Shown: positions 1 through 12,384 of the stretch, in pieces | How positions within the stretch are numbered: position 1 is the stretch's first letter | Layout of the letters: each line of letters starts with the position of its first letter | NCBI GenBank assembly: GCA_034408725.1 | Contig: JAWXCN010000154.1 | Location: 1 to 12,384, forward strand | DNA: 12,384 bases | Direction: 5' to 3' | Source: Candidatus Hydrogenedentota bacterium | Lineage (GTDB): Bacteria; Hydrogenedentota; Hydrogenedentia; Hydrogenedentales; SLHB01 | Position numbers and translations under genes: made by a program | The notes under the pieces: generated by a model | What the model was told of the DNA's origin: nothing | Databases searched by the model: none | Seen by the model: the letters and a program-made list of their open reading frames with translations, nothing else

Positions 1-1
1 G

Positions 2-1375
2 ATGTGCGCGTTCGGAAGCACGCGCCACCCGAAGTCCGCGGTTGAAGACGACGCAAACCTCAAAGCGCTGCTCGCCGCCGGCACCGAGATCGTCACCATC
101 TTCGCGAAGTCCTCGCGCGTGCAGGCGAAAGAAATCTTGCGCGTATCTCTCGATGAAAATGTCAAACTCACAGGCGAATCCGTAGCGTATCTCAAAGCGC
201 AAGGCAAACGCGTGTTCCTCGATGGCGAACATTTTTTCGACGGATTCTTTGATGATTCGGAATACGCGCTATCCGTGCTCGAAGAATCCTGGCGCAACGG
301 AGCGGAAGTATTGATCCTTTGCGACACCAACGGCGGACGCCTCCCTTCCGAAATCGCGCATGCCACTCGCGCGGTGATTGAGCGCCTGCCCAAAGCGCCG
401 ATCGGCATCCACGCGCACAACGACGCGGGCTGCGGTGTGGCGAACAGTATCGCCGCGGTCGAAGCGGGCGCGGTACACATCCAGGGCACGATCAACGGCT
501 ACGGCGAACGCACCGGCAACGCCAACCTCACGACGATTATCCCGACGGTGCAACTCAAGATGGGCGCGAAACTCGTCAGCGACAAACAACTCGCGAAACT
601 CACGCACGTCTCGCATCTCGTCGCCGAACTCGCGAACATGAACCCGCGCGATTCCGATCCCTACGTAGGCCGCGACGCATTTACGCACAAAGGCGGCATG
701 CACGCCGACGCAGTCAACAAACTCAAATCCAGTTACGAACACATCGAACCCGAAACTGTCGGCAACCGCACGCACATCGCCGTGAGCGAAGTGTCGGGCC
801 GCTCGAGTTTGTTGCAAAAAGCCGCGGACTTCGGCATCACCCTCGAGCGCGATGCAGCCGAAACGCGCGACGTGCTCAAGCGCGTAAAAGATATGGAAAG
901 CGAAGGCTACGAATTCGAAGGCGCCGACGCCTCACTCGAACTGCTAATGCTCCGCGCAAAAGGCCACGACAAAAAATTCTTCACGCTCCTCGGCTACCGC
1001 GTCAGCGTAGAAACATCAGACGGCAACGGCGACTCCAAATCCGAAGCCACCGTCAAAGTCGAGCTGCCCGATGGCCAGTGCGTACACACCGCGGCAGAGG
1101 GCGCCGGGCCCGTTGACGCCATCAACAACGCACTCCGTAAGGCGCTCGAAGGCAAATACCCCGAACTCGAAAAAGTCCACCTCGAAGACTACAAAGTCCG
1201 CATCCTCGACGGCCAATCCGCCACCAGCGCCAAAACCCGCGTCTTCATCGAATCCACCGACGGCGACACCGAATGGGATACCGTAGGCGTCTCGGAAAAT
1301 ATCATCGCCGCATCGGTGCATGCATTGCTGGATAGCATTGAATACAAGCTCTACCGTACAGCGAACAAGACATAG
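2..1375 (+). CDS. cimA: Citramalate synthase (LeuA/CimA family, DRE-TIM metallolyase with C-terminal LeuA regulatory domain); 5' end lies outside the window
   Basis: Motifs AFGST, DGEHFFDGF, LCDTNGG, GIHAHND, GTINGYGERTGNANL, YVGRDAFTHKGGMH, GYEFEGADASLEL and DYKVRIL are typical of the bacterial CimA clade. The ORF is open to the window edge. Confidence 0.9.
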   Translation: MCAFGSTRHPKSAVEDDANLKALLAAGTEIVTIFAKSSRVQAKEILRVSLDENVKLTGESVAYLKAQGKRVFLDGEHFFDGFFDDSEYALSVLEESWRNGAEVLILCDTNGGRLPSEIAHATRAVIERLPKAPIGIHAHNDAGCGVANSIAAVEAGAVHIQGTINGYGERTGNANLTTIIPTVQLKMGAKLVSDKQLAKLTHVSHLVAELANMNPRDSDPYVGRDAFTHKGGMHADAVNKLKSSYEHIEPETVGNRTHIAVSEVSGRSSLLQKAADFGITLERDAAETRDVLKRVKDMESEGYEFEGADASLELLMLRAKGHDKKFFTLLGYRVSVETSDGNGDSKSEATVKVELPDGQCVHTAAEGAGPVDAINNALRKALEGKYPELEKVHLEDYKVRILDGQSATSAKTRVFIESTDGDTEWDTVGVSENIIAASVHALLDSIEYKLYRTANKT

Positions 1376-1389
1376 TATTGGCCACGAGC

Positions 1390-1420
1390 AACTTGAAGTC
1401 GCAGTTTACGACTTCAAGTT
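1390..1420. terminator. Perfect 12-bp hairpin between convergent cimA and SDR genes; probable (possibly bidirectional) terminator or REP-like palindrome
   Basis: AACTTGAAGTCG-cagttta-CGACTTCAAGTT, starting 15 nt after the cimA stop; only a short T-run follows. Confidence 0.55.
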
Positions 1421-1498
1421 TACAACCTATTGATGCGAAGGTGGATATGACGAGTCATGGCACCTACCGAGGTCTCCCCACCCCCGATCACCCAGCGC

Positions 1499-2359
1499 TT
1501 AAATGGCCTTGTCCATAAACTTCAAGATGAGCACATCGCGCCAGCGATCGGGCAGCTTGGCAAGGAGCATTTGGATTCGGGCGTCTTTACCGACGAGGTA
1601 GCGGGTTTTTGGTTTTGCGGCGGTAAGCGCATGGGCGACGGCGTCGGCGACGACTTGGGCCGGCACGGCGGATTTTGCAGTTTGGCTTGCGCCTTTTTTT
1701 ATCATGGCGACAAGCGGCGCGTACAACTCCATCATGCGTGGCGGCAACGAATCTAGCAGGGCGTTGCCGGCGGCAACGGATTTTTCCCAGATCGGCGTGT
1801 CGATCGCGCCGGGTTGGACGAGCGCGACTTCGATGCCCCAGGGTCGCAGTTCCATGCGCAATGAATCGGTAAGGGCCTCCATTGCGAATTTTGATGCACA
1901 GTATGGTCCCCCCATAGGAATGGAGAGGCGGCCGCTTGTGGATCCAATGTTGACGATCCGGCCATGTGACGCGCGCAACGGTTCCAGAAATGCTTGTGTA
2001 ACGGCAATCTGGCCAATGACATTGACCTCGAGTTGTTGCCGCAATTTGTCGAGGGGGACAAATTCAAGTGGCGCGTTTATGCTGATGCCCGCGTTGTTCA
2101 CGAGTCCCGCGAGACCGGATTCGCCGGTGGTGGCTTTCACGGTGTCACGCGCGCTGATAATGGACGCTGCATCACACACATCGAGATATATCGCGGTGAA
2201 ACGGTCCGATGCCTGCGATTTTAGAGCATCGCCGTCGCTGTCTTTCCGCACGCCGGCGAACACCCGGAATCCGATACGGTCGAGGTGCAATGCGCATGCA
2301 GCACCGATTCCGGTCGATGCACCGGTGATAACAACTGCGCCTCGGGAGTGGGTAGTCAT
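1499..2359 (-). CDS. Classical short-chain dehydrogenase/reductase (17beta-HSD/RDH-like)
   Basis: TGASTGIG cofactor motif, LVNNAG, catalytic S and YCASK (YxxxK), 286 aa. Confidence 0.93.
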   Translation of the reverse strand: MTTHSRGAVVITGASTGIGAACALHLDRIGFRVFAGVRKDSDGDALKSQASDRFTAIYLDVCDAASIISARDTVKATTGESGLAGLVNNAGISINAPLEFVPLDKLRQQLEVNVIGQIAVTQAFLEPLRASHGRIVNIGSTSGRLSIPMGGPYCASKFAMEALTDSLRMELRPWGIEVALVQPGAIDTPIWEKSVAAGNALLDSLPPRMMELYAPLVAMIKKGASQTAKSAVPAQVVADAVAHALTAAKPKTRYLVGKDARIQMLLAKLPDRWRDVLILKFMDKAI

Positions 2360-2418
2360 TATTTCAAATCCTTTCGTGATTTGCAGCGCGAAGCGCCTTG
2401 GAGATACTGTTGTTTTTT

Positions 2419-2751
2419 TTAAGAGGGATTTAATCTCTTTTTGTAATTGGGGTCATAAGGTATTCCTGATACCAGAACGCCGCGCAGTTCCAAGCCGGCG
2501 ATGGCCCGCACGAACCAATGGGAATAAGCTCCGGTTGATTCAATGCACACGCCCAGGCACTCCCCCGCCTTAAGCGCCGGGGCAAGCCAATGGGCCAATT
2601 CAGGGATGCCTTTGGCATCGTTGGCCAAATGCCGTACCTCCAGCTTTGCCCATTCTGAAGTTTGAAAATGCAGGCCCGCCACGCACACATCAACCGTCGC
2701 CTTGGCAATGTCCACACCAATCCAAAAGCCGTCCTGCAATCGCTCCATCAT
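2419..2751 (-). pseudogene. IS110 transposase/recombinase remnant: N-terminal part of the RuvC-like DEDD domain fused in frame to the extreme C-terminus
   Basis: WIGVDIAKATVDV (first catalytic D) and VCIESTGAYS (catalytic E) are IS110 N-terminal motifs; RGVLVSGIPYDPNY resembles the IS110 C-terminal tail. The later catalytic D..D pair and the Ser-containing Tnp domain are absent. Start taken at ATG 2751 (GGAG 9 nt upstream); the ORF caller gives 2766. Confidence 0.85.
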
Positions 2752-2779
2752 CGTGTTACACTCCATTTCATTACACGAT

Positions 2780-2946
2780 ACGTCCGAAAGGGCGGCCTAC
2801 TTGTTGGGATACGAGCTTGGTATCGTCACCAGCTCCCGATACTGTTCACCGTCCTTCGGACACAAATGCAAATAGGCCTGATGCGGGAATCTCCAAATCG
2901 AGCTGTTCTACTAAACGCTCCAGTGCGGCATCCCTGCATCAGGCCC
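2780..2946 (-). ncRNA. IS110 bridge RNA (target-binding loop followed by donor-binding loop)
   Basis: Two long hairpins with internal loops. Target loop: closed by GGCCTGATGC/GCATCAGGCC (2875-2884/2936-2945), LTG TGCCGCACT (2930-2922), RTG TTTGGAG (2897-2891). Donor loop: closed by GTCCGAA/TTCGGAC (2782-2788/2855-2861), LDG ACAGTATC (2845-2838), RDG ACAAG (2804-2800). The guides match the flanking target and the element's own end junction. Confidence 0.88.
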
Positions 2947-2950
2947 TGTT

Positions 2951-2956
2951 ACTATA
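2951..2956 (-). promoter_or_regulatory. -10 box (TATAGT) of the predicted circle-junction promoter driving bridge RNA/transposase
   Basis: On circularisation TTAAAA from the right end (2422-2417) lies exactly 17 bp from TATAGT in the left end: TTAAAA-aaaacaacagtatcttg-TATAGT. Confidence 0.6.
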
Positions 2957-3092
2957 CAATTGCGGTAGCGGTAGCTACCGCTTTCAGTTTAAGACTCCAG
3001 CAGCGCCCCGCATCAGTCCAGACCACGCGCAATCCGAAGCGAAAGGGGTAGCTGCGTCCGAAGTGGACTGCGCTACCGCAGTCCAAGGCGCT

Positions 3093-3119
3093 GGAGTGCA
3101 GCGCGTAGCTGTCGCTTTT
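3093..3119 (+). repeat. Degenerate REP copy
   Basis: GGAGTGCAGCGCGTAGCTGTCGCTTT keeps the GGAGT foot, an imperfect stem and the CGCTTT tail. Confidence 0.5.
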
Positions 3120-3265
3120 CCTTCACACAATTACGGTTACATCATAATCAAGTGGGATTGCCCCAATGGACAAGGCAAGTGCCTGGTATATGCGCACCCT
3201 TGCGGGTATCATAAATACGCGCCAATACAGGCTGCGGCTGCATACGCGGAGGGTGGTGTTCAAGC

Positions 3266-4141
3266 ATGGCTATCGACCGCGAAGAGATCGACAAGCTCCA
3301 TGAAGAAGCTAAACGGGTCCGGAAAAACTTCCGGTACATCATTCAGGACCTGAAGCGCTCTCCCGAAAATATCGATCTGCTGCGTCAACGCGAGCACCTC
3401 AAAAAGCGTTACGACCAGATTCAAACCATGCTCACCGACGCGCGCGAAGCAAGGGACGCCCTCCTGGATGATGAACCGGAAGGGCAAGAAGTCCCGCAGA
3501 TCGATATGTCCATCTTCGAGCCAAAACCCTACGAGGTTCCCGTGGCGGTCGTGGTGCAGCAGAGGACAGCCTCGGCTCGCACTGGAGGGTCACCACTCAC
3601 ATTCAAGAACGTACGTATCGCTATTACGGCCGCGCTCCTGCTGGTATTGGTTCCGTTTTTCTACCTCTATTTCATGCGCAACATGCGCTTCTACGAAGTG
3701 CCGACACGGTCTATGGAACCTACGCTCCAGGCCGGCGACCGCATCATCGCCGTTGAACCGTCCCAGTACGCGCGCGGCGATATTGTCGTGCTGAACGACC
3801 CGCAAGCCCCCGGCGACTACCTCGTCAAACGCCTCGTCGCCTTCGCGGGCGATTCCATTGAAGTGGTCAACGGCGCACTACTGATAAATAACCAGCCCAT
3901 TGACGAACCCTATATTCGTGAACGTATGGAGTACATCTTCGGACCCGTTACGGTCTCCAATGAAGAAGTTTATCTGCTGGGCGACAACCGCAATGAAAGT
4001 GACGACAGCCATATCTGGCAATCCGGACGGCCCCTCTCCGAACTGCGCGGACGCGTCCACTTCATTTACAGCCCCTCGTCGCGCCGGAGCAGCCTCGACA
4101 ATCAGCGGGCACGGTTTCACGACGTCAAGTCGCCAGACTAG
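3266..4141 (+). CDS. lepB: Signal peptidase I (S26A) with long N-terminal cytoplasmic extension
   Basis: TM helix (IAITAALLLVLVPFFYLYF), catalytic Ser box PTRSMEPTL, RGDIVV, catalytic Lys YLVKRLV, LLGDNRNESDDS. Confidence 0.92.
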   Translation: MAIDREEIDKLHEEAKRVRKNFRYIIQDLKRSPENIDLLRQREHLKKRYDQIQTMLTDAREARDALLDDEPEGQEVPQIDMSIFEPKPYEVPVAVVVQQRTASARTGGSPLTFKNVRIAITAALLLVLVPFFYLYFMRNMRFYEVPTRSMEPTLQAGDRIIAVEPSQYARGDIVVLNDPQAPGDYLVKRLVAFAGDSIEVVNGALLINNQPIDEPYIRERMEYIFGPVTVSNEEVYLLGDNRNESDDSHIWQSGRPLSELRGRVHFIYSPSSRRSSLDNQRARFHDVKSPD

Positions 4142-4411
4142 GCAATCAAAAAGGCCCGTTCCGCTTCCGCAATCCAGTCCTCCTCCCCAAAAACATAATC
4201 ATTCCTGACTATTTGGTGTTTACGGCCCAACTTCTTTTGTTGTTCTGCGCCCAGTTTTGCCAGCTAGATTCTTATCGACAAACAAGTTACATAGTTTTTA
4301 GACTTGGCCCGCATTTTGCTCACTTAATGAAACTCTGGCTGCATGAACGGACTGTGCAGATAAGCGACGATGGCCGTGCTGGGAGCGCGGCCCAAGAAGG
4401 GCTCCGCATTG

Positions 4412-4654
4412 ATGAAGATGATCGAATCGAACGAATTCCGTCAACAAACGATTTTGTTATTGCAGGAGATGAGTACGGCGCTGCGATATCTCTCCACGGA
4501 AATTGACAGCGCCGTTGTCAGCGAGCGCAAGGTTGACCACGATCTCCTGCGCCGCATTTCGCAAGCCTTGCAGAAGCAGCAGGGCCATTTGCTCAAAATC
4601 GCCGAATCGTCCGACCCCTATCGCATGCGCCGCGAAGTAGCCGAATCACGATAA
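4412..4654 (+). CDS. Small helical hypothetical protein (~80 aa)
   Basis: Plausible composition with amphipathic helices; start uncertain (4370, 4412 or 4418). Confidence 0.55.
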   Translation: MKMIESNEFRQQTILLLQEMSTALRYLSTEIDSAVVSERKVDHDLLRRISQALQKQQGHLLKIAESSDPYRMRREVAESR

Positions 4655-4658
4655 CCCC

Positions 4659-4773
4659 GGGACTGTCCCTCCGAATCCGCGGCAGTATTCGGATTAGCAG
4701 GGACTGTCCCTTTACCGCAGGCAACGTCCCATTACGTTCCCGTGGCAGTACGCGGATTCGCAGGGACTGTCCC
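4659..4773. repeat. Three GGGACTGTCCC palindromes; the last two sit in a 30-bp direct repeat
   Basis: GGGAC-T-GTCCC at 4659-4669, 4700-4710 and 4763-4773; 4681-4710 vs 4744-4773 are 27/30 identical. Confidence 0.8.
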
Positions 4774-4845
4774 GTGTAACTGAAACTTGTGGGTCCGGGT
4801 GGAGCGTGGAAGCAGTCAGGAGCACTGCTTCCACGCTTTTAGTTT

Positions 4846-6183
4846 TTACGACGCAAGCCGTGGCGCAGCGTCTGCGCTCGCATCCGCGGGGCGTTGTGTC
4901 GAATCCATCGGGCCCGGATTCCCCGCGGTGCTTTCCGGGACTGCTTCGCACACGTACCGTTTGCTCAAGAACGCGCATGCCGCGCCGAGGACACCCGTTG
5001 CAATAAAGCACGCGTAATACCCTGTTTCGTGCAGATGATCGATGACATACCCGGCCGCGATCGGCGGCAACGCGACCGCCATCGACGTCCCGATACTCCA
5101 AATGTTGGTGTAAAGCACGCGCCGGTCCCGTGGCACATACCCCAGCATGGCCCGGTTACCGGCAACGTTGTAGGCCGCGTTGAACACGCTCGCAATCACG
5201 AAGACTATCCACAGCATAGGTGGCGTATACCCGGCCGTCGGCGCGAGCAGCATGCAGGCCACTGCGCACGCCGCGTGCCCGAGCATGGACCAAAACATCG
5301 CCGAACCGCTCCCGGCATAGTCCGCAAAACGGCCCCACGCGGCAATCGTAAGGAATATGCCCAGTGCCCCCGCCGCCGTGACGGCCATGATGACGCTCGG
5401 CTGGAACATTAGAATCTCGCGCATGAACAGTATCAGCGAAGAACCCAGGAGCAACGCGAGGCTCGCATACCCCAACGAGGCGGTAAACACGAACGCCATA
5501 AACGAGCGATCGCGAAACGCCATCCGATAGCCAACGTAAGAACTATGTGTGCTCGGAACACTTGCCGCTTCGCCCCCGGGGATGAGCGCCATCCACACCA
5601 GGCTGACTAGACCCGCCCCGATCCCGATGGCGTATACCATCAGAAAACGCCACGAGCTGACTTCTCCGAACAGCAGGGCCGCCTGGATAAGGGCAACCAC
5701 CACACTGGTCAACTGCGTAACCGCCGCTTCCATGCTGAAATACGTGCCCCGCTGAACGTCCGGCACAAGCTCGTGCAGCCACGGCAACCACCCGCCCGCG
5801 CCCATCGCCCGTAACACACAAAACGCCAGCACTGAACCAACCAGCAGGTACTGCGCGTACCGCAGCCCCCATGTCGTTGCCAAAGGAATGAAAAACACGG
5901 CGCAGGCCAGCAGGTTTCGCAAAAGCCAGCCCGCGAACATGACCCGCTTCGGCCCGTAGTGGTTCACCAGCGGAACGGTAAGGCCCACCAACAGCATCGA
6001 CAGGGGCATAAAGGAAATAAGGAAACCGATGAGGGAAGCCTGCATCTCCAGCGACCGCGCAAAAAGTATCAGGGCGGGGCCGACAATGCACTGCCATGAA
6101 ATGACATTGAACACAATAAAAAACAGAAAACGCCGGGGACCGGCGTCCAGCTTACTTAGCCCGCTTATCAGTGGGATTCCCAC
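4846..6183 (-). CDS. MFS transporter (about 12 TM helices)
   Basis: About 12 hydrophobic segments; motif-A-like NHYGPKR and GRFADYAG. GTG start at 6183 preceded by AAGGA; the ORF caller extends to 6219. Confidence 0.85.
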   Translation of the reverse strand: MGIPLISGLSKLDAGPRRFLFFIVFNVISWQCIVGPALILFARSLEMQASLIGFLISFMPLSMLLVGLTVPLVNHYGPKRVMFAGWLLRNLLACAVFFIPLATTWGLRYAQYLLVGSVLAFCVLRAMGAGGWLPWLHELVPDVQRGTYFSMEAAVTQLTSVVVALIQAALLFGEVSSWRFLMVYAIGIGAGLVSLVWMALIPGGEAASVPSTHSSYVGYRMAFRDRSFMAFVFTASLGYASLALLLGSSLILFMREILMFQPSVIMAVTAAGALGIFLTIAAWGRFADYAGSGSAMFWSMLGHAACAVACMLLAPTAGYTPPMLWIVFVIASVFNAAYNVAGNRAMLGYVPRDRRVLYTNIWSIGTSMAVALPPIAAGYVIDHLHETGYYACFIATGVLGAACAFLSKRYVCEAVPESTAGNPGPMDSTQRPADASADAAPRLAS

Positions 6184-6368
6184 GGTTCCGTCCTTTTCTA
6201 CCGAAAAACAACAACACACCCTTGCCTATGCCGTGTATATGCATCCTTTCCGGACCGCATTTGGTGGCAAAACGGCATTCGGCATTAAACGGCCTAGATT
6301 ACACGAAAATCCCGCCAAAACGGTAGCGAAAGTTTGTGCGGAGAAAATTGAGTGGATGCGCGTGAACC

Positions 6369-6451
6369 GCCTTGGACTGCGGTAGCGGAAATGCCTTGGA
6401 CTGCGGTAGCGGAGTCCGCTTCGGACGCAGCTACCGCTTTCACTTCGGATT
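6369..6451. repeat. Partial REPIN (GGAC-type half) preceded by a duplicated REP 5' part
   Basis: 6393-6451 is 56/59 identical to 10754-10812; GCCTTGGACTGCGGTAGCGGA occurs at 6369 and 6393 (24-bp period). Confidence 0.85.
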
Positions 6452-6550
6452 ACTCTTTTGCTGCGGACGGCACCTTCGCTTCGGATTGCAGGCTGTTTAT
6501 GGAAGAATGCGCTGTCCAAGCACAGCAAAGGGTAGGCCATCTGTGATAAA

Positions 6551-6675
6551 CAGCCAAAGCGGCGCCTTGGGGGCCGCCGCAGTCCAAATAGGCTTCTTTC
6601 CAAAACATTGGTTTTCGGAGAAGGATTATTTGGACTGCGGTGGCGAAGCGGGTAGCGCAGACACCGCTTTGGCTG
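6551..6675. repeat. Inverted pair of variant REPs
   Basis: CAGCCAAAGCGG...CCGCAGTCCAAATA (6551-6590) and TATTTGGACTGCGG...CCGCTTTGGCTG (6627-6675) are inverted counterparts with different loops. Confidence 0.8.
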
Positions 6676-6755
6676 GTTATGGGCGATGGCTTCGTGCGCA
6701 CCTTAAGCGTAGACCAACTGGGCGAACAGTAAAACCGGCAGCGCCTCCCCACAGA

Positions 6756-7259
6756 CTATGGCGAATACCGGTTTTTCGGGGTTGGGTCTGGGCGTTTGAC
6801 GGCGCGCCGGCCCCGCTTATGTTTCAACGCCTCATCCACGCTCGCCAGCAAATCCGGCTCGTTCGCTTTGGGCCGTTTCATCCGCTGCTCGCGCTCGCGA
6901 ATTTCGCCCATCAACTTTGCGGCGTCGCCGAACGCCTTGTTCAGCATCAGCCGGCAATGGAAGCAATAGTCCGCATGTTTTTGCGCGGGCCGCTCTTTGC
7001 ACGCGGCGCAAAGACGATCCGATTCGATTTCGTGGGATAACAGCGTGCTGTTCTCAACCAGCTCGATTACTTTTTCGAGGGGCACGCCCGTGAACTCCGC
7101 GATTTCCTCGGGCTTGCGCAACCCGTGTTTCTCGATGGCATCCAGCACGCGATCCCCGTATTCGAGAAATTCCGTATTGCACCTCGCGCACAAATTCTTG
7201 CCCGGTGTTTCGGCAAATATCTTGCCACACCTCGGACACTTCGATAGTTTATTCGCCAT
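6756..7259 (-). CDS. YvyF/TIGR03826-like protein: zinc ribbon - HTH - zinc ribbon
   Basis: CPRCGKIF..LCARC, then EEIAEFTGVPLEKVIELV (HTH-like), then CAAC..YCFHC. ATG at 7259 overlaps the coaE 3' end; the ORF-caller start 7460 lies inside coaE. Confidence 0.72.
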   Translation of the reverse strand: MANKLSKCPRCGKIFAETPGKNLCARCNTEFLEYGDRVLDAIEKHGLRKPEEIAEFTGVPLEKVIELVENSTLLSHEIESDRLCAACKERPAQKHADYCFHCRLMLNKAFGDAAKLMGEIREREQRMKRPKANEPDLLASVDEALKHKRGRRAVKRPDPTPKNRYSP

Positions 7260-7851
7260 GCCCGTGAAGCTCCTCGGCGAGCGCGTCGACGCGCGCGTAC
7301 AACGCATCCTTGCTCCCCGTATTCTCAATGACCCAATCCGCCAGGGCAAGTTTGCATTCCGGTGGCGTCTGCGCGGAAATCCGTTTGCGCGCCTCCGCTT
7401 CGCTGAGCCCGCGATGCTCGACCAGCCTGCGCACGCGTTCGTCCTCCGGACACAGCACAAGGATCAATCCGCTGAGGTACGCATCTTTCACGCCCTTGTC
7501 CGCGATCAACGCGGCATCGATCATCACCATCGCATTCCCCTCTTCCGCCAGCGCGGCGCACTTGAGGGCAATCGTCATGCCGATGGCGGGATGCACGATT
7601 GCGTTGAGCCTGCGCAACGCCTCCGGGTCCGTGAACACACGCGCGCCAAGTTTGGCGCGGTCAATCTTTCCATCCGTGAGGATTCCACTGCCAAACGCAT
7701 CCAACACGTCTTTCTCCGCCGCGCCACCTGGCGCAATAACTTCGTGGCCGACCGCGTCCGCGTCGATGACGGGTACCCCGTGTTTTGCAAACTGGCGCGC
7801 CACCTCCGATTTTCCGCTACCCGTCCCTCCTGTTATTCCATAAATTCGCAT
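7249..7851 (-). CDS. coaE: Dephospho-CoA kinase
   Basis: GITGGTGSGKS P-loop, VIDADAVGH, IDRAKLGARVF, LNAIVHP, RISAQ, ADWVIEN. Confidence 0.96.
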   Translation of the reverse strand: MRIYGITGGTGSGKSEVARQFAKHGVPVIDADAVGHEVIAPGGAAEKDVLDAFGSGILTDGKIDRAKLGARVFTDPEALRRLNAIVHPAIGMTIALKCAALAEEGNAMVMIDAALIADKGVKDAYLSGLILVLCPEDERVRRLVEHRGLSEAEARKRISAQTPPECKLALADWVIENTGSKDALYARVDALAEELHGHGE

Positions 7852-7879
7852 GGGGGTTATTGCGCCAACACCATCTTTT

Positions 7880-8021
7880 TCGTGCTCGCGCTCGTGCTCG
7901 TAATCGTGCTCGTGCTCGTAATTCGATCTTGATAAATTCTCGATGCGTTGTCGAACTTCAGGAGGGGATCGAAAAATCGATTACGATTACGAGCACGAGC
8001 ACGAGCACGAGCACGAGCGCG
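7880..8021. repeat. Inverted arrays of hexamer repeats (TCGTGC/TCGTAA)n ... (TTACGA/GCACGA)n
   Basis: Seven TCG(TGC/CGC/TAA) units at 7880-7921, seven complementary units at about 7981-8022, and a unique ~55-bp middle. Confidence 0.85.
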
Positions 8022-8044
8022 ACGGAATGCAGCGTCTATCCCCA

Positions 8045-10681
8045 TCACCGTCCACCCGGGCGGGGCAACCGGACCGTTGCTCCCCGCGTTTGCGCGATCG
8101 CGATCTTCAGAAGATTCCCCGCCAGAATCGGCTTCTTGGGTATGATCTCGACAAGTCGCTCGCTGCCGTCATAACCAAATATATGGTCCACCTGCTCGAT
8201 GCCATCCGCGCTTTCGCACACGATACTGATATCTTCGACCTCGTTCGGCACGCGAAGAACAATCGTCTTCAGATAAACGGGGCTGTCGAACGTGAGATGT
8301 ACGTACTGCCGGTACCCGCGTTCGTCATCTTCACGAAATTTTACCCATCCAAAACTGATCGGCGTGAACAACGGCGCGCTGAGCATGAACACCCCAATTG
8401 GCAAATGCGGCCGCAACCACAACGCGCCATCGGGCGCATTAAACTGAAACCCCTGTAACGCATACAATACGTGCCACGCGGACAACGACCCCATGTGCCG
8501 GTCTTGCGCCCACCCGCACGCGTTATTGGCTTCGAGGTCCCACATCATCGGCTGGTTAAACACGCGGCCCCGGCGCGCATGAATATTTTTGCAGTTTTTC
8601 TGCACCGAAAACAGTCCGCGATCCGGGTAGCCATGCGTGATCATCAGGCTCGCGTAATACGCGGTGTCGAACGCAGGCCACGCCTGATCCGCGCCCGGCG
8701 GAAACCCGAGCGCAGGCGGGTTCTCGCATGGCGAGCCGTCCGGCATGACACCGTGCGCGACTCCGTTGCGCTGATCGTTGAGTTTGCAGATTGCGCCCAG
8801 CGCCTTCTTCACTTTCTCCTGCGGGAACAACTGTCCCAAACACAAGAAATCCGCGTACCACTGTCCCGCCAGTTGCGCGGCATCGCACGCCTCATTGCGT
8901 TCCATCGGCGCGCCGAACATCCCCTCGGCGGAATAAAGACGGTAGTATCCGCCTTCTTCATTCCATAATTTGCGATCAAAACTTTCCAGCGCGCGGGGCA
9001 ACAGCTCTTCGTACTTGAGCGCCTCTTCCTTGTCGCCCAACCGCCGCGCCAGACGTCCATACGCCCTCAACGCCGCGATCCACAGGCTGCTAGTGTAGCT
9101 GTTCACGCCATACACCGCCCAGGTATCGCGTGTCATCGAGCAACCCGACTGCTCGGGCAGGCCGTCGCCGTCCTGATCATGTTGCAGTACATAAGCCATC
9201 GCGTCGCGCAGTCGCGGCATGAGATGATCAAGAATAAACCGCTTGCCCGTCATCATGTAATTGCGGTACGCCGTCAACACGAAAACAATGCTCGTATCAA
9301 GCATCGGGTCGGGCGTGTCCCCGTGCGAGGGCTGGTGCATGCACTCCATGCCGAGATACCGGAAAATGCGCCCCGCATTTTCTTCGTCCCTTGGCCGGGC
9401 AATGCACGTCAACTCGCCTTCTTCAAAGTTTGGAAAGAACAACAGCGACCCAATCGAGCTGTACAGATGCCGGTCAAGCGTCGAAGTGCGCGGAGCCGCC
9501 GGCGACTCGAACATCGCGAAATCGTTGCCCTTGGTGTACAGCGTATTGGTCGACAACACGTAGTTGTTGTTGATCAACATCTTGCTGAACCATTGCGGCA
9601 ACGTCGACGTCATTATCCGCCGTTGCCAGTCTTCGACCGCCTTAAAATAATACCGGTGATAGGTGAGGCCCTGCGTGGCCACCTCGATCGCGTTGCGAAA
9701 CGGGTTGGCGTATCCATTTCCATGATCGAGGTCGTTGATAATATAGCGCGGGCAATACCACGCCAGCGCATACACGACGCTGCGGGATTGTTGCGGCCCC
9801 AAATCAAACGACGCGCACAACGCCCCGGAATGACTTGATTCGTTACGCGAAAGGTTGTTGCCCAACCGCCCGCTGTCATGAAACTGGTTCCAGAACACTT
9901 CGAGCTCGCGCGGGTCGCGTTCGTTCCACCCCAACATCGTCACTTGCACTTCCCGCTGCTGGCCGATCAACAAAGCATAGTTGCCTTCCGCGTTCGTGCG
10001 GAACCCGTCGCGAAAACCGAATTCGAGGCCGGCAATCAGCCGTTGATTCGGATCGACCGGTTCGGGTTCGTTCTTTTTGTCCTGATCACGGCTGACCAAC
10101 ACCGGCCGGATCGGGCCGCGCCGTTCGGGAAACAGGCCGCGCGCGCACCCGCACAGGTTCTCCCAATTCACGACGACCGAAACATCGTAAGAAACGTCCG
10201 AGGGATTGTTCACAAAGAACGACATCAGGATTAGCGGGAGCGTGCTCGCTTCATGGTCATAGGGAATGATCGGCGTCAGTGCGCTCCACGTGAGTTCAAG
10301 TGGAAACTGCGGGTCCTCGAGTTTGTAATGCGAACACGGATACACCCCGCGCCACGCCAACCGTTGCGACGCGGTATACGGCGCGACAATTCCCGCATCG
10401 GTGAACGGCAGCGCGCTATCGGTTTGAAGCAGCCGCAACGCGACTTTCCCGCGCCGCGCCGCGCGCACGCCAACCAACGATCCCGCGGAGACGTCAATGC
10501 GCGTTTCGGCCGTGCGATTATTATTAATCGTGATGTTCCGGAACCGCCCATCCCGGCCCAGCTCGCAGCAACCCGCGCCAACGCCGCCCAACGGCACCCC
10601 GGCGGTTTGCTGCTCAGACTCCGCCGCGTCCATCGCGTCGTTAAAATACGTCGGCGAACCCTGTGACACCCTAACCTCCAT
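8045..10681 (-). CDS. GH116 family (GBA2-like) glycoside hydrolase, divergent
   Basis: N-terminal GVPLGGVGAG, PIIPYDHEASTLP, ALAWY; catalytic domain FAMFES, TLDR, DQDGDGLPE..TRDTW..GVNSYTSSLWIAAL, LWNEEGGYY, QLAGQWYA. Start could be 10634. Confidence 0.88.
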   Translation of the reverse strand: MEVRVSQGSPTYFNDAMDAAESEQQTAGVPLGGVGAGCCELGRDGRFRNITINNNRTAETRIDVSAGSLVGVRAARRGKVALRLLQTDSALPFTDAGIVAPYTASQRLAWRGVYPCSHYKLEDPQFPLELTWSALTPIIPYDHEASTLPLILMSFFVNNPSDVSYDVSVVVNWENLCGCARGLFPERRGPIRPVLVSRDQDKKNEPEPVDPNQRLIAGLEFGFRDGFRTNAEGNYALLIGQQREVQVTMLGWNERDPRELEVFWNQFHDSGRLGNNLSRNESSHSGALCASFDLGPQQSRSVVYALAWYCPRYIINDLDHGNGYANPFRNAIEVATQGLTYHRYYFKAVEDWQRRIMTSTLPQWFSKMLINNNYVLSTNTLYTKGNDFAMFESPAAPRTSTLDRHLYSSIGSLLFFPNFEEGELTCIARPRDEENAGRIFRYLGMECMHQPSHGDTPDPMLDTSIVFVLTAYRNYMMTGKRFILDHLMPRLRDAMAYVLQHDQDGDGLPEQSGCSMTRDTWAVYGVNSYTSSLWIAALRAYGRLARRLGDKEEALKYEELLPRALESFDRKLWNEEGGYYRLYSAEGMFGAPMERNEACDAAQLAGQWYADFLCLGQLFPQEKVKKALGAICKLNDQRNGVAHGVMPDGSPCENPPALGFPPGADQAWPAFDTAYYASLMITHGYPDRGLFSVQKNCKNIHARRGRVFNQPMMWDLEANNACGWAQDRHMGSLSAWHVLYALQGFQFNAPDGALWLRPHLPIGVFMLSAPLFTPISFGWVKFREDDERGYRQYVHLTFDSPVYLKTIVLRVPNEVEDISIVCESADGIEQVDHIFGYDGSERLVEIIPKKPILAGNLLKIAIAQTRGATVRLPRPGGR

Positions 10682-10750
10682 TAAAAAAACCGGACCAACT
10701 ACAGCGCGCGCCCAACAGCGCTCAAATCAAATCCGCCCTAACGCGCGCGG

Positions 10751-10890
10751 AGCGCCTTGGACTGCGGTAACGGAGTCCGTTTCGGACGCAGCTACCGCTT
10801 TCGCTTCGGATTGGAAGCGGTCTGGACTGATGTGAGGTGCTGCTGGTCTCTTGAAGTGAAAACGGTAGCTACCGCTACCGCACTCCAAAG
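10751..10890. repeat. Intact REPIN (GGAC-type REP, spacer, inverted GGAG-type REP) just downstream of the RAYT
   Basis: CCTTGGACTGCGGTAAC...GCTACCGCTTT ... AAACGGTAGCTACCGCTACCGCACTCCAAAG; homologous over its full length to the IS-interrupted copy. Confidence 0.9.
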
Positions 10891-10928
10891 CCACGCGTAC
10901 CAATTGCTCAAACCCATCCACCTCCACT

Positions 10929-11496
10929 TCACCAATCCCCCGAAACCTCGTAATCATCTTTTACATTCACCGTATCCGCCTTGAACCGGTAGATACTCCT
11001 AACCTGCGCCGGCGCCGCTACACGTTCAAACCACGCCGCTGAACCAATCATACTGATTCGCGACCGCAACGAGCCCATGCTTCACGGCGTTCTGGTGAAC
11101 GTAGTTCAATCGCGCCAGATACGATTTCTCATACGTCAACTGGGTTTCGCGAAAGTTGTACCAAACTCTTCTGCCTTTCGCGTCGTCGAGCCGGTTGACC
11201 CATAATGCCAGCTTCGAGTGAAGCTCCATCGATATATTCGACAAACTCGCCGCAGTTTCCTCTTCAATAGGAGAATGCGCCACGAAATGATAGTGGTTGG
11301 AAAATACCGCCCAAGCTTCGACGCGCCACCCATATTTTTGTGTGACTTTAATAAGACCGCGTTGGAGAATGGCCAACCGCTCTGCGCCTCGAAAGTGTTG
11401 CTCCTGGTTATAAGTGCTCGCCGTAACAAAAAAAGTCCCTGACTCGGAGAGCTGATGCACTGGCGCGTGTGGCCATGGAAAAGAAGTTTCGCTCAT
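10929..11496 (-). pseudogene. REP-associated tyrosine transposase (RAYT, HUH Y1 / IS200-IS605 superfamily) with a frameshift near 11043
   Basis: FFVTAST, AWAVFSNHYHFV (HUH), VWYNFRET, YVHQNAVKHGLV..Y.W (catalytic Tyr region). The called ORF stops at 11026, but another frame continues SAAWFERVAAPAQVRSIYRFKADTVNVKDDYEVSGDW* to 10929. REPs flank both sides. Confidence 0.85.
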
Positions 11497-11548
11497 GTGC
11501 GCAATGCTGTCACACCTCTGTTCTCGCCGCAACATGCCTTCGCATACT

Positions 11549-11880
11549 CCCAAAGCGGTAGCTACCGCTACCGCACTCCAAGGCGTCGAACTGCGGCGAA
11601 TCAACCTTGGACTGCGGCGTGTAAGCGCCGCTTTCACTTCATCCATACCGATCGCCGCGGATCATGTGGAAACCAAAGCCTATCGCCACCCCAAAGCGGT
11701 AGCTACCGCACTCCAAGGCACCGAACTGCGGCGAATCAACCTTGGACTGCGGCGTGTAAGCGCCGCTTTCACTTCATCCATACCGATCGCCGCGGATCAC
11801 TTTGCAAACCGCGGATCACGTGGAAACCACAAGCCTATCGCCACCCCAAAGCGGTAGCTACCGCTACCGCACTCCAAGGC
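11549..11880. repeat. BIME-like array of alternating inverted REPs (A-B-A-B-A) upstream of the RAYT
   Basis: A = AAAGCGGTAGCTACCGCTACCGCACTCCAAGGC at ~11552, ~11693 (6 bp shorter) and ~11848; B = CCTTGGACTGCGGCGTGTAAGCGCCGCTTT at 11605 and 11740. The linkers are also repeated. Confidence 0.93.
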
Positions 11881-12342
11881 TCACGTCAAATGTTTCGTCA
11901 TAATCAGCGCGTCCTCGTCCGTGGTCGGATAGTATCGGCGCCGGCGTCCCGTGACCAGGAACCCCATGCTTTCATACAAACTACGCGCGCGCACGTTCGA
12001 CTCGCGCACCTCGAGTGTCGCCGCCAACACGCCATTCGTTTTCGCCGTCTCAAGAATGTGCTGCAACAGCCGCCGTCCGTGGCCAAGGCCGCGGTGTATG
12101 TCGCGAATGGTGACGCTCGTGATGTGCGCTTCATCCAGTAACGGCCAATATCCGCCGTAGCCGATCAATTCGCCCCCGATTAGCACCACGACAAACTGTG
12201 ATCGCGGATGCGTGATCTCCTCACGAAACATTCCCTCGGTCCACGGTTCCGGATACGCCTCCTGCTCGATCAACAGAATTCCCGGCAAATGCTCCTCCGC
12301 GATGCGTTCAAAGCGAAGCTCCGTTTTCTCCGATACACTCAT
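11881..12342 (-). CDS. rimI: Ribosomal protein S18-alanine N-acetyltransferase (GNAT)
   Basis: IEQEAYPEPW, EAHITSVTI, RGLGHGRRLL (acetyl-CoA motif A), LEVRESN..A..LYE..GF...GRRRRYY...EDALIM. Confidence 0.93.
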   Translation of the reverse strand: MSVSEKTELRFERIAEEHLPGILLIEQEAYPEPWTEGMFREEITHPRSQFVVVLIGGELIGYGGYWPLLDEAHITSVTIRDIHRGLGHGRRLLQHILETAKTNGVLAATLEVRESNVRARSLYESMGFLVTGRRRRYYPTTDEDALIMTKHLT

Positions 12343-12383
12343 CGCGACACTTTCGCGCGCGCCACTTCCGGCTGCGACATGCG
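12339..12383 (-). CDS. tsaB: 3' end of upstream gene, probably tsaB (t6A biosynthesis)
   Basis: Frame RMSQPEVARAKVSR* ends in an ATGA overlap with rimI. RxSQxE resembles the TsaB C-terminal YLRxSQAE motif, and tsaB-rimI adjacency is common. Confidence 0.55.
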   Translation of the reverse strand, partial: RMSQPEVARAKVSR

Positions 12384-12384
12384 C

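Follow-up and report, generated by a model that had tools for sequence, protein, structure and literature searches.

A decayed IS110-family element in the head of a RAYT-associated REP of Candidatus Hydrogenedentota

Introduction

Nunvar et al. 2010 (PMC2817692) state that REPs serve as targets of insertion sequences, and several such elements have been described. According to Durrant et al. 2024 (PMC11208160), 144 of the 173 mapped insertions of the Escherichia coli element IS621 lie in REPs. ISPpu9 and ISPpu10 of Pseudomonas putida, together with ISPa11 and ISPsy8, are described as REP-specific insertion sequences (Tobes and Pareja 2006, PMC1525189; PMC12288879), and the first two are named as IS110 elements (PMC1525189; PMC12288879; 10.64898/2026.03.19.712850). 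The TnpA-REP of E. coli was termed, together with its REP/BIME sequences, a 'REPtron' (Ton-Hoang et al. 2012, PMC3333891). Bertels and Rainey (10.1101/2021.07.10.451892), writing on REPIN-RAYT systems in Pseudomonas and Neisseria, report RAYTs inactivated by frameshifts and REPINs that decay once the RAYT has been lost. That IS110 elements target REPs, that RAYTs lie next to REPs and that guides agree with targets has already been published, and the layered arrangement is known from E. coli and Pseudomonas.

Here we describe an arrangement of this kind in a 12,384-nt stretch of a Candidatus Hydrogenedentota genome (hereafter the window). A sequence-only reading had proposed three tiers in it, a RAYT gene, its REPs and an IS110 derivative aimed at these REPs; the proposal has precedents in published REP-aimed IS110 elements. 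The element resembles IS621 in its recombinase, which in the intact relative P0002 is homologous over the full length (8WT6), in a predicted bridge RNA with target and donor loops that lies in the left end with the gene downstream, in the CT core, and in the division of labour between the left guide, directed to the 3' arm of the stem of the REP, and the core plus right guide, which read the conserved head. The targets are different: ATCAGGC-CT-AC in IS621, where CTAC complements the GTAG head, and TACCGCA-CT-CCAA in the element studied here. REP family and head are unrelated to those of IS621, the host belongs to another, small phylum (135 genomes available), pairing by the right guide extends over 6-7 bases instead of 4, and the window copy has no catalytic domain and carries AT as its left core.

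With ISPpu9, ISPpu10, ISPa11 and ISPsy8, as described, the element shares site-specific insertion into REPs of RAYT-carrying genomes. In ISPpu10, recognition is reported to involve a stem-loop immediately 5' of the paired target, and the target in the window likewise abuts the REP hairpin. Judged by the published descriptions, host phylum, REP sequence and guide sequences set the Pseudomonas elements apart. The RAYT locus follows the reported layout of the REPtron, that is, a single HUH/Tyr gene flanked by its own REPs, which consist of a conserved head and an imperfect palindrome and occur in inverted pairs and arrays; it differs in having a TTGGAGTGCG head instead of GTAG, a frameshifted gene and a score just under the NCBIfam cut-off.

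Results

A REPIN-like unit is split by an IS110-family relic

The insertion and the two parts of the interrupted repeat are the following.

2404..2960, minus strand: IS110-family relic of 557 bp, with one core copy counted (blastn, profile search, junction alignment)
2386..2403, minus strand: right half of the split REP, the CT core (2403-2402) followed by CCAAGGCGCTTCGCGC (junction script)
2961..3092, minus strand: remaining portion of the split REPIN-like unit; its identity with the complete copy at 10751-10882 is 87%

The relic interrupts a REPIN-like repeat of about 139 nt exactly between CCGCA and CTCCAAGG. The copy at 3092-2961 follows the family alignment up to CCGCA and is divergent beyond it, while the end that it lacks, CTCCAAGGCGC, is found at 2403-2393. 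When 2404-2960 were deleted in silico and the 2403 side was joined to 2961-2984, a 39-nt site was restored, which has one exact copy on another contig (C223) and 15 genomic copies at up to 4 mismatches.

The junctions read CCGCA-AT-TGTATAG on the left and ACAGTAT-CT-CCAAGG on the right. Thus, the core dinucleotides differ, AT against CT, although members of the IS110 bridge-RNA group carry the same core on both sides and no further duplication; in 4/4 relatives of the relic (see below) CT is present at both junctions. The junction letters of the window are identical in contigs of three runs. A joint skipping 2404-2960 was absent from the contigs of four runs, but contigs drop rare variants and are hence uninformative on an empty allele. 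In four same-genus genomes no orthologous empty site was found because the synteny of lepB and the SDR gene has been lost: matches to the lepB DNA are just 66-72% identical, and the SDR gene is never adjacent to lepB in any of the four.

The recombinase gene has lost its catalytic domain

2419..2766, minus strand: remnant recombinase ORF of 115 aa (profile matches, alignment to relatives)

Aligned to its relatives, the remnant consists of about 94 N-terminal residues joined in frame to roughly the final 22, with the loss of approximately 220 internal codons that include the whole C-terminal catalytic domain. Low scores were obtained with the IS110 profile NF033542 (32.9 bits, cut-off 140, about positions 1-69 of 343) and with PF01548, the N-terminal DEDD/RuvC-like domain (23.8 bits, cut-off 29, profile positions 1-77 of 155, a fragment only). 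The window copy has lost PF02371, the C-terminal domain that bears the catalytic serine. This domain is present in P0002-P0004, three relatives of 339 aa with 52-57% identity that also contain PF01548 in full. P0002 matches solved transposases over its full length (ISCro4, E 1.7e-43; IS621, 8wt6_A, E 8.1e-41), and a fourth 339-aa protein, from genome G040, aligns with P0002 across residues 6-332. With a recombinase homologous to that of IS621 over the full length, the sub-lineage may share a REP-seeking ancestry with it, where the sequence-only reading had supposed an independent parallel.

The window element is the only match to the IS110 profile in the 92%-complete genome, and a profile search of the contigs revealed no intact recombinase partner in the assembly. 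Since the PF02371 domain is deleted, the element is, as far as its sequence tells, a relic of a member of the IS110 bridge-RNA group and not a functional member, and it would presumably be unable to move.

The left end encodes a putative bridge RNA with guides for the REP

The definitions of target and donor guides and their discontiguous pairing pattern were taken from those given in PMC11208160. All five features lie on the same strand as the relic.

2779..2947, minus strand: putative bridge RNA, target-binding stem-loop at about 2946-2874 and donor-binding stem-loop at about 2871-2771 (folding and covariation)
2922..2930, minus strand: left target guide TGCCGCACT, 8/9 against the left flank TACCGCA plus CT
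2891..2897, minus strand: right target guide TTTGGAG, which would pair in full with CTCCAAA and fits the occupied site, CTCCAAG, at 6/7
2838..2845, minus strand: left donor guide ACAGTATC, the sequence of the right end ACAGTAT-CT (element ends)
2816..2823, minus strand: right donor guide candidate ATACCAAG (assigned by eye)

As in the IS110 bridge-RNA group, the left end is non-coding and folds into two stem-loops with internal loops. The predicted structure has a minimum free energy of -75.6 kcal/mol (z -4.40), equalled by 0/200 shuffles, and in an alignment of seven sequences 15 of the 41 consensus pairs show compensatory changes. The window sequence scores 178.5 bits against model R1, which was built including this same sequence. 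No curated model confirms the bridge RNA, with 0 hits in Rfam 15 at gathering scores; at an E threshold of 10, the 721-nt stretch searched gave two weak unrelated matches only (E 1.3 and 7.2).

The guides fit both the target flanks and the element's own ends, which is characteristic of the IS110 bridge-RNA group. The left target guide, with one mismatch at the occupied site, matches 38 other REPs of the genome at 9/9 positions. The left donor guide is invariant and equal to the right end in 7/7 aligned elements, and the candidate right donor guide would pair discontiguously with the left end CTTGTAT, which in the window reads ATTGTAT. Junctions and guides together bear out the earlier statement that an IS110 derivative sits inside a REP that its guides match.

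Intact relatives occupy the same position in related REPs

Related REPs hold, at the same position, four relatives with intact 339-aa recombinases. One comes from a genome of the same order (G040, where it is single-copy), the other three from short environmental contigs of 1.3-2.2 kb (L014, L028 and L047) with short flanks, which in L014 comprise only 7 + 5 bases. The matches between guides and flanks were as follows.

Window: left 8/9, right 6/7
L014: left 9/9, right 5/5 of the available flank bases
L028: left 9/9, right 7/7
L047: left 9/9, right 7/7
G040 element: left 7/9, right 6/7

The left target guide and the REP stem vary together, the variable guide bases tracking TACCGCA, CGGCGCA, GGGCGCA and TCCCGCA. 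Copies of the element outside REPs would have spoken against the targeting proposed in the sequence-only reading, and all four relatives with DNA are at the same REP position. REP 12-mers are absent (0) from G061, the genome binned with L014, and the bin label cannot name the host of this contig; L014 had no blastn match in E. coli genomes. A scan with 18-mers yielded 28 stretches, only three of them real by blastn, and one of these three, L030, is the same DNA as window positions 8-5343 and not independent. A metagenome scan with protein alignment A3 gave 596 pattern hits and 0 relatives.

Other candidates fell outside this REP-targeting sub-lineage. Two more distant IS110 elements of the phylum, those of G125 and G016 (38-40% identical to P0002), have other targets, as do six additional bridge-RNA hits. 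Distant relatives with different loops, e.g. those of G095 and G034, are inserted in different sequences that fit their own loops.

The REPs form a high-copy, mostly extragenic family

Besides the interrupted copy, the window contains these members of the family.

6369..6451, plus strand: left part of a REPIN unit, consisting of a hairpin preceded by two tandem CAGTCC-type REP heads
6573..6690, strand.: inverted CAGTCC-type REP pair of a second sub-family (...CCGCAGTCCAAATAGG...) (consensus of GT-type sites)
10751..10891, plus strand: complete REPIN-like unit 38 nt downstream of the RAYT frame, with an empty target at 10876-10889
11549..11880, plus strand: REP array upstream of the RAYT gene, three CACTCC-type heads and two CAGTCC-type units

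Four exact copies of the 14-mer target are present on the plus strand, at 10876, 11569, 11704 and 11865, and if one mismatch is allowed the window has 8 matches versus 0.01 expected from shuffles; the four additional ones read CAGTCC in place of CACTCC. The array thus holds three empty targets (11569-11582, 11704-11717 and 11865-11878), with CAGTCC-type units in the opposite orientation interleaved between them. The heads at 6369..6451 have a GT core and do not fit the guides of the relic. Since the two REPIN arms differ systematically at this one base, CACTCC versus CAGTCC, only one arm serves as IS target. In this respect the family departs from the REPIN-RAYT systems as described, with which it has in common inverted pairs of about 100-140 nt and a single-copy RAYT.

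A genome-wide count, which the sequence-only reading had called for, gave 153 copies of CCGCACTCCAA and 258 of CCGCAGTCCAA (411 core copies), spread over 127/280 contigs; the four empty targets that it had listed are real, and the genome as a whole retains 153. Full REPIN copies of about 139 nt number 29 among 90 blastn pieces. REP sites inside stop-free frames of at least 200 codons amount to 50/153 and 75/258, respectively, or 29-33%, although such frames cover 87.6% of all bases. The family is therefore a high-copy short palindrome, mostly extragenic and arranged in inverted pairs, as expected of REPs and REPINs. It is enriched at contig ends, with 68/411 copies within 300 nt versus 3.3% expected.

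The REP head accompanies one clade of RAYT genes

10929..11496, minus strand: RAYT-like HUH/Tyr gene, frameshifted (NF047646, homologue alignment)

The first frame of the gene runs from 11496 to 11026 (156 aa), and the conserved C-terminus (SAAWFER…) is encoded in another frame, from 11042 to 10929. Relative to homologues, two bases are absent at about 11043, which puts the conserved last 37 residues out of frame; contigs of two further runs span 10859-11578 gap-free and reproduce the frameshift. NF047646 scores 74.1 bits against the gene (73.7 in the genome search), below its cut-off of 80, and no Pfam hit was obtained for the 206-aa RAYT ORF at E<=0.01. Its protein (P0005) has a sole match among solved structures, the E. 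coli TnpArep 4er8. Here, HYH aligns with HMH of 4er8, and the tyrosine that opens YVHQNAVKHG with the first of the two in YIYINPVKHG, as required for the Y1 fold, and we take the aligned tyrosine to be the catalytic one. The frameshift, the internal deletion of the recombinase and the AT left core were all absent from the sequence-only reading.

REP heads stand on both flanks of the window gene, whose clade has one match in the source genome (G000). The TTGGAGTGCG head was also found in the flanks of 10/11 homologous RAYT loci in other genomes of different genera, whereas it was absent from the flanks of four other RAYT-like loci in the source genome and of 12 loci of other clades in five relatives. 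These 10/11 loci, against 0/4 and 0/12 in the controls, tie the REP family to this RAYT clade, as had been supposed. For the closest homologue (G003, 66%), the head motif is not on its 3.3-kb contig. In analogy to the work on E. coli available in PMC3333891, the REPs would have been generated by the RAYT.

At E<=1e-10 no RAYT of the clade was detected in five REP-bearing relatives, G043 (41 matches), G014 (28), G002 (27), G004 (15) and G001 (12); therefore, the presence of REPs needs no detectable cognate RAYT. A decay of REPINs after loss of the RAYT, as reported for other systems, would fit these genomes. The proposal that the RAYT keeps producing landing pads for the element thus stands only in part. 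RAYT amid REPs, scattered copies and IS110 in a REP are real, with a precise insertion and repeats throughout the genome, but ongoing production and exploitation are not supported here, where the RAYT is frameshifted and the IS is a single dead relic, and the five relatives cast further doubt on the production. All three layers appear intact in G040: this genome has two uninterrupted RAYT frames with heads in their flanks, the 15-mer REP pattern is matched 39 times, and an intact IS lies in one of the REPs.

Discussion

The insertion is precise, guides match flanks in five elements, and RAYT and REPs are linked across genomes. We consider it likely, with a probability of about 85%, that an IS621-type IS110 element inserted by means of its bridge RNA into the head of a RAYT-associated REP and decayed later. 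Bridge-RNA-guided recombination would have been directed into the REP head, a short invariant motif adjoining the hairpin. This head (CT-CCAA, the complement of TTGG-AG) would be read by the right target guide together with the core, and the neighbouring stem arm, which varies between lineages, by the left target guide; the recombinase probably used these guides in the manner of IS621. An in-frame deletion of some 220 codons and the change of the left core from CT to AT would then have left the present single, probably immobile relic with an intact-looking bridge RNA, next to a RAYT that has been frameshifted too.

The 557-bp element might instead be a live non-autonomous mini-IS, for which a full-length recombinase, overlooked in the draft assembly, acts in trans. 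Its bridge RNA is as conserved as in the intact relatives (88% mean column identity, all stems kept), both element ends are present, and draft assemblies often lose multi-copy IS, REPs being enriched at contig ends; moreover, the ISPpu10 preprint (10.64898/2026.03.19.712850) names a trans-acting recombinase and trans-mobilisation of split donors. The relic is, however, single-copy by blastn and the only IS110 profile match, its left core is AT where 4/4 relatives have CT, and a screen for REP halves showed no other REP clearly cut at the core, except for the window's own two junctions. The depths of the contigs with the insert (8, 6.7 and 5.85, a single figure per contig) are not above those of neighbouring contigs. 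We therefore regard such a mini-IS as improbable. That the location in a REP is the coincidence of one insertion, with guides matching by chance, is hardly credible: both genomes with known context do have just one copy each, but 5/5 elements of the sub-lineage are at the identical head position with a left guide that co-varies with the flank, and the different loops of the distant relatives in G095 and G034 match their own sites.

The RAYT tier would disappear if the repeats of about 139 nt were ordinary MITEs of a DDE transposon and the RAYT-like gene merely lay among them. The units are uniform in length and end in inverted repeats of about 20 nt, which would agree with MITEs, as would the frameshift of the window gene and the several REP-bearing relatives with no detectable RAYT of the clade. 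MITEs do not, however, account for a TTGGAGTGCG head, a hairpin with compensating stem changes and then CTTTGG flanking 10/11 RAYT loci in different genera, nor for other RAYT clades not being flanked by the head. By eye, a target-site duplication is not visible in 29 aligned copies, and single REPs and arrays exist besides the pairs. This makes MITEs slightly less probable still than a mini-IS, though well above mere coincidence.

Beyond the preferred reading, insertion of an IS621-type element into the REP head, we tentatively put forward a broader one, at somewhat less than even odds. An IS621-like sub-lineage may track the RAYT/REP family across this little-studied phylum, with core and right guide fixed on the head (TTGG-AG-TGCG, not GTAG), presumably kept invariant by the RAYT, and the outer bases of the left guide re-tuned to the stem of each host. 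If this is true, the IS aims at the one portion of the REP whose drift the RAYT cannot tolerate, and every insertion would sever the head from the hairpin, so that the REP would be lost as a RAYT substrate; the relationship would then be a three-way arms race rather than the mere use of safe harbours. The locus provides a well-resolved case of a REP-homing bridge RNA in a small phylum far from the Proteobacteria, and it connects the target of an IS with a conserved REP head found alongside a particular RAYT clade. Taken together, the five junctions amount to a small reprogramming series of natural origin, in which right and donor guides are constant while the outer bases of the left guide follow the host stem, and which could inform studies on the evolution of target loops.

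Repeats and gene neighbourhood

The genome under study, G000, is a draft of 280 contigs (5.17 Mb, 57% G+C, 92% completeness), of which the window is the whole contig C154 (12,384 bp); its DNA is also present in runs labelled microbial mat metagenomes. The neighbouring genes are ordinary, and all REP/REPIN repeats in the window are intergenic relative to them:

2-1375, plus strand, LeuA-like synthase
1499-2359, minus strand, short-chain dehydrogenase
3266-4141, plus strand, signal peptidase
4846-6219, minus strand, MFS transporter
6756-7460, minus strand, zinc-ribbon protein
8045-10681, minus strand, GH116 glycosidase
11881-12342, minus strand, GNAT acetyltransferase

The four 14-mers that the sequence-only reading had taken for empty targets were all recovered as exact copies where it had placed them, and with one mismatch the window holds 8 matches versus 0.01 expected. 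They are part of a unit of ~139 nt with inverted-repeat ends, one end being GCCTTGGACTGCGGTAGCG… and the opposite one …CCGCTRCCGCACTCCAAGGC, and the REPIN arms show a systematic one-base difference, CAGTCC versus CACTCC. Genome-wide, 153 copies of CCGCACTCCAA and 258 of CCGCAGTCCAA were counted, on 127 of the 280 contigs, and 29 full-length REPIN units were found among 90 blastn pieces. REP sites avoid long open frames: 50/153 and 75/258 lie inside stop-free frames of at least 200 codons, versus 87.6% of all bases. The sites are enriched near contig ends (68 of 411 at a distance of up to 300 nt, versus 3.3% expected), which makes these counts lower bounds. Contigs C213 and C178 begin at or beside the IS core position of the REP, one exactly at CTCCAAGGCGC and the other at ACTCCAAGGCGC, which may reflect either routine breaks of the assembly at repeats or insertions that failed to assemble.

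The REPs upstream of the RAYT gene (11549-11880) form a 135-nt tandem, whose copies 11567-11664 and 11702-11799 are 98% identical; since contigs of some runs have one more C after position 11564 or 11860, this array varies in the population. Two other repeats were observed. At 7880-8022, immediately downstream of the GH116 glycosidase gene, short CGAGCA-like repeats are arranged in two inverted arrays whose 43-nt arms are 86% complementary; this region is both repeated and polymorphic, as its summed contig depth is 157-441 versus ~5-10 nearby and 7920-7978 is swapped for 28 other letters in contigs of two runs. The second, unrelated palindromic repeat (GGGACTGTCCC …; 4658-4774), with two 34-nt direct copies and a 24-nt inverted pair, sits downstream of a small ORF (4370-4654), and its 11-mer occurs 13 times genome-wide.

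A precise insertion of an IS110 relic into a REP

The REPIN unit at 3092-2961 (minus strand) tracks the family alignment to …CCGCTACCGCA and then continues with ATTGTATAGTAAC…, and the absent REP end CTCCAAGGCGCTTCGCGC was found at 2403-2386, immediately after …AACAACAGTAT. When 2404-2960 was removed in silico and the flanks were joined by script, a 39-nt site was obtained whose single exact copy in the genome lies on contig C223 (2, 3, 7 and 15 copies at up to 1, 2, 3 and 4 mismatches). These 557 bp thus form an insert that interrupts a REP precisely, which bears out the REP insertion proposed for this IS110 derivative. The insert is single-copy in the genome (blastn), and contigs from three additional runs read across it with zero differences (2172-3037, 1749-3037 and 2148-3037). 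A genome screen with REP halves yielded no further REP clearly interrupted at the core besides the window's own two junctions. The left core of the window copy is AT, while that of all four relatives is CT.

The 115-aa ORF of the insert, the sole IS110 match in G000, aligned with NF033542 at the start of the profile only (positions 1-68 of 343, 32.9 bits) and with PF01548 under the cut-off (23.8 bits). A search for longer proteins gave three 339-aa relatives, P0002-P0004 (52-57% identity over 77% of the query), which carry both IS110 domains; P0002 matched the solved transposases ISCro4 (E 1.7e-43) and IS621 (E 8.1e-41) over its full length. Aligned with them, the window protein consists of the first ~94 residues joined in frame to the last ~22 (…LRGVLVSGIPYDPNYKKRLNPS), with ~220 codons absent, including the whole C-terminal domain. 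As to the relatives' DNA, L014 is a 1,257-nt contig, and L028 and L047 were recovered by an 18-mer scan that gave 28 stretches, of which 3 were real, the third (L030) being the window's own DNA. The element of G040, a related genome of the same order, is complete and single-copy with a 339-aa ORF. A more distant IS110 element, L057 (G125), appears to be bounded by a 15-nt direct repeat, CTTGAATCGTCAAAA, one copy of which lies ~350 nt upstream of the ORF and the other at the putative right end.

Bridge RNA and guides

The 192 nt from the left end to the ORF contain two stem-loops with internal loops, with a predicted fold of -75.6 kcal/mol (z -4.40) that was matched by 0 of 200 shuffles. The four closest bridge RNAs are 88% identical column by column, and when G040 and two distant elements were added, the consensus had 41 pairs, 15 of them with both-sided compensating changes. 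Guides were defined according to Durrant et al. (excerpt of PMC11208160), the 9-base left target guide including the core and the right target guide complementing the top strand.

Guides of the window element and its relatives and their fit to the flanks
Element; left guide; left flank + core; left fit; right-guide fit
Window; TGCCGCACT; TACCGCA+CT; 8/9; CTCCAAG, 6/7
L014; CGGCGCACT; CGGCGCA+CT; 9/9; 5/5 flank bases present
L028; GGGCGCACT; GGGCGCA+CT; 9/9; CTCCAAA, 7/7
L047; GGGCGCACT; GGGCGCA+CT; 9/9; CTCCAAA, 7/7
G040; ATCCGCACT; TCCCGCA+CT; 7/9; 6/7

The match between guides and REP claimed for the insert thus stood, at 8/9 and 6/7. The donor loop contains ACAGTATC, identical to the right end ACAGTAT/CT, in 7 of 7 aligned elements. 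Among the 153 target-type sites of G000, 38 fit the left guide 9/9; TA is found in 42 and CG in 46. The bridge-RNA model R1, built from the window RNA and its relatives, matched 10 of the 135 genomes obtained (400 asked) from this small phylum; among these matches, only in G000 and G040 do the guides point to CGCA-CT-CCAA, and the remaining ones have different loops and lie in different sequences. Three R1 matches, L076 (G095), L077 (G034) and L078 (G092), are solo left ends of ~115-140 nt that end inside the donor loop at …GGACGGTAT, directly followed in G095 and G034 by CT and then by sequence fitting the element's own right target guide. Recombination between the two look-alike sites, the left-donor-guide sequence and the true right end, seems to have deleted all that lay between them.

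The RAYT gene and its link to the REPs

The frame 11496-11026 of the RAYT gene (10929-11496, minus strand) scored 74.1 bits against NF047646 (cut-off 80), and the sole match of its product among solved structures was E. coli TnpArep, the alignment of the two including the HUH motif and a tyrosine. Homologues run on past …QY.WCSAAWFE…; in the window, the C-terminus (SAAWFERVAAPAQ…) lies in a different frame (11042-10929), two bases being missing at ~11043. Contigs from two additional runs match 10859-11578 gap-free, so that the frameshift cannot be put down to this one assembly. Among the five RAYT-like loci of G000, this is the only one with repeat flanks, which bears out the description of a RAYT embedded in REPs.

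With the clade query P0005, homologues were found in 17 genomes (E<=1e-10; 60 relatives searched). The REP head, as an 8- or 9-mer, was present in the flanks of 10 of 11 fetched RAYT loci, mostly at a distance of no more than a few hundred bases from the gene; the one locus without it is that of the closest homologue (G003, 66% identical). The typical layout is TTGGAGTGCG, a hairpin and CTTTGG, and the hairpin stem varies among genomes yet stays paired. No such head flanking was seen in 12 control loci of other RAYT-like clades from five relatives, a single head 8-mer occurring elsewhere in 3 of them. With one mismatch, the 15-mer REP pattern was counted 147 times in G000, 66 in G046, 41 in G043, 39 in G040, 28 in G014, 27 in G002, 16 in G042, 15 in G004 and 12 in G001. 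No RAYT of the clade was found with P0005 (E<=1e-10) in G043, G014, G002, G004 and G001, so that the proposed co-occurrence held from RAYT to REP, but from REP presence to RAYT presence the link is loose. G001, G002 and G004, with 12-27 matches and no clade RAYT found, belong to the same genus; this pattern, with a frameshifted RAYT in the window and REPs but no clade RAYT found in same-genus genomes, is what REPs that persist after the loss of their RAYT would produce.

Proposed mechanism and relation to known systems

We propose that the IS was inserted, guided by its bridge RNA, into a RAYT-associated REP, and that in the window both IS and RAYT later decayed. G040 appears to retain all three layers in intact form: it has two RAYT reading frames, both uninterrupted and with heads in their flanks, besides the 39 matches to the REP pattern, and the complete IS occupies one REP, a further copy ~400 nt downstream being empty.

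On sequence, the putative IS target comprises the conserved REP head and the initial bases of the stem, the same geometry as in IS621. In the excerpted sources, the IS621 target is ATCAGGC-CT-AC (PMC11208160), and CTAC complements the GTAG head required by TnpA-REP, one cleavage site of which overlaps GTAG (PMC3333891). REPs as specific insertion-sequence targets, the IS110 family included, with RAYTs as neighbours, have been published, in Tobes and Pareja 2006 (PMC1525189), Nunvar et al. 2010 (PMC2817692), Durrant et al. 2024 (PMC11208160), the ISPpu9 paper (PMC12288879) and the ISPpu10 preprint (10.64898/2026.03.19.712850). Our literature search found no description of an internally deleted IS110 retaining its bridge RNA, a weak negative. 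The added value is modest and consists of the link between a RAYT clade and its REP head and of a natural series of guide variants.

Follow-up and report, generated by a model that had tools for sequence, protein, structure and literature searches.

The closest described systems to the locus reported here are the IS110-family elements IS621 and ISCro4. The principle that a promoter is assembled where the right end (RE) and left end (LE) meet at a circle junction comes from work on such elements (PMC11208158, PMC13626964), and a coiled coil spanning residues 123-188 of IS621 is described as mediating dimerisation of the recombinase (PMC11208158). PMC11208160 cites previous studies in which REP sequences are the targets of ISs. 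Shortened relatives have been described as well: the authors of PMC12288879 propose that ssr9, a derivative of ISPpu9, moves with transposase supplied in trans, and a 2026 preprint (10.64898/2026.08.14.744561) describes a compact active IS110 element with a 201-aa recombinase. Here we report an IS621/ISCro4-like element present as one copy with an internal deletion; it is now non-autonomous and probably an immobile relic.

Within the window, by which we mean the whole 12,384-nucleotide stretch analysed, the internally deleted IS110-family element occupies positions 2404-2958 of the minus strand. It is 555 bp long, whereas its three closest full-length relatives (L029, L041 and L042) have lengths of 1243, 1244 and 1245 bp; comparison with these relatives, together with the uninterrupted REP consensus, was used to set its ends. 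An earlier note on this DNA had described an element of ~560 bp at 2402-2960, and those limits enclose precisely the element and both copies of its core. The right end (2404-2422, minus) consists of the terminus ACAGTAT (2404-2410), an A-run and a degenerate -35-like TTAAAA (2417-2422, minus) overlapping the ORF stop codon, while the left end terminates in TGTATAG (2951-2958, minus), which contains a -10-like TATAGT (2951-2956). The termini (RE ...AACAGTAT, LE TGTAT...) do not differ from those of the full-length relatives and are matched by the element's own donor guides; both ends are thus intact. The core dinucleotide on the RE side (2402-2403, minus) is CT on the element strand, as it is in all four full-length relatives with flanks. 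On the LE side (2959-2960, minus) it is AT instead of CT, at a position that is CT-equivalent in 25 of the 31 other REP copies, and a REP variant with an AT core occurs 12 times in the genome. Against the earlier description, the LE-side core is thus corrected from CT to AT.

Other departures from the full-length relatives were scored by eye. The -35 box in the RE reads TTAAAA in place of the TTGACA of L029, L041 and L042, and the predicted circle-junction promoter, TTAAAA-17-TATAGT, agrees with 9 of 12 consensus positions, compared with 11 of 12 for the TTGACA-17/18-TATGAT of the same three relatives; the Shine-Dalgarno sequence is ATGGAG rather than AAGGAG. The AT core, the weakened -35 and the altered Shine-Dalgarno may be viewed as mild signs of decay or handicap. 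The 14-mer of an RE-core-LE junction has no occurrence in the assembly.

The ORF at 2419-2751 (minus) encodes a 110-aa product (P0004) in which an N-terminal RuvC fragment runs into a recombinase C-terminal tail; a longer form, 2766..2419 (-), has 115 residues, and P0004 starts at the second in-frame Met (2751). Aligned by BLASTP to P0001, an IS110 transposase of 339 aa, the ORF falls into two collinear segments: its residues 6-94 correspond to P0001 residues 1-89 (51/89 identical, E 3e-32) and residues 94-115 to P0001 residues 318-339 (13/22 identical, E 2e-6). About 228-229 codons (688-690 bp) are therefore missing, in frame. For the tail we relied on BLASTP, as the MAFFT alignment misplaces it. 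By these alignments codons 1-89, the first part of the RuvC-like DEDD domain, lie at 2485-2751 (minus), the deletion junction, Leu89|Arg90, at 2482-2487 (minus), and the 21-codon tail (RGVLVSGIPY...) at 2422-2484 (minus). This agrees with the earlier description of ~90 N-terminal residues joined in frame to a ~20-aa tail (1-89 plus 318-339 by BLASTP), while the junction, which had been placed near 2485-2495, overlaps the measured position only in part. With codons ~90-317 the recombinase has lost its second Asp pair, the coiled coil and the catalytic Ser domain (domain limits as given in PMC11208158), and the reported absence of the later Asp pair and the Ser domain is explained by their position within this deletion.

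Judged from its sequence, the ORF clearly descends from the IS110 family, because it is 57% identical to 339-aa proteins carrying both domains of that family. It retains the first Asp (GVD) and the Glu (CIESTG) but not a full RuvC-like DEDD domain: the set of four acidic residues is incomplete, with the Asp pair in the deleted part. PF01548 covers profile positions 1-77 of 155 at 23.8 bits, under its 29-bit cut-off, and NF033542 matches at E 3.7e-8, also below its cut-off. PF02371, the C-terminal Tnp domain with the catalytic Ser, has no match in the ORF, where its last 22 residues alone remain. The full-length relatives carry both PF01548 and PF02371, and resemble the solved recombinases of ISCro4 (E 1.7e-43) and IS621 (E 8.1e-41). 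In view of the active 201-aa enzyme described in the 2026 preprint, a functional compact recombinase was considered, and ruled out for a 110-aa product without the Asp pair and Ser. From the residues it retains, the fusion is predicted to be incapable of catalysing recombination, and it would be unlikely to interfere with a full-length enzyme, because it has no dimerisation coiled coil, which lay in the deleted part, and only a shortened RuvC fold.

Assembly of short metagenomic reads may collapse repeats, and an assembler that skipped the middle of a truly full-length locus would leave a chimera of this kind. We consider such an artefact extremely improbable. A second contig, differently assembled and of another length (5336 vs 12384 bp), is 100% identical over the 3345 bp compared, deletion included. 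The junction carries no direct repeat that could have joined both sides or collapsed the assembly, the join is collinear and in frame, and a contig with the missing 690 bp was found neither in the genome nor in the metagenome scan. The internal deletion, for which the earlier note had allowed an assembly error, can thus be taken as real on the strength of the identical second contig and the repeat-free junction.

The 5' non-coding region at the left end is intact and has a predicted two-loop fold, which we assign to a bridge RNA at 2782-2945 (minus) with a target-binding domain (2875-2945) and a donor-binding domain (2782-2861). Its fold energy is -75.3 kcal/mol, against -54.2 +/- 4.2 for shuffled sequences (z -5.0; 0/200 shuffles fold as well). 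When related elements are aligned, the window RNA forms all 50 of 50 consensus pairs, five of which show compensatory changes. Of the 11 changes private to it, just 2 affect paired columns, and both preserve the pair; with 100 paired columns among 189, a hand calculation gives a binomial P of ~0.02 for such sparing of stems. An Rfam scan of the window at E up to 1 returned no match.

All four guides can be read from this RNA. The left target guide (LTG, UGCCGCACU; 2922-2930, minus) agrees at 6/7 positions with the 7-nt flank that precedes the core, TACCGCA; at the remaining position a G-T wobble is possible, and this mismatch suits GCCGCACTCCAA, the most frequent REP variant (96 copies). The right target guide (RTG, UUGGAG; 2891-2896, minus) is the reverse complement of the right flank, CT plus CCAA, at 6/6 positions. 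For the donor, the left guide (LDG, AACAGUAUC; 2838-2846, minus) is identical at 9/9 positions to the RE end and first core base (2403-2411), and the right guide (RDG, ACAAG; 2800-2804, minus) is the reverse complement of the core CT plus the TGT of the LE (5/5). The RDG is invariant in 5/5 aligned elements. Left-guide identity to the 7-nt left flank is 6/7 in the window, 6/7 in L041, 7/7 in L042, 7/7 in L029 and 5/7 in G040; guide and flank sequences differ among these five elements, yet change together. The bridge RNA and all four guides had been described as intact, and the 50 formed pairs, together with guides that fit both the ends of the element and its flanking target, confirm this. On the best reading of these features, all cis requirements (ends, bridge RNA and programmed guides) are kept and the element would be cis-competent.

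Repetitive extragenic palindromes (REPs) are the sequences into which this element is inserted. The insertion point is exactly the CCGCA-CT-CCAAGG site of the REP: a REP-like repeat unit follows at 2961-3125 (plus), its left half-site being the insertion target, and to the left of 2402 is the second half-site, which reads CCAAGGCGC on the element strand. The flanks of the element are thus the two halves of the REP consensus, with no duplication beyond the core. The repeat unit has 54 BLAST matches in the genome; the 32 that were listed, all reaching the left end of the unit, are the window's own copy and 31 others, and in 25 of these 31 the sequence ...ggag|TGCGG continues uninterrupted across the insertion point. 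A REP 11-mer, CCGCACTCCAA, occurs 153 times in the genome where about 3.4 are expected. With 96-153 matching target sites, the element would have places to go if a recombinase appeared. The window itself holds 5 copies of the core palindrome against 0.05 expected. In REP/RAYT systems such dispersed palindromic repeats accompany a gene for a REP-associated tyrosine transposase that is flanked by them. The ORF at 11026-11646 matches NF047646 at E 2.2e-20 and 73 bits, below the 80-bit cut-off, and has no Pfam match at E 1e-5.

The element is present as a single copy. Of 27 DNA matches in the genome to the query, the self-match alone covers the element and the other 26 cover the REP flank only. 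With PF02371, PF01548, the ORF, P0001 and L029 DNA as queries, no IS110 recombinase was found in the draft: PF02371 has 0 matches across the genome, PF01548 finds this fragment only, and tblastn of the genome with P0001 has no other match under E 0.08. At 92% completeness and with 280 contigs, the draft may be missing a helper, because multi-copy insertion sequences often escape assembly or binning. Wider searches gave a similar picture. No same-junction protein of near length was found among 5.8 billion cluster representatives, where the near-length search returned the query itself and 3 N-terminal fragments. P0004 is listed for 4 contigs, and one further contig was shown to carry the identical sequence. 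HMMER over 1.84 billion representatives gave 49 matches, the best non-self one 57% identical and the next full-length one 42%; the same-junction form was not found among them, the six shortest, as read, being without the tail.

The full-length relative closest to the N-terminal part of the ORF is thus 57% identical. A metagenome scan yielded 3 loci, one of them the window sequence itself, and no parent with the same N-terminal motifs in the collection that contains the identical contig. No closer parent was found in plasmids, viral contigs or phages, nothing closer than 49% to P0001 in 135 genomes of the phylum (G000 included), and no DNA-level match to the element in E. coli genomes. Relatives of the element are absent from the same-genus genomes (0/4). 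These four sister genomes carry the SDR (short-chain dehydrogenase/reductase) gene at 68-74% identity in a locus that is not syntenic, so no orthologous empty site was available and the REP consensus was used instead. The check proposed in the earlier note, for a full-length parent and for copies with the same deletion in the source genome, accordingly found neither as far as the data reach. A MITE-like element would be expected in several copies and with an autonomous partner; we found one copy, its other occurrence being the identical contig from the same locus, and no partner in the 92%-complete, 280-contig draft.

Insertion sequences commonly decay by internal deletion. We propose that a full-length element of ~1.24 kb would have inserted at the CT core of a REP by bridge-RNA-guided recombination, with an LTG and RTG written for that REP, and that an illegitimate deletion of ~690 bp, with at most about 3 nt of microhomology, would then have removed recombinase codons ~90-317. 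An in-frame outcome has a chance expectation of 1 in 3. What remains is the left end with the whole bridge RNA, the 110-aa fusion ORF and the right end. Because the guide RNA and ends are kept while the middle of the enzyme is lost, the copy is most likely immobile, probably having been disabled recently, and with no family recombinase detectable in the genome it would be stranded; excision or movement would be possible only with a compatible recombinase in trans, and we saw no sign of such an event. A bridge RNA without structural decay and an open ORF fit a very recent deletion and fit continuing selection on the RNA equally well. For the N-terminal part, comparison with relatives gives a dN/dS of 0.18-0.22, as against 0.14-0.22 among the full-length relatives, and prolonged neutral drift is therefore not visible, at a dS of about 2 that is saturated.

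The earlier note had viewed the element as a MITE-like bridge element, mobilised in trans or donating guide RNA. Its identification as a non-autonomous IS110 derivative with ends, bridge RNA and guides stands. The mobile or guide-donating role finds no backing in a single copy with neither a parent recombinase nor a same-junction protein. As an explanation of the locus, a mini bridge element that supplies its own bridge RNA in cis and uses a recombinase from elsewhere in the cell or population is unlikely, even though its requirements are in place: both ends, matching LDG and RDG, and an LTG and RTG that fit a REP with 96-153 sites. According to PMC11208160, bridge RNA works in trans and a 22-bp minimal donor is enough; the authors of PMC13626964 leave trans action between IS621 copies possible, and a MITE-like ISPpu9 derivative with a truncated tnp fragment is described as forming minicircles (PMC12288879). 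The incompleteness of the draft also leaves room for a helper. Set against these points is that one copy is seen despite about 100 or more matched targets, in an assembly without a family recombinase, and that neither the metagenome collection holding the identical contig nor the protein collections searched yielded, respectively, a parent with the same N-terminal motifs or a same-junction protein. Moreover, the LE-side AT does not match the guides, the -35 of the junction has been weakened, and elements with truncated recombinases are described as inactive in a junction assay in the 2026 preprint (10.64898/2026.08.14.744561).

Selection for a domesticated function of the orphan bridge RNA or of the 110-aa fusion is very improbable in our judgement. 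Conceivable examples of such functions are a regulatory RNA beside the SDR gene or an inhibitor of incoming IS110 elements. The complete set of 50/50 pairs, the private changes that avoid stems (2/11), the open ORF and an SDR start codon 42 bp downstream of the element in the same orientation would all suit this explanation. The sparing of stems, however, would be seen just as well had the changes arisen before a recent deletion; the element is in 0/4 genus genomes, which lack synteny at the locus; a scan of both strands over 2250-3300 gave no sigma-70-like promoter; and the protein has neither the dimerisation coiled coil described in PMC11208158 nor half of the RuvC fold. Taken together, a natural recombinase-less bridge element, either under selection or moved in trans by a recombinase of the population, is quite unlikely; if true, this 555-bp unit, made up only of its ends and a fully programmed bridge RNA, would be the counterpart of a MITE among RNA-guided recombinases, one that bears guides and could redirect a helper to about 100 REP sites.

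Taken at face value, the window element is an ordinary decay product, and the internally deleted, probably immobile copy that we favour is informative as such. It offers a clean natural dissection of a bridge-recombinase element in which the cis parts survive and the enzyme is gone, and the five aligned elements show independently, in a lineage far from E. coli, that guide and target change in step on REPs. Should a helper be found, the locus would offer a natural test of whether a mini element with its own guides can be mobilised in trans; if there is none, it documents the death of bridge-recombinase elements.

Among known systems, the survey in the 2026 preprint (10.64898/2026.08.14.744561) also lists deletion derivatives at IS110 insertion sites, and our element resembles these; its compact active element has a 201-aa recombinase, whereas the 110-aa product here is without catalytic residues. 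The likeness to ssr9 of Pseudomonas putida KT2440 (ISPpu9, IS110), as described in PMC12288879, extends to REP targeting, a non-autonomous state and the retention of ends, an RNA gene and a tnp fragment. However, ssr9 is present in several copies beside seven full-length ISPpu9 and with minicircles detected, while the window element is a single copy with no full-length partner. The ssr9 RNA, moreover, lies downstream of tnp, whereas that of the window is a 5' bridge RNA and the deletion is strictly within the ORF.

Compared with IS621 and ISCro4, the window element lacks recombinase codons ~90-317, has AT at its LE-side core, and is just 57% identical in its N-terminal part even to its closest full-length relatives; its target guides are written for a REP (CCGCA-CT-CCAAGG) different from that of IS621. 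In other respects the correspondence is close. As in IS621 and ISCro4, the bridge RNA lies in the left-end 5' non-coding region with target- and donor-binding loops, and a promoter would arise at the circle junction alone, where the -35 of the RE is brought next to the -10 of the LE. With IS621 it further shares a REP target (that of IS621 is given as ATCAGGCCTAC in PMC11208160) and the CT core, and its predicted 14-bp donor, composed of the RE end, CT and the start of the LE, is identical to the IS621 donor (PMC13396178).

The insertion sequence at window 2404-2958 (minus strand) carries a real, in-frame internal deletion of its recombinase gene. A search for longer proteins returned three 339-aa relatives with both PF01548 and PF02371, 52-57% identical across 77% of the query. 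Aligned with P0001, a 339-aa full-length IS110 transposase used as the reference, residues 6-94 of the element's ORF correspond without a gap to residues 1-89 (51/89 identical), and residues 94-115 to residues 318-339 (13/22 identical). Three full-length elements with available DNA, one on a 1257-bp contig (L029) and two on metagenome contigs (L041 and L042), measure 1243, 1244 and 1245 bp from terminus to terminus, as against 555 bp here. Codon alignment places the join at Leu89/Arg90, numbered from the relatives' start (window 2482-2487); breakpoint microhomology, judged in the relatives and not in the actual parent, is at most about 3 nt (TGC) and so counts as weak evidence.

P0001 matches the solved recombinases of ISCro4 (E 1.7e-43) and IS621 (E 8.1e-41). 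In IS621, as described in PMC11208158, residues 1-122 form the RuvC domain (catalytic residues D11, E60, D102 and D105), residues 123-188 the dimerising coiled coil, and residues 189-326 the Tnp domain (catalytic S241). In these alignments the first Asp (GVD) and the Glu (CIESTG) are still present in the window product, which lacks the Asp pair, the entire coiled coil and the Ser loop. Its ORF runs from 2766 to 2419 (minus strand) and encodes 115 aa, or 110 aa (P0004) in public gene calls, which begin at the sixth codon; its Pfam match to the IS110 RuvC-like domain (PF01548) covers only the first half, profile positions 1-77 of 155, and scores 23.8 bits where the cut-off is 29. Judged by its sequence, this 110/115-aa product cannot be a recombinase. 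The anatomy proposed in the earlier note, with ends, bridge RNA and four guides present and the recombinase internally deleted in frame, stands in full.

The bridge-RNA region (177 nt, 2946 to 2770, minus strand) has a predicted fold of two stem-loop domains, both containing a large internal loop, at -75.3 kcal/mol versus -54.2 +/- 4.2 for shuffled sequences, 0/200 of which were as good. We aligned it with those of L029, L041, L042 and L044; the last is the G040 genome's element, and its recombinase shares 49% identity with P0001. The consensus structure holds 50 pairs, five of them with pair-keeping changes on both sides; the window RNA forms 50/50 and the full-length elements 47-49. All guides lie on the minus strand: the left target guide (2922-2930; UGCCGCACU) matches the flank TACCGCA plus core, the right target guide (2891-2896; UUGGAG) is the reverse complement of CT+CCAA, the left donor guide (2838-2846; AACAGUAUC) is 9/9 identical to the right element end (RE), and the right donor guide (2800-2804; ACAAG) is the reverse complement of CT+TGT. 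Across elements, the guide co-changes with the 7 nt of flank left of the core, guide and flank reading GGGCGCA and GGGCGCA in L042 (7/7), CGGCGCA and CGGCGCA in L029 (7/7), UGCCGCA and TACCGCA in the window (6/7), CACCGCA and TACCGCA in L041 (6/7), and AUCCGCA and TCCCGCA in G040 (5/7). The window's sole left-guide mismatch, a guide G facing a bottom-strand T, is a wobble, and this G exactly matches the commonest variant of the repetitive extragenic palindrome (REP) in which the element sits.

Along the element strand, the sequence with its flanks is ...GCTACCGCTACCGCA-AT-[TGTATAG ... ACAGTAT]-CT-CCAAGGCGC..., with core CT on the RE side (2402-2403) and AT on the left-end (LE) side (2959-2960). 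Right of 2960 lies a ~165-bp repeat with 54 BLAST matches in the genome, 32 of which reach the unit's left end (the window's own and 31 other copies). In 25 of these 31 the unit is preceded by ...ggag, identical to the sequence left of 2404 in the window, and therefore the element interrupts one repeat copy at CCGCA-CT-CCAAGG. The target CCGCACTCCAA occurs 153 times in the genome against ~3.4 expected from composition, GCCGCACTCCAA 96 times, and the AT-core variant CCGCAATCCAA 12 times. The LE-side AT may be a later point change, or, as we infer, may have been left by insertion into an AT-core REP variant: strand exchange is staggered around the core (PMC11208158), and such exchange with unequal cores would yield heteroduplexes segregating to the target type on one side and the donor type on the other.

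The repeats probably make up a genuine REP family. Copies lie at 2961-3125, 6372-6600, 10751-10957 and 11455-11871, the core palindrome occurs five times in the window against 0.05 expected, and repeat copies flank a gene at 11026-11646 (minus strand) matching the REP-associated tyrosine transposase model NF047646 (E 2.2e-20; 73 bits, below the 80-bit cut-off), with which the family probably forms a REP/RAYT system. Two full-length elements from other sources, L041 (300-345, 1560-1593) and L044 (G040:C9; 1255-1300, 2510-2560), also sit at ...CCGCA-CT-CCA... inside REP-like hairpins, with left target guides altered to fit their own sites; in different hosts, then, the IS lineage seems to follow a single REP superfamily.

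Two divergently oriented genes border the element's intergenic region: a short-chain dehydrogenase/reductase (SDR) gene (1499-2359, minus strand, PF00106) and, on the other side, one for signal peptidase I (3266-4141, plus strand, PF10502). The element's right end lies upstream of the SDR start codon (2359), 42 bp away and in the same orientation (window 2360-2403), and any REP-side driver of that gene is now 555 bp more distant. In the integrated state, no sigma-70-like promoter passed a scan of window 2250-3300 on both strands. Elsewhere in the window, two intergenic hexanucleotide tandem arrays, TCGTGC x6.7 and ACGAGC x5.7 (7880-7922 and 7989-8022), mutual reverse complements, lie between a dephospho-CoA kinase gene and a GH116 gene.

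The earlier note had inferred a MITE-like element; BLASTN of the source genome (5.17 Mb, 280 contigs, 92% complete) returned the element itself only, the other 26 of 27 matches covering REP flank alone, as a more sensitive local blastn confirmed, and no parent recombinase was found. PF02371 had no match there (the positive control succeeded in 6/14 reference genomes), PF01548 matched the window fragment alone, and tblastn with P0001 gave nothing else below E 0.08. The ORF matched in 6 of 61 related genomes and P0001 in 21 of 135 genomes of the phylum (E <= 1e-20; best 49% identical), the source genome being included and matching in both sets; within the genus neither matched in any of four genomes. 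Among proteins of similar length we found the product itself and three N-terminal fragments, all without the tail. HMMER against 1.84 billion representatives gave 49 matches, the best non-self being a 57% cluster and the next full-length one 42% identical; the six shortest inspected were fragments or frameshifted forms lacking the tail. Plasmids, E. coli genomes, viral contigs and phages gave no match. A metagenome scan found three loci, among them L040, and no parent with the same N-terminal motifs, which it would have caught in that collection. In a sister species within the genus (G004:C6:27366-27397; locus L043, ~1567-1598), a 32-nt stretch is 29/32 identical to the element's left end, takes in the left target guide plus the target-loop stem's 5' arm, and directly adjoins REP-like GGAG/TGCGGCAGC with no recombinase nearby; this has the look of another relic from the IS lineage, in a more eroded state.

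By eye, L029, L041 and L042 have TTGACA at RE, 17-18 nt from TATGAT at LE, a split promoter whose halves come together only in the circle; PMC11208158 and PMC13626964 describe the principle. In the G040 element the TTGACA position reads TTGAAG, the window counterpart is TTAAAA-17-TATAGT, and the Shine-Dalgarno sequence is AAGGAG in the relatives versus ATGGAG here; the window's changes count as signs of wear. Over the 89 N-terminal codons dN/dS is 0.18-0.22 between window and relatives and 0.14-0.22 among relatives, values at saturated dS (~2) and with one pair giving no estimate. Of 11 private window differences at RNA columns invariant in the other four, two fall in paired columns, both giving G-U pairs, although 100 of 189 columns are paired (binomial P ~0.02, hand calculation). 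With these stems untouched and such dN/dS, the window lineage gained most of its divergence during the element's functional life. This points to a recent deletion or to continuing constraint on the RNA, and both fit these data.

Taken together, we consider the element probably a stranded relic. An IS621-like element adapted to the host's REP would have been active in the lineage; one copy would have inserted at this REP, an illegitimate deletion would then have taken the catalytic middle of the recombinase, an in-frame outcome being expected one time in three, and no functional copy is now detectable. That the deletion is an assembly artefact is scarcely credible: L040, from a 5336-bp metagenome contig, agrees with window 922-4266 at every one of 3345 bp, so that the deletion is also seen in another assembly, possibly sharing reads with the first, and the junction has no repeat by which an assembly could have collapsed. 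Retained function of the element is very improbable.

A helper-dependent mini element moved in trans is unlikely, with a single copy although matched targets number ~100 or more, no helper detectable in the 92%-complete genome, and a mismatched core and weakened junction promoter. Yet the element keeps everything needed in cis, bridge RNA has been shown to work in trans (PMC11208160), excision as described in PMC13626964 requires read-through transcription of bridge RNA plus recombinase, and a truncated-tnp IS110-family derivative can form minicircles when full-length copies are present (PMC12288879), so trans-mobilisation is possible in principle. The literature already notes IS110 loci with truncated recombinases as well as deletion derivatives (bioRxiv 10.64898/2026.08.14.744561; PMC12288879); a word search of the open-access literature, main texts only, found no description of a mini-IS110 comprising ends and an intact 5' bridge RNA. 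The circle junction predicted for the window element (RE end + CT + LE start) equals the 14-bp donor of IS621 (PMC13396178).

Follow-up and report, generated by a model that had tools for sequence, protein, structure and literature searches.

Organization of the locus

The window that we analyzed is an entire 12.4-kb contig, and its source MAG is 92% complete and comprises 5.17 Mb in 280 contigs. It contains a family of REP palindromes, a gene that is probably the spreader of this family, and a crippled RNA-guided element lodged in one of the REPs (Table 1). The host belongs to a small and mostly uncultured phylum with 135 species genomes. A sequence-only reading of the same DNA had described a RAYT gene embedded in REPs, further REP copies scattered through the intergenic regions, and an IS110 derivative inserted in one of them with guides matching the REP. 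All three are recovered in our analysis, and so are the four empty targets that had been listed with them, at exactly the positions given in Table 1.

Table 1. Features of the REP, RAYT and IS110 loci in the window
Feature	Position	Strand	Details
IS110 element, 559 bp	2402-2960	-	inserted at the CT of REP TACCGCA-CT-CCAAGG
Right core CT (2402-2403) and right target CCAAGGCG	2393..2403	-	REP tail completing the interrupted REP
Right end terminus ...AACAACAGTAT (left donor)	2404..2418	-	identical in L035 and L036; matches LDG
Truncated recombinase ORF, 115 aa	2419..2766	-	deletion joint near 2484/2485
Bridge RNA region with donor-binding loop	2775..2958	-	stem 2849-2861 with 2782-2795; LDG 2838-2847; RDG 2796-2806
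Left core dinucleotide AT	2959..2960	-	CT in all three full-length relatives
Left part of interrupted REP doublet	2961..3125	-	hairpin GCGGTAGC-TACC-GCTACCGC, then A = left target (LT); z -5.69
REP cluster, G-type cores	6360..6700	.	cores 6372, 6396, 6577, 6630; repeats D2, D4, I8, I9
Intact REP doublet, REPIN-like	10751..10891	+	cores 10757(-), 10878(+); hairpin fold z -4.76
Empty target TACCGCACTCCAAA	10876-10889		inside doublet 10751..10891
RAYT gene, intact, 156 aa	11026..11496	-	HUH at H68/H70, catalytic Tyr Y132; NF047646
REP cluster upstream of RAYT start	11549..11880	+	five cores; hairpin fold z -6.73
Three empty CT-type targets TACCGCACTCCAAG	11569-11582, 11704-11717, 11865-11878		inside cluster 11549..11880

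The REP family

We counted the REP core CCGCA[C/G]TCCAA in the whole genome and obtained 411 copies spread over 127 contigs, compared to approximately 7 expected from base composition and 10 obtained with the reversed pattern as a control. Twelve copies lie in the window, all of them between Pfam-supported genes, the location having been checked in the window only. The CT-type cores number 153 genome-wide, a figure that the sequence-only reading did not have, and 80 of these 153 fit T[AG]CCGCACTCCAA[AG]; CCGCACTCCAAGGCG is found 104 times in the genome. The cores of the cluster located between the MFS gene and the zinc-ribbon ORF are of the G type, with GT instead of CT, and are therefore not targets.

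The family has the short palindrome (hairpin z from -4.8 to -6.7), the conserved unpaired end and the more than 100 copies per genome that characterize REPs, as well as their arrangement in inverted doublets. We found 101 convergent core pairs with a spacing of approximately 105-160 nt and 73 divergent pairs with a spacing of approximately 50-57 nt, both counted genome-wide. The intact doublet of the window sits 134 bp from the RAYT stop codon (first base of this codon at 11026), and has a 132-nt arm that is 87% complementary to 2961-3092, that is, to the interrupted doublet. The GT(A/G)G head is absent: the conserved end here is TTGGA(C/G)TGCGG, while GTAG is described as the hallmark of the classical REP class (PMC2817692, PMC3733652).

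An IS110 derivative with an internal deletion

The 115-aa ORF is a truncated IS110 recombinase and should be annotated as such. Its residues 6-94 correspond to the N-terminus, and residues 94-115 to the last 21 residues (318-338), of the 339-aa relative P0004, with which it shares 57% identity over 89 aa (BLASTP) and 13 of 22 positions in the tail. P0004 is full length and matches, along its entire length, both IS621 (E 9e-37, residues 10-330) and ISCro4 (E 8.8e-40). The truncated ORF covers only positions 1-77 of the 155 positions of PF01548, with 23.8 bits against a cut-off of 29, and scores 32.9 bits against NF033542, whose cut-off is 140. When aligned to IS621, it keeps the first D (GVDIAK) and the E (CIESTG) of the DEDD motif, while the D residues at the last two positions of the motif belong to the deleted segment. 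The deletion is internal and in-frame, amounts to approximately 228 codons, and takes with these two residues the C-terminal Tnp domain with the catalytic serine (PF02371), of which the last 22 residues remain. This domain is present in P0004 and in the full-length relatives L035, L036 and L037. These three relatives also have the CT core at both junctions, while the window copy has CT as right core but AT as left core. Neither the deletion nor the AT core had been recognized from the sequence alone.

We consider the deletion real because contigs of four runs, including two from other samples, span it together with both junctions and the left core with 0 differences. The same run contigs contain neither a joint that skips the IS (an empty site) nor a full-length form; since contigs drop rare variants, the absence of an empty-site joint says nothing on excision. 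In the whole assembly, PF02371 has 0 matches, PF01548 matches at the window locus only, blastn returns no second copy of the IS body, and a search for further LE or RE junctions, which included contig ends, was negative. As our searches of the assembly returned no IS110 catalytic domain, we infer that the window copy is a non-autonomous remnant. Outside this genome, the 115-aa stub has one weak match in the contigs of other genomes (35 residues of a Thiorhodococcus MAG, 50% identity), and only distant matches among 61 relatives, with the exception of G040. The earlier proposal that the bridge element exploits the REPs at present is not supported for a copy that has lost its catalytic core and has AT as left core, in an assembly with no IS110 catalytic domain.

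The left end upstream of the ORF encodes a predicted structured ncRNA with two internal loops. Its predicted fold has an energy of -75.6 kcal/mol (z -4.86), which none of 200 shuffles equaled, and the consensus of four elements comprises 44 pairs, six of which show compensatory changes. No curated Rfam family matched anywhere in the window in E-value mode, and there is therefore no curated bridge-RNA family hit; a scan of 2350-3300 returned no sigma-70-like promoter.

As an alternative, the 559-bp element could be a working non-autonomous mini-IS110 that depends on a full-length recombinase acting in trans, encoded in the fragmented assembly or by another member of the population. Repeats often drop out of assemblies, and a full-length helper could be missing from one that is 92% complete and split into 280 contigs. 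The bridge RNA is approximately 89% identical by column to those of the full-length relatives, with all stems intact, and the frame is open across the deletion; trans action of an IS110 recombinase is, moreover, reported for ISPpu10 (preprint 10.64898/2026.03.19.712850). We nevertheless regard this reading as unlikely, as it is difficult to reconcile with a single copy that has no LE or RE junction elsewhere, with the lack of PF02371 matches in the assembly, with the AT left core, and with a right end that reads TCTTAA instead of the TTGACA of L035 and L036.

The RAYT gene and its flanking REPs

The RAYT product matches NCBIfam NF047646 (REP_Tyr_transpos) over positions 8-145 of 146 with an E-value of 9.9e-21 and 74.2 bits (cut-off 80), and Pfam Y1_Tnp with an E-value of 0.045 and 14.3 bits (cut-off 23). 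Since these scores lie under the curated cut-offs, formal membership in the families is borderline. The sole PDB match is E. coli TnpA-REP (4er8, E 6.9e-5), with whose motifs H68-Y-H70 and Y132 align, and the matches in the ESM Atlas are to IS200-like clusters only. The predicted product is an IS200-related HUH/Tyr single-strand DNA enzyme.

The gene has seven REP cores within 1.5 kb, two on the side of the stop codon and five upstream of the start. The nearest cores of the two sides have the same orientation, yet an inverted doublet is present on each side. Of five RAYT-like loci in the genome, only the one in the window has these REPs within 1.5 kb; three of the other four carry different repeat families, and C106 has only a 5-copy trace. 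We extended the comparison to homologues with 40-66% identity in 14 related genomes, where REPs of the same type flank all 16 loci. The cores have at most one mismatch at 14 of these loci, and at the remaining two both sides carry cores that vary in sequence but are alike in build. The flanking is one-sided at three of the 16 loci, two of which are at a contig end. None of the three RAYT loci with 38% identity or less is flanked by these REPs; these counts refer to matches with loci, which leaves out G040:C43 and G003:C361. The closest RAYT (66%) is that of G003, but this genome has only 8 exact REP cores, the core there being a variant.

The association has exceptions in three genomes that are 93-98% complete. 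G002, G013 and G043 contain 79, 43 and 112 REP cores, respectively; our searches in them yielded distant Y1 homologues (24-35% identity) but no close relative of the RAYT, and these REPs are beside none of the eight loci of these homologues. In these three genomes, the REPs are therefore maintained, or came into being, with no cognate RAYT that we could detect. Such genomes would be expected if the RAYT were a mere passenger among REPs that are spread by another route, such as another enzyme or replication slippage and recombination, in which case the system would have no first tier. The scores of the RAYT below the family cut-offs, with a clade known by its sequence, point in the same direction. 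The layout of doublet, RAYT and doublet is, however, kept at the 16 homologous loci, which are distributed over several families of the order, and the other RAYT-like genes of the genome are without this REP family, most having flanking repeats of their own. A layout of this kind is given as the defining feature of RAYTs (PMC2817692), and loss of the RAYT with persistence of the REPs has been described in E. coli (Bertels & Rainey preprint). We therefore find a passenger role quite improbable, and favor the RAYT as the likely mobilizer of the family TTGGA(C/G)TGCGG-hairpin-TTT. The link between RAYT and REPs that had been assumed from the window alone stands for this genome and for the homologous loci, and has its exceptions in G002, G013 and G043. 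That the RAYT would continue to produce landing pads, as had also been proposed, is an inference.

Insertion site and guides in the IS110 subgroup

The left flank of the IS110 element reads ...CTACCGCA and ends at 2961; the element body ends with ...AACAGTAT at 2404 and is followed by the right core and by CCAAGGCG. The target loop of the bridge RNA contains (A)UGCCGCACU and AUUUGGAG. In the window element, LTG UGCCGCACU matches the flank TACCGCA+CT at eight of nine positions plus one G.T wobble, and RTG UUUGGAG matches CTCCAAG at six of seven positions plus one U.G wobble. LDG AACAGUAUC corresponds to the right end of the element at nine of nine positions, and RDG contains ACAAG, the complement of CTTGT (5 nt). 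The target loop thus corresponds to the flanks and the donor loop to the ends of the element.

The three full-length relatives, which come from two metagenome contigs and one genome of the same order, are inserted at the same hairpin-CGCA-CT-CCA site, and their guides co-vary with their flanks. In L036, both LTG GGGCGCACU with the flank GGGCGCA-CT and RTG with CTCCAAA are full matches, while the guides of L035 and L037 show one or two mismatches or wobbles each. The hairpin ends one base before the core in all four insertions. The host of L037 has 28 uninterrupted CCCGCACTCCAA sites, as compared to 6 in the control. Of the predicted targets, the left one coincides with the 3' arm of the REP hairpin and the right one with the conserved REP tail.

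The target analysis concerned the subgroup of the window element; of 18 more distant IS110 loci (L038-L055), two were inspected by eye. A phylum-wide search with P0004 at E<=1e-75 returned G040 only, and the known insertions therefore remain four, two of which are on short metagenome contigs where the genome-wide REP content is not countable. All four lie at the hairpin-CGCA-CT-CCA site. This supports the view that the IS110 lineage of the window targets these REPs, as read from guides and flanks. That the IS landed in the REP by chance, or that the REP-like flank belongs to the IS, is hardly credible even with just one copy in the genome, and is contradicted by the recurrence of the flank 2961-3125 on dozens of other contigs (75-90% identical) where the IS body has no copy, by the REP doublet that the two joined flanks rebuild (87% like 10751-10882), by the position of the three relatives in the same type of REP, and by the guide matches, since a 9-mer and a 7-mer with at most one mismatch each would both occur in a 190-nt RNA with a probability of approximately 0.005 by our own estimate.

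Discussion

Our results indicate with good confidence that the contig carries a REP/RAYT system together with a fossil bridge-RNA element of the IS110 group, which once homed into one of its REPs. The three-tier picture is not new, as E. coli and Pseudomonas putida hold the same three tiers, and REPs have long been known as targets of IS110 elements (Tobes & Pareja 2006; Durrant 2024; ISPpu10 preprint 10.64898/2026.03.19.712850).

The element shares with IS621 of E. coli the recombinase family and, according to the description in PMC11208160, most of the architecture of targeting: an ncRNA that precedes the CDS in the left end and carries two internal loops; loops that can pair on their 3' side with the core and with the right target or donor; a CT core, which the window copy keeps at its right junction; a REP target composed of the 3' stem arm and the conserved unpaired end; a natural target that differs from the guide by an A/G wobble; and a strand logic that the window guides follow. 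It differs from IS621 in that the REP is unrelated (TACCGCA-CT-CCAAG here and ATCAGGC-CT-AC there), the left core of the window copy is AT, and D102, D105, the coiled coil and the S241 domain (IS621 numbering; PMC11208158) are missing. The host, too, is a member of a small phylum, and its RAYT, REP and IS are all distant from their E. coli counterparts, in agreement with the distant lineage that the sequence-only reading had suggested; the parallel to IS621 proposed there may be an independent one.

ISPpu9 and ISPpu10 of P. putida also belong to the IS110 family and insert specifically in REPs (Tobes & Pareja 2006; preprint 10.64898/2026.03.19.712850). As reported for ISPpu10 in that preprint, a stem-loop located 5' of the core supplies its 3' arm as the left target, and many targets occur in convergent pairs in intergenic DNA. 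The geometry of stem-loop and core is equal in all four insertions described here, whereas the REP family and the host are others, and a single dead copy is found instead of several active ones.

The RAYT resembles E. coli TnpA-REP (yafM) of the 'REPtron', its sole PDB relative, in being a Y1 HUH enzyme. Also in E. coli, the gene lies between REPs of its own, and REPs or BIMEs form inverted doublets (PMC2817692). The similarity between the two enzymes is very low, and the head of the REP is TTGGA(C/G)T here instead of GTAG. E. coli TnpA-REP is reported to cleave between C and T, one site being GGCC/TACA (PMC3333891); this CT is the same that IS621 uses as core.

We propose the following order of events. 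The REP family would have grown to approximately 411 copies, for the most part inverted doublets between genes, with the RAYT as the likely mobilizer. An element of the IS110 group would then have inserted at the CT of one CT-type REP. A later in-frame deletion of approximately 228 codons would have removed the RuvC-like domain from its midpoint on, together with the coiled coil and the serine domain, and the left core would have changed from CT to AT. The remainder would consist of two ends, an intact bridge RNA and the 115-aa stub, probably unable to move by itself and with no helper found in the assembly. A far more speculative scenario, which in our opinion is improbable, is that one IS110 lineage tracks one RAYT/REP family across the whole order, with the LTG retuned to the REP stem of each host and the core kept on the invariant CGCA-CT-CCA end that the RAYT needs. 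The CT of CCGCA-CT-CCAA would perhaps be the own C/T cleavage site of the RAYT, as in E. coli, where the cleavage site GGCC/TAC contains the IS621 core; if so, IS and RAYT would compete for one dinucleotide, and every insertion would disarm a REP. The 559-bp stub with its intact bridge RNA would then be a mobilizable 'bridge-RNA MITE' rather than debris.

Each piece of this locus is of a known kind, and the finding opens no new mechanism. For annotation, the RAYT should be named as such despite its sub-threshold score, and the REP family should be masked. The window also documents a natural internal-deletion derivative that has kept both ends and the bridge RNA. Homing of IS110 elements to REPs is extended from Gammaproteobacteria to a small, mostly uncultured phylum, and the window element with L035, L036 and L037 forms a natural four-point series in which the LTG changes along with the REP stem, useful for the study of guide evolution.

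Targets and recombinase of the IS110 derivative

The IS110 derivative (559 bp) reads on the minus strand ...AAAGCGGTAGCTACCGCTACCGCA-AT-TGTATAGTAAC ... AACAACAGTAT-CT-CCAAGGCG. Copies of its left flank (2961-3125) occur on dozens of contigs at 75-90% identity, and the 557-bp IS body has no other match anywhere in the host genome. When joined, the two flanks form a REP doublet 87% like 10751-10882. The REP is therefore the target and does not belong to the IS. A hairpin stops one base short of the core in the insertions of the window and of three full-length elements with the same RNA, L035 and L036 (on two metagenome contigs) and L037 (in G040, a genome of the same order). ISPpu10 is reported to have this same geometry (section 7 of a preprint). 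In G040, uninterrupted CCCGCACTCCAA sites number 28 (6 in the control), and the RAYT homologues carry the same REPs on their flanks. Copies lying outside REPs would have refuted the sequence-only reading, and this did not occur: all four known insertions of the subgroup lie in this REP type.

Folding of the 191 nt between left end and ORF gives two long stem-loops with one internal loop apiece (-75.6 kcal/mol, z -4.86; none of 200 shuffles did as well). The consensus of the four RNAs has 44 pairs, six with compensatory changes, and nearly all variable columns fall at guide positions and hairpin tips. We read the guides by the IS621 rule (PMC11208160): on its 5' side a loop has the sequence of the top strand of left half plus core, and on its 3' side the complement of core plus right half. 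In all four elements the donor loop (GAACAGUAUC ... CAACAAGUAGG) fits right end AACAGTAT-C and left end CTTGT.

Target guides (LTG, left; RTG, right) of the four bridge RNAs and their targets
Element	LTG	Left flank with core	RTG	Core with right flank	Fit
Window	UGCCGCACU	TACCGCA-(C)T	UUUGGAG	CTCCAAG	one G.T and one U.G wobble
L036	GGGCGCACU	GGGCGCA-CT	UUUGGAG	CTCCAAA	perfect
L035	CACCGCACU	TACCGCA-CT	UGUGGAG	CTCCATA	one mismatch, one wobble
L037	AUCCGCACU	TCCCGCA-CT	AUUGGAG	CTCCAAG	left two mismatches/wobbles, right one

The 115-aa ORF covers only profile positions 1-77 of the 155 of PF01548. Among 1.84 billion representative proteins searched there is a 339-aa relative, P0004, whose entire length aligns with IS621 (E 9e-37) and ISCro4 (E 8.8e-40); the recombinases of L035 and L036 are 83% identical to P0004 and that of L037 53%. 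ORF residues 6-94 correspond to P0004 residues 1-89 (57% identity) and residues 94-115 to 318-338 (13 of 22 identical). Since the ORF aligns with both ends of P0004, it has lost about 228 codons in frame. On the domain map of IS621 (PMC11208158), the lost part includes D102 and D105, the coiled coil and the domain of S241; the alignment with IS621 still shows the first D and the E of the catalytic motif. The derivative is no assembly artefact, since contigs of four public runs (two possibly from the source sample, the others from different samples) span both junctions and the joint of the deletion with 0 differences.

The left core of the window copy is AT, and CT in all relatives. Its right end (2415-2424) has TCTTAA where L035 (1548-1556) and L036 (1421-1429) have TTGACA. 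In these relatives TTGACA overlaps the recombinase stop codon and lies 18 nt from the left-end TATGAT across the circularized RE-CT-LE junction (right end, core, left end); judging from these motifs, the two could form a candidate circle-junction promoter, as described for IS621 (PMC11208158). In the host assembly we found zero PF02371 matches and no further left- or right-end junction. Since the window copy has no recombinase of its own and the assembly yielded none, it is most likely an immobile remnant.

Two distant IS110s from the same class, L042 (G066) and L045 (G079), are 35-36% identical to P0004 and, read by eye, lie at CT cores within other palindromes, such as GTTCCCAAGTTGCA-CT-TGGGAA. 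Hairpin targeting may be general among IS110s of the host phylum, which comprises 135 species genomes in the searched collection, 133 of them in one class.

The REP family and its RAYT clade

A genome-wide count returned 411 REP cores (CCGCA[CG]TCCAA) on 127 contigs of the host assembly (5.17 Mb, 280 contigs, 92% complete; the window is the entire contig C154), compared with 10 for the reversed pattern and about 7 estimated from base composition. Each unit consists of TTGGA(C/G)TGCGG, a G+C-rich hairpin whose 5' arm begins GCGG, and TTT; three window copies, folded as single-stranded DNA, give z of -4.8 to -6.7. In the classical REP super-family the head is a different one, GT(A/G)G (PMC2817692 and PMC3733652). 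Most cores are paired, with 101 convergent pairs (spacing about 105-160 nt, REPIN-like doublets) and 73 divergent pairs at about 50-57 nt, and all 12 window cores are intergenic.

CT-type cores number 153 (consensus CCGCACTCCAAGGCG, exact string 104 times) and GT-type cores 258, some with a different tail, CCGCAGTCCAAATAGGC (59 copies). In the G-type sub-family GT replaces CT, the opposite strand reading TTGGA-CT-GCGG, and these REPs are therefore no target for the bridge RNA. One of 154 CT-type REPs is interrupted. Among the 153 intact cores, 80 fit T[AG]CCGCACTCCAA[AG] and one matches the guides exactly; targets are still plentiful in the genome.

The 156-aa RAYT matches its family model nearly end to end (E 9.9e-21; 74.2 bits, below the 80-bit cut-off) and Pfam Y1_Tnp only at E 0.045. 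Its H68-Y-H70 and Y132 align with the catalytic motifs of its sole PDB relative, E. coli TnpA-REP (4er8, E 6.9e-5). Five RAYT-like loci occur in the host genome. Seven cores of the window's family lie within 1.5 kb of the window RAYT, and none was found in the 1.5 kb scanned around the other four, some of which have stops or are split. Three of these are flanked by their own lower-copy repeat families (about 9-22 copies); C106 has a five-copy trace only.

Matches to the RAYT query P0002 lie at 22 places in 18 of 61 related genomes (host counted), and the flank test covered 19 foreign loci, two further matches without a locus being left out. The proposed link between REP family and RAYT clade, whose absence from other genomes would have refuted the sequence-only reading, holds there: all 16 loci of 40-66% identity are REP-flanked. 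Fourteen of them have cores with at most one mismatch adjoining the gene, and the remaining two, L016 and L019, are bordered on either side by variant cores built in the same way. None of the three loci at 38% identity or less has these REPs alongside. Exact cores also occur in G002 (79), G013 (43) and G043 (112), related genomes 93-98% complete, where the search found distant Y1 homologues of at most 35% identity and these REPs at none of eight loci. Only eight exact cores were counted in G003, whose RAYT is the closest (66%). In E. coli, REPs are described as lingering after RAYT loss (Bertels & Rainey preprint).

Two other repeats lie in the window. One is an inverted repeat of 43 nt with a 57-nt spacer, made up of arrays of the hexamer CGTGCT and of its complement; since 37 contigs carry 154 copies of CGTGCTCGTGCTCG, it represents a second abundant repeat family. 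The other consists of three copies of a palindrome based on the 11-mer GGGACTGTCCC (only 13 genome-wide), with direct and inverted repeats of 24-34 nt.

Features of the window (genes with Pfam support, RAYT and repeats) and RAYT-like loci elsewhere in the host assembly
Feature	Position	Strand	Remark
LeuA/citramalate-synthase-like gene	2-1375	+	Pfam
SDR	1499-2359	-	Pfam
IS110 derivative	2402-2960	-	
Signal peptidase	3266-4141	+	Pfam
GGGACTGTCCC palindrome	4655-4775		downstream of 94-aa ORF
MFS transporter	4846-6219	-	Pfam
G-type REPs	6536-6690		tail TCCAAATAGGC; divergent doublets ~52-57 nt apart
CoaE	7249-7851	-	Pfam
CGTGCT arrays (two)	7880-8022		between CoaE and GH116 gene
GH116 glycosidase	8045-10681	-	Pfam
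RAYT ORF	11026-11496	-	NF047646 REP_Tyr_transpos
GNAT	11881-12342	-	Pfam
RAYT-like locus	C127:3254-3721		
RAYT-like locus	C98:54502-54950		its flanking repeat starts TGTAGCGC, GTAG-type head
RAYT-like locus	C157:13083-13343		
RAYT-like locus	C106:5559-5810		

Relation to known systems

That REPs are preferred or specific targets of the IS110 family is already established by Tobes & Pareja 2006, by ISPpu9 and by IS621, for which REPs account for 144 of 173 insertion sites (PMC11208160); REPINs as insertion-sequence targets were noted by Bertels & Rainey. The same three tiers are present in E. coli and P. putida. Abstracts matching IS110, bridge RNA and non-autonomous describe no deletion derivative of this sort, a slender hint that it is absent from print. 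The three tiers of RAYT, REPs and IS110 were correctly seen from the sequence, and that reading was sensible. What we add is a REP-homing bridge-RNA element, most likely dead here, within the RAYT/REP system of an under-studied phylum.

Follow-up and report, generated by a model that had tools for sequence, protein, structure and literature searches.

We read the minus strand at 2402-2960 of contig C154, from the genome of a Hydrogenedentota bacterium, as an internally deleted IS110 element that lies in a host REP unit, possesses a genuine bridge-RNA gene and is most likely an immobile relic, and we give this reading a probability of about 90%. The contig is analysed here in its entirety as the window (12,384 nucleotides, or 12.4 kb), and belongs to a 5.17-Mb assembly of 280 contigs that is 92% complete. 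The 557-bp unit has an SDR gene (1499-2359) on one side and a signal-peptidase gene (3266-4141) on the other, and consists of a 192-nt non-coding left end followed by an ORF of 115 residues. Its left boundary reads ...GCGGTAGCTACCGCTACCGCA/AT/TGTATAGTAACAGGG... and its right boundary ...AACAACAGTAT/CT/CCAAGGCGCTTCGCGC....

The founding example of a REP-directed IS110 bridge RNA is IS621 of E. coli, a system described in 2024 (Durrant et al., PMC11208160; Hiraizumi et al., PMC11208158). In the rules described for that element, the left guides pair with the bottom strand and the right guides with the top strand, and the core takes part in all four pairings (PMC11208160). The same source reports a natural concordance of guides and targets, with 0-2 mismatches, across thousands of elements, and IS110-family elements have long been known to insert into REP sequences (Choi 2003 and Tobes & Pareja 2006, both cited in PMC11208160). 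Here, we describe the RNA, the target, the relatives and the present state of the window element.

A two-hairpin RNA with target and donor guides

The original prediction proposed that the non-coding left end of the unit folds on the minus strand into two hairpins with internal loops, and the fold bears this out. The 191-nt left end has a predicted dG of -75.6 kcal/mol (z -4.86), a value matched by 0 of 200 dinucleotide shuffles, and the two hairpins occupy 2782-2946, just upstream of the remnant ORF, with which they share the strand (Table 1). All four strings that had been quoted as guides occur where they had been placed, on opposite sides of the internal loop in each hairpin. Folds of one or two sequences place a few weak pairs across loop 1; these are gone in a family consensus of 16 sequences, which comprises two hairpins with compensatory changes in 21 of its 32 stem pairs and with the guide columns unpaired. 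In this conserved fold the guides lie in single-stranded internal loops, as the prediction demanded.

Table 1. Positions of the element, its RNA and its flanks in the window
Feature	Position	Strand	Basis
Left flank, host REP stem-loop GCGGTAGC-TACC-GCTACCGC	2961..2981	-	unit recurs in the genome
Left target half TACCGCA, end of REP 3' arm	2961-2967	-	
Left core dinucleotide AT (CT in the family)	2959..2960	-	comparison with related loci
Left end TGTATAGT	2951..2958	-	TGTAT conserved in 20/20 mapped elements
Element start TGTATAG	2952-2958	-	
Putative -10-like hexamer TATAGT in the left end	2951-2956	-	prediction
Hairpin 1, target-binding loop	2874..2946	-	fold, guide-flank covariation
Left target guide UGCCGCACU (UGCCGCA+CU)	2922-2930	-	hairpin 1 loop
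Right target guide UUUGGAG (UUUGG+AG)	2891-2897	-	hairpin 1 loop
Hairpin 2, donor-binding loop	2782..2861	-	fold, covariation of left donor guide
Left donor guide ACAGUAUC	2838-2845	-	hairpin 2 loop
Right donor guide ACAAG	2800-2804	-	hairpin 2 loop
Remnant ORF, 115 aa	2419..2766	-	Pfam and BLASTP
Right end ACAGTAT	2404-2410	-	
Right core CT	2402-2403	-	
Right flank CCAAGGCGCTTC, right half of the interrupted REP unit	2390..2401	-	
Predicted cognate targets for window RNA / G040-type recombinase: TGCCGCACTCCAAG, TACCGCACTCCAAG			

The donor guides in loop 2 match the joined ends of the element, as had been claimed: ACAGUAUC is identical to the element's own right end, ACAGTAT+C, and ACAAG is complementary to CT+TGT, its own left end. 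Loop 1 had been said to correspond to exactly the sequence that flanks the element. Its guides do fit the site, TACCGCA/CT/CCAAG, but the word "exactly" does not hold, given the AT left core, one G-for-A difference and one U-G wobble. The left target guide reproduces the top strand of TACCGCA+C(T) and agrees with the reconstructed empty site TACCGCA+CT in eight of nine letters; the exception is the second letter, G in the guide (UGCCGCA) and A in the flank (TACCGCA), a difference that a G-T wobble with the bottom strand accommodates. The right target guide is complementary to CT+CCAA(G) and matches the insertion site in six of seven letters, the last base being a U opposite G.

Rfam 15 families gave no match at 2782-2946 at E values up to 10, in a collection that may or may not include a bridge-RNA model. 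At the same threshold the whole window returned just two weak matches to miRNA models (6574-6643 and 4456-4529), of which the first sits on a REP inverted pair; neither touches the bridge RNA.

The host REP family at the insertion site

The target guides had been predicted to be aimed at the REP family of the genome, and this is supported: the element interrupts a palindromic host repeat that is intergenic and present in many copies, and the virtual empty site is copied elsewhere. The motif CCGCANTCCAW occurs 465 times in the genome, and the 13-mer REP core CCGCACTCCAAGG is present in 138 copies, versus 0 for a backwards control. The REP unit is composed of an 8-bp stem (GCGGYAGC, a loop of 4-5 nt, GCYRCCGC) followed by ACTCCAAGGCGC, and the element is inserted at the 3' foot of this stem. 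The family thus combines many copies per genome with an imperfect palindrome that forms a stem-loop and, as judged within the window, an extragenic location: all 12 intact cores in the window (at 3076, 6371-6640, 10756-10889 and 11571-11878), as well as the interrupted one, lie between genes supported by Pfam.

A within-genome virtual empty site was used in place of an orthologous one; in four congeners no orthologous empty site was readable, because the two flanking genes sit on different contigs there. The 35-nt unit made of the left 21 nt, CT and the right 12 nt has exactly two copies elsewhere in the genome, and a 31-nt version has five; precise removal of the element therefore restores a normal REP unit. 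The number of sites that the guides could address is large, with 80 genome sites fitting T[AG]CCGCACTCCAA[AG], versus about 0.04 expected for one 14-mer. The variant TGCCGCA-CT-CCAAG, which the left guide UGCCGCA fits perfectly, accounts for 37 sites, and the TACCGCA variant, the type used here, fits through the G-T wobble at 39.

Four matches to PF01797 (Y1, IS200/IS605-type) were found in the genome, one at C113:44336-44680 and three weaker, and no REP core occurs within 1.2 kb of any of them, so that no RAYT could be tied to the REP family in this way. The repeats are densely clustered in the window at 6371-6640, 10756-10889 and 11555-11878. Two tandem cores lie 24 nt apart at 6371-6406, and 11555-11878 is a regular array in which plus- and minus-strand cores alternate about 135-160 nt apart. 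Two long ORFs that overlap this array (11026-11646 and 11455-12141) have no Pfam match and are probably spurious. At window positions 3046 and 3064, most contigs of runs X1 and X4 read C where the window has G and T (summed depth >240); these readings are other REP copies piling up, not a variant of the locus.

The distribution of CCGCACTCCAAGG across the phylum is patchy. Among 135 genomes searched, it is present in 138 copies in the genome of the window and in 0-10 copies in the four congeners, in 75, 41 and 40 copies in G046, G076 and G040 (which represent two other families), and in 0-5 copies in most of the remaining genomes. Many of the G040 copies form inverted pairs about 125 nt apart, in the manner of REPINs.

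Related elements and the covariation of guides with flanks

A DNA search of 60 relatives yielded a 75% identical match, confined to the RNA region, in G040, a Candidatus Hydrogenedens MAG. The G040 RNA lies upstream of an intact 339-aa gene (L003 1686-2705; PF01548, 1.8e-20; PF02371, 2.7e-18) whose product aligns end to end with the solved transposases of IS621 (8wt6, 4.3e-35) and ISCro4 (9t56, 8.7e-36), and the element is 1237 bp long, with the boundaries GCTCCCGCA/CT/TGTATGA... and ...CACAGTAT/CT/CCAAGG. Between the window and G040 RNAs there are six compensatory pair changes, at a mean column identity of 83%. A search for the recombinase protein in 135 genomes of the phylum identified 24 loci in 20 genomes and, at 1e-20, nothing in the window's own genome (G000). 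A covariance model built from the window and G040 RNAs also matches many of these relatives, immediately 5' of the recombinase gene, with scores such as 55.9 bits at L021 and 40.5 bits at L009.

The ends of these elements and their donor guides are linked. The left end begins with TGTAT in the window and in 19 related loci (20/20 mapped); it was located through this conserved motif, the complement of the right donor guide, at about 3 nt besides the core, being too short for the purpose. The left donor guide equals the element's right end plus C in the window and, again, in 19 related loci, a match seen as exact shared 8-mers in 17 loci and mapped separately in L014 and L023. The guide changes together with the right end, variants including ACAGTATC and ACACTATC, ACGCTATC in L016 and L022, ACACTGTC in L015, and CAGTCGCT in L025.

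The target guides, in turn, follow the flanks. For the right guide, the 5-mer at a fixed structural position was compared with the reverse complement of the right flank in non-redundant loci, and across 15 loci it showed a mean of 0.53 mismatches to its own flank versus 3.33 to the flanks of other loci. For the left guide, the best match of seven flank bases was sought in 26 nt along the 5' side of loop 1, and the resulting 7-mers (16 loci) had a mean of 1.5 mismatches to their own flank versus 3.01 to others. In neither case did any of 20,000 permutations reach the observed fit, although these figures overstate independence and are not true probabilities, because the related loci are kin. The comparison omitted 9 of the 24 related loci: L008, L009, L018, L021 and L026, in which no left end was located by pattern or too little upstream DNA was available; L013 and L025, with no right guide at the structural position; and L029 and L030, as copies of L028. 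Weaker fits occur in L017, L019 and L020 (3-4 left-guide mismatches) and in L011 and L012 (2 right-guide mismatches). The proposal that homologous elements would be inserted at sites matching their guides is upheld by these results.

Hairpins and flank matches might be chance features of GC-rich, repeat-rich intergenic DNA, and a 9-mer shared between segments of 336 and 200 nt is by itself not rare (about 0.26 expected, by estimate). This explanation is effectively refuted by the compensatory pairs, the covariance-model matches upstream of recombinase genes and the covariation of guides with flanks across the family; that no shuffle folds as well and that a homologous RNA precedes a full-length recombinase gene likewise speak against it.

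Several relatives differ from the window element in architecture. Most of those in Hydrogenedentota (L010-L030) have a longer left end of about 340-410 nt with an extra 5' module, located about 150-340 nt upstream of the recombinase start, in which a T-rich stretch (TTTTCTTTTTGGTTCTTTTTCTTTTGTGGA) is followed by repeated GTGGATAA / GTGGAAAA motifs. These motifs, which we take to resemble a DnaA box, have similar counterparts at the 3' end of the recombinase gene, and the module is absent from the window and G040 elements. About 340-415 nt upstream of the recombinase start in L016 (G112:C461), a tandem duplication covers the initial ~62 nt of the left end, and its second copy begins right after a CT within the element's own T-rich stretch; the duplication may be the product of a self-targeted or aberrant recombination event. 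The full-length L013 (G125:C783) keeps the donor-binding hairpin in a left end of just 207 nt and seems to be without the target-binding hairpin, loop 1. Three identical 1419-bp copies in G090 (L028, L029 and L030) are inserted at GTGAAAT/CT/GTGGTT with a perfect guide match, and since the flanks of L028 and L030 are similar over more than 100 nt, a repeated sequence seems to be the target here too.

State of the copy and comparison with known elements

The recombinase had been recognized as less than full-length, and alignment defines what is missing. The 115-aa ORF covers positions 1-77 of the 155 in the Pfam profile PF01548 (DEDD_Tnp_IS110; E 4.2e-5, below the curated cut-off), and BLASTP against the 339-aa G040 relative aligns its residues 6-94 to 1-90 and its tail to 320-337. 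The N-terminal ~95 residues of the DEDD domain are joined in frame with the last ~17 residues of the recombinase; therefore, about 230 codons (680 bp) have been deleted, and the ORF is not an intact recombinase with a full DEDD domain and a C-terminal PF02371 domain. The assembly yielded no PF02371 match and no PF01548 match besides the remnant, an absence that rests on a 92%-complete, 280-contig MAG, and multi-copy IS often fail to assemble. Searches for a full-length parent returned G040 alone when genome contigs were queried with the G040 protein; when metagenome contigs were queried with the 115-aa remnant, the sole return was a contig whose sequence is that of window 922-4266, probably the same assembly rather than an independent one.

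The core is also altered. The two boundaries of the window element do not share an identical dinucleotide, the right being CT and the left AT, whereas CT precedes the left end in 19 of 19 related loci with a mapped left end; AT is found solely in the window, and runs X1 (perhaps the source sample), X4 and X5 reproduce it in their contigs with 0 differences. A C-to-A substitution after insertion could account for the AT, as could an original insertion at one of the few CCGCAATCCA REP variants. We attribute it to decay or to a REP variant with an AT core having been the target, neither of which contradicts membership in the family. Because some 230 codons have been lost and the left core is AT, the copy is most likely an immobile relic, and its RNA, if made at all, most likely lacks a partner enzyme in the source genome.

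By analogy with IS621, a full-length ancestor would have excised as a circle whose joined ends form a promoter, with a -35 element from the right end and a -10 element from the left end, driving expression of the RNA and the recombinase. The recombinase-RNA complex would then have aligned the circle junction with a REP site for recombination at the CT core, and this copy would later have lost its recombinase codons. In virtual circle junctions, the right end supplies a -35 match of 4-6 of 6 positions at a spacing of 16-18 nt in 19 of 19 rows (the window and 18 loci), versus 0-3 of 6 for the integrated left flank at the same position; the window junction reads TTAAAA, a 17-nt spacer and TATAGT. 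No sigma-70-like site was found in the integrated context. This agrees with the reported weak expression of the bridge RNA from integrated copies of IS621 (PMC13626964).

In a very improbable alternative, the host would have co-opted the RNA for a small-RNA function outside transposition, perhaps on transcripts that contain REPs. Such a role would explain an intact RNA beside a lost recombinase, and relative to the G040 homologue the RNA has no disabling change, its stems varying by compensation at 83% mean column identity. A recent relic, however, is equally expected to have an intact RNA gene; no promoter-like site was found in the integrated context; and a 561-nt query did not find the element in the four congeners, so there is no sign of conservation beyond the source genome.

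A second alternative, somewhat less improbable but still unlikely, is that the unit is a non-autonomous, MITE-like guide cassette that is excised and re-inserted into REP sites by a recombinase acting in trans and encoded on unassembled DNA, on a plasmid or in a co-resident strain. In its favor, the two ends and all four guides, for donor and target alike, are intact, the deletion is precise and preserves the reading frame, the assembly is just 92% complete, and a precedent exists in MITEPpu9, which is linked to ISPpu9 and for which minicircles containing ssr9 only have been detected (PMC12288879). Yet the element is single-copy in the genome despite the 80 guide-compatible sites, the assembly contains no PF02371 domain anywhere, the left core is AT, and the metagenome scan gave the same relic alone and no parent. 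Contigs of runs X1, X4, X5 and X6 likewise contain no empty-site or other joints and no alternative forms, though rare variants can be missed in contigs. We retain the reading of the copy as most likely an immobile relic of an IS110 element.

In several respects this relic resembles IS621 (PMC11208160, PMC11208158). The RNA is located in the left end, upstream of a gene for a DEDD + Transposase_20 recombinase (here a remnant, intact in G040, whose recombinase aligns with the IS621 transposase over its full length), and forms two hairpins with internal loops; its left guides are identical to the top strand and its right guides complementary to it, with the CT core in all four pairings; and the insertion lies in a host REP. 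Even the G where the target has A has a counterpart, in that the IS621 guide encodes ATCGGGCCTAC and the commonest natural target is ATCAGGCCTAC, again a G-for-A difference (PMC11208160). The putative -35-like box in the right end likewise corresponds to the -35 box described in the right end of natural IS621 (PMC11208160). Unlike IS621, the window element has other guide sequences, another REP family and a host in another phylum, Hydrogenedentota; the copy is without about 230 recombinase codons and has an AT left core.

IS1111-group elements, whose seekRNA or bridge RNA lies in the right end, also have a DEDD recombinase guided by RNA, and repeats are often their targets. Their RNA is downstream of the recombinase gene (PMC11208160), in contrast to the upstream position of the RNA in the window and in all relatives examined. 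ISPpu9 and ISPpu10 of Pseudomonas putida are likewise IS110-family insertions in REP sequences, and they are accompanied by short derivatives, MITEPpu9 among them, that have a truncated transposase or none but keep the element ends (PMC12288879; see also preprint 10.64898/2026.03.19.712850). ISPpu9, as characterized in PMC12288879, uses an AG dinucleotide for recombination and does not build a hybrid promoter at its junction. MITEPpu9 is described there as carrying the Ssr9 sRNA rather than a bridge RNA, whereas the window derivative keeps the bridge RNA itself and is single-copy.

These comparisons temper two emphases of the original prediction. To call the guide "naturally reprogrammed" overstates the case, as it falls within the normal guide diversity of IS110 elements, for which 5,511 ncRNA-target pairs have been analysed (PMC11208160, Fig. 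2 legend), and REP targeting is not special but the classical behavior of IS621 and its relatives. A literature search for Hydrogenedentes together with IS110 found no paper; the occurrence in Hydrogenedentota is a taxonomic novelty only, and IS621 is already known to target REPs, to place its guides in two loops, to tolerate wobbles in natural targets and to form a junction promoter. Were the unit a trans-mobilized cassette after all, it would be a bridge-RNA-carrying MITE in an uncultured phylum, a miniature IS110 reduced to a bridge RNA and two ends.

As a relic, the element provides a clean natural example, from an uncultured phylum known through MAGs of microbial mats, of a bridge RNA that targets the REP family of its host. 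The small set of relatives in which guides and insertion sites covary may help in cataloguing natural bridge recombinases, for which the full-length G040 element is the usable one, and the window copy shows that a bridge-RNA gene can persist in a short relic after its recombinase is lost.
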